Shown here piece by piece: positions 1-64,000 of a stretch of 64,000 nucleotides of DNA. How positions within the stretch are numbered: position 1 is the stretch's first letter; every line of letters starts with the position of its first letter. The notes under the pieces are model-generated. The model searched no databases. It was not told the origin of the DNA and saw nothing but the letters and a program-made list of their open reading frames with translations. The stretch covers positions 54,196 to 118,195 of the forward strand of contig JALHRB010000007.1 of assembly GCA_022841665.1 (NCBI GenBank). The letters are read 5' to 3'. This DNA comes from Pseudolabrys sp. GTDB lineage: Bacteria > Pseudomonadota > Alphaproteobacteria > Rhizobiales > Xanthobacteraceae. Position numbers and translations under genes: made by a program.

Positions 1-62
1 TTGCCCTGAAAATTCCGTGTCCCGGGCGCCCGTTCCCGACGGCGCTGTCGATGCGCCCGGAG

Positions 63-776
63 CTACCCGACGACCGTCGCGCGCCCCTTGCCGCGCAGCA
101 CGGCCTCGATCGCACCCTTGTCCGCGATCGAGAAAACGATGATAGGCAAACGATTTTCCCGGGCAAGCGCGAAAGCGGCGCCATCCATGACGCGCAGGTC
201 CTTCTCGATCGCTTCCTGGTGGCTAATCCGCTCGTAGCGCTTGGCCTGCGGGTCTTTCTTGGGGTCGGCGCTGTAGACGCCGTCCACATTGGTGGCCTTG
301 AGCACCGCCTGCGCCTCGAGTTCCGCCGCGCGCAAGACCGCGGTGGTGTCGGTGGTGAAGAACGGATTGCCGGTACCGGCGGCGAGCAAGACGACGCGGC
401 CCTTGCCGAGGTTCTTCATCGCGCGCTTGCGGTTGTACTGCTCGCAGACCGAGGGCATGGCCAGCGCCGAGAGCGTGCGCGCCTCGCAACCGGCGCGCTC
501 GATAGCGGCTTCGAGCACCAGGCAGTTCATCACGGTGGCGAGCATGCCCATGGTGTCGCCGACCGGGCGCGGCACGCCGCGCTCCGACACTTCGACACCG
601 CGGAAGATGTTGCCGCCGCCGACCACCACGCCGAGCTCGACGCCGAGCCTGGCGGTGGCGACGAGATCGGCGGCGAGCCGCTCGACCGTGACCTGATCGA
701 TGCCGAAGTCGCCGTTGCCGGTGAGCGCCTCGCCGGACAGCTTGACGATGACGCGTCGGTAGACCGGATCACTCAT
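63..776 (-). CDS. pyrH: UMP kinase
   Basis: 237-aa ORF with typical PyrH sequence ([18 protein letters not shown]). Sits in the conserved rpsB-tsf-pyrH order. Confidence 0.95.
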
Positions 777-839
777 GCCTTGCGATCCCCCAAGCGGCTC
801 TCCAACACGGCGCCGGCGCGAAGCGGCTGGCGCTGCGCT

Positions 840-1763
840 TTAGCTCTGACCGGCGGCGGCCGCCACTTCGGCGGCGAAGTCGGTTTCCTGCTTCTCGATC
901 CCCTCGCCGAGCGCGTAGCGCACGAAGCCGGTAATCTTGATCGGCCCGCCCACTTTGCCTTCGGCCTCCTTCAGCGCCTGCGCGACCGTCTTCGAGGTGT
1001 CGTGCACGTAGACCTGCTCCAGCAGGCAGACTTCCTTATAGAAGGTCTTGAGGCCCGACTCGACGATCTTGTCGATCACGTTGGCCGGTTTCCCCTGTTG
1101 TCTGAACTTGTCGGCGAGCACGTCCTTCTCGCGCGCGACCACGGCCGGGTCGAGGCCGGCGGCCTCGAGCGCCTGCGGGTTGGCGGCGGCGACGTGCATC
1201 GCGACCATGCGGCCGAGCGCGACGAGCTCGTCGGCCTTGCCGGACGATTCGAGCCCGACCAGCACGCCGATCTTGCCGAGGCCGTCGATGACCGAGTTGT
1301 GCACATAGGACCCGATGACGCCCTGCTTCACCTCGAGCGCGGCGGCGCGGCGCAGCGTCATGTTCTCGCCGACCTTGGCGATGGTGTCGGTGATGGCCTC
1401 GCCGACCGTGATGCTGCCGGCCTTGGCTGCCTTGATCGCCTCGACGTCGGTGCCGACGGCGAGCGCGACATCGGCGATCATCTTCACGAGGCCCTGGAAC
1501 AGGTCGTTGCGGGCGACGAAGTCGGTCTCCGAATTGACCTCGACCACGACGCCCTTGGGGCCCGCCACCTTGACGCCGATGAGGCCTTCGGCCGCGACGC
1601 GGCCGGCCTTCTTGGCGGCCTTAGACAGGCCCTTCTTGCGCAGCCAGTCCTGCGCGGCGGTCATGTCGCCGCCCGTCTCGGTGAGCGCGGCCTTGCAATC
1701 CATCATGCCGGCGCCGGTCGACTCGCGCAGATCCTTGACCATTCCTGCGGTGATATTAGCCAT
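840..1763 (-). CDS. tsf: Translation elongation factor Ts
   Basis: 307-aa ORF. N-terminal UBA-like motif [24 protein letters not shown]. Lies directly downstream of rpsB. Confidence 0.95.
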
Positions 1764-1858
1764 CGAACTATTCCTTCATGCGTAAAGGGCCGGGCATTTC
1801 CGGCGGCGGCGCCGTCACCGGCGCCGCGCAAACCTATTGAGGCGAGACGACGGCGGAA

Positions 1859-2860
1859 TTACTCCGCCGTCAGTTCCTTGGCCTTGGCGATCCAACCGCC
1901 GACGCGGCCCGGAAGGCCGACTTCCTCGCCGACATTGTGCGCGGCCTTGTCGTTGAGCTCGGCGATCTGCGTGTAGTGGAAAATACCGAGATCGTTGAGC
2001 TGCTTCTCGATCGCCGGCGAAACGCCGGGCAGCTTCTTGAGGTCGTCGGCGACGCCGCGCGGACCCGGAAGCGGCTCGAAGCCGAGATCGCCCGCCGCCG
2101 GAGCGGTCGGGATCTGCTCGGCGATGACCGGCTTGTCCTGCGCGCCGATGTCGACGCCCGCTTCGCCCTGGGCGCGCGAGATGCCGTCGATGGCGGCCTT
2201 GGCGATCAGGTCGCAATAGAGCGAGACGGCGCGGCTGGCGTCGTCGTTGCCCGGCACCGGAAAGGTGATGCCGACCGGATCGCAGTTGGTGTCGACGATG
2301 GCCGCGACCGGAATGTTCAGGCGCTGGGCCTCCTTGATCGCGATGTCTTCCTTGTTGGTGTCGATCACGAACAGGAGGTCGGGCACGCCGCCCATGTCCT
2401 TGATGCCGCCGAGCGAGCGGTCGAGCTTGTCGCGCTCGCGCTGCATGGTGAGGCGCTCTTTCTTGGTGTAGCCGCCGCCGTCGCCCGAGGAGAGCATCTC
2501 GTCGAGCTTGCGCAGGCGCGAGATCGAGCCCGAGATAGTCTTCCAGTTGGTCAGCGTGCCGCCGAGCCAGCGCGAATTGACGTAGTACTGCGCCGAGCGC
2601 TTGGCGGCGTCGGCGATGGCGTCCTGCGCCTGGCGCTTGGTGCCGACGAACAGGATGCGGCCGCCTTTGGCGACGGTGTCGGAGACCGCTTTCAATGCCT
2701 GATGCAGCATCGGCACGGTCTGGGCGAGGTCGACGATGTGGATGTTGTTGCGGGTGCCGAAGATGTATTGACCCATCTTCGGGTTCCAGCGGTGGGCCTG
2801 ATGGCCGAAGTGCACGCCAGCTTCCAAAAGCTGACGCATCGAGAAGTCAGGAAGAGCCAT
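1859..2860 (-). CDS. rpsB: 30S ribosomal protein S2 with a C-terminal extension
   Basis: Track ORF 1859..3079 trimmed to the internal ATG at 2860 ([21 protein letters not shown], the canonical S2 N-terminus). The ~80-aa tail contains an HhH-like motif. Confidence 0.92.
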
Positions 2861-3059
2861 TAGAATTCTCCGGTTGATCCGCCGCGGACGGTTGTGAGCC
2901 CGTTTTCGCGAAGGAAAACCGGACCACCGGATGGCGAAACAGCCCATTGTCGGGGCCGCAGCCGAACGTCCGCGTGAGTGATGTGCCGGCTTATATAGGG
3001 CGGATTCCGGGGATGCAAGGCGGCGCAAGGGGTTAAACGAGGCCCTAACGCCCAGTGCC

Positions 3060-3158
3060 GTCATCCCCGGCGAGCGCAAGCGAGGCCGGGGATCCAGTAC
3101 CCCGTGCCCTATCGACAGGCTGCGGCGTACTGGGCCCCCGCCTTGGCGGGGGCGACGG
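3060..3158. repeat. REP-like palindromic intergenic element
   Basis: Nested hairpins: ccccggc..gccgggg, ccagtac..gtactgg and gcccccgcc-tt-ggcgggggc. Lies immediately downstream of the dnaE stop. Same style as the element at 9836-9939. Confidence 0.5.
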
Positions 3159-6638
<3,480 letters not shown>

Positions 6639-6926
6639 ACCGCCTCAAAGCGTGAGTGATTCTTGTCGGACCCAAAGTGAGAGCAGCCGGCCGCTAAGTC
6701 CATCGCCAAGGCGCCCCTGCGCCCCCCTATCCCCGCCATCCAGAGGAGCGGGCGCGCCTTCCGCGCGCGCACACCGAAAATAAATCACGATACGCTCCGG
6801 ACTGAAGGTCGGGGGCGGCGCAACCAAAAACCCTTACCATTAGCCACTTTGCAACCATGCTTTGGAACCTGGAGTTTAAGGCTTCGGCACTAGGGTCGCC
6901 CGTGTAAAAACACAGGGGAGGTACTC

Positions 6927-7088
6927 ATGCGTCATCTGGTTTGGATTGCCGCTCTCGCGGTCGGTTTCGTTGCGTTTCAAACGTGGAATCCCGGCAACAG
7001 CGCCCAGTTGGCGTCCATCGACATCGGGGCCCTTCAGATGCAGGCCGACAAAGCCATGCCGGTCATGGTGATCGACAACGCCGTCTGA
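6927..7088 (+). CDS. Small (53 aa) signal-peptide or membrane-anchored protein, unknown function
   Basis: Below the ORF-track size cutoff. ATG is preceded by GGGGAGG 6 nt upstream. Hydrophobic N-terminus (MRHLVWIAALAVGFVAF). A rho-independent terminator follows. Confidence 0.45.
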   Translation: MRHLVWIAALAVGFVAFQTWNPGNSAQLASIDIGALQMQADKAMPVMVIDNAV

Positions 7089-7115
7089 GAGCGCGTTTGC
7101 TTTCAAACGCCGGGA

Positions 7116-7148
7116 GAGGCCGCCTTTGGCGGCCTCTTTCGCTTTTTT
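7116..7148 (+). terminator. Rho-independent terminator
   Basis: Stem gaggccgcc / ggcggcctc with a tt loop, followed by tttcgctttttt. Confidence 0.65.
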
Positions 7149-7238
7149 GGCTCCCTGTGCGGGCATCGTCGGCCGGGCATCGCGCGCGCCCTCTTCAGGC
7201 CCCCTAAGCGCCGGCCGATTGTCGATCGATGCTCGCAG

Positions 7239-7337
7239 TCAGAGGCTACCGAGCACCTGCGACCAGATGGCGATCATGCCGACGAAAAGGGCGAGCGAGG
7301 TGAGCGCGGCGGCTTCCTGGATGACGGCTTTGAACAT
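7239..7337 (-). CDS. Possible 32-aa membrane mini-protein
   Basis: MFKAVIQEAAALTSLALFVGMIAIWSQVLGSL. GGGGAGAAAG lies upstream of the ATG. No homology is recognisable by eye. Confidence 0.3.
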   Translation of the reverse strand: MFKAVIQEAAALTSLALFVGMIAIWSQVLGSL

Positions 7338-7475
7338 GACTTTCTCCCCAGAACGGAGAGAGAACATAGTTCATGGTATGTTCTTTTGTCAAGTACCCCT
7401 GAAAGGGGCCGCGACAGTTTGCTCCGGCGCAAAACGCAAAGGGCGGTTGAGGGCCGATAGGTTTGTTTCGTAACA

Positions 7476-7694
7476 TTGAATGCAGCTTTCCCTAAACAGG
7501 CGGCATCCAACATGCTCATCACGGGGTTGGTCCTTGTCGTTGTCACCACGGCCTTCCTGTGGCTGTGCCGCCCTGGTGCCGATCGCCAAGTGAGGCGTTT
7601 CTTGAGGAGCGGCTTGGACGTCATTGCCGCGATTGCGATAACCATCGGATACGGGATCAGCGCGGTGTTCATCGCTGCCGGCCTGGGGTCTTAG
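7476..7694 (+). CDS. Hypothetical small two-TM membrane protein
   Basis: 72-aa ORF with two hydrophobic segments. The first codon is TTG; an internal ATG at 7512 is an alternative start. The RBS is weak. Confidence 0.3.
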   Translation: MNAAFPKQAASNMLITGLVLVVVTTAFLWLCRPGADRQVRRFLRSGLDVIAAIAITIGYGISAVFIAAGLGS

Positions 7695-7747
7695 CGGGCG
7701 CACGCTGCCGGCGCCTGCGGTTGACTGACGAACCGCCTGTGCGGGCC

Positions 7748-8476
7748 CTACTCCAACTCCACCACCTTGCCTTCCCGGATGGTCACCCGCCGGTCCATGC
7801 GGGCGGCGAGGTCCATGTTGTGGGTGGCGATGATGGTGGCGAGCCCGGAGGCACGCACGAGCTGGCTGAGCGCATGGAACACGTGCTCGGCGGTGTGGAC
7901 GTCGAGATTGCCGGTCGGCTCGTCGGCCAGCAGGATGCGCGGCGCATTCGCCACCGCGCGCGCGATCGCCACGCGCTGCTGCTCGCCGCCCGACAGTTCC
8001 GACGGCTGGTGGTCGAGCCGGTTGGCGAGCCCCAGATAGCCGAGCAGCTCGGTCGCGCGCTTCTTGGCCTCGGCACGCGCCAGCCCGCGGATCATCTGCG
8101 GCATCACCACGTTTTCGAGCGCGGTGAACTCCGGCAGCAGCCGGTGCGACTGGTAGATGAAGCCGATCTCGTTGCGGCGGATGCGCGTGCGCTCGGCGTC
8201 CGGCAGCATCGCGGTGCCGCGGCCGTCGATATAGACCTCGCCGTGGTCGGGATGCTCCAGCAGCCCGGCGATGTGCAGCAGCGTCGACTTGCCGGCGCCG
8301 GACGGCGCCACCAGCGCCACCGACTGGCCCGGCCAGACGGCGAGCTCGACGCCGGTGAGGATGTCGAGCGTGGCGTCGCCCTGCCGGTAATGGCGCTCGA
8401 CGTCGTGCAGGAAGAGGACCGGGACCTCTTCGGCCTTTTCCTCCACCACGGCTTCGACGACCATCGTCTCACTCAT
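7748..8476 (-). CDS. lolD: Lipoprotein-releasing system ATP-binding protein
   Basis: ABC ATPase motifs: Walker [10 protein letters not shown], signature [14 protein letters not shown], Walker [12 protein letters not shown]. Overlaps the upstream permease gene. Confidence 0.9.
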
Positions 8477-9737
8477 AGCGCAGCGCCTCCACCGGATCGA
8501 GGCGCGCGGCGCGCCAGGACGGATAGAGCGTGGCGAGCAGCGACAGCGTCAGCGCCATGATGACCACGGCGGTGGTCTCGCCGACGTCCATGTCGGCCGG
8601 CAGGCGCGAGAGGAAATAGAGCTCGGGCGAGAACAGTTCGGTCGAAGTCATCCACGACAGGAACTGCCGGATGCTCTCGACGTTCCAGCAGATCACGACG
8701 CCGAGCAGGAAGCCGCAGATGGTGCCGACCACGCCGATGGCCGCGCCGGTGATCAGGAACACGCGCATGACCGAGCCTTGCGTCGCGCCCATGGTGCGCA
8801 GGATGGCGATGTCCTGGCCCTTGTCCTTCACCAGCATGATGAGGCCGGAGACGATGTTGAGCGCCGCCACCAGCACGATCAGCGTGAGGATGAGGAACAT
8901 CACGTTGCGCTCGACCTGCAGCGCGTTGAAGAAGGTGGCGTTGCGCTGGCGCCAGTCGATCAGGTAGATCGGCCGCTGCGCCGCCTCCTGCACCAGCTTG
9001 CGGTAGACGTCCACGCGGTCGGGATTGTCGGAGTAGATCTCGATGGCGGTGACGTCGCCGGCGCGGTTGAAATAGGCCTGCGCTTCCTTGAGCGGCATGA
9101 ACACGATGGCGCTGTCGTATTCCGACATGCCGATCTCGAACACCGCCGCCACCTTGTAGACCTTGATGCGCGGCGTGGTGCCCATCGGCGTCACCGCGCC
9201 GCGCGGCGCCACCAGCGTGATGTTGTCGCCCGAGCGCAGCGAGAGCTGGTCGGCCAGCCGGCGGCCGATGGCAACCCCCTGCCCCTCGTCGAAGCCGCCG
9301 AGCGAGCCCTGCTTGATGTTGTTGACGACGGAGCGCAGGCCTTCGAGGTCCTGCAGCCGGATGCCGCGCACCAGCACGCCGCCGGCGTTGAAAGGCGAGG
9401 AGGCCAGCGCCTGGCCCTCGACGATGGGCGCGGCGAGCCGAATGCCCTTTACGCCGGCGATGCGCGCGGCCACCTCGTTCCAGTCGGTGAGCGGCTTCTC
9501 GAGCGGCTGCACCAGCAGGTGGCCATTGAGGCCGAGGATCTTGTCGAGCAGTTCTTTACGGAAGCCGTTCATCACCGCCATCACGATGATGAGGGTGGCG
9601 ACGCCGAGCATGATGCCGAGGAAGGAGAACCCGGCGATGACCGAGATGAATCCTTCCTTGCGCCGCGCCCTGAGGTAGCGCAGCGACAACATCCATTCGA
9701 ACGGGGAGAAGGGCCGCGTCCCCTGGGGCTCGGTCAT
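8469..9737 (-). CDS. Lipoprotein-releasing ABC transporter permease (LolC/E family)
   Basis: MacB/FtsX-type permease with 4 TM segments and a large periplasmic loop. Start trimmed to [10 protein letters not shown]. Confidence 0.88.
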
Positions 9738-9835
9738 TGTTTGTGTGTTCCCGCACACGGGTTTTCACACGATTCGGGCGGTTTCGTGCCCGCAAGCGGC
9801 GCAAAGTCTTTGGCGGCACACAGGATTCTACAACC

Positions 9836-9939
9836 GTCATTCCGGGACGCGAGCGCAGCTCGCGGGCCTGGAATCCATACGCCGTAGCGCTGCGGGTTAT
9901 GGATTCCGGGCTCGCCGCTTCGCGGCGCCCCGGAATGAC
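9836..9939. repeat. REP-like inverted-repeat element
   Basis: Left arm gtcattccgggacgcgagcgcagctcgcgggcctggaatccata. Right arm ttatggattccgggctcgccgcttcgcggcgccccggaatgac. Sits in the lol-proS spacer. Confidence 0.55.
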
Positions 9940-9942
9940 GAG

Positions 9943-11265
9943 TTACTTGGTCAGAAGATCCAGCGCCGCGGCGGGCGACATCAGTTCCTTGCTGCCGTCA
10001 GCGCGCTTCTTCACCTCGACCTTGCCTTCGGCGAGCCCGCGCGGGCCGACCATCACCTGATACGGGAGGCCGATGAGATCGGCTGTGTTGAACTTGGCGC
10101 CGGCGCCTTTGTCCGTGTCGTCATAGAGGACGTCGAGGCCTTTGGCCGCGAAGCCGCGGTAAAGTTCCTCGCAGGCGCCGTTGGTGGCGGCGTCGCCCTG
10201 CTTGAGGTTGAGGAGCGCGATCTTGAACGGCGCGACGGGCTCCGGCCAGACGATGCCGGCATCGTCATGCGAGGCCTCGATGATCGCCGCCACAAGGCGG
10301 CTCGGCCCGATGCCGTAGGAACCCATGTGCACCGGCACGTCGCCGCCCGCGCCGGTGGCGACCACCGCCTTCATCGGTTCGGAATACTTGGTGCCGAAAT
10401 AGAAGATGTGGCCGACCTCGATGCCGCGCGCCGAGACTTGGGCGTCGGCAGGCACCTTGGCGAACTCGGCCGCCTCGTGCATGTCGGAGGTTGCGGCGTA
10501 GCGCGACGTCCACTGCCCGACGATCTTTTGCAGGCCGTCGACGTCGTCGAAGTTCACGTCCTCGCCCGGCACCGCCATGTCGAGATAGTCCTTGTGGCAG
10601 AACACCTCGGACTCGCCGGTCTGCGCCAGGATGATGAATTCGTGGGACAGGTTGCCGCCGATCGGGCCGGTGTCGGCGCGCATCGGGATCGACTTCAGGC
10701 CCATGCGCGCGAATGTGCGCAAATAGGCGACGAACATCTTGTTGTAGGAGTGCTGCGCGCCGGCCTGGTCGACGTCGAACGAGTAGGCGTCCTTCATCAG
10801 GAACTCGCGGCCGCGCATCAGGCCGAAGCGCGGGCGCACCTCGTCGCGGAACTTCCACTGGATGTGATAGAGATTGAGCGGGAGATCCTTGTAGGAGCGC
10901 ACATAGGCGCGGAAGATCTCCGTGATCATCTCCTCGTTGGTCGGGCCGTAGAGCATCTCGCGCTCGTGGCGGTCCTTGATGCGCAGCATTTCCTTGCCGT
11001 AGGCGTCGTAGCGGCCGCTCTCGCGCCAGAGGTCCGCCGACTGGATGGTCGGCATCAAGAGCTCGATGGCGCCGGAGCGATTCTGCTCCTCGCGCACGAT
11101 GGCGTTGATCTTGTTGAGGACCCGCAAGCCCATCGGCAGGAAGGCGTAGATGCCCGCGGCCTCCTGGCGCAGCATGCCGGCGCGCAGCATCAGGCGGTGC
11201 GAGACGATCTCGGCCTCGCGCGGCGCTTCGCGCAAGATGGGCATGAAGTAGCGGGACAGGCGCAT
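9943..11265 (-). CDS. proS: Prolyl-tRNA synthetase (short alphaproteobacterial type)
   Basis: Track ORF 9943..11826 trimmed to the ATG at 11265 ([30 protein letters not shown]). 440 aa with class II aaRS motifs. Confidence 0.95.
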
Positions 11266-11416
11266 GGTTTCGCTGCGATTCGAGGAACGGAGCGCCGAGT
11301 GAAAGCGGATCGGGCGTGAAAAGACAAGCCCAGGGCGCGTCGTTGATTGCGCGTCAGGCCCCCTTGCCGGGATACCATGACGGTGACAGGGTGCGGTCTG
11401 GGACGGGGCATCGTCG

Positions 11417-11785
11417 ATGCGTGCGGGCGTAAGAAAAGCGCTGAATGTGGTGGCGATCCTGGCGATCGCCCTGCACACCGTGCTGTGGGCGGGCGCCATG
11501 CCCTCCGCCGGCGCCGCAGTCGATCCCTTCAGCGTCATCTGCCACAGCGGCGAGCCGGCCGCCGACGCGCAGGCTCCCGACGCGCCGGCGCAGGCGCCGT
11601 CCAAGGCCTGCGACCATTGCAGCCTGTGCGCCTCCACCGCGGCGGGCGTGCCGCCCGAGGACATCATCGCCGGGCGCCTCGCGCCGGCCCGCGTCCTGTT
11701 GCGGCTAGCAGTGGCGACGTCGGCGCGGCCGCCGCACGAACTCGGTACCGACAAGCTGCCACGAGGTCCTCCGCAACCGGCGTGA
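11417..11785 (+). CDS. DUF2946-like cysteine/histidine protein
   Basis: N-terminal hydrophobic segment, then ICH..CDHCSLC motifs. Sits upstream of the YcnI-CopC-CopD genes, as is typical for this family. Confidence 0.55.
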
Positions 11786-11837
11786 AGCGTGCGGCGCAAG
11801 CCGCTTTCCCCTTCCGCCCATTGCAAGGATCACATCC

Positions 11838-12368
11838 ATGTCTCGTCTGAACCTTCGCGGCTGCGCGCGCGTTGCCGCCGCCTGTTATTTTCTCACCGCC
11901 GCACCCGCCTTCGCCCATGTCACGCTCGAGCAAAAGGAGGCGCCGGTCGGCGCTTCCTACAAGGCCGTGCTGCGCGTGCCGCACGGCTGCGGCGATTCAC
12001 CCACCGTGCGCATCACCGTGCGCATTCCCGAGGGCGTCATCGCGGTCAAGCCGATGGTGAAGCCGGGCTGGAAGATCGCCGTCAAGAAAGGCGCCTACGC
12101 CAAGTCCTATGGCTACTTCCACGGCGCGACCTTCTCGCATGGCGTCAAGGAAGTGACCTGGAGCGGCTGCCGGCTGCCGAACGACTTCTACGACGAGTTC
12201 GTCTTCGCCACCTTCATCGCCGGCGAGCTGCCGGCGGGGCAGACGCTCCACTTCCCGGTGGTGCAAAACTGCGCGAAGGGCGCCCACCACTGGGTTGACC
12301 TGCCGGCCGCGGACGGCAAGCCTGCCAAGGAACCTGCGCCGGGCGTCAAGCTGGTACCGAAGAACTAG
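11838..12368 (+). CDS. YcnI-family (DUF1775) periplasmic copper-binding protein
   Basis: Signal peptide ends AFA followed by HVTL, giving a mature N-terminal His. GASYKAVLRVPHGC motif present. Confidence 0.8.
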   Translation: MSRLNLRGCARVAAACYFLTAAPAFAHVTLEQKEAPVGASYKAVLRVPHGCGDSPTVRITVRIPEGVIAVKPMVKPGWKIAVKKGAYAKSYGYFHGATFSHGVKEVTWSGCRLPNDFYDEFVFATFIAGELPAGQTLHFPVVQNCAKGAHHWVDLPAADGKPAKEPAPGVKLVPKN

Positions 12369-12378
12369 GAGGCTGGTC

Positions 12379-12732
12379 ATGCGACTTCCCCTCTTCGTCA
12401 TCGCCGCCGCGCTGGCGCCGAGCTTGGCTTTCGCGCACGCGCATCTCGACCGCGCGATGCCGGCGAAGGGCAGCAACGTGTCGCCCGCCCCCAAAGAGGT
12501 GACCCTTTGGTTCACGGAAGCGATCGAGCCGAAGTTCTCCTCGATCGTCGTGCGCGACGCCAAGGGCGCGGCCATGCAGGACGGCGCGGCGCGCGTCGAT
12601 CCGGCCAACAAGGCGCAGTTGCGCGTGCCGGTGAAGCCATTGCCACCGGGCACCTACAAGGTGATCTGGCGCGTGCTGTCGGTCGACACGCACCGATCGC
12701 AGGGCGAGTTTACCTTCCGGGTCGGACCGTGA
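12379..12732 (+). CDS. copC: Copper resistance/homeostasis protein CopC
   Basis: Trimmed to the ATG at 12379, with AGGAGG 7 nt upstream. Signal peptide, then mature HAHL... A conserved His sits in SVDTHRSQG. No Met-rich Cu(I) loop is seen. Confidence 0.85.
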   Translation: MRLPLFVIAAALAPSLAFAHAHLDRAMPAKGSNVSPAPKEVTLWFTEAIEPKFSSIVVRDAKGAAMQDGAARVDPANKAQLRVPVKPLPPGTYKVIWRVLSVDTHRSQGEFTFRVGP

Positions 12733-12741
12733 GGCGGCAGC

Positions 12742-13956
12742 TTGATTGAGCCGCTGATCCTGGTGCGGGCTTTGCACTTCGCGGCGACGCTGCTGGCGTC
12801 CGGCACGGTGGGGTTCGGCGTGGCTGTGGCGCGAGGCGACATGCCGCCGGCCTTGCGGCGGCGGCTCGCGTTCCTGACCTGGGGCGCGCTCGCCGCTGCC
12901 GTGCTGTCCGGCGCGGCATGGCTGGTGCTGCTTGCCTCCGACATCTTCGGTGCGCCCATCGTCGAGGTCTGCCTGAACGGGGGCGCCTGGTCGGTGCTGA
13001 ACGATACCCGGTTCGGCCAGGTCGCAAGCGTCCGACTGGCCGTCGCCGTCGTCATGGCCGCACTGGTGGCGAGTCCTGGCGCGCGCGCGCTGCAACTGGC
13101 GGCGGCCGCGCTGTTCGCCGCCCTGCCCGCCTGGACCGGGCACGCCGGCGCCGGGCTTGGGCCGGCCGGAACGGTGCATCTGTGGTCGGACGCGGTGCAT
13201 CTGCTAGCGGCGGCCGCCTGGCTCGGCGCCCTGCCGGCGCTGGCGCTGTTCCTGCGCATGGAGCGGCGCGCGGAGGCGCTGGCGGCGGTCACCGGCCGCT
13301 TTTCGAGGCTGGGCGTGGCAAGCGTCGCCGTCCTGCTGGCGAGCGGCCTGATCAACAGCTGGAACCTGCTGGGCGACCCGCGGAACCTGATCGCGACCGA
13401 CTACGGCCGGCTGCTTTTGCTCAAGATCGCCCTGTTCGTGGCCATGGTGGCCGTGGCGGCGGTCAACCGCTTCCACCTGACGCCGCGGCTGCCGGACGGC
13501 GGGGCCGCCGGCGCGCTCGCCCGCAACAGCCTCCGGGAGGCCGCCTTGGGCCTGGGCGTTGTCCTGTTCGTGGGGGCGCTCGGCACCGTGCCGCCCTCGG
13601 CCCATGTCCATGTCGCGCCCACCGCGATCCCGACCGAGGCGGCCTACGTCCATATTCACACCGCGGAGGCTATGGCGGACGTGATCGTCGACCCCGGGGC
13701 CACGCAAAACCGTGCGATCATTCGCCTTTCGCGCGATGATGGGCAGGAATACCCCGCCCGGCGCGTGCGGCTGGTGCTCGACCCGCCCAGCGGAGGGCAA
13801 TCGTTGCAGATCGATGCAAATCGCAACGCAGAAGGCGCCTGGGAAGCCGCCGGACTGACCCTGCCCGCACCCGGAACCTGGACGGTCAAGGTCGTGATCG
13901 GAACCGAAGCCGGCGGCGAACTCATCCTCGACGCGCCGATCATGATCGAACCCTGA
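12742..13956 (+). CDS. copD: CopD-family inner-membrane copper protein with an extra C-terminal soluble domain
   Basis: Eight hydrophobic segments, including the WTGHAG and HLxxAAxWLG motifs. TTG start lies 5 nt after a GAGGCGG. The C-terminal ~115 aa is non-membrane. Confidence 0.8.
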   Translation: MIEPLILVRALHFAATLLASGTVGFGVAVARGDMPPALRRRLAFLTWGALAAAVLSGAAWLVLLASDIFGAPIVEVCLNGGAWSVLNDTRFGQVASVRLAVAVVMAALVASPGARALQLAAAALFAALPAWTGHAGAGLGPAGTVHLWSDAVHLLAAAAWLGALPALALFLRMERRAEALAAVTGRFSRLGVASVAVLLASGLINSWNLLGDPRNLIATDYGRLLLLKIALFVAMVAVAAVNRFHLTPRLPDGGAAGALARNSLREAALGLGVVLFVGALGTVPPSAHVHVAPTAIPTEAAYVHIHTAEAMADVIVDPGATQNRAIIRLSRDDGQEYPARRVRLVLDPPSGGQSLQIDANRNAEGAWEAAGLTLPAPGTWTVKVVIGTEAGGELILDAPIMIEP

Positions 13957-14156
13957 TCCCACGAATTCCGGATGACAGCGCGGAATTGTTGGGCTAGCCT
14001 CCCGCTCGTCCGTGTGACTGGAGACACCGGCGATAAGACCGGCTCCGACGTGCGGTCCAAGTCTTGGGAGGGAAGCACGTCCTTGGCGCGTTAACCCGCT
14101 GCCGCCTCGATCTCGGATAGAAGAAGAATCGAGGATCAAGGACACTGACATGCGAC

Positions 14157-14186
14157 GAGCAGGGCATCGCGCCCTGCTCTTTTTTT
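14157..14186 (+). terminator. Strong rho-independent terminator
   Basis: Stem gagcagggc / gccctgctc (9 bp) followed by a 7-T run. Lies 200 nt after the copD stop. Confidence 0.7.
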
Positions 14187-14198
14187 GCGCGCGTCAAG

Positions 14199-14471
14199 TT
14201 AGCGCCGCGGCGGGCTCGCGATCGACGCCAGCCACTCGAACGGGATCAGGTCGTTGGTGTAGGCGAGATAGAGCACGCCGAAGATCGCGCTGGCGATCAG
14301 CGTGGTCCACAGCAGCTTCCACCAGACGCGATGGACCGCCGGCGCGCCCGGGTCTGTCCCGGGCGCGACTTCGCCGCTCTCTTCCTGATTGCGCACGCCG
14401 AACGGCAGCACCGCGAACAGCGTCACCCACCAGATCAGAAAATAGACGGCGAAGGCGGTGGCGGTGCTCAT
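14199..14471 (-). CDS. DUF1467-family small membrane protein
   Basis: 90 aa, two TM segments. Lies downstream of methylmalonyl-CoA epimerase, as is common in alphaproteobacteria. Confidence 0.7.
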   Translation of the reverse strand: MSTATAFAVYFLIWWVTLFAVLPFGVRNQEESGEVAPGTDPGAPAVHRVWWKLLWTTLIASAIFGVLYLAYTNDLIPFEWLASIASPPRR

Positions 14472-14490
14472 GGCTTGTCCCGGCGCACGT

Positions 14491-14895
14491 TCACGCCTGC
14501 TCCAGTTCGACCAGCGTGCCGCAGAAATCCTTCGGATGCAGGAACAGCACCGGCTTGCCGTGCGCGCCGATCTTGGGCTCGCCGTCGCCCAACACGCGCG
14601 CGCCCTGCGACTTCAATTTGTCACGCGCGGCCTTGATGTCATCGACCTCGTAGCAGACGTGGTGGATGCCGCCGTCCGGGTTCTTGTCGAGGAACTTGGC
14701 GATGGGCGAACTCTCCCCGAGCGGCTCCAGCAGCTCGATCTTGGTGTTGGGCAGCGTGATGAACACGGTGGACACGCCGTGGTCGGGCTGCGGCACTTTC
14801 GCCGAAACCTCGGCGCCGAGCGTATCGCGGTAGACCGCGCTCGCCTTGGCGATGTCGCGCACGGCGATGGCGACGTGGTTGAGACGGCCGATCAT
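14491..14895 (-). CDS. mce: Methylmalonyl-CoA epimerase (VOC/glyoxalase fold)
   Basis: 134 aa. Contains LNHVAIAV, GGIHHVCYEV and FLHPKD. Confidence 0.9.
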   Translation of the reverse strand: MIGRLNHVAIAVRDIAKASAVYRDTLGAEVSAKVPQPDHGVSTVFITLPNTKIELLEPLGESSPIAKFLDKNPDGGIHHVCYEVDDIKAARDKLKSQGARVLGDGEPKIGAHGKPVLFLHPKDFCGTLVELEQA

Positions 14896-14908
14896 AAACT
14901 TCCCTCTT

Positions 14909-15028
14909 GTCCCGGACGCGGTGCAGCGCGTTAGCGGTGCACCGCAGATCCGGGACCGTCAAGACGTAATCACATTGTACGATCCCGGGTCAGCAGCGCA
15001 GCATTGCATGCCGCGCTGCGCCCGGGAC
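14909..15028. repeat. Two tandem palindromic REP-like units
   Basis: Unit 1 is gtcccggacgcggtgcagcgc..gcaccgcagatccgggac. Unit 2 is atcccgggtcagcagcgcagc..gcgctgcgcccgggac. Both sit in the mce-rnj spacer. Confidence 0.5.
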
Positions 15029-15031
15029 ACG

Positions 15032-16702
15032 TCATACCTCCAACACGTGCACATAGCACATGGGCTTCTTGCCCCAGCGGTCGGCGACCGCGGCGCGCAC
15101 GGCGCGGCGGATGGCTTCCGCGACCGTGTCGGGATCGCGCCGGCGGGCGCGCGGCAGCGATTCCAGCGTCTCCAGGATGGCGTCCTCGACGGCGTCGGCG
15201 ATGAGCTTGCCCTCGCGGTCGCGCTCGGGGATGCCGATCATGTCCATGGAGGGATCGTCCACCATCTCGCCGTTCTCGGTGAGCGCGAGCGCGATCGAGA
15301 TCGCGCCGGCAAAGGCCAGCCGCTTGCGGTCGGCGATGGTGCGCGCCTCCGCGTCGACCAGAAGGCGCCCGTCCTTGTAAATGCGGCCGGCCGGCACCTC
15401 GTCGACGATGCGGGCGTCGGGCCAAAGCCGCACCAGGTCGCCGTTGCGGCACTGGATGACGTCCTTGATGCCGCATTTGCGGCCGAGATCGGCGTGCTCT
15501 TTGAGATGCAGCGCTTCCCCGTGCACCGGGACGAGAATGCGCGGCTTCACCCAGCCGTAAAGTTCCTCCAGCTCGGCGCGACGCGGATGGCCCGACACGT
15601 GCACCAGATGGGTGCGGTCGGTGATGACCTCGATGCCCTGGTCGATCAGCCCGTTGATGACGCGGCCGACCGCCTTCTCGTTGCCGGGAATGGTGCGGGC
15701 CGAATAGATCACGGTGTCGCCGCGCGAGAAGGTCACCTCCGGGTGCTGGTCCTCGGCGATGCGCGCGAGCGCGGCGCGCGGCTCTCCCTGGCTGCCGGTG
15801 CAGAGCGCCACCACCTTGTCGGGCGGCAGATAGCCGTAGGCCTCCTGCGGGCGGAAATCCTGCACGCCGTCGAAATAGCCGAGCTCGCGCGCGATCTGCA
15901 CGGTGCGCTCCATGGCGCGGCCGACCACCACCACCTCGCGGCCGGCGGCGCGCGCCGCCAGCGCGACCGCGCGCAGGCGCGCCACGTTGGAGGCGAAGGT
16001 GGTGACGGCGACGCGGCCACGCGCCTGCTTGATCAGTTCGGTAATCGTCTTGGCGACATCGGCTTCCGAGGGCGAGCGGCCCTCGCGCACGGCATTGGTG
16101 GAATCGCCGATGACGGCAAGGCAGCCCTCTTCGCCGAAGGCGCGCAGCTTCTTCTCGTCGGTCGGATCGTTGAGGATCGGCGTCGGGTCGATCTTCCAGT
16201 CGCCGGTGTGCAGGACGTTGCCGCAGGGCGTGCGGATGATGAGCGCGTTCGCCTCCGGGATCGAGTGGGCCATGGTGACCAGTTCGACATCGAAGGGGCC
16301 GACTTGGAAGCGGCTGCCGAGTTGCACGACGGTGACCGGAATTTCCGGCGCGCCGAACTCGCCGCGGCGCTTGGCGTCGAGCAGCGCGGCGGTGAAGGGC
16401 GTGGCAAAGACCGGCACCTTCAGGCGTGGCCACAGCTCGAGCAGCGCGCCGAAATGGTCCTCATGCGCATGGGTGATGACGATACCGGCGAGGCTGCGCT
16501 TTTCCTCCACCAGATAGCGAATGTCGGGCAGCAGCAGATCGACGCCGGGCAGATGCTCTTCCGTTGCGAAAGAGACGCCGAGATCGACGGCCAGCCACTG
16601 CCGGCGGCCTTCCGGGCCGAGGCCGTAGATCGACAGGTTCATGCCGATCTCGCCGACGCCGCCGAGCGGCGCGAACACCAGTTCCTGCGCACCCTTGGCC
16701 AT
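15032..16702 (-). CDS. rnj: Ribonuclease J
   Basis: 556 aa. Metallo-beta-lactamase motif THAHEDHFG plus beta-CASP and a C-terminal domain. Confidence 0.9.
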   Translation of the reverse strand: MAKGAQELVFAPLGGVGEIGMNLSIYGLGPEGRRQWLAVDLGVSFATEEHLPGVDLLLPDIRYLVEEKRSLAGIVITHAHEDHFGALLELWPRLKVPVFATPFTAALLDAKRRGEFGAPEIPVTVVQLGSRFQVGPFDVELVTMAHSIPEANALIIRTPCGNVLHTGDWKIDPTPILNDPTDEKKLRAFGEEGCLAVIGDSTNAVREGRSPSEADVAKTITELIKQARGRVAVTTFASNVARLRAVALAARAAGREVVVVGRAMERTVQIARELGYFDGVQDFRPQEAYGYLPPDKVVALCTGSQGEPRAALARIAEDQHPEVTFSRGDTVIYSARTIPGNEKAVGRVINGLIDQGIEVITDRTHLVHVSGHPRRAELEELYGWVKPRILVPVHGEALHLKEHADLGRKCGIKDVIQCRNGDLVRLWPDARIVDEVPAGRIYKDGRLLVDAEARTIADRKRLAFAGAISIALALTENGEMVDDPSMDMIGIPERDREGKLIADAVEDAILETLESLPRARRRDPDTVAEAIRRAVRAAVADRWGKKPMCYVHVLEV

Positions 16703-17454
16703 CAGTTGCCCAATCCAAAAACTTCGCCGGCGGTGACCGGCATAACACCAGCGGGACCGGCGACCAGCAGGCGGCCGGCCTCATCGAGACCCTCGAAGCG
16801 GCCGGAGAATTCGCGCTCCGGCAGGCGCACTTTGATCTCTTCGCCCAGGCCGGCGGCGCGCTTGAGCCAGTCGACGCGGATGGAGCTAAAGGCCTCCCCA
16901 CCCCGCCATTGCGCGAGCCGCCTCTGCATGGCGTCCGCGAGCGCAGCAAGCATCGCCTCCGGCGTCACCAGCGCCCCGGCGGCAGCCAGATCGGTGGCCG
17001 GAAACGGCGTGTCGGAGGGGTGCGCGGCGCAATTGACGCCGATGCCGACCGCAACGACGAAGGCCGGCTCGTTCTCGCCCTCGATCAGGATGCCGGCGAG
17101 CTTGCGGCCGCCGAGCAGAAGGTCGTTCGGCCATTTCAGCTTGAGCGCCGGCCCAAGTTGCGGCGCGCAGGCGGCGACCGCATCGTGGACGGCCAGCCCG
17201 GCGACGAACGAGAGCTGCGCGGCGCTTGCCGGCGGCGACGGCTCGGTGAGCAGCAAGGTGGCGAAGAGATTGCCCGGCGCCGAGACCCAGGCGCTGCCGC
17301 GGCGGCCGCGCCCGGCGCTCTGCGTGCGCGCCGTGATCCACAACGGCCCGCGCTCGCCGGCGCGTGCAAGCGCCAGCGCCTCGGCATTGGTCGAGCCGAG
17401 CGTGCCGTAGGCTATGTGCCGGACCCCCGCCAGGTCCGTGGCTTCGCGGTTCAT
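16702..17454 (-). CDS. birA: Biotin--[acetyl-CoA-carboxylase] ligase
   Basis: GRGRRGSAW motif and KWPNDLLL. Start trimmed to MNREATDL. The stop abuts the rnj start. Confidence 0.85.
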   Translation of the reverse strand: MNREATDLAGVRHIAYGTLGSTNAEALALARAGERGPLWITARTQSAGRGRRGSAWVSAPGNLFATLLLTEPSPPASAAQLSFVAGLAVHDAVAACAPQLGPALKLKWPNDLLLGGRKLAGILIEGENEPAFVVAVGIGVNCAAHPSDTPFPATDLAAAGALVTPEAMLAALADAMQRRLAQWRGGEAFSSIRVDWLKRAAGLGEEIKVRLPEREFSGRFEGLDEAGRLLVAGPAGVMPVTAGEVFGLGN

Positions 17455-17530
17455 CTCATTTTCAGCGCGTGATCTTATCCGAAAACCGGTACCCACTTTT
17501 CGGGATCACGCGCTCGTGGCGCCCTGCGCC

Positions 17531-18970
17531 TCAGAAGAGCGACTTCGCCGCAACCGTCGCCGCACCCAGAAGCGGCGCCGGATAGGCGAAGAACAAAAGA
17601 TTGATCACGCCGGATATGCCCAGCACCAGCCGCAGCAGCCCGGGCATGCGCTCGAAGGCGCGCGCGGGCTCGTCGAAATACATGATCTTGATGATCATCA
17701 GGTAGTAGTAGGCGCCCACGACGCTGGCGAGCACGCCGATGACCGCGAGCATGTAGAGCCCGGCCTGCACGGCGGCGAGGAAGACATAGAACTTGGCGAA
17801 GAAGCCCGCGAGCGGCGGGATGCCGGCGAGCGAGAACAACAGCATCGCCAGGAAGAAGGCCATGGCCGGATGCGTGCGCGACAGGCCGGCGAGATCGGAA
17901 ATGTTCTCGACCAGCACGCCGTCGCGTCGCATCGACAGGATCACCGCGAAAGTGCCGAGCGTCATGGCGACGTAGATCGCCATATAGACCAGCACGCCCT
18001 GCACGCCGTCGGCGGTGCCGGCGGCGAGCCCGACCAGCGCAAAGCCCATGTGGCCGATCGAGGAATAGGCCATCAGCCGCTTGATGTTCTTCTGGCCGAT
18101 GGCGGCGAAGGAGCCGAGCACCATCGAGGCGATGGAGACGAACACCACGATCTGCTGCCATTCGTGCGTGATACCGGGGAAGGCCACGATGGTCGCGCGC
18201 ACGAAGATGGCGATGGCCGCGACCTTGGGCGCGGCGGCGAAGAAGGCGGTGACCGGCGTCGGCGAGCCCTCGTAGACGTCGGGCGTCCACATGTGGAACG
18301 GCACCGCCGAGATCTTGAAACAGAAGCCGACGAACAGAAAGACGAGGCCGAACACAAGGCCGATGTTGGCGCCGGACGCGGTCGCCTTGGCGATGCCGGT
18401 GAAGCTCACGGTGCCGGTGAAGCCGTAGATCAGGGAGGCGCCGTAAAGCAGCATGCCCGACGACAGCGCGCCGAGGACGAAATATTTCAGGCCGGCCTCG
18501 GTCGATTTCACCTGGTCGCGGTTGGACGCCGCCAGCACGTAGAGCGCGAGGCTCATCAGTTCGAGGCCGAGATAAAGCGCGATCAGGTCGCCGGCCGAGA
18601 TCAGCATCAGCATGCCGAGCGTCGAGAGCAGGAACAGCGCGCCGTATTCGAATTTCTGCTGCTTCTCGGCGTTGAGATAGTCGAGCGACAGCACCAGCGC
18701 GCCGGCCGAGCCGATCAAGGTCAGGAACTTGAGGAAGCGGGCGTAGTCGTCGACCACGAAACTCCCGCCGAACAGCACATATTTGCCGGCCGGCAGCGAA
18801 AGCAAAAAGCCGGCGACAACCACCAGGATGACGATCGACCAGCCGTTGACGACATTGGCGCTGCGCTCGCCCGAGAAGGCGCCGACCATGAGCATCAGCA
18901 TGGCGCCCCCGCCGAGCAGCAGCTCGGGCAGCAGGGGCAACAGGTCGCGGGCGGTAAGCATTTCGTTCAT
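17531..18970 (-). CDS. nuoN: NADH-quinone oxidoreductase subunit N
   Basis: Track ORF 17531..20377 runs through nuoM in another frame. The true start [12 protein letters not shown] at 18970 forms an ATGA overlap with the nuoM stop. 479 aa, polytopic. Confidence 0.95.
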
Positions 18971-20493
18971 CGCACCGAACCCGCTGCTTTGGCCGCGGCT
19001 GCCGCCTGCGCGGTCTTGGTGCCGGCGATCGCCTTGTTGTACCCCTCGAGCAGTTGCGCGACCGAGGCCGACGACATGTCGAGCACCGGCTTGGGCGCCA
19101 CGCCGAACAGGATGGTGAGCACGACCAACGGGGCAAAGATCACCCCTTCCCGCCAGCCGATGTCGCGGATGCCTGCGAGTTCCGGCTTGAGCGTGCCGAA
19201 GACCATCTTGCGGTAGAGCCAGAGCGCGTAGCAGGCCGACAAAATGACGCCGAGCGTGGCGAGCGCGGCCACCGCGATGTTGGCCTTGAAGGTGCCGATC
19301 AGCGCCAGGAACTCGCCGACGAAGCCCGACGTGCCCGGCAGGCCGACATTGGCCATGGTGAAGAGCATGAACACGAAGGCGTAGATCGGCATGCGGTTGA
19401 CCAGGCCGCCATAGGCGGCGATCTCGCGCGTGTGCATGCGGTCGTAGACGACGCCGACGCAGAGGAACAGCGCGCCGGAGACGATGCCGTGCGAGATCAT
19501 CTGGAAGATGCCGCCGGCCACCCCCTGCGTGGTGGCGGCGAAGATGCCCATGGTGACAAAGCCCATGTGGGCGACCGAGGAATAGGCGATCAGCTTCTTC
19601 ACGTCCTCCTGCATCAGCGCCACCAGCGAGGTGTAGATGATGGCGACGACGGAGAGCGTGAAGATCAGCGGCGCGAAGTCGTGGCTCGCCATCGGGAACA
19701 TCGGCAGCGAGAAACGCAGGAAGCCGTAGCCGCCCATCTTCAAAAGGATGGCGGCCAGGATGACGGAGCCCGCGGTCGGCGCCTCGACATGCGCGTCGGG
19801 CAGCCAGGTGTGCACCGGCCACATCGGCATCTTGACGGCGAAGGACGCAAAGAAGGCGAGCCACGCCCATTTCTGCATCTCGACCGGAAAGCCGTGCCGC
19901 AGCAGCGTCGGGATGTCGGTCGTTCCCGCCTGCCAGTACATCGCCATGATGGCGAGCAGCATCAGCACCGAGCCGGCCAGCGTGTAGAGGAAAAACTTGA
20001 ACGAGGCGTAGACGCGGCGCGGGCCGCCCCAGACGCCGATGATCAGGAACATCGGGATCAGGCCGCCCTCGAAGAACAGATAGAACAGCACCAGGTCGAG
20101 CGCCGAGAAGGTGCCGACCATGAGCGTTTCCAAAACGAGAAACGCGATCATGTATTCCTTCACGCGCTTCTGGATCGACGTCCAGCTCGCCAGGATGCAG
20201 AGCGGCATCAGCGCGGTGGTGAGGATCACGAAGGGCAGCGAAATGCCGTCGACGCCCATGTGGTAGGAGGCGACGCCGAGCCAGTTGTGCTTCTCGACGA
20301 ACTGGAATTCGGCCGAGGACGCGTCGAAGCGCCAGACCAGCACCAGCGAAATGGCAAAGGTGACCAGCGTCGACCACAGCGCCACCCAGCGCGCGGTGCC
20401 CTTGGCGAGAGCGTCATTGCCGCGCACCAGCGCGATGAACAGCGCGCCCAGGATCGGCAGGAAGGTGACGACGGAGAGGATCGGCCAGGCCAT
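18967..20493 (-). CDS. nuoM: NADH-quinone oxidoreductase subunit M
   Basis: 508-aa antiporter-like subunit, in operon order. Confidence 0.96.
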
Positions 20494-20494
20494 C

Positions 20495-22591
20495 TTATTT
20501 CACCGCGAACATGAACCAGGTGATGAACACGGCCGCGCCGATCAGCATGGCGAAGGCGTAGTGATAGAGGTAGCCGGTCTGCAGGCGCACCACATTTCGG
20601 GTGACGTCCAGCACGCGGGCGGAGACGCCGTCCGGCCCGAAGCCGTCGATCAGCCAGCCGTCGCCGCCTTTCCAGAGCGCGCGGCCGATCCACTTCGCCG
20701 GGCGCACGAAGATGACGTCGTAGAGCTCGTCGAAGTACCACTTGTTGAGCAGGAAGCGGTACAGGAAGTCGTGCTGGCGCGCGAGTTCGACCGGGATGTC
20801 CGGCCGGCGGATGTAGAAGTGCCAGGCGATCACGAAGCCGAGCGCCATCATCACCGTCGGCAGGACGGCGATGTGCAGCGGCACGTGGTGGATGTTCTCC
20901 AGCACCTGGTTGGTCTTGGCGAAGCCGAGCGACTCCCGGAAGAAGTGCTCGACGCCGTGACCGGCGAACACTTCCTTGAACGGGAAGCCGGCCGCGATCG
21001 AGCCGAGCGCGAGGAAGCCGAGCGGGATCAGCATCACCATCGGACTCTCATGCGCCTCGCGCCAGTGCTTGCGGTCGTGCGGCTCGCCGTGGAAGGTCTT
21101 GAACACCAGGCGCCAGGAGTAGAACGAGGTCAGCAGCGCGGCGGTGACCGTGCAGATGAAGGCGTAGAGCGCCATCGGATTGGCGCCGACATAGGCCGCC
21201 TCGATGATGGCGTCCTTGGAGAAATAGCCGGCGGTGAGCGGGAAGCCGGTGAGCGCCAAGGTGCCGACGATCATCACCCCGTAAGTGAACGGGATGCGGT
21301 CCTTGAGGCCGCCCATGTTTCGTATGTCCTGCTCGTGATGCATGGCGTGGATCACCGAGCCGGAGCCGAGGAACAAAAGCGCCTTGAAGAAGGCGTGCGT
21401 GAACAGGTGGAACATGCCGATCGAATAGGCCCCCACCCCCATCGCCACGAACATGTAGCCGAGCTGCGAGCAGGTCGAATAGGCGACGATGCGCTTGATG
21501 TCGTTCTGCACCAGGCCGATGGTGGCGGCGAACAGCGCGGTGGTGGCGCCGATGAAGGTGACGACCATCTGCGCGTTGGGCGCGAGCTCGAACAAAGGCG
21601 ACAGCCGCGCCACCATGAACACGCCGGCGGTCACCATGGTGGCGGCGTGGATCAGCGCCGAGACCGGCGTCGGCCCTTCCATGGCGTCCGGCAGCCAGGT
21701 GTGCAGCAGGAACTGCGCCGACTTGCCCATGGCGCCCATGAACAGCAGCAGGCAGATGAGCGTGAGCGCGTCGGCGTGCCAGCCGAAGAAATTGATGGTC
21801 TTGCCGGTGAGCGCGGGCGCGTTGGCGAAGACGGCGTCGAAGTCGACCGCGCCGGTGAGATGGAACACGGCGAAGATGCCGAGCGCGAAGCCGAAGTCGC
21901 CGACGCGGTTGACGACGAAGGCCTTGATGGCGGCCGCGTTCGCCTCCGGCTTGTGGTACCAGAAGCCGATCAGCAGGTAGCTCGCCAGGCCCACGCCTTC
22001 CCAGCCGAAGAACATCTGCACCAGGTTGTCGGCCGTCACCAGCATCAGCATGGCGAAGGTGAACAGCGACAGGTAGCCGAAGAAGCGCGGCCGGTACGGA
22101 TCCTCGGCCATGTAGCCGATCGAGTAGAGGTGCACGAAGGCGGACACGGTGTTCACCACCACCAGCATCACGGCGGTGAGCGTATCGATGCGCAGCGCCC
22201 AGTCGACCTTGAGGTCGCCCGACAGCATCCAGGTGAAGATCGGCACGCGCACGGTCTGGCCGCCGAAGCCGACCTGCACGAAGGCGATCCAGGACAGGAT
22301 CATGGAGACGAACAGCAGCGTGGTGGTGATCAGCTCGGCCGTGCGCGAGCCGGCGGCGGCCGGTTCCGCGGCATGGCCGTGGCCGTGGCCGTCGCCTTCG
22401 TGGGCGGCATGATGAATGACGCCGCCACCCTCGACCGCCGGCGCGTGATGATGCGCATGCGCGTCGGTCGCCGCGTCCTCCACGCCCGGCGGCGGCCCCT
22501 CGCCCGGAAAACGCGCGCGCGCGCCGACGAGCGCGATCAGGCCGGCGAGGATCGCCCCGAGGAGCGGCAGGAAGACGATGGCCTGATACAT
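20495..22591 (-). CDS. nuoL: NADH-quinone oxidoreductase subunit L
   Basis: 698-aa antiporter-like subunit with a C-terminal lateral helix region. Carries a His/Gly-rich insert after TM1. Confidence 0.96.
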
Positions 22592-22598
22592 AAAGAGG

Positions 22599-22907
22599 TC
22601 AGCCCTTCATCAGATTGATGTCATCGACCGCGATGGAGCCGCGGTTGCGGAAGAACACGACGAGAATGGCAAGGCCGATGGCGGCTTCCGCCGCCGCCAC
22701 CGTCAGCACGAACAGCGCAAAGACCTGGCCGACCAGGTCGCCCATGTGGGTCGAGAAGGCCACGAGGTTGATGTTGACCGCGAGCAGGATCAGCTCGATC
22801 GACATCAGGATAATGATGACGTTCTTGCGGTTCAAAAAGATGCCGAATATCCCGAGCGTGAACAGGATGGCGGCGACGCTGAGGTAATGGCCGAGCCCGA
22901 CGGTCAT
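22599..22907 (-). CDS. nuoK: NADH-quinone oxidoreductase subunit K
   Basis: 102 aa, 3 TM, in operon order. Confidence 0.96.
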
Positions 22908-23521
22908 AGGTTGCTCCCCAGCCCCTGGCCCGTGCGCACCTTGACCACCTCGATCGACATGGCCGGCGTGCGCGCGTTCTGCGTCGGGATGTCCTGGCGC
23001 TTGACGCGCTCCTTGTGGCGCAGCGTGAGCACGATGGCGCCGACCATGGCGACCAAAAGGATCAGGCCGGCGGCCTGGAAGAAATAGACGTAGCGGGTGT
23101 AGAGCACGAGGCCGAGCGCCTCGGTGTTCGGCATGTTGGTCGGGATCGGCGCGGTGATGGCCGCGGTCACGCTCGGGACGATGGCCCAGGTGCCGACCAC
23201 CAGCACCAGTTCGGCGAGAAAGATGCCGCCGATCAAGAGGCCGATGGGCAGGTATTGCAGCACGCCCTGCTTGAGCGATGCGAAGTCGACGTCGAGCATC
23301 ATCACCACGAACAGGAACAGCACGGCGACGGCGCCGACATAGACCACGATCAGGATCATGGCGAGGAACTCCGCGCCCATCATCACGAAGAGCCCGGAGG
23401 CGTTGACGAAGGCGAGGATGAGATAGAGCACCGAATGCACGGGATTGCGCGCCGCGATCACCATGAAGGCGCTCGCGACGCAGATGCCGGCAAAGAGGTA
23501 GAAGAACAGCGCGGCGATCAT
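22904..23521 (-). CDS. nuoJ: NADH-quinone oxidoreductase subunit J
   Basis: 205 aa membrane subunit. Overlaps nuoK by 4 nt. Confidence 0.95.
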
Positions 23522-23527
23522 TTCATC

Positions 23528-24016
23528 TCACCTGTACGGCGCGTCGAGCGCGAGGTTCTTCGCGATCTCGCGTTCCCAGCGGTCGCCGTTCGCGAGCAGC
23601 CGCTCCTTGTCGTAGTAGAGCTCCTCGCGCGTCTCGGTGGCGAATTCGAAGTTCGGGCCCTCGACGATGGCGTCGACCGGGCAGGCCTCCTGGCACAGCC
23701 CGCAATAGATGCACTTCACCATGTCGATGTCGTAGCGCGTGGTGCGGCGCGTGCCGTCGTTGCGGCGCGGGCCGGCCTCGATGGTGATGGCCTGCGCCGG
23801 GCAGATCGCCTCGCACAGCTTGCAGGCGATGCAGCGCTCCTCGCCGTTCGGATAACGGCGCAGCGCGTGCTCGCCGCGGAAGCGCGGCGAGATCGGGTTC
23901 TTCTCGAACGGGTAATTGAGCGTGGCCTTCGGCTTGAAGAAATAGCGCATGGCCAGCACGAAGCCGGTCACGAACTCCCACAGGAACCAGGCCTTGGCGG
24001 TGCGGTCGAGTGTCAT
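23528..24016 (-). CDS. nuoI: NADH-quinone oxidoreductase subunit I
   Basis: Two 4Fe-4S ferredoxin motifs: [12 protein letters not shown] and [12 protein letters not shown]. Confidence 0.97.
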
Positions 24017-24023
24017 ATCGTCC

Positions 24024-25055
24024 TCACTTCACCGCGCCGGCGGCAAGCCCGCCGTACTGGATGACGCCGGCGACGATCGCCACCATGGCGAGCGACAGCG
24101 GCAGGAACACCTTCCAGCCGATCCGCATCAGCTGGTCGTAGCGATAGCGCGGCACCATGGCCTTGGCCATGGCGAACAGGAAGAACATGAACAACGCCTT
24201 GAGCGTGAACCAGATGACGCCCGGCACCCAGGTGAACGGCGCATAGGGGATCGGGGACAACCAGCCGCCCAGGAACAGGATCGTGCTCAGGGCACACATG
24301 GTGCCGATCGCCACGTATTCGCCGAGCATGAACATCATATAGGGCGTGGAGCCGTATTCGACCATGAAGCCGGCGACCAGTTCCGACTCCGCCTCGACCA
24401 GGTCGAAGGGCGGGCGGTTGGTCTCGGCTAAAGCCGAGATGAAGAACACCACGAACATCGGGAACAGTGGCAGCCAGTACCAGGAGAACAGGCCGTAGGG
24501 TCCGTCCTGCGCTTCCACGATCTTCGACAGGTTGAGCGAGCCGGCGCACAGCAAGACGGTGATGATGACGAAGCCGATGGAGACTTCGTAGGACACCATT
24601 TGCGCGGCCGAGCGCAGCGCCGCGAGGAACGGGTATTTCGAGTTCGACGCCCAGCCCGCCATGATCACGCCGTAGACCATCAGCGACGAGATCGCGAAGA
24701 TGTAGAGCACGCCGACATTGATGTTGGCGATCACCCAGCCGGCATTGACCGGCATCACCGCCCAGGCGGCGAGCGCCAGCACGCAGGTGACGAGCGGCGC
24801 CAGCAGGAACACGCCCTTGTTGGCGCCGGCCGGGATCACCGGCTCCTTGAGCACGAACTTCAACAGGTCGGCGAAGGACTGGAACAGGCCCCAGGGCCCG
24901 ACCACGTTGGGACCGCGCCGCAGCTGCACCGCGGCCCAGATCTTGCGATCCGCATACAGGATGTACGCGATCGCCACGAGCAGCACGACCAGCAGCAGCA
25001 CGGACTGCGCCACGATCACGATCACCGGCCAGAGATAGGTCCAGAAGAAATCCAT
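24024..25055 (-). CDS. nuoH: NADH-quinone oxidoreductase subunit H
   Basis: Trimmed to [11 protein letters not shown]. Polytopic ND1 homologue. Confidence 0.95.
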
Positions 25056-25060
25056 GGTCC

Positions 25061-27142
25061 CTACTCCGCCGCCGTCTTGTGCACGGCATGCGCCAAGGCC
25101 GAGCATTCGGCCATGATGGCGGAGGCGCGCGCGATCGGATTGGTGAAATAGAAGTCGGTGACGCCTGAGCGCAGCGGCGCCTTGTCGGCATTGCCGCCAA
25201 TACTTCCAAGATTTTGCGCGAGCTTGCCGAGGTCGGCGGCGTCGCCCGCGGCGATCTGGTCGATGCGCGCCAGATGCGGATGCGCGGCGAACATCAACTG
25301 GCGCAGCGCATTGAGCGAGTCGTACGGCAGCGTGCAGCCGAGCTGGTCGGACAAAGCGCGCAGGATCGCCCAGTCCTCGCGCGCATCGCCCGGCGGGAAG
25401 GCGGCGCGGTTGGCCAGTTGCACGCGGCCCTCGGTGTTCACATAGATGGCAGACTTTTCTGGGTATGCGGCACCCGGCAGGATGACGTCGGCGCGGTGCG
25501 CGCCGCGGTCGCCATGCGTGCCGATGTAGACCACGAAGGGGCCGTCCTTGACCTCAATCTCGTCGGCGCCGAGCAGGAACAGCACGTCCACCCCACCCTG
25601 CGCCATCTGCGCGGCAGTCTTGCCGCCCTTGCCCGGCGTCAGGCCGAGGTCGAGCGCGGCCACGCGCGAGGCGGCGCTGTGCAGCACCGAGAAGCCGTTC
25701 CAGCCGTCCTTGACCGCGCCGAGGTCGCGCGCCGCCTTGGCGGCAAGCGACAGGATCGCGGCGCCATCAGGACGCGCCAGCGCGCCTGCGCCAACAAGGA
25801 TGAGCGGGCGTTCGGCGCTCTTGAGCGTTTCGGCGAATTTGCTGGAGCTAAGACCGGCCAGCGTCTCCGCGCCGGCGCCGAGATAGTCGTAGCTATACGT
25901 GAGGTCGGCCTTCTCGCCGATCAGCGCGATCGGGAAATTGCCCTGCCGCCAGCGCTTGCGGATGCGGGCGTTGAGCACGGCCGCCTCGCGGCGCGGGTTG
26001 GAGCCGATAATCAACAGCGCATCGGCCTGCTCGATGCCGGCGATGGTCGCATTGAACAGATAGGACGCCCGCCCCCAGGCCGGATCGATGGCCGCGCCGT
26101 CCTGGCGCGCGTCGATGTTGGCGCTGCCGAGCCGGCCCATCAGGTCCTTGAGCGCGTACATCTCCTCGGCGCCTGCAAGGTCGCCGGCGATGGCGCCGAC
26201 CTTCGCGCCGTCGACCGGCCGCAGGCGGTTGGCGATGACGGCGAAGGCTTCCTTCCAGGTCGCCGGCGCCAAACGCCCGTTCATGCGCACGTAAGGCTGG
26301 TCGAGCCGCTGGGTGCGCAGGCCGTCGACGACGTGGCGGGTCTTGTCTGAAATCCACTCCTCGTTCACCTCGTCATTGGTGCGCGGCAGGATGCGCATGA
26401 CCTCGCGCCCGCGCGTGTCGATGCGGATGGCGGAACCGACCGCGTCCATGACGTCGATCGATTGTGTCTTGCCGAGCTCCCACGGCCGCGCCGTGAAGGC
26501 GTAAGGCTTGGAGGTGAGCGCGCCGACCGGGCACAGGTCGATGACGTTCGACTGCAACTCGGACGTCATCGCGTGCTCGAGATAGGTCGTGATCTCCATG
26601 TCCTCGCCGCGGCCGATGGCGCCAAGCTCGGGCACGCCGGCGACCTCGGTGGAAAAGCGGATGCAGCGCGTGCAGTGGATGCAGCGCGTCATCACCGTCT
26701 TCACCAGCGGGCCGATATATTTATCCTCGACCGCGCGCTTGTTCTCGGCGTAACGCGAGGCGTCGACGCCGTAGGCCATGGACTGGTCCTGCAAATCGCA
26801 CTCGCCGGCCTGGTCGCAGATCGGGCAGTCGAGCGGATGGTTGATGAGCAGGAACTCCATCACGCCTTCGCGCGCCTTCTTCACCATCGGCGTCTTGGTG
26901 TTGAGGACTTTCGGAGAGCCGTCCTTGTTAGGCATCAGGTCGCGCACGCCGACGGCGCAGGACGCCTGCGGCTTGGGAAGGCCGACGACTTCAATCAGGC
27001 ACATGCGGCAGTTGCCGGCGATCGACAGCCGCTCGTGGAAGCAGAAGCGCGGGATTTCCGCGCCCGCGGCTTCGCAGGCCTGGAGCAGCGTGTACTCCGG
27101 CGGGACGTCGATCTCTTTGCCGTCAACGATCAGTTTCGTCAT
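25061..27142 (-). CDS. nuoG: NADH-quinone oxidoreductase subunit G
   Basis: Trimmed to [14 protein letters not shown]. 2Fe-2S and 4Fe-4S Cys motifs. 693 aa. Confidence 0.96.
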
Positions 27143-27639
27143 GCCGCATGCTCGCTCACGCGCGCGCCGCGCGCCGTCTTCCAGAATTGCGCCCCGGCGA
27201 GGCTTTCCCAGCCGAAGGCCCGCTCGCTCGGGCCGTGCGCCTTGAGATGATCGAGCCGTTCGACGCCCTCCTCCAGCGGCGGGCGGTGGCCTGCCGGCAC
27301 CCACCACAACACCAGCGGGGTCACGATCGGCTCGAACCATTCCTCGCGCCGGCCGTAGAAACGGCTGTGCACGGTCTTCCAGACGAAACGTTCGAGCGCC
27401 TCGACGTTTTCCCAGACCGTCAGGTTCGGCAGGATGCGCGGGTCGTCATAGACGCGCATGCCCATGGCATGGCCGCTGTCATCCTTGAGGCGCCAGACGA
27501 AGCCGTCGATCTGCTCGGCGAGCGCGTTCACGCGCGCGACGTTGTCGACGAACTCGGCCATGCGCGGGTCGTCGAGGGGATGCTTGATCCGCGCGATGTT
27601 GAACTGCGCGAGGTGGCGCTTCGCGTCAGGCGTTGACAT
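27139..27639 (-). CDS. DUF3291-like protein embedded in the nuo operon
   Basis: 166 aa ([30 protein letters not shown]). ATGA overlap with the nuoG start. Overlaps the upstream small ORF by 14 nt. Confidence 0.7.
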   Translation of the reverse strand: MSTPDAKRHLAQFNIARIKHPLDDPRMAEFVDNVARVNALAEQIDGFVWRLKDDSGHAMGMRVYDDPRILPNLTVWENVEALERFVWKTVHSRFYGRREEWFEPIVTPLVLWWVPAGHRPPLEEGVERLDHLKAHGPSERAFGWESLAGAQFWKTARGARVSEHAA

Positions 27640-27828
27640 GCGAATGCTCCCCGCACCAGTCGTTCTTCTGAACGATGGCCCATTCCTGGTCGGCCGCGAC
27701 CGGCGGCGGCGCGTGCCGCCGGCACTGCCCGCGCGTGGCATGCTCGCGCAAATGCTCGAGCGGGAGGTCGTCCTGCAACGGCCACCAAAATCGGCAGTTT
27801 CGGCAACGCAGGCTGGTGTTCTCATAGC

Positions 27829-27832
<4 letters not shown>
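27626..27832 (-). CDS. Small Cys-containing protein embedded in the nuo operon
   Basis: 68 aa with CxxC..C..WC spacing. Its ATG forms an ATGA overlap with the nuoF stop. Confidence 0.55.
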
Positions 27833-29148
<1,316 letters not shown>

Positions 29149-29163
29149 GGGTCTGTCGGCCGA

Positions 29164-29922
29164 TCAATTGGGTTTCGGTTTTTTCTTGCTGTCGCGCAGC
29201 GGCGGCTGCGCCGTGCCGGCGTCGCGAACGTTCGCCGCAGCGCCCGGCTTCTTGGCCTTGTCGTCGAGCAGCGCGGTGTCGGTCGAACCTTGCGTCGCGC
29301 TTCCGGCATAGAGCGAGGCGTCGGTCAGCGTCTGCGGGCCGCCGACCGGCGCCGAGAACTGGCGGTCGATCTGCGGGCCGGGCGGGACCGGCTCATCCTT
29401 GGCAAAGCCGTCGAGCACCTTGTTGAAACTCTCGGCGGTCAGGTCCTCGTAAGTGTCGTTCCAGATCAGCACCATCGGCGCGTTCACGCAGGCGCCCAGG
29501 CACTCGACCTCTTCCCAGGAGAAATTGCCGTCTTCCGAGACGTGATGCGGCTCGTGGTGGATGCGGTTCTTGCACACCTCGAACAACTCGCCGGCGCCGC
29601 GCAGCATGCAGGGCGTGGTGCCGCAAACCTGCACATGCGCCTTCTTCCCGCACGGCTGCAGGATGAACATGGTGTAGAAGGTCGCGACCTCGAGCGCGCG
29701 GATATGCGCCATTCCGAGGAAATCCGCGACGTAGCGGATCGCCGCCTCCGGCAGCCAGCCGTGGTGCTGCTCCTGCGCGCGCCACAACAGCGGAATGATC
29801 GCCGACTGCTGGCGGCCTTCCGGATATTTGGCCACCTGGGCCTTGGCCCAATCGAGGTTCTCCTTGGTGAAGGAGAACTCCTTGGGCTGCTGCTCGGGCG
29901 GGGCGAGACGGCGCACGCTCAT
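29164..29922 (-). CDS. nuoE: NADH-quinone oxidoreductase subunit E
   Basis: Trimmed to [12 protein letters not shown] at 29922. 2Fe-2S Cys motifs. Lys/Pro-rich C-terminal tail. Confidence 0.93.
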
Positions 29923-30099
29923 CGGTCGACCTCCCCGATGGTGTTCCCTCCCCCTGAAAGGGGGAGGGTCAGGGAGGGGGTCATCTGACGATGGCGGCCC
30001 ACTGACCCCCACCCGGCCGCTGCGCGGCCGGCCTCCCCCTTGCAGGGGGAGGTGAAGAATAAAGCGAGACGGCGGACGCTCATCGGTCGACCTCCCCGA
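29903..30099. repeat. 36-bp direct repeats flanking a ~125-bp hairpin-rich insertion at the nuoD/nuoE junction
   Basis: gcgagacggcg[c/g]acgctcatcggtcgacctccccga occurs at 29903-29938 and 30064-30099 (35/36 identical). Between the copies are hairpins ccctccccc-tgaaa-gggggaggg, ggccgc-tgc-gcggcc and cctccccc-ttgca-gggggagg. Confidence 0.85.
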
Positions 30100-31270
30100 A
30101 CACGATGTCGAGCGAGCCGAGAATGGCGGAGACGTCGGCCAGCAGGTGACCCTTGCAGATGAAATCCATCGCTTGCAGGTGCGCGAAGCCGGGCGCGCGG
30201 ATCTTGCACTTGTACGGCTTGTTGGTGCCGTCGGCGACGAGGTAGACGCCGAACTCGCCCTTGGGCGCTTCGACCGCCGCATACACCTCGCCGGCCGGCA
30301 CGTGGTAGCCTTCGGTGTAGAGCTTGAAATGGTGGATGAGCGCTTCCATCGAGCGCTTCATCTCGCCGCGCTTGGGCGGCACGATCTTGTTGTCGACGAC
30401 CTGCACCGGTCCCTGCCCGCCCGGCGCGCGCAGCTTCTCCAGGCACTGCTTCATGATCTTGGTCGATTGGCGCATCTCCTCCATGCGGATGAGATAGCGG
30501 TCGTAGCAGTCGCCGTTCTTGCCGATCGGAATATCGAAATCCATCTCGGCGTAGCACTCGTACGGCTGCGACTTGCGCAGGTCCCAGGCCGCGCCCGAGC
30601 CGCGCACCATCACGCCGGAGAAGCCCCAGTTCCAGGCGTCCTTCAGCGACACCACGCCGATGTCGACGTTGCGCTGCTTGAAGATGCGGTTGTCGGTCAG
30701 CAGCGCGTCGAGGTCGTCCACCACCTTCAGGAAGGGATCGCAGAAGGCGTCGATGTCGTCGATGAGCTGCGGCGGCATGTCCTCGTGCACGCCGCCCGGG
30801 CGGAAGTAGTTGGCGTGCATGCGCGAGCCGGAAACGCGCTCGTAGAAGACCATCAGCTTCTCGCGCTCCTCGAAGCCCCACAGCGGCGGGGTGAGCGCGC
30901 CGACGTCCATCGCCTGCGTGGTGACGTTGAGAAGATGGGAAAGAAGCCGCCCGATCTCGGAATAGAGCACGCGGATGAGCTGGGCGCGCCGGGGCACCTG
31001 GATGCCGAGGAGCTTCTCGACCGCGAGGCAGAAGGCGTGCTCCTGGTTCATCGGCGCGACGTAGTCGAGCCGGTCGAAGTAAGGCACCGCCTGCATGTAG
31101 GTCTTGGCTTCGATCAGCTTTTCGGTGCCGCGATGCAGGAGACCGATATGCGGATCGACGCGGTCGACGATCTCGCCGTCCAATTCAAGGACGAGACGAA
31201 GCACGCCGTGGGCCGCGGGATGCTGAGGCCCGAAGTTGATGGTGAAATTACGCAGCGACGTTTCCGCCAT
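30080..31270 (-). CDS. nuoD: NADH-quinone oxidoreductase subunit D
   Basis: Trimmed to [26 protein letters not shown]. 396 aa. Confidence 0.96.
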
Positions 31271-31287
31271 CAGCGCACCACCTTGTC

Positions 31288-31381
31288 CCTCATGGTGAGG
31301 AGCGTCGCGCAGCGACGCGTCTCGAACCATGAGGCCCCATCCTTCGAGACGCCGGCCTTCGGCCGGCTCCTCAGGATGAGG
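31288..31381. repeat. REP-like palindromic element in the nuoC-nuoD spacer
   Basis: ctcatggt..gcgtcgc-gca-gcgacgc..accatgag followed by catcct..ccggcc-ttcg-gccggc..aggatg. Confidence 0.5.
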
Positions 31382-31426
31382 CTTACTTCGGGGCTCGGCT
31401 TCATACTCACGATCCCTTATCCTCGC

Positions 31427-32026
31427 TCACTTCGCCTTCTCGTCGCCCGGCAGCACGTAGTCGGTGCCTTCCCAGGGCGAGAGAAAATCGAAATTGCGGA
31501 ATTCCTGCGCCAGCGTGACCTTGTCGTAGACGACGCGCTTCTGCTCGTCGTCGTAGCGCACCTCGACAAAGCCGGTGAGCGGGAAGTCCTTGCGCAGCGG
31601 ATGCCCCTCGAAGCCGTAATCGGTGAGGATGCGGCGCATGTCGGGATGGCCGGTGAACAGCACGCCGTACAGATCGTAGGCCTCGCGCTCGAACCAGTCG
31701 GCGCCCTTGAACACGTCGATCAGCGACGGCACCGGCGTCGCTTCGTCGGTCGCCACCTTGAGCCGGATGCGCTGGTTCAGCCGCGGCGACAGGAAGTGGT
31801 AGACCACGTCGAAGCGCTGCTCGCGGCTCGGCCAGTCGATCGCGGTGACGTCGACGATGCAGATGAACTGGCAGCCCGGATCGTCGCGCAGGAAGGTCGC
31901 GACCTTCACCACGTCGGCCGCCTTGGCGGTGACGGTCAGCTCGCCGCGCACGACCTCATGGCCGATCACGGCCGCGGGTAATGCGGTCTTGATGGTGTGG
32001 CCGAGCCTGTCGAGCGTGTCTTCCAT
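31427..32026 (-). CDS. nuoC: NADH-quinone oxidoreductase subunit C
   Basis: 199 aa, 30-kDa subunit family, in operon order. Confidence 0.95.
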
Positions 32027-32038
32027 AAGCGATTTGCC

Positions 32039-32599
32039 TCAACGCTCGATCGTGCCGGTGCGGCGGATTTTCTTTTGCAGCAGCATCACGCCGTAGAGCA
32101 GCGCTTCCGCTGTCGGCGGACAGCCGGGCACATAGATATCGACCGGCACGATGCGGTCGCAGCCGCGCACCACCGAGTATGAATAGTGATAGTAGCCGCC
32201 GCCGTTGGCGCAGGAGCCCATGGAGATGACGTAGCGCGGCTCCGGCATCTGGTCGTAGACCTTGCGCAGCGCCGGCGCCATCTTGTTGGTCAGCGTGCCG
32301 GCGACGATCATCACGTCGGACTGGCGGGGCGAGGCGCGCGGGGCGAAGCCGAAGCGCTCGGCGTCGTAGCGCGGCATCGACATCTGCATCATCTCGACCG
32401 CGCAGCAGGCAAGACCGAACGTCATCCACATCAGCGAGCCGGTGCGCGCCCAGGTGATGAGGTCGTCGGTCGCGGTGACGATGAAGCCCTTGTCGGACAA
32501 TTCGCTGTTGACGCCGCGGAAGAAGGCGTCGTCGGCGCCGACCGGCTGGCCGGTGCGCGGGTCGAGAATTCCCTTTGGCGCGGGTGCGACGAGTGTCAT
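32039..32599 (-). CDS. nuoB: NADH-quinone oxidoreductase subunit B
   Basis: Trimmed to [11 protein letters not shown]2-cluster motifs [17 protein letters not shown] and GCPP. Confidence 0.95.
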
Positions 32600-32603
32600 G
32601 GGC

Positions 32604-32969
32604 TCAATCCCATTCCAGCGCCCCCTTCTTCCACTCATATATGAAGCCGATGGTGAGAACACCAAGGAACACCATCATCGACCAGAAGCCGAAGGCCCCG
32701 AGCTCGCGGAACGTGACCGCCCAGGGGAACAGGAAGGCCACTTCGAGGTCGAAAATGATGAAAAGGATGGCGACGAGGTAGAAGCGCACGTCGAACTTCA
32801 TGCGCGCGTCGTCGAAGGCGTTGAAGCCGCACTCGTAGGCGGAGAGCTTTTCCGGATCCGGCTGCTGGTAGGCGACGATGAAGGGGGCGACCAGGAGCGC
32901 CAGCCCGATGCCAAGCGCCACCGCGATGAAGATGACCAGGGGCAGATAATCCAGCAGCAATGCGCTCAT
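32604..32969 (-). CDS. nuoA: NADH-quinone oxidoreductase subunit A
   Basis: Trimmed to [12 protein letters not shown]. 121 aa, 3 TM, YECGF motif. Confidence 0.94.
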
Positions 32970-33270
32970 GGCGACCTCAAGCGTACAGCCCCCGCCCAAC
33001 CCGGATATACGCCCGCCCTGGACTGCCCCGGCGCCCGAAAAGGCGTCGAAACCCGCACAAATTACGCCCTTGCTTGTTTGGAATAGCCTCAAGGACGGGA
33101 GCCGCGCGAGGCTTAGCGCAGCGCACAAGGGGTGGCAAGCCAACAAACGGCTGCATCCACGGCGCGCGCGTGCGGTGCCGGCAAAGCGCTGTCGCGCCGG
33201 GTTGGCTGCACAATTGACGGGCTGCGGGAGGCCTCCGATAGTGCCGGCCGGCTCCTGAGCACCGACAAGA

Positions 33271-34260
33271 ATGCCCGAGGAAACGCGCATGACACCGATG
33301 CGTCACATCGCGGCCCTGCTCCTGGTCGTGGCCGCGGCCGCAACAGGGGCCCGCGCCGACGATTACCCCGCGCGCCCGGTCAAGATCATCGTGCCCTTTG
33401 GGCCCGGCGGACCGGCCGACGTCTTTGCCCGCACCGTCGCCGCGGAACTGCAAAAATCCATGAAACAGACTTTCGTCATGGAAAACCGTCCCGGCGCGGG
33501 AACCACGATCGGCACCGATACCGTGGCCAAGGCTGCGCCCGACGGCTACACGCTGCTCGTTCTTTCCGGCACGCAGACGGTCAACGAGACGCTCTACGGC
33601 AAGCGGCCGTATCAGCTCATGCGGGATCTCGTTCCGATCGCGCCCATGGTCGATACCGACCTGGTCATGGTCGTTCACCCCTCGGTGCCGGCCAAAAACC
33701 TTTCCGAACTCGTCGCGCTGGCGAAGGCAAAACCCGGCACGCTCAACTACGGCTCGTCGGGCATCGGCTCGAACTATCATATGGCCGGCGAACTGCTGAA
33801 GGCTCTCACCGGCGCCGATATCGTGCACGTGCCTTACAAGGGCTCAACCGGCGCGCGCAACGACATCCTGTCGGGCCAGATCCAGATCCTGTTCGACAGC
33901 GTCCCGACCATGAAGGAAACGATCAAAAGCGGTATGGTCCGCGCCATCGGCACCACCGGCCTCAAGCGCGACGGGCAGTTGCCGGACGTGCCGACACTGG
34001 ACGAAGCCGGTGCCAAAGGTTTCCAGCATACGCTGTGGCTCGGCATCATGGCGCCCGCAGGCACGCCGCGCCCCATCGTCGATCGCCTGAATAAAGAGAT
34101 CACCACGGCGGTCAATCAGCCCTCGTTCAAGCAGGCCTTGGAGAAACAGGGCGCCGTCCCGCTCTCGATGTCGCTGGCCGAGTTCCAGGCCTTCGTGCAG
34201 GCCCAGGTCGACAAATGGGCCAAGGTGATCAAGGACAATAAGATCGCGCCGATCAATTGA
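33271..34260 (+). CDS. Bug/TctC-family tripartite tricarboxylate transporter substrate-binding protein
   Basis: Signal peptide, then [21 protein letters not shown]. The start could instead be the internal MRHIAALLL. Confidence 0.85.
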
Positions 34261-34294
34261 GCGGCGCTTATTTCAACGCAAAGAAACGCCCCGC

Positions 34295-34900
34295 ATGAAC
34301 AACCCGCCCGGTTTCTTTCAAGGCACGGAGATGCCGACAGCCGGATGGTGGGAAGCCCTTTGGCCGGACCCCGCGGGGGTCCTTGCCGCCGCCGGCATCA
34401 AACCAGGGATGGAGGTCATCGACCTGTGCTCCGGCGATGGCTGGTTCACGTTGCAGATCGCAAAAATTGCGCGGCACGTCGTTGCCATCGATATCGATGC
34501 CGCGCTGCTGGACGTCGCCCGCTTGCGGTTGCACGAGAGCGCCGTCGCGAACTGTGACTATCGGGCCGGTGACGCCTATCAGGTCGCCACGCTCGCGCCG
34601 CGCCCAGCGGATTTCGTCTTTATGGCCAACGCATTCCACGGCGTTCCCGACCGCCCGCGTTTGGCCCGTGCCGTCAGGGAGGCATTGAAGCCCGGCGGCC
34701 GTTTTGCCGTCATCAACTGGCACCGGCGTCCGCGCGAGCAAACGACGGTGCTGGGCGAGCCGCGCGGCCCGAAAACCGAGTTGCGCTTGACGCCGGAACA
34801 AACGGTCGATGCGGTGACCGCAGGCGGGTTAAAACCTGCCGGGCTCGTCGACGTCCCGCCCTATCATTACAGCGCGCTTTTCGAGCGCGCGGTCTCGTAA
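34295..34900 (+). CDS. Class I SAM-dependent methyltransferase
   Basis: Motif I VIDLCSGDGWF and a Rossmann-like layout. 201 aa. Confidence 0.75.
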   Translation: MNNPPGFFQGTEMPTAGWWEALWPDPAGVLAAAGIKPGMEVIDLCSGDGWFTLQIAKIARHVVAIDIDAALLDVARLRLHESAVANCDYRAGDAYQVATLAPRPADFVFMANAFHGVPDRPRLARAVREALKPGGRFAVINWHRRPREQTTVLGEPRGPKTELRLTPEQTVDAVTAGGLKPAGLVDVPPYHYSALFERAVS

Positions 34901-34906
34901 GCGCCC

Positions 34907-35701
34907 ATGCCCCCAATTCTGGACAACAAAGACCTCTCGGCGCCTTCAGTGTTTCGACCCGCAGCCCTCTTGCGCGAGGCGCGGCGGCAAAAAAGCCTCG
35001 CGCCGGCCGATGTGCCGCCCGTGTGTATCCTCGACCCGGATGGCGACATGGTCAGGCGGTTGAGGCAAGACGGACGGGCACAGCCCTTCGCGGGCTGGCC
35101 CTGCTACCACACCAGGCTGGATACCTTCACGCTCGCCAATCGAACCGTGGGCATCGTCGGCTGCGCGGTCGGCGCCCCTTTTGCCGTTCTGGTTGCGGAA
35201 GAGCTGTTCGCCAGTGGGTGCCGGTTCCTGCTGAGTCTCACATCGGCAGGCCAGATTACGCCGTCCGGTCCGACGCCCTACTTTGTCATCATCGACCGAG
35301 CGTTGCGCGATGAGGGCACCAGCTACCATTACGCGGCGCCAAGCGATTACGCGAACGCGGATGCCGGTCTCGTCGCAAGAGCCGCCGGCGCGCTCAAGCA
35401 AAGGAACATCGCGGCTTTTGTCGGCCCCACATGGACCACGGACGCGCCGTTTCGTGAAACCGAGCATGCGATAGAAGCGGCACGATCCAAAGGCGCGCTG
35501 GCGGTCGAAATGGAAGCCGCAGCCTTGTACGCCTTCGCCGGCACTTCCGGCGCGGCTGTTCTCTGTCTCGCGCACGTGACCAACACCATGGGGCAGTTGG
35601 AGCAGGACTTCGAAAAAGGCGAGGCCGACGGCACTGCTGACGCTTTGGCGGTCCTGGACGCAATCGTCGGAATTTCGGAAGCTTTCGTTCCGAGGGATTG
35701 A
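34907..35701 (+). CDS. Nucleoside phosphorylase-family (PNP/UDP_1) protein
   Basis: 264 aa. Contains GxxGCAVGAP and the VEMEAAALY motif. Confidence 0.7.
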   Translation: MPPILDNKDLSAPSVFRPAALLREARRQKSLAPADVPPVCILDPDGDMVRRLRQDGRAQPFAGWPCYHTRLDTFTLANRTVGIVGCAVGAPFAVLVAEELFASGCRFLLSLTSAGQITPSGPTPYFVIIDRALRDEGTSYHYAAPSDYANADAGLVARAAGALKQRNIAAFVGPTWTTDAPFRETEHAIEAARSKGALAVEMEAAALYAFAGTSGAAVLCLAHVTNTMGQLEQDFEKGEADGTADALAVLDAIVGISEAFVPRD

Positions 35702-35729
35702 ATGACAAAGCGAACCACATGGTGAAACG

Positions 35730-36653
35730 ATGAACGAAATGACCAAGCCGCCGATCAAGGGCGAGGAGCACTGGACCAGCAAGGACGGCGGCGTGAAGCT
35801 GTTCCTGTTCGAGAAGTGCCAGGGCGATCCGGCCAAGAGCATCGGCACCATCCTGTTCGTGCACGGCTCGTCGATGGCCTCGCAGCCGACCTTCGATTTG
35901 CAGGTGCCGGGCCGGCCGGATTCCTCCGCCATGGACCATTTCGCGCGCCGCGGCTTCGACTGCTGGAGCGTGGACATGGAGGGCTACGGCCGCTCGACCA
36001 AGGATCGCGACAACAACGCGCCGATTTCGCAGGGCGCCGACGACTGCTACGCCGCCGCGCTCTATATCCAGAAGCTGCGCGGCAAACGTCCGCTGATGGT
36101 CTACGGCATCTCCTCGGGCGCGCTGCGCGCGGCGCTGTTCGCCGAGCGCCATCCCGAGCTGGTGGCGCGGCTCGCCCTCGACGCCATGGTGTGGACCGGC
36201 GAAGGCTCGCCCACGCTCGAGCAGCGGCGCAAGAAGCTGCCGGAATTCCAGGCCAAGAACCGCCGCCCGATCGACAAGGCCTTCATCCATTCGGTGTTCG
36301 ACCGCGACCATCCCGATACCGCCGAGCGCAAGGTGATCGAAGCCTTCGCCGACGCGGTGACCGCGCTCGACGATTCGGTGCCGACCGGCACTTATGTCGA
36401 CATGTGCTCGCGGCTGCCGGTGGTGAACCCGGAGAAAATCACGGCGCCGACGCTGATCATGCGCGGCCAGCACGACGGCATCGCCTCGATGGAAGACCTG
36501 ATCAAGTTCTTCGAGAAGCTGCCCAACCCGGACAAGCAGTTCACCGTGATGTCCGGCATCTCGCACGCGAGCTTCCAGCAGAAGAACTACATGATGGTCT
36601 ATCACATCCTGGGAAGCTGGTTCACGCAGCCGGCGCCGGTGTACCGGGGCTGA
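35730..36653 (+). CDS. Alpha/beta-fold hydrolase
   Basis: 307 aa. HG oxyanion motif (FVHGSS), nucleophile elbow GISSG and a C-terminal His (GISHASF). Confidence 0.8.
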   Translation: MNEMTKPPIKGEEHWTSKDGGVKLFLFEKCQGDPAKSIGTILFVHGSSMASQPTFDLQVPGRPDSSAMDHFARRGFDCWSVDMEGYGRSTKDRDNNAPISQGADDCYAAALYIQKLRGKRPLMVYGISSGALRAALFAERHPELVARLALDAMVWTGEGSPTLEQRRKKLPEFQAKNRRPIDKAFIHSVFDRDHPDTAERKVIEAFADAVTALDDSVPTGTYVDMCSRLPVVNPEKITAPTLIMRGQHDGIASMEDLIKFFEKLPNPDKQFTVMSGISHASFQQKNYMMVYHILGSWFTQPAPVYRG

Positions 36654-36846
36654 GCGGACAAACCCGATCGATGCCCGACGGCTCGACAACCGCTCATCCG
36701 GTGCCGACAAACAGTCGCCGTGATCGGAAACGACCGGGTTATCCCGGTGCTTGTGTGCGAACGATCCTGCTTACGTAACCCCTTGACCCGTCTATAGCCC
36801 TGAGTTGTGCTTGTTCTCAAGCTGCAACTCGGCGTCGGGGGGCAAC

Positions 36847-38622
36847 ATGAGCCTGCAAGCCTTTGAGCCTGGCGGCGGTGCGCGCGCCTGGATACGCACG
36901 CACGCGCTCACATTGGCCATCGCCCTCGTTATCGGCGCGGTGATCCTGCTCGATCAAACCGGAGTCTGGAAGATAATCCCGGCCGACTCCGGGAAAGTCG
37001 CCGCCTGGCTGTTGGTCGGCCTCGGCTTTTTCATCGTAATCGACCAACTCTTCACCGGCCAGGATACCGTGCCCTCGATCACCTGGGCGGCGGCCGCGGG
37101 CTATCTCATCGCGGCCACCATCCTTCTCACCGCGCTGGCACAAGGCAGCGAGCCCGGGCCGAAATTATGGGCCCTGAGCCTCGGCATATTCGCGTGTATC
37201 ACGACCGCGTTGACGCTGACGCTTCGGGCACGGCCTGTGCCCTGGCTCACGGGCGCTCTCATTATTGCAGTCGCTGCCGCAGCAGCGGCCACCGCAACGA
37301 TCGTCGTTCCCGTCGTTCGCGCGCGGCCCGACCTCTGGATATTCGCTATCGCCGCGTTCGTTGGCAGTTCGATCACACTGCTGCTGCTGCTCTTGAACGA
37401 ACGCATATACGAGAAGCGCCACCGCATCATGCAGTCCCTGCTCGACGACCTGGCCGTGCGCCGCGCGGGAATTGAGCAAGGCGACATCGCCCTCCTGAAG
37501 ATGGCCGCGCACAAATACGGCACCAAGCTGCGCAACGGCGCGCCCCTGCCTGCTGAGGCGGCGGCGCAGAGTAACGCCGGCGGGCCGGCCGAAGCCCGCT
37601 GGCCGTTATTCTTGGCCGCAAGCGCTTATCTGGCCTTCAGCGTCGTCGGTTACGTGCTGCTGTTCACCCCGATCTGTGTTGTGTTTGGCGTGGACGTCGG
37701 TCCAGGCACGGCCAAGCCGGCGTGCTCGGCGAGCTGGATTTCAAGCGCACTCATATGGACCGCCGCCGAAAAAGTGGACTTCAAGGACCTGATCACGACT
37801 GTTGGAATTGCCGGAGTCGCCTTTCTGGGCGCGCATCTTTTTACGCTGCGCTACCTGTTCAAGGCGGCGTTGAACTCCGAATTGAACCAGTTCAAATGGA
37901 TACGCGGCGCCTTGCATTTGCTCACCGGCGTTGTGATCGGCGTCATTCTCTACCGTGCCCTGAAGGACACCGGCTGGCTCGCCGGCGCCGTGACGTCCTA
38001 TGCCGCGGCGCTCTGGTTCGGCGTCGCCTTCGCGTCAGGCTGGATACCGGACTTCGCGCTCGGAACTTTGTTTCGTCATCTGCGCGTCAGCAATCTCAAG
38101 AGCGTCGACGAGGACGTGTTGAGGTCGGCCGCGCTGGTGCCGATCGAGATCGTCGATGGGATCGATTACGACACGCGCTTCCGGCTGGAAGAAAACAACA
38201 TCATCGACGTGCAAAACCTAGCGACCTACAACCCGATTACTCTGTATGTGGAGACGCCGTTCGGACTTTCGCAGATTTTCGACTGGATATTGCAGGCCCA
38301 GCTTTGCCTCGCCGTCGGACCCAAGGGCTATGCCGAGCTGAGGAAGATCGCGATCCGCACCATCTTTCAGCTTGAAGACGAGGTGCGCGACGCGCCCGAC
38401 AATTACGCCAGCATGATCGGCAGCGCCCTGTTCGCAGGCGCGTCTCCCGAACGGCTGAAGGCGATCGCTGCCGCCGCTGCGGATGGCGGCGGGACGACGC
38501 CCGACCGCGTCGATCCCAAAGTCGTCAAATACGCCGTGAGCCAGATGTGCGGCAACCTTTATATCGTCTCGCTGCGCAGACTTTACGAATACATCTACCG
38601 AACGCCCGTAGCGCAGCCTTAA
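36847..38622 (+). CDS. Large polytopic membrane protein, unknown function
   Basis: Trimmed to the ATG at 36847 (MSLQAFEPGG). About 6 N-terminal TM segments, a soluble linker, more TM segments, and a ~190-aa C-terminal soluble region. No family recognised. Confidence 0.6.
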   Translation: MSLQAFEPGGGARAWIRTHALTLAIALVIGAVILLDQTGVWKIIPADSGKVAAWLLVGLGFFIVIDQLFTGQDTVPSITWAAAAGYLIAATILLTALAQGSEPGPKLWALSLGIFACITTALTLTLRARPVPWLTGALIIAVAAAAAATATIVVPVVRARPDLWIFAIAAFVGSSITLLLLLLNERIYEKRHRIMQSLLDDLAVRRAGIEQGDIALLKMAAHKYGTKLRNGAPLPAEAAAQSNAGGPAEARWPLFLAASAYLAFSVVGYVLLFTPICVVFGVDVGPGTAKPACSASWISSALIWTAAEKVDFKDLITTVGIAGVAFLGAHLFTLRYLFKAALNSELNQFKWIRGALHLLTGVVIGVILYRALKDTGWLAGAVTSYAAALWFGVAFASGWIPDFALGTLFRHLRVSNLKSVDEDVLRSAALVPIEIVDGIDYDTRFRLEENNIIDVQNLATYNPITLYVETPFGLSQIFDWILQAQLCLAVGPKGYAELRKIAIRTIFQLEDEVRDAPDNYASMIGSALFAGASPERLKAIAAAAADGGGTTPDRVDPKVVKYAVSQMCGNLYIVSLRRLYEYIYRTPVAQP

Positions 38623-39338
38623 CAGCCGAGCTTGTCCGCCAAATCGGCGAGGTCTCTCCCCGCCACATCGACCGCGACCTTCGGCGCGCGCTCGCCGGTG
38701 CCCGGGCCGTGCTCGTCGGGACGCGCGATGTGGCCGGCGCGCAGGCCGCACGCGGCGGCCGCGGCAAGGTCGCTCGAATGCGCGGCGACCATCATGCACT
38801 GCGCCGGCGCGAGATCGAAGGCTTCGCAGGCGGCCGTGTAGACGCGCGGCTTCGGCTTGTAGTCGCCGGCGACTTCCGCGCCGAGGATCGCATCCCACGG
38901 CAGGCCGTTGCGGCGCGCGAGATCGACCATCAACGAGATGTTGCCGTTCGACACCGGCGCGATGAGGTACTTCGTCTTGAGCCGCGCGAGCGCGGCCGGC
39001 ACCTCCGGCCAGGCGTCGAGCCGGTGCCAGGCGAGCGTCAATTCGTGCAGCACGTCGCTGGACAGGCTCAGGCCGAAACGCGGCGCGAAGCGTTCGAGGT
39101 TGCGCCGGTGCAGCACGTCGAGCTTGGAAAACGGGATGCGGCCGGCCCGCACCTCCTCCATGCCGGGCTGATATTCGGCCCGCCAGGCGTCGGCAAAGGC
39201 CGCCCAGTCGAGGTTATACCCAAGCGGTTTGAGGATGCGTTCGGCCTCGCGCGCAACCGACGAGCGCCAGTCGACCAGCGTGCCGAAGACGTCGAAGAAG
39301 AGCGCTCGGAGGCCGAGGATCGGGGCTTCTACGAGCAT
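38619..39338 (-). CDS. Haloacid dehalogenase type II (HAD superfamily)
   Basis: 239 aa. Motif I FFDVFGTLVDW. SNGN and KPxPxxY motifs present. Confidence 0.85.
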   Translation of the reverse strand: MLVEAPILGLRALFFDVFGTLVDWRSSVAREAERILKPLGYNLDWAAFADAWRAEYQPGMEEVRAGRIPFSKLDVLHRRNLERFAPRFGLSLSSDVLHELTLAWHRLDAWPEVPAALARLKTKYLIAPVSNGNISLMVDLARRNGLPWDAILGAEVAGDYKPKPRVYTAACEAFDLAPAQCMMVAAHSSDLAAAAACGLRAGHIARPDEHGPGTGERAPKVAVDVAGRDLADLADKLGC

Positions 39339-39389
39339 GAACCAGGCCCCCGGCGGCCGCCCGCAATGTGGGCTAAGTCATTGATAAAA

Positions 39390-39466
39390 TGGCGGGAGCG
39401 ACGGGACTCGAACCCGCGGCCTCTGCCGTGACAGGGCAGCGCTCTAACCAACTGAGCTACGCCCCC
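39390..39466 (-). tRNA. tRNA-Asp (GUC)
   Basis: Hand-folded cloverleaf: acceptor GGGGGCG/CGCTCCC, anticodon loop CTGTCAC, T-loop GGTTCGAGTCC, encoded CCA. 77 nt. Confidence 0.9.
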
Positions 39467-39655
39467 GCGGGCGTGGGCACGAGGTATAGGTGGCTTAGCC
39501 GCAAGTCAAGGCGAGACCGCCGTGCGGCCTGCGAATTGCGAAAAAGCCTTATTTGACGCGAAGAATCGATGGTCAGACCGCCCCCGAATCGTCTATTCGG
39601 GCAGGCGTGTTTGGCGCTCCGCCAAGCGCGCGGATTCGAATAGGAGGGTCCCAAG

Positions 39656-39964
39656 ATGGCTACGGCACCTGGAAAATCACCGACGCCGACAACGGTTACG
39701 TTGAAGCATCTCGCCGCGGCGCTCGCGGAATCCCATGAGATGTCGAAGAAGCAGGCGGAAGCGGTGCTCGGCGACTTCGTCGGCAACATCGTCAAGCATC
39801 TGAAGAAGGGCGAGCGCATCCGCATCGGCGGGCTCGGCATCCTTCAGGTGCGCAAGCGCGCCGCGCGCATGGGCCGCAATCCGGCCACGGGCGAAGCGAT
39901 CCAGATCAAGGCGAGCAAGAAGGTCGCCTTCCGCGCCTCCAAGGAATTGAAGGAAGCGGTCTGA
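39656..39964 (+). CDS. hupB: HU-family DNA-binding protein with a short N-terminal extension
   Basis: 102 aa. Beta-arm motif RKRAARMGRNPATGEAIQIKASKKVAFRASKELK. Confidence 0.88.
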   Translation: MATAPGKSPTPTTVTLKHLAAALAESHEMSKKQAEAVLGDFVGNIVKHLKKGERIRIGGLGILQVRKRAARMGRNPATGEAIQIKASKKVAFRASKELKEAV

Positions 39965-39998
39965 CGGCCTTTTGAGCCGACCCTCCGGGGCGTCATAG

Positions 39999-40046
39999 CG
40001 GCAGGCGTGGGACGCTGGACAGCGCCCCGCCTGCCGTTTTTCGTTT
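39999..40046 (+). terminator. Putative rho-independent terminator of the HU gene
   Basis: Stem cggcaggcg..cgcctgccg with a structured 20-nt loop, followed by tttttcgttt. Confidence 0.55.
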
Positions 40047-40101
40047 ACGTTTTGCGGTGCGGCTTGCTTCGCCCCGCCCTCCGGCGTTATGGCGTGGCGG
40101 C

Positions 40102-40177
40102 GGGCGATTAGCTCAGTTGGTAGAGCGCCTCCTTTACACGGAGGATGTCGGCGGTTCGAGTCCGTCATCGCCCACCA
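40102..40177 (+). tRNA. tRNA-Val (UAC)
   Basis: Hand-folded cloverleaf: acceptor GGGCGAT/ATCGCCC, anticodon loop TTTACAC, T-loop GGTTCGAGTCC, encoded CCA. 76 nt. Confidence 0.9.
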
Positions 40178-40203
40178 ACCTCCGCTGCGAAGCGGCGGCG
40201 GTT

Positions 40204-40316
40204 GTCCGCCGTAGCTTTAGCGAAGGCGGACGCATGTCGTGCTGCCTCGCAGCTTCGGTTGGCAAGCCAGCCTTAATCGCGAAGGTTGCCCGTCGTAGCC
40301 GAAGGCGAAGACGGGC
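40204..40316. repeat. Two related short palindromic REP-like units
   Basis: gtccgcc-gtagctttagcgaa-ggcggac at 40204-40231 and gcccgtc-gtagccgaaggcgaa-gacgggc at 40288-40316. Confidence 0.45.
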
Positions 40317-40348
40317 TGACATCAAGGCACAGCGCCCCAAACAAAAAG

Positions 40349-40628
40349 AAACGGCGCCTTGCGGCGCCGTTTCGCGTTTCATGGGGACCGCCCGCCTCAG
40401 TGCGCGGTGAGCCCTGAGCCCTCCTCGTCGCCATCGGCCGCCGGCGTGGCGAGCTTGGCATTCTCCTCGTCCCAGACGATCGGCTCCGGCTTGCGCACCA
40501 GCGCGTGCGCCAGAACCTCGTCCATGCGCGTGACCGGGATGATCTCCAGGCCCTTCTTGATCGTGTCGGAGATTTCCACCAGGTCCTTGGCGTTCTCCTC
40601 CGGAATCAGGACGGTCTTCATGCCGCCG
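40349..40628. repeat. Left 280-bp direct repeat (lon terminator plus lon 3' end)
   Basis: 278/280 identical to 42800-43079. The only differences are at 40592 (g vs a) and 40604 (a vs g). Confidence 0.95.
40397..40628 (-). pseudogene. lon: Orphan 3' fragment of lon (last ~76 codons)
   Basis: Encodes ..[43 protein letters not shown], identical to the C-terminus of the intact Lon at 42848-45274. Upstream homology ends abruptly at 40628. Confidence 0.9.
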
Positions 40629-40693
40629 ACTTACATGGCCGATCCGTTGCACAACAATTGGCACAGTTTCGCTGCATAAGCCCCTCTGCGCTA

Positions 40694-42349
40694 TCAAATA
40701 TCTGCAATGTGCGCCTCTTTCACTCTTACGTACGTCTTAGAATGCCCCTCGCCCCGCTCTTCAAGTTCAATGAGATCAATTCTGCCTATGAATTCGTGAA
40801 ATGATGCTGCTGCAAACCGACTGTAATCAAATTCTGGAAACTCAATCTTAAGCAAATGGCCTAGCTGACCTAAGAAGATCCAACCACCTTCTCGCCCATA
40901 CTTTCTTACAATTTCTGTGATTTTTGTGTGAGCCGATCGGAGTTGGTCATCATAATTCTGTTGTGAATTTTGACCATTGGAACGCATTCGCACGAATACC
41001 GCCTTTGCAGGACCAGTGCCGCGCTCGTCAAACTCTAAGCCGTCAAGTTTTCTTAGGACAGATATCAAATTTCGTCCGCCATACCTTTGCGGAGTAAACC
41101 CCGAAATTTGCTTGCGAAGTTCAGTGCCAAATTCAGCAAGCGATATCCAAGCGCCCTCATAGTCTGATAGTTGAACAATCAAATCTTCTGCAATTTTTGC
41201 CAAGTCCCTGCTTATCTCCGCCGTATCCCTGATAGGCTCAATTTCTTCAGGCAGCGGAATTGTGTAATTCTGAATTGGAAGGCTTTCGAGTGAACGCGCA
41301 CTTAGTTTGAACTTTCCAAGGAGCTTATCGACAGCGAGCAAAGCGCCTACACCATTCGGCTCGCCACGATAATCCCTAAATAAGGGAAAAATCTCTAAGC
41401 CCTTCAGCTCTCGTATACTAAGTAATGCATTAGTCACACGAAACAAAAAATCCCGCTCTTCGTATCTGCCTACCACATAGATGCGATCAATGCCTCTCCT
41501 CAGCTTTTCTTGTACTCTTTTTACGTAGGCTTCAATACCGGGTCTAAAGTCAGGTGGTTTGGAAACCAACAAAAACCCGTATGAGCTACAAGAGCCTTGA
41601 TAGCTCCAATCATGCTCAGGCTTATTTTTGCGAAGAAATGGTTGAAATCCCAACATATGAGATAAAATTGTTTCGATAGTAGTCGGCAGCTCAGCGCGCT
41701 CCGAATGGAACCGCGAGTTATTCGCGACATAGTCTATTTCCCGAAGGAAGGGCCCCATCAGCAATCCATACTCATTCAACCTTACACAATCTGCGAAGTG
41801 ATCCAAAACCATTTGCTTATCACCGGCAACCTGCTGAATGAAAACAGTGTCAAATTCGCCAAGCAAGTATGGATGGCTTTCCTCTAAGCCGGCTCGTGCA
41901 ATCGCAAGGGCTGCGCCGGAAACTAGTTCGTCCGGGAGAATGTCACGTGTGTTAGGAAACAGCGCACCACGAAAATAAATCCATAGTGTTTGCATTAGAT
42001 TATGATCGGTATTAACGCCGGGTCGGACTCTGAGAACTATTTTCCCATCTCTAAGTTGAGGCGCTTGAGAGTTTCGCACCCAGCGAACCTTTGCTCGCTT
42101 AACCCAGCCGGACGGAAGATACTGCTGTAAACGAAACGCCGTTTGATTCAGTACTTCCTCAATTTGAGTGGCGACCGCCTTTCGCCGAAAAAAAGGAATT
42201 GTAACGCTGTCCGCCAACAGTCGCCACAACTTTGATTGCGCTGACATGAGGCGAGGAAATGTAATCAATACCAGCCCAAATCCCTTGCCCGCGAGGTCTA
42301 CGCCGCCAAATATTGCAAGAACCAAAAGCAAAATTTCGAGCGTGTTCAT
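40694..42349 (-). CDS. 551-aa protein: N-terminal TM anchor, uncharacterised ~350-aa core, two C-terminal OST-HTH/LOTUS-like repeats
   Basis: Uninterrupted ORF in AT-rich DNA, where random long ORFs are unlikely. TM segment LEILLLVLAIFGGVDLAGKGFGLVLITF. Repeats GAWISLAEFGTELRKQISGFTPQRYGGRNLISVLRKL..VFVRM and GGWIFLGQLGHLLKIEFPEFDYSRFAAASFHEFIGRI..TYVRV. Confidence 0.8.
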   Translation of the reverse strand: MNTLEILLLVLAIFGGVDLAGKGFGLVLITFPRLMSAQSKLWRLLADSVTIPFFRRKAVATQIEEVLNQTAFRLQQYLPSGWVKRAKVRWVRNSQAPQLRDGKIVLRVRPGVNTDHNLMQTLWIYFRGALFPNTRDILPDELVSGAALAIARAGLEESHPYLLGEFDTVFIQQVAGDKQMVLDHFADCVRLNEYGLLMGPFLREIDYVANNSRFHSERAELPTTIETILSHMLGFQPFLRKNKPEHDWSYQGSCSSYGFLLVSKPPDFRPGIEAYVKRVQEKLRRGIDRIYVVGRYEERDFLFRVTNALLSIRELKGLEIFPLFRDYRGEPNGVGALLAVDKLLGKFKLSARSLESLPIQNYTIPLPEEIEPIRDTAEISRDLAKIAEDLIVQLSDYEGAWISLAEFGTELRKQISGFTPQRYGGRNLISVLRKLDGLEFDERGTGPAKAVFVRMRSNGQNSQQNYDDQLRSAHTKITEIVRKYGREGGWIFLGQLGHLLKIEFPEFDYSRFAAASFHEFIGRIDLIELEERGEGHSKTYVRVKEAHIADI

Positions 42350-42684
42350 GGTGAGCTCATTGCGCCGAGGCAGATTTTGGCGTCACAAAGGAAGGCGTAG
42401 CGCCCTTCTTTAATGACAAAACCAGCAAGGTTTTCGAACGTGAGCACGGTGTTGCAATGTGCGCAGCGTAGCTCGCCGTTGACGAGGGCATTAAACTGAC
42501 CAATCTCTTTAAGTAAATTTGTCAGGTCGTGGTCGGTAATTAGCGATACGTCCGCTTTCTGGAATCTCCCTAAAAAGGAGAGCCACCTCGTCCATACCGC
42601 AGATAAATGCACCCTAAGATTGAGAATCGTACTGCGCATATATCCCTCATCGCGGTCCATTTGATGGACCGGCGAATATTTCAT
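42346..42684 (-). CDS. Small (97-112 aa) Cys4 zinc-ribbon-like protein
   Basis: CAHC..(22 aa)..CDAKIC near the C-terminus. Its stop forms an ATGA overlap with the downstream 551-aa gene. The alternative ATG at 42639 has a GAGGGA Shine-Dalgarno and may be the real start. Confidence 0.65.
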   Translation of the reverse strand: MKYSPVHQMDRDEGYMRSTILNLRVHLSAVWTRWLSFLGRFQKADVSLITDHDLTNLLKEIGQFNALVNGELRCAHCNTVLTFENLAGFVIKEGRYAFLCDAKICLGAMSSP

Positions 42685-42723
42685 TTGACCGACTGATCTT
42701 GACCTAGACCCCCAGGTTAACTG

Positions 42724-42751
42724 ATATTAGAACATCCCTGAGTTGAATCAA
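42724..42751 (-). promoter_or_regulatory. Sigma-70-like promoter for the island operon
   Basis: On the minus strand: TTGATT, a 16-nt spacer, then TAATAT. About 40 nt upstream of the first ATG at 42684. Confidence 0.5.
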
Positions 42752-42790
42752 GTTTACGAACCGACTTTATAGATAGCGAGGTTCTTCGAA

Positions 42791-42823
42791 ACCAAAGAAA
42801 AACGGCGCCTTGCGGCGCCGTTT
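42791..42823 (-). terminator. lon rho-independent terminator (a second copy sits at 40349-40372)
   Basis: Stem aaacggcgcc-ttgc-ggcgccgttt with a T-run on the minus strand. Confidence 0.8.
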
Positions 42824-42847
42824 CGCGTTTCATGGGGACCGCCCGCC

Positions 42848-45274
<2,427 letters not shown>

Positions 45275-45589
45275 TGCTTATAGTCCTTGTTTTTGTGCCC
45301 CTGTCCCGAGACCCGCTGCGAGCGGCATCGCCGGACAGTGCCGATAAGGAGAGGCGAGGCAGCCCGGGCGGTCGGACGCCCGGCGTGATTGATCGGGTCA
45401 GAAACCTCGCCCGGAGACAACGATTCGTACGCCAGTACAGTTCGGATACTATACGTATGTTGACGCGGTGGGGTCTGCAAGTAAGCGCCGTTTTTCACGT
45501 TAAAAACGGGTACCGCATCCACTCAATTACCGCGAACCGCGCGATTTGGCGGGCGTTCCCATGCTGTGGGAGCCCGCCGCCGGGCTATG

Positions 45590-46867
45590 TCAGGCGCTGG
45601 CGCTGCCCTGCTCGGCCGTCCGGTCGCTGCGGTCGGCATAGATATAGAGTGGGCGGGCCGTTCCTTCGACCACCTCGCGCGAGATCACCACTTCCTCGAC
45701 GCCCTCCAGGCTGGGGAGGTCGAACATGGTGTCGAGCAGGATGCCCTCCATGATGGAGCGCAGGCCGCGCGCGCCGGTCTTGCGCTCGATCGCCTTGCGG
45801 GCGATGGCGCCGAGCGCCTCTTCGGCCAGCGTGAGGTCGATCGACTCCATCTCGAACAGGCGCTGGTACTGCTTAACCAGAGCGTTCTTCGGCTCGACCA
45901 AAATCTTCTTGAGCGACGCCTCGTCGAGATCCTCGAGCGTGGCGACCACCGGCAGGCGGCCGACGAACTCGGGGATCAGCCCGTACTTGAGCAGATCCTC
46001 GGGCTCGACCTCGCGGAAGATTTCGCCGGTCTTGCGGTCTTCCGGCGCCAGCACTTTGGCCGAAAAGCCGATCGAGGTGGAACGGCCGCGCGCGGAGATG
46101 ATCTTGTCGAGGCCGGCGAAGGCGCCGCCGCAGACGAACAGGATATTGGTGGTATCGACCTGCAGGAACTCCTGCTGCGGGTGCTTGCGGCCGCCCTGCG
46201 GCGGCACCGAGGCGACGGTGCCTTCCATGATCTTGAGAAGCGCCTGCTGCACGCCCTCGCCCGACACGTCGCGGGTGATCGAGGGGTTGTCGGACTTGCG
46301 CGAAATCTTGTCGATTTCGTCGATGTAGACGATGCCGCGCTGGGCGCGCTCGACATTGTAATCGGCGGCCTGCAGCAGCTTGAGGATGATGTTCTCCACG
46401 TCCTCGCCGACATAGCCGGCTTCGGTGAGCGTGGTGGCGTCGGCCATCGTGAACGGCACGTCGAGGATGCGCGCCAGCGTCTGCGCCAGCAGCGTCTTGC
46501 CCGAGCCGGTCGGCCCGATCAGCAGGATGTTCGACTTGGCCAGCTCGACGTCGTTGTGCTTGGCCTGGTGGTTGAGCCGCTTGTAGTGATTGTGGACGGC
46601 GACCGAGAGCACCTTCTTGGCGTGATCCTGGCCGATGACGTAGTCGTCGAGAACCTTGCGGATTTCCTTCGGCGTCGGGATGCCGTCGCGCGACTTCACC
46701 AGCGAGGACTTGTTCTCCTCGCGGATGATGTCCATGCACAGTTCGACGCACTCGTCGCAGATGAACACCGTCGGCCCGGCGATGAGCTTGCGGACTTCGT
46801 GCTGGCTCTTGCCGCAGAACGAGCAGTAGAGAGTGTTCTTGGAATCGCTGCCGCCGACTTTGCTCAT
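45590..46867 (-). CDS. clpX: ATP-dependent Clp protease ATP-binding subunit ClpX
   Basis: Zinc-binding CSFCGK..CDEC and Walker A GPTGSGKT. Start placed at MSKVGG, which has a GGAG RBS. Confidence 0.96.
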
Positions 46868-47159
46868 TCCATTCTCCGTCACACGCGTCCGTATCTTACC
46901 GATGGCCGGCGGGCTACGCCTTCATCGCCTTACGAACGAAGCAAGTTTCGCGCCGTAACTCCAGCGCGGCGGCCCTTGTACCCGGGGTGGCCTACTGTCC
47001 CAACCTACTCCCCCACACCTTAAGCGAAGCATGCTAACGGCGTGATAATCAAGAATCTATTAACGATAACACCGCACTCACAGCCTGCAAAAACGGCCGC
47101 AAAGGGGCAGACAGTCCTCACCCCGCTCCGCCGCGGGGCGGGAACTTTTCCGTCTCCGA

Positions 47160-47792
47160 TCACGCCGGCTTGGGGAGCATGTCCTCCGGACGCTTCTCGA
47201 TCACCTTGTCGACCAGACCGAAATCGCGGGCCGCCTCGGCGGTAAGAAAATAGTCACGCTCGAGCGCGTCCTCGATCTTCTTCAGCGACTGGCCTGTGTG
47301 GTGCACGTAGATCTCGTTGAGCCGCTTCTTCAGGTTCAGGATTTCCTGCGCGTGCAGCATGATATCGGTGGCCTGCCCCTGGAAGCCGCCGGACGGCTGA
47401 TGCACCATGACGCGGGCGTTCGGCAGCGCAAAGCGCATATCCTTGGCGCCGGCCGCCAGCAGGAGCGAGCCCATCGAGGCCGCCTGGCCGACGCAGAGCG
47501 TCGACACCTGCGGGCGAATGAACTGCATGGTGTCGTAGATCGCCATGCCCGACGTCACCACCCCGCCCGGGGAGTTGATGTACATCGAGACTTCTTTTTT
47601 CGGGTTTTCCGCTTCCAGGAACAGGAGCTGCGCCACCACCAGCGTCGCCATACCGTCCTCGATCGGGCCGGTGATGAAAATGATGCGTTCCTTCAGGAGC
47701 CGCGAGAAAATGTCGTAGGCGCGCTCGCCGCGGTTGGTCTGCTCGACCACCATCGGCACGAGCTGCATGTAGGTATCGACGGGGTCTTTCAT
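47160..47792 (-). CDS. clpP: ATP-dependent Clp protease proteolytic subunit
   Basis: Catalytic region GQAASMGS and MVHQPSGG. Start placed at MKDPVDTYM, which has an AAGGAG RBS. Confidence 0.96.
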
Positions 47793-47910
47793 CTTGGCTC
47801 CTTGGACCACGAATCACGGTCGCGGCGGCTAGCTTAGCCTTCCGGCGCGCCGGCATGACCTGTTTCGGCATCTATTTCGACAGGAGCCTCGGCGCAAGGC
47901 TAAGGCGGCG

Positions 47911-49266
47911 TTAAGCCGCCTTGTCCTCGTCTTCCTTGTAGAGCTCCTCGCGCGAGGCCGCCTTGTCGGTGACGCCGGCAAGCTCGACCAGGAAATCGAC
48001 CACTTTCTCCTCGAAGATCGGCGCGCGCAGCGCGGCGACCGCCTGCGGGTTGGCGCGGAAGTACTCGTAGACGCGCTGCTCCTGCCCCGGAAACTGCCGC
48101 ACCCTCTCCATGACGGCGCGGTTGAGCTCCTCGTCGGTGACGGTGATGGTATTCTTCTCGCCGATCTCGGCCAGCACCAGGCCGAGCCGCACGCGGCGCT
48201 CGGCGATGGCGCGGTATTCCGCCTTGGCCTTGTCCTCGGTGGTGTTCTCGTCGGCGAAGGTCTTCTTCTCCGTCTCCAGCTCCTGCAGCACCGACTTCCA
48301 GACGCGGTCGAACTCCTCCTCGACCAGCGTCGGCGGCGGCTCGAACTTGTGCAGCTTGTCGAGTTCGTCGAGCAGGCCGCGCTTGAGCTTCTGGCGCGAC
48401 ATCGCCTGGTGCTCGCGCGCAATGCGGTCCTTCACCGCCTCGCGCAGCTTGGCGAGCGATTCAAGACCGAGCGACTTGGCGAAGTCCTCGTCGATCGTGA
48501 CGGCGGAGGGCGCCTCGAGCGACTTGGCGGTGACGACGAATTCGGCGTCCTTACCGGCCAGATGCTCGGCCTGATAGTGCTCCGGAAACTTGACCTTGAG
48601 GGTGCGCGTCTCGCCGACGCCGATGCCGACGAGCTGCTCCTCGAAACCGGGAATGAAGGTGTTGGAGCCGATCAGCACGGGCGCGTCGTCGCCGGTGCCG
48701 CCTTCGAAGGCTTCGCCGTTGATGGTGCCCTTGTAGGAGATGGTGACGCGGTCGCCCTGCGCGGCCTTTTCGCCTTCGGCCTTGGTGGTGAACAGCTTGT
48801 TGGTGTCGGCGATGCGCTGGAGGCCTTCCTCGACCTCGGCGTCGGTGACATCGGTGGTCAGCCGGGTGAGCTTGATGGTCTTGAAATCGGCGAGCTTGAT
48901 CGGCGGCACGATTTCGAGCGCCATCGTGTAGTCGAGATCGGCCTTGCCATCGATGAGCTGCTGGATGGCGCCTTCCTCGGTCGGCAGCGTGACCTTGGGG
49001 TCGGCGGCGAGCTTGAAGCCGTGCTCGCTGACGATCTGGTTGTTGGCGTCGCGCACGGTCGCCTCGATGACCTCGGCCATGGTGGCGCGGCCATACATGC
49101 GCTTGAGGTGGGCGACCGGCACCTTGCCGGGGCGGAAGCCGCGGATCTGAACGCGGTCTTTCAGCTCGTCCAGACGGGCATTGACCTTGGCGTCGAGCTC
49201 GGCGGCCGGAACGACCACCTTGTATTCGCGCTTGAGGCCCTCGGAGAGCGTTTCGGTCACTTGCAT
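47911..49266 (-). CDS. tig: Trigger factor
   Basis: Track ORF extends across a tRNA. Trimmed to MQVTETLSEGLKREYKV at 49266. 451 aa with an FKBP-type PPIase core. Confidence 0.95.
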   Translation of the reverse strand: MQVTETLSEGLKREYKVVVPAAELDAKVNARLDELKDRVQIRGFRPGKVPVAHLKRMYGRATMAEVIEATVRDANNQIVSEHGFKLAADPKVTLPTEEGAIQQLIDGKADLDYTMALEIVPPIKLADFKTIKLTRLTTDVTDAEVEEGLQRIADTNKLFTTKAEGEKAAQGDRVTISYKGTINGEAFEGGTGDDAPVLIGSNTFIPGFEEQLVGIGVGETRTLKVKFPEHYQAEHLAGKDAEFVVTAKSLEAPSAVTIDEDFAKSLGLESLAKLREAVKDRIAREHQAMSRQKLKRGLLDELDKLHKFEPPPTLVEEEFDRVWKSVLQELETEKKTFADENTTEDKAKAEYRAIAERRVRLGLVLAEIGEKNTITVTDEELNRAVMERVRQFPGQEQRVYEYFRANPQAVAALRAPIFEEKVVDFLVELAGVTDKAASREELYKEDEDKAA

Positions 49267-49382
49267 GGAGTCACACTTTTCTCTGCTTGCGTTCGCGTCG
49301 CGCCGGCTCATCGCAAAGCCGTCCGCGCCACCCCTATCGGAAAACGAGCCTGAAGAGCCCGCGATTACATTGGCCCCCGGCG

Positions 49383-49467
49383 TGGTGCGGGCGGAGGGAC
49401 TCGAACCCCCACGACTTTCGCCACGGGAACCTAAATCCCGCGCGTCTACCAATTCCGCCACGCCCGC
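49383..49467 (-). tRNA. tRNA-Leu (UAG)
   Basis: Hand-folded: acceptor GCGGGCG/CGCCCGC, anticodon loop TTTAGGT, long variable arm, T-loop GGTTCGAGTCC, encoded CCA. 85 nt. Confidence 0.88.
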
Positions 49468-49696
49468 AAAGGGCCGTACTTGGACGAGTTGCCCGCGCCG
49501 TTCCCGCCGGGGCTTAACGCGGCCGTGCCCGCCAAGGCAAGGTGCAAAAGCGCCCCCGCGGGCGGCGCGGCTTATAACATGGTGAACTTTTGCCGCATCA
49601 TTAAAAATAGGCCGTTCTTGACCTGTCTCAATAGGTCGCAGGGCCGGTGGAATATTCGTACTTTGGGGGCCATTAGATCGGTTGGAGACTTGCGCC

Positions 49697-51136
49697 ATGG
49701 CCTTGGATGAGCGCCCCTTTTCCGCAACGATGCCGCTGACCCGCCGCCGCTGGCTCGCCGCCGCTGGCGTCAGTCTCGCTGCTTTCGCCCTGCCGCGACG
49801 CGGCGCCGCCCAAACCGACGGCTTTCGCGTGCTGCGGGCGGGTACGGGTATGGCCAGGCTGCGCGGCGCCGGCGAAGCCCCGACCCCCATCTGGGCCTAT
49901 GACGGCCAGAGCCCCGGCCCCACCTTGCGGGTGCGCCAGGGCGAGGAAGTCAAGGTCCGCCTCGTCAACGACCTCAAGCAGCCGACCGTCATCCACTGGC
50001 ATGGGCTGCGGCTGCCCAACGCGATGGACGGCGTGCCGCATCTCACGCAGATGCCGGTCGAGCCGGGCCAGAGCTTCGACTACCGCTTCGTGGCGCCCGA
50101 CGCCGGCACGTTCTGGTACCACTCGCACTTTCTCTCCTCCGAGCAGGTCGCGCGCGGGCTCTACGGCGTGCTGATCGTGGACGAGCGCGAGGCGGTCGAG
50201 GTCGACCGCGACGTCGTGCTGGTCGTGTCGGACTGGCGGCTGGCCAACGACGGCGCCATCCATCCGAGCTTCGGCAACATGCACGACGCTGCCATGGCGG
50301 GGCGGATCGGCCAGTACATCACGCTCAATAGCGAGGACTTCCTAAGCCTGCCGGTGCGGACCAACGAGCGCATCCGGCTGCGCCTGATCAACGCCGCCAA
50401 TGCGCGCATCTTCCAGCTGCGCATCGACCGGCACGTAGCGCGCATCATGGCCGCCGACGGGCAGCCCTGCCCGCCCATGCTCGCGCCGAACGGACTGTTG
50501 CGGCTGGCGCCGGGCAATCGCGTCGACCTGTTTCTCGACGCGCCGCTCGCGCCGGGTTCGAAGGCGGCAATCCTGGTCGACGACCTGCGCGGCAGCGAGC
50601 TTGAGATCGGACAGATCGTTTATGACCCCGGGCCGCCATTGCGCGCGGCCGCGCTGCCCGAGCCGAAGCCGCTGCCGGACAATCCGCTGCCGGCCAAGCT
50701 CGACCTCGGCCAGGCCTATAGGCTCGACGTGCCGCTCGACGGCGGCGGCATGCGCATGATGATGGGCGGCGGAATGGGAGGCACAGGCTTCCGCGGCCAG
50801 GGCATCCCGGCACAGCAGCGCATCTGGGCGCTCGCCGGGCTGTCGTCGAGCGGCCACGACGGACCGCCGTTGTTCAGCGTCGCGCGCGGCCGCACGGTCG
50901 CGCTGAGCCTGCCGAACCGCAGCATGTTCCCGCACGCCATGCATGTGCACGGGCACCATTTCCGCCAGCTTGATAGCAGCGGCTGGAAGCCCTACTGGCT
51001 CGACACGGTAATCGTGGACCCCGAGCGCACCGAGCGCATCGCTTTCGTCGCCGACAACCCCGGCAAGTGGATGATCCACTGTCACATGCTGGAGCATCAG
51101 GAAGCCGGCATGGCCGCTTGGTTCGAGGTCGCGTGA
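49697..51136 (+). CDS. Tat-exported multicopper oxidase
   Basis: Twin-arginine signal LTRRRWLAAAG. Copper motifs HWHGL, WYHSH, HAMHVHGHHF and HCHMLEHQEAGM. Confidence 0.9.
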   Translation: MALDERPFSATMPLTRRRWLAAAGVSLAAFALPRRGAAQTDGFRVLRAGTGMARLRGAGEAPTPIWAYDGQSPGPTLRVRQGEEVKVRLVNDLKQPTVIHWHGLRLPNAMDGVPHLTQMPVEPGQSFDYRFVAPDAGTFWYHSHFLSSEQVARGLYGVLIVDEREAVEVDRDVVLVVSDWRLANDGAIHPSFGNMHDAAMAGRIGQYITLNSEDFLSLPVRTNERIRLRLINAANARIFQLRIDRHVARIMAADGQPCPPMLAPNGLLRLAPGNRVDLFLDAPLAPGSKAAILVDDLRGSELEIGQIVYDPGPPLRAAALPEPKPLPDNPLPAKLDLGQAYRLDVPLDGGGMRMMMGGGMGGTGFRGQGIPAQQRIWALAGLSSSGHDGPPLFSVARGRTVALSLPNRSMFPHAMHVHGHHFRQLDSSGWKPYWLDTVIVDPERTERIAFVADNPGKWMIHCHMLEHQEAGMAAWFEVA

Positions 51137-51257
51137 GCCAAAACGGCGAGGCCTACCCCCATTACATACACGTATAGATTGTATGTTATATTCTATACTC
51201 GTATTATGCGATTGGCGGAACGCGCGAGGCGTTCGCGCCAATCACGGAGGGACCGTC

Positions 51258-51644
51258 ATGAAAGCGCCTGTCTGGCTTACGATCGGTATTCTGGCTGCGG
51301 CAGTGGGGCCGGCCCTCGCCGACAACAGCTATCAGAACACCTGTTCCAATATCGGCTTCGTCTACTCCGGCAACAACGCGGCCTTGCAGGCTGTCTGCCT
51401 GCGCACCAACGGCACGCCGAACGCCACGCAACTCGTCCTGCAAGGCATCAGCAACCAGAACGGCAAGCTGACGCAAGGGACGGGAGCGAGCACCTTCCAG
51501 CAGAGCTGCGGCAATATCCAGATCATCGTCAACGGCCCGAACTCGCTGCTGTCGGCGCTCTGCCGCACCACCGGCGGCAGTTCGGTGGCGACCAGCCTGT
51601 CGCTCAACAACATCTCCAACAACAACGGCACGCTGCAGCAATAA
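51258..51644 (+). CDS. Secreted cyanovirin-N homology (CVNH) domain lectin
   Basis: ATG at 51258 follows GGAGGG. Signal peptide ends ALA. The mature ~105 aa forms two internal repeats with 4 Cys that align by eye to cyanovirin-N (..TC.N......L.A.C.RTNG......L.L...I.N..G.L). Confidence 0.75.
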   Translation: MKAPVWLTIGILAAAVGPALADNSYQNTCSNIGFVYSGNNAALQAVCLRTNGTPNATQLVLQGISNQNGKLTQGTGASTFQQSCGNIQIIVNGPNSLLSALCRTTGGSSVATSLSLNNISNNNGTLQQ

Positions 51645-51670
51645 GGCGCGGCGTCCTTTACGCCTCCCGC

Positions 51671-53185
51671 CTACCTGGAGCGGCCCGCGGCCGCTCCTTT
51701 TTCGTCCAGGACCGCGCGCAACACCGCCGGCAGCATCTCAGGCAGATCTTCCGCGATCAGCCCGGGGCCGAAGGCGCGCGCGGCTTCGCCGTGCAGCCAG
51801 ACGGCGGCGCTGGCGGCCTCGAAGGCCGGCATGTGCTGCGCCATCAGCCCGGCAATCGTGCCCGCCAGCACATCGCCGGAGCCGGCGGTGGCAAGCGTCG
51901 GCGGCGCGTTGTCGGCGATCGAGGCGCGACCGTCGGGCGCGGCGACGACCGTGTCGGGGCCTTTGAGCAAAGCCACCGCGCCGCTTTGCCGGGCCGCCGC
52001 ACGAGTTTTCTCAAGTTTTGCAATAATGTGAGTATCTTCATATATCGATTTGAATAATCGTGCAAATTCCCCATCATGCGGCGTCAGGACCACGCCCGCG
52101 CCCCGATGCTGCGCAATGGCGCCATCCAGGGCCGCCGGCTCGTCCGCGAAGCTTGTCAGGGCGTCGGCATCCAGCACCACGGCCGCTTCGCTCGCGAGTG
52201 CCGCGCACACGCATTCCCGCATCGCCGGCCCGACCCCGCTCCCTGGCCCCAGCACGACCGCGTTGCGCCGCTTGTCGGCGAGGAAGTCCGCGAGATCCAC
52301 CGGGCTGTCTACCGCGCGCACCATGACCGCCAGGCTCGCGGCCGCGTTCACCGCGAGCGCCTCACGCGGGCTCGCCAGCGTCACCAGCCCTGCTCCGGCC
52401 CGCAACGCCGCGCGCGCCGCCAGCCGCGCGGCGCCCGTGGTCGACAGGCCGCCCGAGACCACCACCGCATGGCCGCGCGCGTATTTGTGGCCGTCGATTG
52501 CCGGCACCGGAAAAGCAGCCCGCCAGAGCGCCGGGCGATTGACGAAAGTCGTCGGCGCAATCGCTTCCAACACGCTGTCCGGAATGCCGATGGCGGCGAC
52601 CTCGATCGCGCCGCAGTGGCTGCGGCCCGGCAGCAGCATGTGCCCGACCTTGCGGCGGAAGAAGGTGACGGTGCGCGCCGCTTTCACCGCCACGCCCATG
52701 ACCTGGCCGCTGGTGCCATTGATGCCGCTCGGCAGGTCAACGGCCAGCACCGGCACGCCGGCGGCGTTTATCGCCTCGATCAGCGCGCGCGGCAGTCCTT
52801 CGACCGGCCGGTCGAGCCCGGCGCCGAACAGGGCGTCCACGATCAGGTCGCAGCCGCCGATGGCGTCCGGCGTCGCCGCCACCGTCTGTCCGGTCCAGCG
52901 CGTTGCGGCGACCCCGGCGTCGCCCTTGAGTCTGGCGCGCTCGCCGAGCAGAAGGACGCGCACCGCGAAGCCGTGCTCGGCCAGCAGCCGCGCCGCCACG
53001 AAGCCGTCGCCGCCATTGTTGCCGGGGCCGGCCACGACGGCGATGCGCGGGCGCTTGGCCATGGCCGCCGCCGCATCGGCGACGGCGCGGCCCGCATTCT
53101 CCATCAGCACAATGCCCGGCATGCCGCCGGCGATGGTGCGCCGGTCGGCCTCGGCCATTTGGTCGTTGGTGAGGAGCTCAATCAT
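51671..53185 (-). CDS. nnr: Bifunctional NAD(P)H-hydrate repair enzyme (epimerase/dehydratase)
   Basis: 504 aa. N-terminal YjeF_N domain (GPGNNGGDG) and C-terminal carbohydrate-kinase domain (GSGDVLAG). Confidence 0.88.
   Translation of the reverse strand: MIELLTNDQMAEADRRTIAGGMPGIVLMENAGRAVADAAAAMAKRPRIAVVAGPGNNGGDGFVAARLLAEHGFAVRVLLLGERARLKGDAGVAATRWTGQTVAATPDAIGGCDLIVDALFGAGLDRPVEGLPRALIEAINAAGVPVLAVDLPSGINGTSGQVMGVAVKAARTVTFFRRKVGHMLLPGRSHCGAIEVAAIGIPDSVLEAIAPTTFVNRPALWRAAFPVPAIDGHKYARGHAVVVSGGLSTTGAARLAARAALRAGAGLVTLASPREALAVNAAASLAVMVRAVDSPVDLADFLADKRRNAVVLGPGSGVGPAMRECVCAALASEAAVVLDADALTSFADEPAALDGAIAQHRGAGVVLTPHDGEFARLFKSIYEDTHIIAKLEKTRAAARQSGAVALLKGPDTVVAAPDGRASIADNAPPTLATAGSGDVLAGTIAGLMAQHMPAFEAASAAVWLHGEAARAFGPGLIAEDLPEMLPAVLRAVLDEKGAAAGRSR
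51677..51702 (+). terminator. Rho-independent terminator of the CVNH gene, lying inside the convergent nnr 3' end
   Basis: Stem ggagcggcc-cgc-ggccgctcc followed by ttttt. Confidence 0.55.
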
Positions 53186-53312
53186 CGCCGCAAAGACTAT
53201 CGGGCAGGTCTCGGGCCGCCAAATTGAGGCAAATCAGGCGCTCATCATCGACCTGACCCGCATGTGCACTTTTTTTAGCCATTCTGACTACATTTTGGGC
53301 CCTTAACATTAG

Positions 53313-53798
<486 letters not shown>

Positions 53799-53858
53799 TC
53801 AACCGCGAGCAGCGTCACCTCGCGGGTGCTCCATTCAAAAAAAGGGGGAATGCAATCC

Positions 53859-55268
53859 ATGACGACAGCCAAAGAAGTCATGAAGATGATCAAGGACAGC
53901 GACGTGAAATACGTCGACTTCCGGTTTACCGATCCGCGCGGCAAGTGGCAGCACGTCACTTTCGACGTGACCATGATCGAAGAAGAGACCTTCGCGGAAG
54001 GCATCATGTTCGACGGCTCGTCGATCGCCGGCTGGAAGGCGATCAACGAATCCGACATGTGCCTGATGCCCGATCCGGCCACGGCCTGCATCGATCCGTT
54101 CTTCGCCGAGACCACGCTGGTGCTGGTGTGCGACGTGCTCGAGCCGACCACCGGCGAGCCCTACAACCGCGACCCGCGCGGCATGGCCAAGAAGGCGGAA
54201 GCCCTGGTCAAGTCGATGGGCATCGGCGACACGATCTATTTCGGCCCCGAGGCCGAATTCTTCGTGTTCGACGACGTGAAGTTCTCGTCCGACCCCTACA
54301 AGGTCGGCTTCAAGGTCGATTCCATCGAGCTGCCGACCAACTCGGACACCGACTATGAAGGCGGCAACCTCGGCCACCGCATCGGCACCAAGCAGGGCTA
54401 CTTCCCGGTGCCGCCGCAGGACTCGGCGCAGGACATGCGCAGCGAGATGCTCGCCGCCATGGCCAAGATGGGCGCCAAGATCGAGAAGCACCACCACGAA
54501 GTGGCTTCCGCGCAGCACGAGCTCGGCTTGAAGTTCTCGCCGCTGACGCAGATGGCCGACATGATGCAGGTCTACAAGTACTGCATCCACCAGGTGGCAC
54601 AGATCTACGGCAAGTCGGCGACCTTCATGCCGAAGCCGATCTACGGCGACAACGGCTCGGGCATGCACTGCCACCAGTCGATCTGGAAGGGCGGCAAGCC
54701 GGTGTTCGCGGGCAACAAGTACGCCGACCTGTCGGAAACCTGCCTGTCCTACATCGCCGGCATCATCAAGCACGCCAAGGCGATCAACGCCTTCACCAAC
54801 CCGACCACCAACTCCTACAAGCGTCTGGTGCCGGGCTTCGAGGCGCCCGTGCTGCTCGCCTACTCGGCGCGCAACCGCTCGGCTTCGTGCCGCATTCCCT
54901 ACACCACCAACCCGAAGGCCAAGCGCGTCGAGGTCCGCTTCCCCGACCCGCTCTGCAATCCGTATCTCGGCTTTGCCGCGATGCTGATGGCCGGCCTCGA
55001 CGGCATCAAGAACAAGCTCCACCCCGGCGACGCCATGGACAAGGACCTCTACGACCTGCCGCCGGCCGAGCTCAAGCAGATCCCGACGGTCTGCGGGTCG
55101 TTGCGCGAGGCGCTGCAAAGCCTCGACAAGGACCGCGACTTCTTGAAGAACGGCGGCGTGTTCGATGACGACTTCATCGACAGCTACATCGACCTCAAGA
55201 TGACGGAAGTGATCCGCTTCGAGCACACCCCGCATCCGGTCGAATACGTGATGTACTACTCGGCGTAA
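53859..55268 (+). CDS. glnA: Glutamine synthetase type I
   Basis: 469 aa from [13 protein letters not shown]. Contains the adenylylation-site region NLYDLPP-like (DLYDLPPAE). Confidence 0.96.
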
Positions 55269-55318
55269 GCGTTCCTCCCAATCATCGCACAGGTTATCGA
55301 GACCTGGGCGATGCACCT

Positions 55319-55357
55319 TAAAGGGCGCCTCTCACAAGGAGGCGCCCTTTTCTTTTG
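55319..55357. terminator. Bidirectional rho-independent terminator between glnA and the chemoreceptor gene
   Basis: Stem aagggcgcctc / gaggcgccctt flanked by an A-tract and ttttcttttg. Confidence 0.8.
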
Positions 55358-55359
55358 AA

Positions 55360-57327
55360 TCAGGCGGCGACCTTGCCGAGGAACTGCTCAACCTGCGACC
55401 GCAGCTTGGCAACGGCGCTCTCCACGCTTTCCGATGCCTGCAACACGAACTCGGCCGACCCTTGCGCCTCGGCGGTCGCGCTGGCGACCTCGACAAGAAC
55501 CGACGAGACGAGACCGGTTCCTTCCGCCGCGCTCGCGACATTACGGGAGATCTCGCCGGTCGCCGCGCTCTGTTGCGTGACGGAAGTGGCGACCGCGTTG
55601 GTGCACTCGTTGATTTCCTGCATGCGGCTTGCGATTGTTTGCAGCGTGGCGACCGCGCCCGAAGTCGAGCTCTGCACTTCCAGAATATGTTTGGCGATCT
55701 CCTCGGTCGCTTTCGCGGTTTGCACCGCGAGCGACTTGACTTCCGAGGCGACGACCGAGAAACCTCGCCCCGCCTCGCCGGCGCGCGCCGCCTCGATCGT
55801 GGCATTGAGCGCGAGCAAGTTCGTTTGCGCCGCAATTTTGCGGATGAGGCTGACCACGTTGCCAATCTTCTCGGCGCCGACCGAGAGACCTACGATTTCG
55901 CCGTCGGTGGCCTCGGCTTCGGTCGTGGCGAACCTCACGACCTCGGTCGTATGCACAAGCTGGTTGCTTATCTCCGCAATCGATTCGGACAGCTCATTCG
56001 CCGCGGTCGCCACGGCCTTCACGTTCGCGGACGCCTCGTCGAATGCGCCGACCGCACCCACCGCCCGTTCCGACGTCTGCCGGGAGTTTCCGAGCAACGT
56101 TTGCGCGGTCGCACGCATGGCGCCGACGCTGTCTTTGACGCTGTCGAGCAGGCTTGCCGCCTGCGGGCGAAACTCGGCGATGGCCTGGTCGATGAGGGCG
56201 CGGCGCTGCTGCTCGTTTTGAATCTCGATGCGCTCCCGCGCCACCTTTTCCTGTTCGGTGACGTCCTCGTGGGTCGAGACCCACCCCCCGCTCGGTCTAG
56301 CGATATTCGAAACCGCGATCTTTCGTCCATTCGGCAGTTCAAAAACGTGCCTGAACGTGTTGCCAGATCGAGCGGCGGCCTGGGCACGGCGCGCAAACTC
56401 CTCCGGATCTTCGTCCAAGGTCCCGACTTCGAGTCGGTAATGCAGCAGATCCAGCAGCGTACAGCCGAACAGCGACCGGCCCTGCAAGCCGTAGACGTCG
56501 ACATAACGCTGATTCCATAGGACCACGCGACCGTTCTTGTCGAACATCACAAGGCCCTGGGACATATGATCGAGCGCGTCGTTGAGCAGCGTGAGCTTTT
56601 CCTTGGTCGCATGGTCGGCAAAAGCGCCAACGATGCAGACGCCGAGAATGCCGACAGCGACGCTGGCGATGGCCACCGACAGCGAAACCGGTGAGACTGA
56701 AAAGCCTGAAAAGACGCGCGCCGGATCGGGAACGATCTGGACCGCTCCCATGGCCGTAAAATGATGGGAAACGATGGCCAGCGTCAAAAGCAGCGCGGCA
56801 ACCGCCGACCAACGCGCCTTCAGATGCCGCTCGGCAACCATCAGCGAGGCCATCCCGAACGCCATTCCGAGCACGATCGACGACACGACCAGGTCGGTGG
56901 ACCACGTGACGTATCCGGGCATTTCCAGGGCGGCCATGCCGAGGTAATGCATGCTCGCCACGCCGGCGCCGATGACCGCGCCGCCGATCGGCGTTCCCCA
57001 GCGAGAGGGCCCGTAGACGGCCGTGGCAAATCCGATACCTGTCACGCAAACGGCAGCGGCCAAGGACAGCGCTGTCAAGACGGCATTAAAGGCAACGGGA
57101 ACCGCGGGCTCGTAGGCCAGCATCGCAATGAAATGTGTCGCCCAGATTCCACAACCGGTCGCCACGCCGGATCCCACAACCCAAAGCAGGCGGGCGCGGT
57201 CCTGGCTCACCTGCGCACGTTTGAACAGGATGATACCGGTAAGGCTCGCGATGACACAGACCAGACCAGCCAGGACGACCAAACGCCACTCGTGTTCGGT
57301 GGTCAGGCAGGTGAAGACTTGGAACAT
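55360..57327 (-). CDS. Methyl-accepting chemotaxis protein with N-terminal MHYT membrane domain and PAS domain
   Basis: 655 aa. Three MHYT-type motifs ([26 protein letters not shown]) in 6-7 TM segments. A PAS-like segment, then the MCP signalling domain ([31 protein letters not shown]). Confidence 0.85.
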
Positions 57328-57424
57328 CGGCGTCTCCGGATATGACGTTTCAACGCCTTTTTTACGGGGTTTAGGTTGCGTTAAGGTGAGGCGATCATCC
57401 AGCGCAACAGGCCGGGCAATCGAC

Positions 57425-57670
57425 TCACGCGATCAGCAGCACAAGAGTCACGAGGCCTGCGGCAATGCCGGCCAAGGTCGCCAGCATCTGCTTGCGGTGG
57501 CGGCGCGGGCCGTAGACCCCGGCCGCGCGGCGCTCCGCGATCAGCGCGGCGTCGAATTCGGCGGACGAGGAAAAGGCGCAGGCAAGCGCAAGCCCTGCCC
57601 GTTCGGCATAAGCCTCAAGCGCATCGGCACTGGACCGCCCGCTGGAAAAACTACGCACCATGCGGCCCAT
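57425..57670 (-). CDS. Hypothetical tail-anchored small protein
   Basis: 81-aa ORF filling the gap between the two signalling genes. C-terminal hydrophobic segment. No homology recognised. Confidence 0.3.
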
Positions 57671-57697
57671 GCTAAGGCCCCCATGGTAAACGAAAGG

Positions 57698-58954
57698 TTA
57701 GGCGCGCTGTCCCTCGGCGCCCGCGTGGCGGCGCACGGTAAGCCCCGACTGCGGCAGCGTCATCGCCGGCGGCGGCGGCGGCGCGGCAGCCTCCTCCGCG
57801 TCCGGCGCGGCCTCCATGCGGTTTCGCCCATTGTGCTTGGCGCAATAAAGCGCGGCGTCGGCGCGCGCGATCACGGCGTCGATATCGACCTGCGCGGCCT
57901 GCGCGGTGGCGGCGCCGATGCTCACCGTCGCGCCGATGGCATGCGTCGCGATGGTGACGCCGGCGGCTTCGAAGCTGGCGCGCACACGCTCGGCGATCTT
58001 GGCGGCGATCGCCATGTCGCCCGGCACGATAGCCGCGAATTCCTCGCCGCCGAGGCGTCCGACGATGTCGTCGGCACGCATGCTGCTGCGCACGACCTGC
58101 GCGAAGACGCGCAGGGCCTCGTCCCCGACTGCGTGGCCGAAGCGGTCGTTGATCGACTTGAAATGGTCGAGGTCGAACATCATCAGCGTGACTTTTCCTC
58201 CGCGCCGGGCTACGCGCGCGGAGAGCGCGAGCGCGTTCTCGAGGAAGGCGCGCCGGTTGAGCAGGCCGGTCAGGTGATCGGTCGAGGCGGCCCGGCGGTA
58301 GACGTGCACGTGGTGGTCCTTGACCATCAGCAGCACGATGAAGGCGGTGCCGACCGCGTAGATGATCGTCTCCAGCGCCAGCACCGTCATCAGGTTGGGG
58401 GCGGCTTTTTCCGGCAGCACGGCCTGTAGCGCGAACGGCATCAGGAAAATGGCGGCGTGCAAACACGGCACGACGATCGCGGCGGTGCGCGAGAACAGCG
58501 ATTCGCGCCGCTCGCGCCACAGCTCCCAGGCGATGACGAAGGTGTAGCAGGCGACCACCAGCGCGCCGAGCCCGATAGGCCCGCCACCGGCGCTGGTCAG
58601 TGACGGAAACTGATGGAGCACCAGCCAGCCGAGCGCGCCGGCGCAGGCCGGCAGCGGCAGGAGCTTGCGGCCGTGGAACAGGCGCACCCCGCTCCAGATG
58701 ATGCCGCAGGCGAGGAAGAACAGCGCGCCCGGCACTTCCGGCGGCACCCGTACGATCGGCGTCTGCTGGCCCCACAGCGTCATGGAGGCGGCGCCGATGA
58801 GATAAGCCGAGCCCCACCAGGCAAGCGCGCGCGCATCGCGCTGCTGTGCCCAGGCGAAGATCAGGAAAAGGCCGAGCAGCGTCGCGAGGCAGACAGCGAC
58901 GAAGGTCAGCGTCGGCACGTCCAGGAAAGATTGCATAGGCTCAGCGGCCGTCAT
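57698..58954 (-). CDS. Membrane-bound diguanylate cyclase (GGDEF)
   Basis: About 6 TM N-terminal domain. GGDEF domain with active site RLGGEEFA. Start placed at MTAAEPMQSF; the ATG at 58936 is also possible. Confidence 0.85.
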   Translation of the reverse strand: MTAAEPMQSFLDVPTLTFVAVCLATLLGLFLIFAWAQQRDARALAWWGSAYLIGAASMTLWGQQTPIVRVPPEVPGALFFLACGIIWSGVRLFHGRKLLPLPACAGALGWLVLHQFPSLTSAGGGPIGLGALVVACYTFVIAWELWRERRESLFSRTAAIVVPCLHAAIFLMPFALQAVLPEKAAPNLMTVLALETIIYAVGTAFIVLLMVKDHHVHVYRRAASTDHLTGLLNRRAFLENALALSARVARRGGKVTLMMFDLDHFKSINDRFGHAVGDEALRVFAQVVRSSMRADDIVGRLGGEEFAAIVPGDMAIAAKIAERVRASFEAAGVTIATHAIGATVSIGAATAQAAQVDIDAVIARADAALYCAKHNGRNRMEAAPDAEEAAAPPPPPAMTLPQSGLTVRRHAGAEGQRA

Positions 58955-59242
58955 CGAAGCTCCTTGCGCCCTCAGGGCGCTGAAGCGCTCCGTCAGGCGC
59001 GCGCAAAATAACGAGGGGAAGTGCCGAAAGGCTTTCGGCATTCTGCGCGCTTCGATGAAAGACTTGCTCTAATTCGAGCTAAATCCCGGACGGGAACAGT
59101 AAAAATGACGGTGGTGCTAAGCGCTGCCGGCGCGCGGTTCGCGTTGCGGCCAAATTCAGTTCAAATGCCCGGCGAATTCGCATGCGCAAAAGCAAAGGGC
59201 GCGCCTTCCAGCGCGCCCTCGCAACGTTCGACCGCGTATCGC

Positions 59243-59719
59243 TTAGCGCTTGGAGAACTGGAACGAGCGGCGGGCCTTGGCACGGCCGTACTTCTTGCGC
59301 TCGACCACGCGCGAGTCGCGGGTGAGGAAGCCGCCGCGCTTGAGCGCGCCGCGCAGCTCCGGCTCGAAGTATGTGAGCGCCTTGGAGATGCCGTGACGCA
59401 CCGCACCGGCCTGGCCGGACAGGCCGCCGCCGGAGACGGTGCAGACCACGTCGTACTGACCGGCGCGGTTGGCCGCGACCAGCGGCTGCTGGATCAGCAT
59501 GCGCAGCACCGGACGCGCGAAGAACACTTCGACGGTCTTGGTGTTGACCAGGATCTTGCCGGAGCCGGGCTTGATCCAGACGCGGGCGACCGCGTTCTTG
59601 CGCTTGCCGGTGGCATAAGCGCGGCCCTGCGGATCGACCTTCTTCTCGTACTTGGGAGCTTCCGGGGCGGAGGTCTTGAGGCTCGCCAAACCTTCCATCG
59701 ACTGTACGGTCTCGGCCAC
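59243..59719 (-). CDS. rpsI: 30S ribosomal protein S9
   Basis: 158 aa with C-terminal ..[11 protein letters not shown]. Confidence 0.96.
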
Positions 59720-59721
59720 GG

Positions 59722-60186
59722 TCAGGCACTCCTCACGTTCTTGCGATTCATGGCGGCAACGTCGAGCTTCTCGGGCTTCTGCGCCTCATGCGGATGCTCG
59801 GGGCCCGGATAGACGCGCAGGTTTCCGAGCTGCACGCGGCCGAGCGGCCCGCGCGGCAGCATGCGCTCGATGGCCTTCTCGACGATACGTTCGGGGAAGC
59901 GGCCTTCCAGGATCGACTTCGCCGTGCGCTCCTTGATGCCGCCGATGAAGCCGGTGTGGTGGTGATACACCTTCTTCTCGCGCTTGCGGCCGGTGAGCAC
60001 CACCTTGGCGGCGTTGATGACGATGACGTTGTCGCCGTCGTCGACATGCGGGGTGTAGGTGGGCTTGTGCTTGCCGCGCAGATGCAGCGCCACGATCGAG
60101 GCGAGCCGGCCGACCACGAGCCCGGTGGCGTCGATGGTCACCCATTTCTTCTCGATGTCGGCGGCCTTGGCCGAATAGGTCTTCAT
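59722..60186 (-). CDS. rplM: 50S ribosomal protein L13
   Basis: Trimmed to [20 protein letters not shown]. 154 aa. Confidence 0.96.
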
Positions 60187-60340
60187 GACAAATCCTGTGG
60201 GATGTCCGCGCGCCGTCAGGGAGCGCGGCGATTGGCGCTCCTGTAGCCGAATGGGCTGGCGCCGGTCAACGCCCATGTACGATTATAAGTCCATAAATAT
60301 CAATGATTTGAAAGATTGGTATTTTAGTACCAGGACGTAA

Positions 60341-60769
60341 TTACCGGTCCGGGATCGAATAGGTCGAGGTCACATGGGCGACCGGCTCGTCCATGCTGGT
60401 CGAATAGATGTTCACCTCCCCCACCGCCAGCCGCTTGCCGACTTTCATCAGCCGGGCATGGGCGATGAGGTCGGCGGGGGCCGGCTTGCGCAGGAAGTTG
60501 ATGGTGAGGTTGGTCGTCACCGCCAGCGGTTCCGGGCCGATGGCCGAGAAAACCGCCACGTACATGGCGAAATCGGCCAGTTCCATCATGGTCGGGCCGG
60601 AGATGGTGCCGCCCGGGCGCAGATGGTCCTCGTGGTAGGCGCGCCGCACGCGCACGTCGCCATAGTCGATGCGTTCGAGCGTGAGCCCGCAGCCCGGAAA
60701 AAAGGCCTGGGGAAACTCCTTTTCGAGCAATTTCGCGATCTCGTCGGCGGACATGGCCGGCGCGGGCAT
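60341..60769 (-). CDS. PaaI-family hotdog-fold thioesterase
   Basis: 142 aa. Family-typical GTISGPTMMELAD and a C-terminal beta-sheet. Confidence 0.7.
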   Translation of the reverse strand: MPAPAMSADEIAKLLEKEFPQAFFPGCGLTLERIDYGDVRVRRAYHEDHLRPGGTISGPTMMELADFAMYVAVFSAIGPEPLAVTTNLTINFLRKPAPADLIAHARLMKVGKRLAVGEVNIYSTSMDEPVAHVTSTYSIPDR

Positions 60770-60836
60770 GGCTCCCCCCAGGCCGGCAGATCCGGCGCCC
60801 CCGTCTTAGACGGGGCGGCGCATGCGTCAATTGGAA

Positions 60837-61163
60837 TCAGTCCTTGCCGTAGAGCGCGCGCAACTCGTCCTTGGCCGCCTCCAGCTTGCGCTTGCGGGCT
60901 TTCGACAGGCCCTTGCCGGCGCGGTTGATGAAGAAGGTCAGCATCGACATGGCGGAGCGATACGGGCTCGATTTGCGCCGCCTGCTGCGCTCGGCCGACC
61001 GTTTGAGCGAGCGCGCGATCGCCTTGGCGCTGCCTTTTGTGAACACGCCCTCTTCCAGCGTGAGCGCGTCGCTCTCGCGCGTCACGCGGCCCGACCAGCG
61101 GCGGCCGCCGCCGCGTTTCGCCTTCTTCGTCTTGCGCTTCTTAGCCTTGGCCTTTTTTGCCAT
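60837..61163 (-). CDS. DUF3175-like lysine-rich small protein
   Basis: Trimmed to MAKKAKAKKRKTKK. 108 aa. Contains SAMSMLTFFINRAGKGL. Confidence 0.6.
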   Translation of the reverse strand: MAKKAKAKKRKTKKAKRGGGRRWSGRVTRESDALTLEEGVFTKGSAKAIARSLKRSAERSRRRKSSPYRSAMSMLTFFINRAGKGLSKARKRKLEAAKDELRALYGKD

Positions 61164-61251
61164 ATCGCTGTCACTCCGGCCCGTTAATGCGCGGGCTTGA
61201 ACGGCGTTCCGCCAGGCTTGCATGGCGGAGCCGCAGGGGTAAGGTCGGGTC

Positions 61252-62076
61252 ATGAACATCCAGACCGGCGGCCGCACCGAGACACCGGCGTCCGTGCTCC
61301 TGCGCGAGCGCGACGGTGACGTCGCGCTGGTCACGCTCAACCGCCCGGCCGCGCGCAACAGCCTGTCGGAAGAGCTGTTGAACGCGCTGTTCATCGCGCT
61401 CGGCGACATCGCCGCCGACACTTCGGTGCGCGCGCTGGTGATCGCCGCCAACGGCCCGGCCTTCTGCGCCGGCCACGACCTCAAGGAACTGACCGCGCGC
61501 CGCAGCGACGTCGACGGCGGCCGCGCCTTCTTCCGTCACACCATGACCACCTGCAGCGCGATGATGCAGCGTATCGTCAACCTGCCGCAGCCGGTGGTCG
61601 CCTGCGTGCAAGGCGTGGCCAGCGCCGCCGGCTGCCAGCTCGTCGCCAGCTGCGATCTTGCGGTCGCCTCGGACGCGGCCAAATTCGCCACGCCCGGCGT
61701 CGACATCGGCCTGTTCTGCTCGACGCCGATGGTGGCGCTGTCGCGCAACATCCCGCGCAAGCAGGCGATGGAGATGCTGCTCACCGGCGACATGGTGGAA
61801 GCGGCACGCGCCGCCGCCATCGGCCTCGTCAACCGCGTCGTCCCAGCCGGCGAGGAACGCGCAGCCGCGCTCGCGCTCGCCCATCAGGTCGCCTCGAAGT
61901 CGTCCTACACGTTGAAAGTCGGCAAGGAAGCATTCTACCGCCAGCTCGACATGGGCCTCGCCGACGCCTATGCCTACGCGTCCGAGGTGATGACCGAGAA
62001 CATGATGGCGCGCGACGCCGAGGAAGGCATCTGCGCCTTCATCGAAAAGCGCGAGCCGAAATGGGAAGACCGCTGA
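61252..62076 (+). CDS. Enoyl-CoA hydratase/isomerase (crotonase) family protein
   Basis: 274 aa with the oxyanion-hole region FCAGHDLKE..GVASAAGCQLV. Confidence 0.85.
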   Translation: MNIQTGGRTETPASVLLRERDGDVALVTLNRPAARNSLSEELLNALFIALGDIAADTSVRALVIAANGPAFCAGHDLKELTARRSDVDGGRAFFRHTMTTCSAMMQRIVNLPQPVVACVQGVASAAGCQLVASCDLAVASDAAKFATPGVDIGLFCSTPMVALSRNIPRKQAMEMLLTGDMVEAARAAAIGLVNRVVPAGEERAAALALAHQVASKSSYTLKVGKEAFYRQLDMGLADAYAYASEVMTENMMARDAEEGICAFIEKREPKWEDR

Positions 62077-62303
62077 TGACCGCCGGGCTTGCGCTGGACT
62101 TCCGTCTCGGCCGCACCGCCATGCTGCGCTGGCTCGCCGCCGGCACCGCCTGGGGCCTGGCGCTATCCGCCGGCTTCTTCGGCCTTGCGCTCTGGCAATG
62201 CGGCATTCCCTGCCCCGACGACGTGGCGCTCACCGCGCTCACCTGCGTCGGCACCGGCCTTCTCACGCTCGGGCCGCTCGCGGCCTTCACCACCCCACGC
62301 TAA
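62076..62303 (+). CDS. Hypothetical small membrane protein
   Basis: 75 aa, two hydrophobic segments. Its ATG overlaps the upstream stop (TGATG). Confidence 0.4.
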   Translation: MTAGLALDFRLGRTAMLRWLAAGTAWGLALSAGFFGLALWQCGIPCPDDVALTALTCVGTGLLTLGPLAAFTTPR

Positions 62304-62322
62304 CGTCAACCAAGAGGACTCC

Positions 62323-62547
62323 ATGACGCGCATCGTTCTTGCCGCCGCTCTCAGCATTGCTTCGCTCGCGCCCGCGCTGGCGCAGGATTTCACCGCCGCG
62401 CAGCGCGCCGCCTGCAAGAGCGACTACGACAAATACTGCAAGGGCACGATGCCGGGCGGCGGCCGCGTGATCGCCTGCCTCGCCAAGCACAACGGCAGCC
62501 TCACCGACGCCTGCAAGAAGGTCGTCGCCGACGCCTCGAAGAAGTAG
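62323..62547 (+). CDS. Secreted cysteine-rich repeat protein
   Basis: Trimmed to MTRIVLAAALSIASLAPALA, with an AGAGGA RBS. Two C..D/G..C..CL..C-type half-repeats. Confidence 0.5.
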   Translation: MTRIVLAAALSIASLAPALAQDFTAAQRAACKSDYDKYCKGTMPGGGRVIACLAKHNGSLTDACKKVVADASKK

Positions 62548-62646
62548 CCTCGCAGCCGGGTCACGCCGGCTTGATGCCTCGGCCCTTCCCGGCCGGGGCG
62601 CGGCTGCCTATGTTCGCAAGCGACGCAGGCATTCGGGCGGCTTTCC

Positions 62647-63264
62647 ATGAACAATGCTTCGCTGGTTTTCACGCCGGCCGCGCAGCAGGCGCAGGCCGAA
62701 CGCGGCTCGTCGACGGCTTATGCGGGGCGCATCGCCGAGGGCTTTCCCGACACGGTGACGCCCGAGCTCGCGCAGTTCATCGCCCAGCTCGACACCGCTT
62801 TCCTCGCCACCGCGACCGCCGGCGGCGCGCCCTACATCCAGCACCGCGGCGGCCCGAAGGGTTTCATCAAGGTGATCGACGAAAAAACGCTCGGCTTTGC
62901 CGACTATCGCGGCAACCGGCAATACATCACGCTCGCCAATCTTTCGGAGAACGACCGCGCCTATCTGTTCCTGCTCGACCCGGCACGCCGCCAGCGCATC
63001 AAGCTCTGGGGCCGCGCGCGCGTCGTCGAAAACGACGCCGCGCTGGTCGAAAAGCTGTTCGATGCCGGCTATAAGGCCAAGCCCGAGCGCGCCATTTTGT
63101 TCACCATCGAGGCCTGGGACGTGAACTGTTCGCAGCACATCGTCACGCGCTTCACCGAAACCGAGATCGAGGAGGCGTTTGCCGTCGTGCAGGAAAAAGT
63201 CGCCGCGCTGCAAGCCGAGAACGAACGCCTGCGCGCCTTGCTCGCAACCGCCGGGCTGCCATGA
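62647..63264 (+). CDS. Pyridoxamine 5'-phosphate oxidase-family (FMN-binding split-barrel) protein
   Basis: 205 aa. Contains HRGGPKGFIKV and YRGNRQYITLANL. C-terminal coiled-coil tail. Confidence 0.7.
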   Translation: MNNASLVFTPAAQQAQAERGSSTAYAGRIAEGFPDTVTPELAQFIAQLDTAFLATATAGGAPYIQHRGGPKGFIKVIDEKTLGFADYRGNRQYITLANLSENDRAYLFLLDPARRQRIKLWGRARVVENDAALVEKLFDAGYKAKPERAILFTIEAWDVNCSQHIVTRFTETEIEEAFAVVQEKVAALQAENERLRALLATAGLP

Positions 63265-63806
63265 ACCACGACAGCTATCCCGACAGCTACATTCGCGGCA
63301 TCCTCAATACGGTGAAGACCGTCGCCATGGTCGGCTTCTCGCCCAAGGAGAACCGGCCGAGCTATTTCGCGTTCAAATATCTCCTGGAGCGCGGCTACCG
63401 CGTCATCCCGGTCAATCCCGGGCAGGCCGGCAAGGAAGTGCTGGGTCAGAAGATCTACGCAAAGCTGTCCGACATCCCCGACCCCATCGACATGGTCGAC
63501 GTCTTCCGCGGCTCCGAGCACGTGCTGCCGATCGTGCAGGAGGCGCTCACGCTGCAACCGAAACCGCAGGTGATCTGGATGCAGCTCACCGTGCGCAACG
63601 ACGAGGCGGCCAGGCTCGCCGAGGAGGCCGGCATGAAGGTGGTGATGAACCGCTGCCCGAAGATCGAGTACGGCCGCCTGTCGACGGAAATCTCCTGGAT
63701 CGGCGTCAATTCGCGCACGCTGTCGTCCAAGCGCGCCCAGATGTATGGCAAGGGCGTACAGCGCATGAGCCTCGGGCCCAAAGAAGAGACCAAGGACAAG
63801 AACTGA
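63261..63806 (+). CDS. CoA-binding domain protein (YccU-like)
   Basis: 181 aa. Contains VAMVGFSPKENRPSY and VIPVNP. ATGA overlap with the upstream gene. Confidence 0.8.
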   Translation: MNHDSYPDSYIRGILNTVKTVAMVGFSPKENRPSYFAFKYLLERGYRVIPVNPGQAGKEVLGQKIYAKLSDIPDPIDMVDVFRGSEHVLPIVQEALTLQPKPQVIWMQLTVRNDEAARLAEEAGMKVVMNRCPKIEYGRLSTEISWIGVNSRTLSSKRAQMYGKGVQRMSLGPKEETKDKN

Positions 63807-63919
63807 CGATCCCGATACCCGGCATCGTGCTGGCTTGACGCCCTGCCCGCCCGGCCCGTTAAATCCGCCCGACATCGGCGCGCCACAAGGCTAGCCGCAG
63901 CAGTTCACACGAGGATCCC

Positions 63920-64000
63920 ATGGCCGACGCCGACCGCATTCCGGGCTTTGCCACGCTGTCCATTCACGCTGGCGCCAAGCCCGACCCGACCACCGGCGCG
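63920..64000 (+). CDS. O-acetylhomoserine sulfhydrylase-like PLP enzyme, 5' partial (runs off the window)
   Basis: MADADRIPGFATLSIHAGAKPDPTTGA is the typical N-terminus of Cys/Met-metabolism PLP enzymes. Commonly follows a CoA-binding gene. Confidence 0.6.
   Translation, partial: MADADRIPGFATLSIHAGAKPDPTTGA

Follow-up and report, generated by a model that had tools for sequence, protein, structure and literature searches.

A membrane-anchored LOTUS-domain protein and its zinc-ribbon-like partner: a candidate RNA-sensing conflict module in a low-GC insert at lon of Pseudolabrys sp.

Introduction

RNase Y is a membrane-anchored endoribonuclease of Firmicutes in which an N-terminal transmembrane (TM) anchor is followed by cytoplasmic RNA-binding domains. 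LOTUS (OST-HTH) domains bind G-rich or G4 RNA, and of two bacterial domains tested, one bound G4 RNA and the other did not (PMC7498356). In the NYN/LabA-like plus OST-HTH (MARF1-like) predicted RNases, one or two C-terminal LOTUS domains of the bacterial type present RNA to an N-terminal module; NYN–LOTUS proteins show no conserved gene neighborhood (Anantharaman, Zhang & Aravind 2010, PMC2848206). Modules combining OST-HTH with S1 are also present in predicted conflict systems (PMC8195603), and the LOTUS-domain protein SzsA (Seongzusin), which is encoded in a defense island, shields P. aeruginosa against RNA phages, for which its authors propose phage-RNA binding and effector recruitment (bioRxiv 10.64898/2026.04.06.716636).

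The locus analyzed here lies in a 64,000-nucleotide stretch of Pseudolabrys sp. DNA (the window) and encodes a small protein, ORF-A, and a 551-residue LOTUS protein, ORF-B. Like RNase Y, ORF-B carries an N-terminal TM anchor and RNA-binding domains, which in some members of its family are of the KH type; RNase Y differs in having an HD catalytic domain and in being a conserved housekeeping gene, whereas ORF-B lacks HD and is paired with a small zinc-ribbon-like protein. ORF-B shares the one or two C-terminal bacterial-type LOTUS domains and their placement behind an N-terminal module with the MARF1-like RNases, but where these have an NYN/PIN nuclease, ORF-B has a membrane anchor and an unassigned core, together with an obligate small partner gene. 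Compared by description only, SzsA resembles ORF-B in carrying LOTUS and no catalytic domain that its authors name, and differs in being reported active as a single cloned gene, with a partner or membrane anchor unmentioned. Finally, the predicted conflict systems named TERNS3 (Kaur et al. 2021, PMC8195603) have in common with the ORF-B family the use of LOTUS and S1 domains, there as modules for recognition of invader nucleic acids; they are multigene, NTPase-based, and adaptor-joined, whereas ORF-A and ORF-B make up a two-gene membrane module with neither NTPase nor adaptor.

Results

A low-GC insert bounded by a duplicated lon 3′ end

The two genes are the only cargo of a short insert beside lon, the features of which are as follows.

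40629..42789, no strand: low-GC insert of 2,161 bp carrying ORF-A and ORF-B, delimited by the composition profile and the bounding 290-nt repeat
42790..43079, minus strand: direct repeat copy 1, the intact lon 3′ end with its terminator
40339..40628, minus strand: direct repeat copy 2, an orphan lon 3′ fragment with its terminator
42724..42751, minus strand: possible promoter TTGATT-N16-TAATAT, read from sequence; weak, 8/12 consensus positions
42349..42639, minus strand: ORF-A, 97-aa form, ATG at 42639
42346..42349, minus strand: ATGA stop/start overlap of ORF-A with ORF-B, read from sequence
40694..42349, minus strand: ORF-B, bitopic membrane protein of 551 aa; coordinates include the stop codon

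The composition profile gives 46.6% GC in the insert versus 65% in the whole window, and GC3 is 0.43 in ORF-B versus 0.91 in lon. An earlier sequence-only reading of this DNA had described a compact, compositionally foreign module of roughly 40% GC; the figure was too low, and the description otherwise stands, with GC and GC3 sharply unlike those of the flanks and an insert bounded by repeats. What that reading called an orphan lon fragment is present and belongs, more precisely, to a 290-nt direct repeat that duplicates the lon 3′ end and of which it forms one arm; the arms are 98% identical to each other, with two synonymous mismatches that both fall in the first ~40 nt of copy 2 (40339-40628). 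It had seen no terminator ahead of this fragment, and our scan of the region agrees, since the only terminator-like hairpins are those of the two lon copies (42824-42799 and 40373-40348); the lon terminator of copy 2 is the likely end of operon transcription.

The σ70-like promoter proposed earlier is present as written at 42751-42724, but with its partial consensus match it falls below the threshold of a consensus scan, which did not report it, and promoter-like sites are no more frequent in the region than in shuffled sequence. Rfam returned only two tRNAs near the insert, and so no associated ncRNA. The flanks of the window islet and of a second islet (L009) do not align beyond the coding region, and thus no shared att-like site can be defined.

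ORF-B joins a TM anchor and an unassigned core to two LOTUS domains

The two co-directional minus-strand frames with an ATGA overlap that had been read from the letters are found at 40694..42349 and 42346..42684, the latter being the longer, 112-aa open frame of ORF-A from an upstream ATG at 42684. That both are real genes follows from the probability of ~9e-14 for a 551-codon open frame at the local composition, which bears out the earlier view that this frame is not a product of chance, and from the homologues found for both. ORF-B is organized as follows, all on the minus strand.

42260..42343, minus strand: TM helix, residues 3-30, with a strongly basic stretch after it
41300..42259, minus strand: conserved cytoplasmic core, residues 31-350, comprising stalk helices, a small β-sheet, a helical bundle, and an Alba-like domain
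41315..41605, minus strand: Alba/IF3-C-like β-α-β-α-β-β domain, residues 249-345, pI 9.4
40985..41221, minus strand: LOTUS/OST-HTH domain 1, residues 377-455 (Pfam PF12872; winged-helix pattern in the model)
40721..40972, minus strand: LOTUS/OST-HTH domain 2, residues 460-543 (best Pfam stretch, residues 471-536)

The N-terminal hydrophobic helix, which is kept across the family, reaches a Kyte–Doolittle 19-residue maximum of 1.98 over residues 3-21, and residues 31-60 that come after it have a pI of 12 with six Lys/Arg; this positive-inside charge pattern fits the predicted topology of N-out, C-in, with a single helix anchoring ORF-B in the inner membrane and the bulk of the protein facing the cytoplasm. 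A disordered or flexible linker connects the core to the LOTUS pair, and the AF2 model of ORF-B has a pLDDT of 82.9. PF12872 matches ORF-B in two stretches (71.3 bits against a gathering cut-off of 23.8, E = 6e-20), and the model shows the order helix-helix-helix-strand-strand twice, over residues 376-455 and 460-543, as in a winged helix-turn-helix. Sequence matches to the PDB are weak, with 2kzv over residues 397-461 and 2kpm over residues 483-545 (E = 0.011 and 0.5, respectively); these two entries are NMR structures of bacterial LOTUS domains. The TM helix and the LOTUS pair confirm the membrane-anchored protein with nucleic-acid-binding domains that had been proposed from the sequence.

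The core is not matched in Pfam, NCBIfam, PADLOC, PHROG, or PDB sequences. The top PDB matches in Foldseek are Alba/Sso10b chains (probability 0.91-1.00, target TM-score 0.55-0.68 over 85-95 aligned columns, with E values of only 0.04-0.3). Because the Foldseek output carries no query coordinates, we place this match on residues 249-345 by the order of elements in the AF2 model, which is strand 249-262, helix 272-284, strand 289-294, helix 296-309, strand 315-325, and strand 331-340. By sequence, ORF-B has no Alba match in Pfam at E ≤ 1, and the core profile matches no PDB sequence at E ≤ 10. Residues ~249-345 share with Alba/Sso10b the predicted fold, a basic character, and, in the LOTUS clade, a Gly-Arg that opens the second helix; Alba/Sso10b is, however, a free dimer binding chromatin or RNA, whereas the ORF-B domain sits inside a membrane protein and lacks Pfam membership. 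The architecture is well supported; the function discussed below is inferred.

No catalytic signature in either protein

Neither ORF-A nor ORF-B matches a family in PADLOC-DB v2.0 at E ≤ 1 or any entry in NCBIfam and PHROGs, and LOTUS is the sole Pfam hit above threshold for the pair. Pfam and NCBIfam place no NYN/PIN nuclease domain in ORF-B, the N-terminal part of which is instead the helical bundle with the Alba-like domain, and Pfam finds no HD phosphohydrolase domain in ORF-B or in the sampled family members. One of these, P0180, has a subthreshold match to HD_assoc_2, the sole HD-related hit in that sample. We also sought HEPN Rx4-6H, PD-(D/E)xK, HD, and NYN signatures in the conserved columns of the family and found none conserved. 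Many residues are invariant within the LOTUS clade of ORF-B; in the family at large, near-invariance is confined to N117, G195, and Y275, and invariant polar residues are all but absent. An enzymatic core for ORF-B was rejected on this pattern, and the earlier remark that no enzymatic motif can be recognized is upheld, with no catalytic domain in Pfam, NCBIfam, or PADLOC.

ORF-A, a small zinc-ribbon-like partner

Both ORF-A starts proposed earlier, giving 112 or 97 residues, exist in the DNA. The 97-aa start is favored over the longer one because homologues begin there and because the database gene call P0033 is of 97 aa; just before this ATG (42639) the sequence reads GAGGGATAT, with a Shine–Dalgarno-like GAGG 5 nt ahead. 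The N-terminal helix of the protein is basic; after it come a short pair of helices and a putative CxxC...C(x4)C zinc knuckle with a β-hairpin, which the AF2 model (pLDDT 77 overall, >90 across residues 40-90) puts at residues 71-85. C59, C62, and C85 are invariant in the alignments, and the fourth ligand position is Cys (at x4 spacing) or His. Pfam zinc-ribbon matches are all subthreshold (best E = 0.003), and a Foldseek search gives no significant fold, with L24e, Rim2, and HNH at E > 0.3. Taken together, the earlier suggestion of a zinc-ribbon-like protein is consistent with this pattern, which would provide a Cys3-Cys/His metal site. A word-indexed search using ORF-A by itself returned only the self-match, and its homologues were first taken from DNA upstream of ORF-B homologues and then by profile search.

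A large family with exchangeable heads and a constant partner

ORF-B has 32 homologues at 43-71% identity, all of which carry PF12872 in precomputed annotation except for one fragment. A profile of the core (residues 31-350) reaches much further and matches 735 representative clusters at 50% identity, most of them core-only proteins and most of 340-370 aa. At the C terminus, family members carry two LOTUS domains, several S1 domains (P0124, P0143, P0156, P0176, and P0182), NusA-type KH domains (P0149, P0157, P0161, P0166, P0172, and P0180), or no head. On sequence criteria, ORF-B is therefore a member of a large, unnamed family with a constant core and swappable RNA-binding heads, a grouping that goes beyond anything in the sequence-only reading. 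Since LOTUS, S1, and KH are all RNA-binding domain types, their exchange is the main clue to function, and these domain families lead us to infer that ORF-B binds RNA. Members come from Alphaproteobacteria and also from a spirochaete MAG and a phage of Thermotogae.

An ORF-A-type partner lies immediately upstream of the ORF-B homologue in 27/27 loci examined, which span LOTUS, S1, KH (one locus), and head-less forms and include the Marinitoga phage copy described below, and in most homologous loci the two genes overlap likewise or are separated by ≤10 nt. The layout of a small gene followed by a larger one that it overlaps would also suit a toxin–antitoxin (TA) or addiction module. In that case ORF-B would be a toxin acting on the membrane, with the small zinc-ribbon-like protein as its antitoxin, and the two would stabilize the mobile DNA that hosts them. 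Carriage on mobile DNA fits such a role, as do the other TA pairs (BrnT/A and PIN-MazE) that adjoin family loci. We nevertheless judge it unlikely: neither protein belongs to a toxin or antitoxin family in Pfam, NCBIfam, or PADLOC, and a simple membrane toxin does not explain elaborate, swappable RNA-binding heads. ORF-B at 551 aa far exceeds typical type II toxins. TA and abortive-infection roles overlap, and an addiction module would in part be a subcase of the conflict module discussed below.

A related genome carries a decayed version of the islet on the MAG contig CAVRIB010000024, with an internally deleted ORF-B. This orthologous copy and the weak promoter match would fit inert hitchhiking cargo, that is, real genes that are idle in the present genome and heading for decay. 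In the window, however, both ORFs are intact with all family-conserved residues present, and the 43-71% identity of the LOTUS clade extends along the entire protein and so indicates purifying selection; idle cargo is in our view very improbable. Because the pair occurs sporadically, is foreign in composition, and has a decayed orthologue, we rejected a housekeeping role.

Mobility and defense neighborhood

In the genome of the temperate phage Marinitoga camini virus 1, replication genes lie on one side of the gene pair and terminase genes on the other, and a 346-aa family member is found on a Siphoviridae contig (E = 6.5e-14); in one further locus (L026) a serine recombinase adjoins the pair. 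An IMG/VR search with the LOTUS-clade alignment gave no match, and tblastn of ORF-B against plasmids hit only the LOTUS region of a NYN–LOTUS protein.

The sequence-only reading, which suggested a defense, abortive-infection, or TA-like role, proposed a survey of the genomic context of homologues, and the loci go some way in its favor: as a raw count, known or candidate defense genes lie within ~5 kb in 7/15 loci with usable flanks, in addition to the copy on a temperate phage. PD-Lambda-5 A+B is directly downstream of the pair in L007. In L033 the pair follows Dazbog and precedes PDC-S05; a type I REase lies in the flank of L032. PDC-M29A and a Schlafen-AlbA_2 protein are near the pair in L031, TIR/PDC-S66 and BrnT/BrnA in L001, and a PD-T4-6-like kinase, which may be a generic Ser/Thr kinase, in L013. 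The remaining 8/15 loci, the present window among them, have no recognized defense neighbor.

These loci without defense neighbors are among the points in favor of a nonimmune membrane RNA-handling factor that benefits the host or the mobile element and tethers or organizes transcripts at the membrane, be it for localized translation, stabilization, a turnover scaffold loosely like RNase Y, or the timing of phage gene expression. Every identifiable domain is of an RNA-binding type and none is catalytic, the phage copy lies between replication and packaging genes, where regulators are also located, and eukaryotic LOTUS proteins organize RNPs (PMC2848206, PMC7498356). The sporadic, islet-like distribution with a decayed copy in a close relative speaks against such a factor, as does the recurrence of known defense systems in the flanks; moreover, RNA-metabolism genes are not linked to the pair apart from an RNase H-domain neighbor in L028, the only such linkage among the loci. 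We consider this RNA-handling role rather unlikely, though still deserving of serious attention.

Discussion

Sporadic and compositionally foreign, often found among defense systems, and present on a temperate phage, the ORF-A/ORF-B pair is most likely a conflict module, and we tentatively favor, at a little short of an even chance, a membrane-tethered RNA-sensing module of the defense or abortive-infection type. By its sequence characteristics the pair is a credible immunity candidate. The swappable heads have only RNA binding in common, so that selection appears to keep a membrane-held RNA-binding surface, the basal part of which may in head-less members be supplied by the Alba-like domain. 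In such a module the ORF-A/ORF-B complex would recognize invader RNA, either phage transcripts or the genome of an RNA phage, with ORF-A perhaps acting as a stoichiometric regulator or co-sensor. The complex might then sequester the bound RNA at the membrane; alternatively, it might multimerize on RNA such that the TM helices perturb the membrane and bring about abortive infection. Given the lack of conserved catalytic residues, the effector step is probably nonenzymatic. This model has against it that no effector chemistry is evident and that one TM helix alone offers little from which to build a pore.

If the pair is indeed immune in function, it would represent a widespread two-gene anti-phage system (~735 clusters at 50% identity) in which recognition is carried out by generic membrane-held RNA-binding domains, without a nuclease, an NTPase, or a signaling enzyme. 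Bacterial LOTUS domains would then gain a function outside NYN RNases, with a link to the LOTUS protein that blocks RNA phages. A bolder proposal, which we regard as somewhat doubtful, is that these proteins form an undescribed and widespread bacterial and phage class, made up of a membrane scaffold, an obligate zinc mini-protein, and plug-in heads of the LOTUS, S1, or KH type, that stops infection by enzyme-free capture of invader RNA at the inner membrane. Such a class would introduce an immunity mechanism based on RNA sequestration or on an RNA-triggered membrane response, and would be a prokaryotic counterpart of the LOTUS-based RNP organizers of animal germ cells. Even if the pair is not immune in function, a conserved membrane-anchored RNA-binding complex would bear on RNA localization in bacteria. 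Together with its upstream region the operon comes to 2 kb, which opens the system to direct tests, and the LOTUS, S1, KH, and head-less forms constitute a natural domain-swap series for dissecting RNA specificity.

An insert carrying two genes behind lon

The low-GC DNA behind lon carries only ORF-A, encoding a small Cys-motif protein, and ORF-B, encoding a membrane protein with LOTUS domains, which together may form a two-gene conflict module made from uncharacterised families. The two overlapping frames described in the sequence-only reading are present, as follows.

42346-42684, minus strand: ORF-A in its 112-aa reading (ORF list)
40694-42349, minus strand: ORF-B, 551 aa (ORF list)
42346-42349, minus strand: ATGA shared by the ORF-A stop and ORF-B start (sequence)
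40629-42789: insert of 2,161 bp, with ORF-A and ORF-B as its sole cargo
40339-40628 and 42790-43079: 290-nt direct repeat bounding the insert, comprising the lon 3′ end and terminator

The insert region is compositionally foreign, as had been noticed, with a GC content of 46.6% versus 65% for the window and a GC3 of 0.43 in ORF-B versus 0.91 in the adjacent lon; an open frame of 551 codons would arise by chance in DNA of such composition with a probability of ~9e-14, in agreement with the earlier judgment that it is hardly fortuitous. Of the two lengths offered for ORF-A, 97 aa is more likely than 112 aa, because the ATG at 42639 follows a GAGG motif, coincides with the starts of homologues, and gives the same length as the database gene call P0033. 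The putative promoter TTGATT-N16-TAATAT is present at 42751-42724, but its proposed likeness to sigma-70 sites is weak (8/12 consensus positions, and absent from the promoter scan listing), and the region has no excess of promoter-like sites over shuffled sequence. Terminator-like hairpins in the region are limited to the two lon terminator copies, as anticipated.

The lon part of the repeat is the last 219 nt of the gene (72 codons plus the stop codon), and the two copies differ at only two positions, both synonymous and both confined to the orphan copy's initial ~40 nt. No recombinase gene is found within the 2,161-bp insert. This pattern is that expected from one recombination of a 2,451-bp circle, bearing a slightly different lon 3′ end, with the resident lon; the event resembles one crossover involving a circle with a foreign lon 3′ end rather than a classical integrase-mediated insertion. 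The orphan lon copy (40397-40621, minus strand) lies downstream of ORF-B and ahead of the duplicated terminator, keeps an in-frame ATG, could encode the last 74 Lon residues, and may be cotranscribed with the operon. A 605-aa ORF with many hydrophobic segments and host-like GC (36805-38622, plus strand) lies a few kilobases from the insert.

In a related alphaproteobacterium (L009; MAG contig CAVRIB010000024.1, 9500-11000), the islet is also present, immediately after the lon terminator but without the lon duplication. DNA identity to the window is 68% in the islet versus 84-88% in clpX and lon, and ORF-B has an internal deletion of ~0.9 kb. The shared position and the decayed ORF-B indicate that the islet recurs at this site in the lineage and is dispensable. 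Such dispensability would suit inert cargo, a reading we nevertheless consider very improbable. L009 also has an inverted tRNA-Val and ~3.4 kb of extra DNA ahead of the HU gene.

Beside a LOTUS-type homologue in L003 (JGI Ga0056905_1000018, 11706-13146), the 3′ end of thiC is duplicated over ~270 nt in two blocks of 96% and 82% identity, with a single OGG glycosylase gene between the copies. The layout, in which a very small insert separates two copies of a gene 3′ end, is that of lon in the window and suggests a recurrent way of gaining one- or two-gene islets.

ORF-B architecture and its interchangeable RNA-binding heads

ORF-B belongs to the LOTUS domain family: Pfam identifies two LOTUS/OST-HTH domains (71.3 bits versus a cut-off of 23.8) and no other family, and NCBIfam, PADLOC, and PHROGs return no match. 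It does not classify as an NYN-LOTUS RNase, an RNase Y-like enzyme, or Pfam Alba, and neither known toxin–antitoxin families nor any PADLOC system accommodates the pair. An AlphaFold2 model computed with 24 homologues as input (mean pLDDT 82.9) predicts the following elements.

Residues 3-30: hydrophobic helix
Up to residue 77: two long basic helices
Residues 85-108: three-stranded sheet
Residues 114-233: helical bundle
Residues 249-340: beta-alpha-beta-alpha-beta-beta unit
Residues 351-376: disordered linker
After the linker: two winged-helix domains

The hydrophobic helix scores as transmembrane (Kyte–Doolittle 1.98 over 19 residues) and the next stretch has a pI of 12, which together predict an N-out, C-in topology that leaves most of ORF-B in the cytoplasm. 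In the PDB fold search, Alba/Sso10b proteins rank highest, aligning over 85-95 columns at a probability of up to 1.00 and a target TM of 0.55-0.68; the E-values are modest (0.04-0.3). We place this match at residues 249-345, the sole segment with the Alba element order, which is basic (pI 9.4); the core is thus predicted to contain an Alba-like domain.

Full-length relatives with a LOTUS head, the C-terminal RNA-binding part, are scarce, at 32 clusters in 5.8 billion. When residues 1-352 are run as a profile against 1.84 billion representatives, the search retrieves 735 clusters at E ≤ 1e-3, 70 of them at E ≤ 1e-30; most members are 340-370 aa and consist of the transmembrane helix and core without a head. 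In others LOTUS is replaced by two to four S1 domains (proteins P0124, P0143, P0156, P0176, and P0182) or by NusA-type KH domains (P0149, P0157, P0161, P0166, P0172, and P0180). RNA binding is the single property common to these heads, and their natural swapping is the strongest pointer to function. Hardly any polar residue is invariant over the wide family, and only N117, G195, and Y275 are nearly so, which argues against an enzyme and accords with the lack of a recognisable enzymatic motif in the earlier reading.

Functionally, the nearest analogues are defence pairs of the sensor-plus-membrane-effector kind and RNA organisers based on LOTUS domains. The latter likeness would also fit a non-immune RNA-localisation or regulation factor, which we regard as unlikely but worth keeping in mind. 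OST-HTH and S1 modules are predicted invader-sensing parts of conflict systems (PMC8195603), and a recent report describes protection of P. aeruginosa from RNA phages by the LOTUS protein SzsA (bioRxiv 10.64898/2026.04.06.716636); the likeness of SzsA to ORF-B is drawn at the level of the LOTUS domain.

ORF-A is an obligate small partner

A word-indexed search with ORF-A retrieves no protein but the window's own, whereas translated DNA upstream of ORF-B homologues reveals a conserved small partner every time. The consensus, (S/T)LIED-DL--LL--G---L--G-L-C--C---LT-ENL-GF-V--G-Y-F-C----C, contains three invariant Cys and a fourth ligand that is Cys or His. In the model (pLDDT 77), the N-terminus forms a basic helix, followed by two paired helices and a beta-hairpin accompanied by a C-terminal helix. 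The earlier term "zinc-ribbon-like" is reasonable but not established: the Cys pattern fits, but matches to zinc ribbons or treble clefts stay below significance in the fold and Pfam searches.

The small gene lies immediately upstream of the large one in 27/27 distinct loci (19 LOTUS-type, two S1-type, one KH-type, four head-less, and one phage), usually with a 1-17 nt overlap or a gap of ≤10 nt, and the pairing is obligate in this set. A coupled pair might also suggest a toxin–antitoxin or addiction module, which we think improbable.

Distribution, genomic neighbourhood, and proposed role

The family is patchy across taxa and includes the following members.

Alphaproteobacteria: the window, L008, and L009
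Spirochaetales/Leptospiraceae MAG: L028, JACKOZ010000004.1
Thermotogae phage: L027, Marinitoga camini virus 1, KP836355.1, 4297-5519
Gut Siphoviridae: one contig

In the temperate Marinitoga camini virus 1, the head-less pair UF08_10/UF08_11, annotated as two hypothetical proteins, lies between SSB/replication genes and terminase. Known or candidate defence genes occur within ~5 kb at 7/15 loci with usable flanks.

L007: PD-Lambda-5 A and B directly downstream (E = 6e-136 and 2e-114)
L033: Dazbog DzbA/DzbB upstream, PDC-S05 downstream
L032: type I restriction enzyme
L031: PDC-M29A and a Schlafen-AlbA_2 protein
L001: TIR/PDC-S66-like gene and BrnT/BrnA
L013: PD-T4-6-like kinase
L026: trypsin-like (LmuA-like) gene, with DpnI-like and serine-recombinase genes nearby

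The remaining loci of the 15, the window included, have no recognised defence neighbour; the association, a raw count of 7/15, is suggestive, not proven.

These data confirm the observations of the sequence-only reading and support its hedged interpretation, including a membrane-anchored protein with nucleic-acid-binding domains. They add that the pair forms one clade within a large, unnamed family, whose core and partner lack a family name in any library searched, and that this family turns up repeatedly beside known or candidate defence genes and on a phage. Sequence and modelling lend good support to ORF-B as a bitopic membrane protein with a conserved, non-enzymatic cytoplasmic core and RNA-binding domains, and to ORF-A as a translationally coupled, probably metal-binding partner; that the pair travels on mobile DNA is well supported. 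We tentatively favour, at somewhat less than even chances, a role in genetic conflict in which an ORF-A/ORF-B complex would keep a surface for RNA binding at the inner membrane, with ORF-A as regulator or co-sensor. Invader RNA might be sequestered there or, alternatively, might nucleate multimers that impair membrane integrity through their transmembrane helices, as in abortive infection.

The head-less form in L028 is followed after 56 nt by a co-directional gene (11127-11915) for a 262-aa RNase H-domain protein, an arrangement present in three independent contigs; this protein may serve some subfamilies as an additional, enzymatic component alongside the pair. In L006 (ENA ERZ1700618 contig, 2900-14100), the module sits in an ~11-kb block that splits the normally contiguous ribosomal-protein cluster between rplK (L11) and rplA (L1) and also carries a 1,068-aa metallophosphatase-like protein, a DUF885 gene, and an amidohydrolase gene.

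Follow-up and report, generated by a model that had tools for sequence, protein, structure and literature searches.

RexAB and Kiwa are two-gene abortive-infection systems that contain a membrane component and occur in defence islands. The locus described here is reminiscent of both in its compact operon, which pairs a membrane-anchored protein with one further component, and in its defence-island residence. However, it has no sequence or structural relationship to either system and no match in PADLOC, and its membrane protein bears a putative nucleic-acid reader and one transmembrane (TM) helix, as opposed to a multi-pass channel.

Bacterial versions of the OST-HTH (LOTUS) domain were almost always found fused to an LK/NYN nuclease in the founding survey (PMC2848206), in agreement with the sequence-only reading of this DNA, which had described them as usually joined to NYN/LabA-type nucleases. 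LabA/MARF1-like proteins (PF01936 with PF12872) resemble the protein studied here in carrying one or two C-terminal LOTUS domains of the minimal bacterial type. In our case, however, a TM helix and a core without a curated model replace the NYN/PIN nuclease, a zinc-ribbon-like partner is obligatory, and the genes are located on islands and mobile elements. A preference for G-rich or G4 RNA has been reported for the LOTUS family; when two bacterial LOTUS domains were assayed in vitro, one bound G4 RNA and the other, NE0665, did not (PMC7498356).

LOTUS domains have also been linked to conflict with invaders. The defence islands of P. aeruginosa encode a LOTUS-domain protein, SzsA (Seongzusin), which blocks the ssRNA phages PP7 and LeviOr01; its proposed role is to recognise phage RNA and bring in effectors (bioRxiv 10.64898/2026.04.06.716636). 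Like SzsA, the protein described here is a bacterial LOTUS-domain protein from a horizontally acquired island. Compared by description only, SzsA is probably a different LOTUS protein, since no named Pseudomonas protein occurs among the relatives we found, most of which are listed without name or organism. Effectors combining OST-HTH with multiple S1 domains have been described in predicted conflict systems termed TERNS3 (Kaur et al. 2021, PMC8195603), which share with our locus the use of LOTUS and S1 as RNA-binding readers in predicted counter-invader systems. The TERNS3 modules are parts of MoxR-vWA ternary systems and have other partners (PMC8195603), whereas LOTUS, S1 and KH are here alternative C-termini of one TM-core family.

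The window, that is, the whole stretch of 64,000 nucleotides from Pseudolabrys sp. that was analysed, contains the following features:

40339 to 40628, reverse strand: duplicated lon 3′ end with terminator (lon′ fragment), the distal island flank, recognised as a direct repeat
40629 to 42789, no strand: foreign low-GC island holding only the two genes, delimited by GC and GC3
40694 to 42349, reverse strand: large gene (open reading frame) for a 551-aa protein with TM anchor, conserved core and two LOTUS domains
40718 to 40948, reverse strand: LOTUS/OST-HTH domain 2 (residues ~468–544), by PF12872, with the best stretch at 471–536 in the full protein
40982 to 41224, reverse strand: LOTUS/OST-HTH domain 1 (residues ~376–456), by PF12872, with a 2kzv match at residues 397–461
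41285 to 42259, reverse strand: conserved core (residues ~31–355), with stalk helices, a β-meander, a six-helix bundle and the Alba-like subdomain
41330 to 41605, reverse strand: Alba-like subdomain (residues ~249–340), by the order of secondary-structure elements in models
42260 to 42343, reverse strand: N-terminal TM helix (residues ~3–30), by hydropathy and a predicted helix at 3–30
42346 to 42684, reverse strand: small partner gene (open reading frame), 112 aa from the first ATG, with four conserved cysteines
42790 to 43079, reverse strand: proximal repeat copy, the true lon 3′ end with terminator (lon at 42848–45274)

We assign a probability of roughly 0.55 to the reading that a two-gene module was acquired by horizontal transfer, with the 551-aa protein as its large subunit, and that the pair is a horizontally mobile conflict module, probably directed against phages, whose central element is an RNA reader tethered to the membrane.

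The 551-aa protein ends in two minimal-type LOTUS domains. Positions 40718–41218, where the sequence-only reading had placed tandem OST-HTH repeats, are exactly residues 378–544. PF12872 matches the whole protein in two stretches (E = 6e-20, 71.3 bits, with a cut-off of 23.8), and fragments scanned separately put both copies above the Pfam gathering score individually, with 39.7 bits (E = 4.6e-10) for copy 1 and 41.0 bits (E = 1.7e-10) for copy 2. The copies share 32% identity over 73 residues (E = 5e-10), and the repeat motif is visible in both, as GAWISLAEFG...VFVRM in copy 1 and GGWIFLGQLG...TYVRV in copy 2. The tandem pair is thus confirmed. The proposed N-terminal TM anchor holds as well: the Kyte-Doolittle maximum lies in the 19-residue window from residue 3 (mean 1.98), the segment of highest hydropathy is N-terminal in 14 of 14 core-family members checked, and the AlphaFold2 model of the full protein (mean pLDDT 82.9) places a helix at residues 3–30. 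As a side observation, the single TM helix is only weak evidence for a pore-forming effector. The protein has 32 homologues, all with PF12872 except the fragment P0030. Across comparisons with five homologous genes, pN (0.15–0.39) stays well under the saturated pS (0.80–0.86), which indicates that the large gene is under purifying selection. Where their sources name them, relatives are called ‘hypothetical protein’ or just OST-HTH/LOTUS domain. The combination of TM anchor, unnamed core and two LOTUS domains therefore appears undescribed, as had been suspected.

Profile searches show that the core defines a large family of its own, most members of which lack LOTUS. Its profile recovers close relatives of the 551-aa protein at E values down to 1e-149 and retrieves 737 cluster representatives at E ≤ 1e-3, 319 of them at E ≤ 1e-10; most members are 340–370 aa long and have no C-terminal domain. 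The family has no model in Pfam, NCBIfam, PADLOC or PHROGs and no PDB sequence match. When 13 long members were scanned, 12 carried a C-terminal RNA-binding module, namely LOTUS (P0038, P0041, P0058), S1 (P0106, P0128, P0141, P0164, P0171) or NusA-type KH (P0142, P0146, P0148, P0165). On these domain matches, S1 and KH arrays can take the place of LOTUS in the family, and because paired LOTUS domains, S1 arrays and NusA-type KH interchange at one position, RNA binding is supported as the C-terminal role. The swap amounts to a natural domain-swap experiment whose outcome suggests RNA as the ligand. The present case also places the bacterial LOTUS domain, hitherto almost only an appendage of NYN RNases, on a membrane-anchored scaffold from a large family without a curated model. 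Regarding viral relatives, a BFVD structure from a Siphoviridae metagenome contig (A0A8S5TTG3) matched with E = 6.5e-14 over 350 columns, and IMG/VR scans with the LOTUS-type and one stand-alone subfamily returned no relatives. A reading as a phage gene was rejected on the grounds that these IMG/VR scans gave no relatives and that only this single BFVD structure matched.

The core family is accompanied by a small gene with four cysteines. In the window, the stop codon of the partner overlaps the start of the large gene as ATGA, which suggests translational coupling; the public gene call of the partner (P0033) is 97 aa long. Its cysteines follow the pattern CxxC...Cx4C, in which C59, C62 and C85 are invariant and C90 is conserved in at least 90%. 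Partner homologues, located by position and tblastn, lie immediately upstream in seven LOTUS-type loci, in L010 and L011, and in those loci of the stand-alone and KH types that were translated. Gene tables of L015, L019, L022 and L024 show a small unannotated ORF at the same position, and the partner is present in 30/30 metagenome loci with enough upstream DNA. It was directly upstream in every locus examined, frequently with an ATGA overlap as here, and the zinc-ribbon-like partner is therefore an obligatory companion of the core family. This unit of TM helix, core and partner occurs in hundreds of lineages. The pair in the window shows the full arrangement of N-terminal TM helix, core and a small CxxC...CxnC gene upstream. 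Searched against family models, the partner gave only sub-threshold zinc-finger families and no DNA-binding domain, and a word-indexed search returned only its own sequence. Its PDB matches to de novo TIM barrels, which are repeats of a short β-α unit, were rejected as spurious.

The genomic surroundings recur in kind. Individual loci contain BREX type 1, ArdC and SMODS/AGS_C (CBASS-like) genes; an N6_N4 methyltransferase with ResIII (type III R-M) adjoining TraG/TrwB-type conjugation genes; a serine recombinase with HTH, methyltransferase, NYN and ResIII; TIR_2 with BrnT/BrnA; or RNase H with PIN/MazE. Among 122 neighbouring ORFs at 20 further loci, DNA methylases were commonest (12/122; nine N6_N4 and three C5), with an N6_N4 methyltransferase in 8/20 loci. 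Serine recombinases accounted for four of these ORFs, and three restriction endonucleases, AbiEii-like ATPases and AbiJ were also present. These tallies are raw counts without a matched background, obtained with crude ORF calling from one subfamily whose loci may in part come from related strains. As raw counts, they show recurrent adjacency to BREX, CBASS-like, type III R-M, TIR, toxin-antitoxin and Abi genes. PADLOC-DB v2.0.0 gave no match for either window protein, and ten diverse core-family members yielded nothing beyond one weak partial LmuC match (E = 0.0011). The module was accordingly rejected as a known defence system.

The same two-gene arrangement could be that of a toxin-antitoxin-like addiction module, in which a membrane toxin checked by the zinc-ribbon-like partner would stabilise islands and have no anti-phage role. 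Such a module would explain the strictly conserved operon with overlapping or closely spaced frames and the small gene upstream, as well as its residence in mobile elements with recombinases and conjugation genes. It would also suit the existence of pseudogenised copies and the sporadic spread, with the LOTUS type in only 2 of 185,579 species representatives. However, C-terminal LOTUS, S1 and KH arrays are hard to explain in a simple membrane toxin, and the antitoxin-like partner lacks a DNA-binding domain through which it could autoregulate. We consider an addiction module unlikely, with the proviso that toxin-antitoxin and abortive-infection roles are compatible and not mutually exclusive.

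In the window, the pair occupies a 2.16 kb island between lon and tRNA-Val with 46.6% GC, compared with 64–65% in the flanks, and a GC3 of 0.43 in the island genes versus 0.91 for lon. These values mark the genes as foreign. The island is flanked by a 290-nt direct repeat of the lon 3′ end that is 98% identical, including a near-exact part at 40350–40628 with two mismatches; terminator-like hairpins lie at 40373–40348 in the distal copy and at 42824–42799 in the proximal copy. The two genes are its only content, with no integrase or transposase and no other defence genes. Rfam detected only the two tRNAs in and around it, and a promoter scan did no better than on shuffled sequence. At the same site, a relative carries an internally deleted copy of the gene, which shows that the gene is dispensable. 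The pair is a foreign island whose lifestyle is that of defence islands and mobile elements.

These observations bear on a second alternative, a non-conflict accessory factor that would tether cellular mRNAs at the membrane to localise or regulate them, for example in localised translation or RNA turnover. A membrane anchor joined to RNA-binding domains is what such a factor would need, bacteria are known to have KH-domain complexes located at the membrane, at least in the account given in PMC11261784, and some loci have no defence neighbours. In contrast, such a role sits poorly with the extremely patchy distribution, the foreign GC and GC3, the dispensability implied by the internally deleted copy and the recurring R-M, BREX and Abi neighbours. 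We assign the mRNA tether a low probability, similar to that of the addiction module.

In the conflict module that we favour, the LOTUS pair would serve as the reader of RNA, which would probably be single-stranded or G-rich, and would bring RNA to the membrane-tethered core. The small partner would regulate the large subunit or co-assemble with it. The module would then serve inter-genomic conflict, most likely as anti-phage defence. Two routes can be envisaged: RNA binding could cluster the TM-anchored subunits and trigger an abortive response at the membrane, or invader RNA could be sequestered there. Tentatively, and with distinctly less confidence, we hypothesise that the TM-core proteins and their zinc-ribbon-like partners form a new and widely distributed family of immune systems that are anchored in the membrane and sense RNA. 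The modular reader would be absent or consist of two LOTUS domains, S1 arrays or KH arrays, and the LOTUS branch would recognise structured or G-rich invader RNA, such as ssRNA-phage genomes or phage transcripts, and elicit an abortive response at the membrane. If true, this would represent a new sensor-effector logic in bacterial immunity and a first function for a new protein fold. An RNA-sensing, membrane-tethered system, if defensive, would join an immune repertoire in which only a few systems acting on RNA phages or phage transcripts are understood. The interchange of C-terminal arrays also yields a prediction that can be tested on over 700 ‘hypothetical protein’ clusters, which recur next to R-M, BREX and CBASS genes, and the family would offer experimenters a small cassette of two genes in 2.2 kb. 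Some observations count against the conflict module, namely the lack of a PADLOC match, the window's own island without a further defence gene, several LOTUS-type loci (L003, L006, L007) with no obvious defence neighbours, the lack of a recognisable catalytic motif in the broad family and the NE0665 domain that did not bind G4 RNA.

The LOTUS domains could also serve as protein-interaction modules, for example by recruiting or activating a DEAD-box helicase at the membrane, as eLOTUS domains do with Vasa. Extended LOTUS domains bind and stimulate Vasa, as set out in PMC5458760, and the failure of one bacterial LOTUS domain to bind G4 RNA would be in line with such a role. The predicted structure argues otherwise. 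In the AlphaFold model, each copy folds as three helices followed by a β-hairpin, the order expected of a winged helix-turn-helix, and both copies lack the separate helix that extends eLOTUS domains at their C-terminal end: behind copy 1, the helix continues directly into copy 2, and copy 2 is followed only by a three-residue helix (548–550) within the low-confidence C-terminal tail. Among solved structures, the LOTUS domains 2kzv and 2kpm are the nearest relatives. The best match by sequence is the bacterial OST-HTH domain 2kzv, solved by NMR (E = 0.011), which Foldseek also retrieves with the predicted structure as query (probability 1.00, TM-score to target 0.55). Moreover, sister clades hold S1 or KH arrays, classical ssRNA binders, at the equivalent position. 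A protein-interaction role in place of RNA reading is therefore very unlikely in our view.

The core of about 310–325 residues, predicted to be cytoplasmic, is modelled with good confidence when predicted alone (pLDDT 87.3, pTM 0.81), and its predicted secondary structure includes a helical bundle, which has no PDB match, and an Alba-like α/β subdomain. The sequence-only reading had found no nameable motif in the middle ~350 residues, and the region indeed has no match in Pfam, NCBIfam, PADLOC or PHROG. Neither the whole protein nor residues 1–355 matched PF01936 or a PIN family at E ≤ 1, and the core profile retrieved nothing among PDB sequences at E ≤ 10. Neither of two AlphaFold models shows a three-layer fold of the PIN-like or flavodoxin-like kind, and the best 50 Foldseek matches of each search include neither PIN-like nor P-loop folds. 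A cryptic nuclease or NTPase in residues 35–370, for which a structural check had been suggested, was rejected on both grounds: the profile and PDB-sequence searches were empty, and the Foldseek matches listed for the two models covered only the Alba-type subdomain. Alignments of the broad core family retain no recognisable catalytic motif or acidic-residue cluster, and only N117, G195, E204 and Y275 are near-invariant. A standard LabA/MARF1-like RNase, in which a divergent NYN/PIN nuclease would form the middle region and LOTUS would recruit substrate RNA, is the architecture of almost all described bacterial OST-HTH proteins (PMC2848206) but is barely credible here, given the empty NYN/PIN and PDB-sequence searches, the models without a PIN-like fold and the family without a conserved acidic cluster.

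The α/β subdomain of the core is Alba-like in its predicted topology. No Pfam Alba match was obtained with the whole protein or residues 1–355, and the resemblance is, on the models, at the level of the fold only. Alba, Sso10b and Rpp20-25 lead both Foldseek searches with dozens of chains (TM-score to target 0.55–0.74), at probabilities of ~1 but E values of 0.03–0.3, never ≤ 1e-3. The matches were placed on residues ~249–340 by aligned length and topology. There, the models predict strand 256–262, helix 272–284, strand 289–294, helix 296–309, strand 315–325 and strand 331–340, the β-α-β-α-β-β (IF3-C-like) topology of the Alba superfamily. In contrast to Alba, Sso10b and Rpp20-Rpp25, with which it shares this predicted topology (TM-score to target ≤ 0.74, every E value ≥ 0.03) and no sequence or profile similarity, the subdomain is embedded in a larger membrane-anchored core. 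It may also contact nucleic acid, and a DYRG motif lies between its last two strands.

The tandem repeats at 40718-41218 make up residues 378-544 of a 551-aa open reading frame, and this large gene forms a pair with a small four-cysteine partner. The following features define the locus:

40694..42349, minus strand: 551-aa ORF from the ORF call (large gene)
42346-42684, minus strand: partner ORF, directly upstream of the large gene
40339-40628 and 42790-43079: 290-nt direct repeat flanking the island that holds the pair, 2 mismatches in the exact part

Pfam places two stretches of the protein in PF12872 (OST-HTH/LOTUS; E=6e-20, 71.3 bits, curated cut-off 23.8 bits), and each repeat alone exceeds this cut-off in separate scans (39.7 and 41.0 bits). 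Aligned with one another, the repeats show 32% identity (E=5e-10), and both run from G(A/G)WI.L..(F/L)G through an acidic turn to (V/T)(F/Y)VR(M/V), the pattern described in the sequence-only reading, whose assignment of two tandem LOTUS domains is thereby borne out. The protein can be regarded as a true PF12872 member. Its nearest solved sequence is 2kzv, a bacterial OST-HTH domain determined by NMR, which Foldseek also returns for the AlphaFold model of the full protein. Because neither copy is followed in this model by a separate eLOTUS-type C-terminal extension helix, both look like minimal LOTUS domains. The proposed N-terminal TM helix coincides with the hydropathy peak of the whole protein (Kyte-Doolittle mean 1.98 in a 19-residue window from residue 3), and the position of this hydrophobic segment is kept in 14 of the 14 core-family members checked. 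Comparison with five homologous genes gave a pN of 0.15-0.39 against a saturated pS of 0.80-0.86, so the ORF is a real gene under purifying selection.

We modelled the full protein (pLDDT 82.9) and, with a deeper alignment, its core (pLDDT 87.3, pTM 0.81) using AlphaFold. Both models agree on the following layout:

residues 3-30: TM helix
residues 32-77: two long helices
residues 85-108: three-stranded β-meander
residues 114-233: six-helix bundle
residues 249-340: β-α-β-α-β-β unit
residues ~357-376: disordered linker
residues ~376-544: two LOTUS domains

The ~350-aa middle region had been described as lacking any nameable motif. Indeed, residues 1-355 matched no model in Pfam, NCBIfam, PADLOC or PHROG, nor did the whole protein apart from LOTUS, and a core profile built on residues 45-355 failed to hit any PDB sequence at a threshold as loose as E≤10. 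Among the Foldseek matches listed, the only consistent PDB folds were Alba, Sso10b, Rpp20/25 and IF3-C proteins; for both models, these matches included no PIN/NYN, P-loop or other enzyme fold that would betray a cryptic nuclease or NTPase. The Alba-type matches span ~85-100 columns with a TM-score to target of up to 0.74 and a probability of ~1, at E values of 0.03-0.3 throughout and none at ≤1e-3. They were placed on residues 249-340 by aligned length and topology, as the Foldseek output does not report query coordinates. Given these E values and this mode of placement, we describe the predicted unit as Alba-like by fold alone, its relationship to Alba proteins being confined to this resemblance.

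The core belongs to a family far larger than the LOTUS-bearing protein itself. The full-length protein has 32 relatives among 5.8 billion clustered proteins, none with a functional name and all carrying PF12872 except one fragment; its LOTUS type is encoded in only 2 of 185,579 species-representative genomes. The core profile, by comparison, recovered 737 cluster representatives at E≤1e-3, of which 319 reach E≤1e-10; the majority are 340-370 aa long and consist of the TM helix and core alone. Across at least ten diverse members, Pfam, NCBIfam and PADLOC yielded nothing beyond one weak partial LmuC match (E=0.0011), and members named by any source are called "hypothetical protein" throughout. 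The only BFVD structure to match the whole core (E=6.5e-14, TM-score to target 0.76) belongs to an uncharacterised protein of 346 aa encoded on a metagenome contig assigned to Siphoviridae. Only N117, G195, E204 and Y275 are near-invariant across the broad family. QDxN, D..G.F...LRE and LVA.P recur, as does DYRG in closer relatives, and none of these conserved residues or motifs forms a recognisable catalytic signature. The core evidently constitutes a large family without a curated model, and neither its fold nor the two-gene system has a characterised relative.

The partner is 112 aa long from its first ATG (97 aa in the public gene call), and its stop codon overlaps the start of the large gene in the sequence ATGA. 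All the loci examined have a homologue at the equivalent position: upstream of seven independent LOTUS-type loci, at L010 and L011, at the stand-alone type L012 and the KH-type L013/L014, and in 30/30 metagenome loci with enough upstream DNA. The gene tables of L015, L019, L022 and L024 show a small unannotated ORF in this position. Since the partner adjoins the large gene so consistently, the unit of function is a two-gene operon in which the partner is obligatory. C59, C62 and C85 are invariant in the partner alignment and C90 is kept in at least 90% of sequences; this CxxC...Cx4C arrangement is consistent with a zinc ribbon, and searches of curated families and solved structures found no match. 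At L012 (1-3340), a 667-aa protein without recorded Pfam annotation overlaps the partner start (1..2004 versus 1965..2279), so that the operon of this lineage may comprise three genes.

The pair makes up a 2,161-bp island of the window (40629-42789) between lon (42848-45274) and tRNA-Val, where GC falls to 46.6% from the 64-65% of the surroundings and GC3 is 0.43 compared with 0.91 for lon. This composition marks the pair as foreign in origin. The flanking 290-nt repeat is a duplication of the final ~230 nt of lon and the terminator hairpin behind them, and the distal copy also provides the inserted operon with a terminator. No integrase or transposase lies inside the island, whose layout resembles what a small circle with a lon 3' fragment on it would leave behind after Campbell-type insertion. 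L011 (9612-10841; MAG of a related uncultured alphaproteobacterium, CAVRIB010000024.1) has the pair at this site too, immediately after lon; there the large gene has an internal deletion joining residues ~1-195 to ~465-544, the lon duplication is absent and tRNA-Val has the opposite orientation to that in the window. Between the two loci, the island genes share 68% nucleotide identity, whereas lon and clpX share 84-88%, so the island genes may have evolved fast or been captured independently at a hotspot. Beside the pair at L003, a ~270-nt duplication of the thiC 3' end (11706-11975, 12879-13146) lies on either side of one OGG (DNA glycosylase-like) gene. With this second example of a small cassette between copies of a gene's 3' end, the mechanism of insertion may be a recurrent one.

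Elsewhere, individual loci place the pair next to BREX type 1, ArdC and a SMODS/AGS_C gene; directly after a type III-like methyltransferase (MTase) and ResIII, near TraG/TrwB-type conjugation genes; beside a serine recombinase, HTH regulator, MTase, NYN and ResIII; near TIR_2 and BrnT/BrnA; near RNase H and PIN/MazE; and beside a D12 MTase. Several LOTUS-type loci show no defence neighbours. At L007 (2929-13826), the pair lies in a ~11-kb insertion between rplK (L11) and rplA (L1), in otherwise conserved ribosomal-protein gene order, together with a 1068-aa metallophosphatase-like protein, a DUF885 protein and an amidohydrolase. At L009 (8063-11222), an IS element (DDE_3 transposase and HTH genes) separates the partner from a truncated large gene, the C-terminal part of which is called as two separate products. 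This points to further disruption, and L009 is a decaying copy of the module. Among 122 neighbouring ORFs in 20 further loci of one subfamily (crude ORF calling, raw counts without matched background), the commonest families were DNA methylases (9 N6_N4 and 3 C5) and large serine recombinases (4), accompanied by the restriction endonucleases NgoPII, HinP1I and DpnII, AbiEii-like and OLD-like ATPases, and AbiJ. An N6_N4 MTase occurs in 8 of the 20 loci, usually just upstream on the same strand. In the stand-alone subfamily (L027, L030, L034, L036, L053, also L022/L023), an N6/N4-type MTase lies immediately upstream on the same strand, sometimes accompanied by a second gene; in these cases it could belong to particular restriction-modification systems as a regular accessory, the module then being more than a mere neighbour.

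RNA-binding domains were found at the C-terminus of 12 of 13 long core-family members scanned:

LOTUS: P0038, P0041, P0058
one to several S1 domains, like ribosomal protein S1: P0106, P0128, P0141, P0164, P0171
NusA-type KH: P0142, P0146, P0148, P0165

As the S1- and KH-bearing members are scattered among distant, otherwise stand-alone relatives, we infer that these fusions arose independently. The C-terminus is a swappable module of RNA-binding domains, and the occurrence of three unrelated RNA-binding folds at one scaffold position is the strongest indication of the LOTUS pair's role.

We favour, at a probability of about 0.55, a conflict module that is mobile and contains an RNA reader tethered to the membrane. 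The LOTUS pair would read RNA, and the core would hold it at the inner membrane face, possibly via the Alba-like subdomain, where the conserved DYRG motif lies between the last two strands. The zinc-ribbon-like partner might assemble with the large subunit or gate it. Directed against phages or other mobile elements, the module could cluster its TM anchors on an RNA template and so set off an abortive response at the membrane, or it could sequester the RNA of the invader. That it is a bona fide new anti-phage system is less likely than not. Precedents for LOTUS in conflict systems are the OST-HTH and S1 effectors of TERNS3 (PMC8195603) and SzsA, a P. aeruginosa LOTUS protein blocking ssRNA phages (bioRxiv 10.64898/2026.04.06.716636). 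Homology to SzsA seems unlikely because the relatives include no named Pseudomonas protein, although most of their rows give neither name nor organism.

An addiction or toxin-antitoxin module and an RNA tether outside any conflict are both improbable, the latter to be set beside the loci lacking defence neighbours. Still less probable are LOTUS domains that recruit proteins, a reading to be held against the S1 and KH domains found in their place. A LabA-like RNase is effectively refuted: domain-model scans, the core profile against PDB and the Foldseek matches listed revealed no NYN/PIN nuclease in the middle region and, having no nuclease, the protein falls outside the LabA/MARF1-like class.

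The founding survey of the domain found bacterial OST-HTH almost exclusively with LK/NYN nuclease (PMC2848206), and the TM, core and double-LOTUS architecture, already flagged as unfamiliar, therefore appears undescribed. The feature is real and its initial interpretation is supported. Beyond it, the analysis uncovered a two-gene module that is widespread and uncharacterised, with a membrane-anchored scaffold bearing interchangeable RNA-binding tails as its large subunit. The module touches on two known kinds, LOTUS RNA-binding proteins and defence-island two-gene modules.

Separately, the window encodes a 605-aa ORF with many hydrophobic segments (36805-38622, plus strand), just upstream of the HAD-like hydrolase/tRNA-Asp region.
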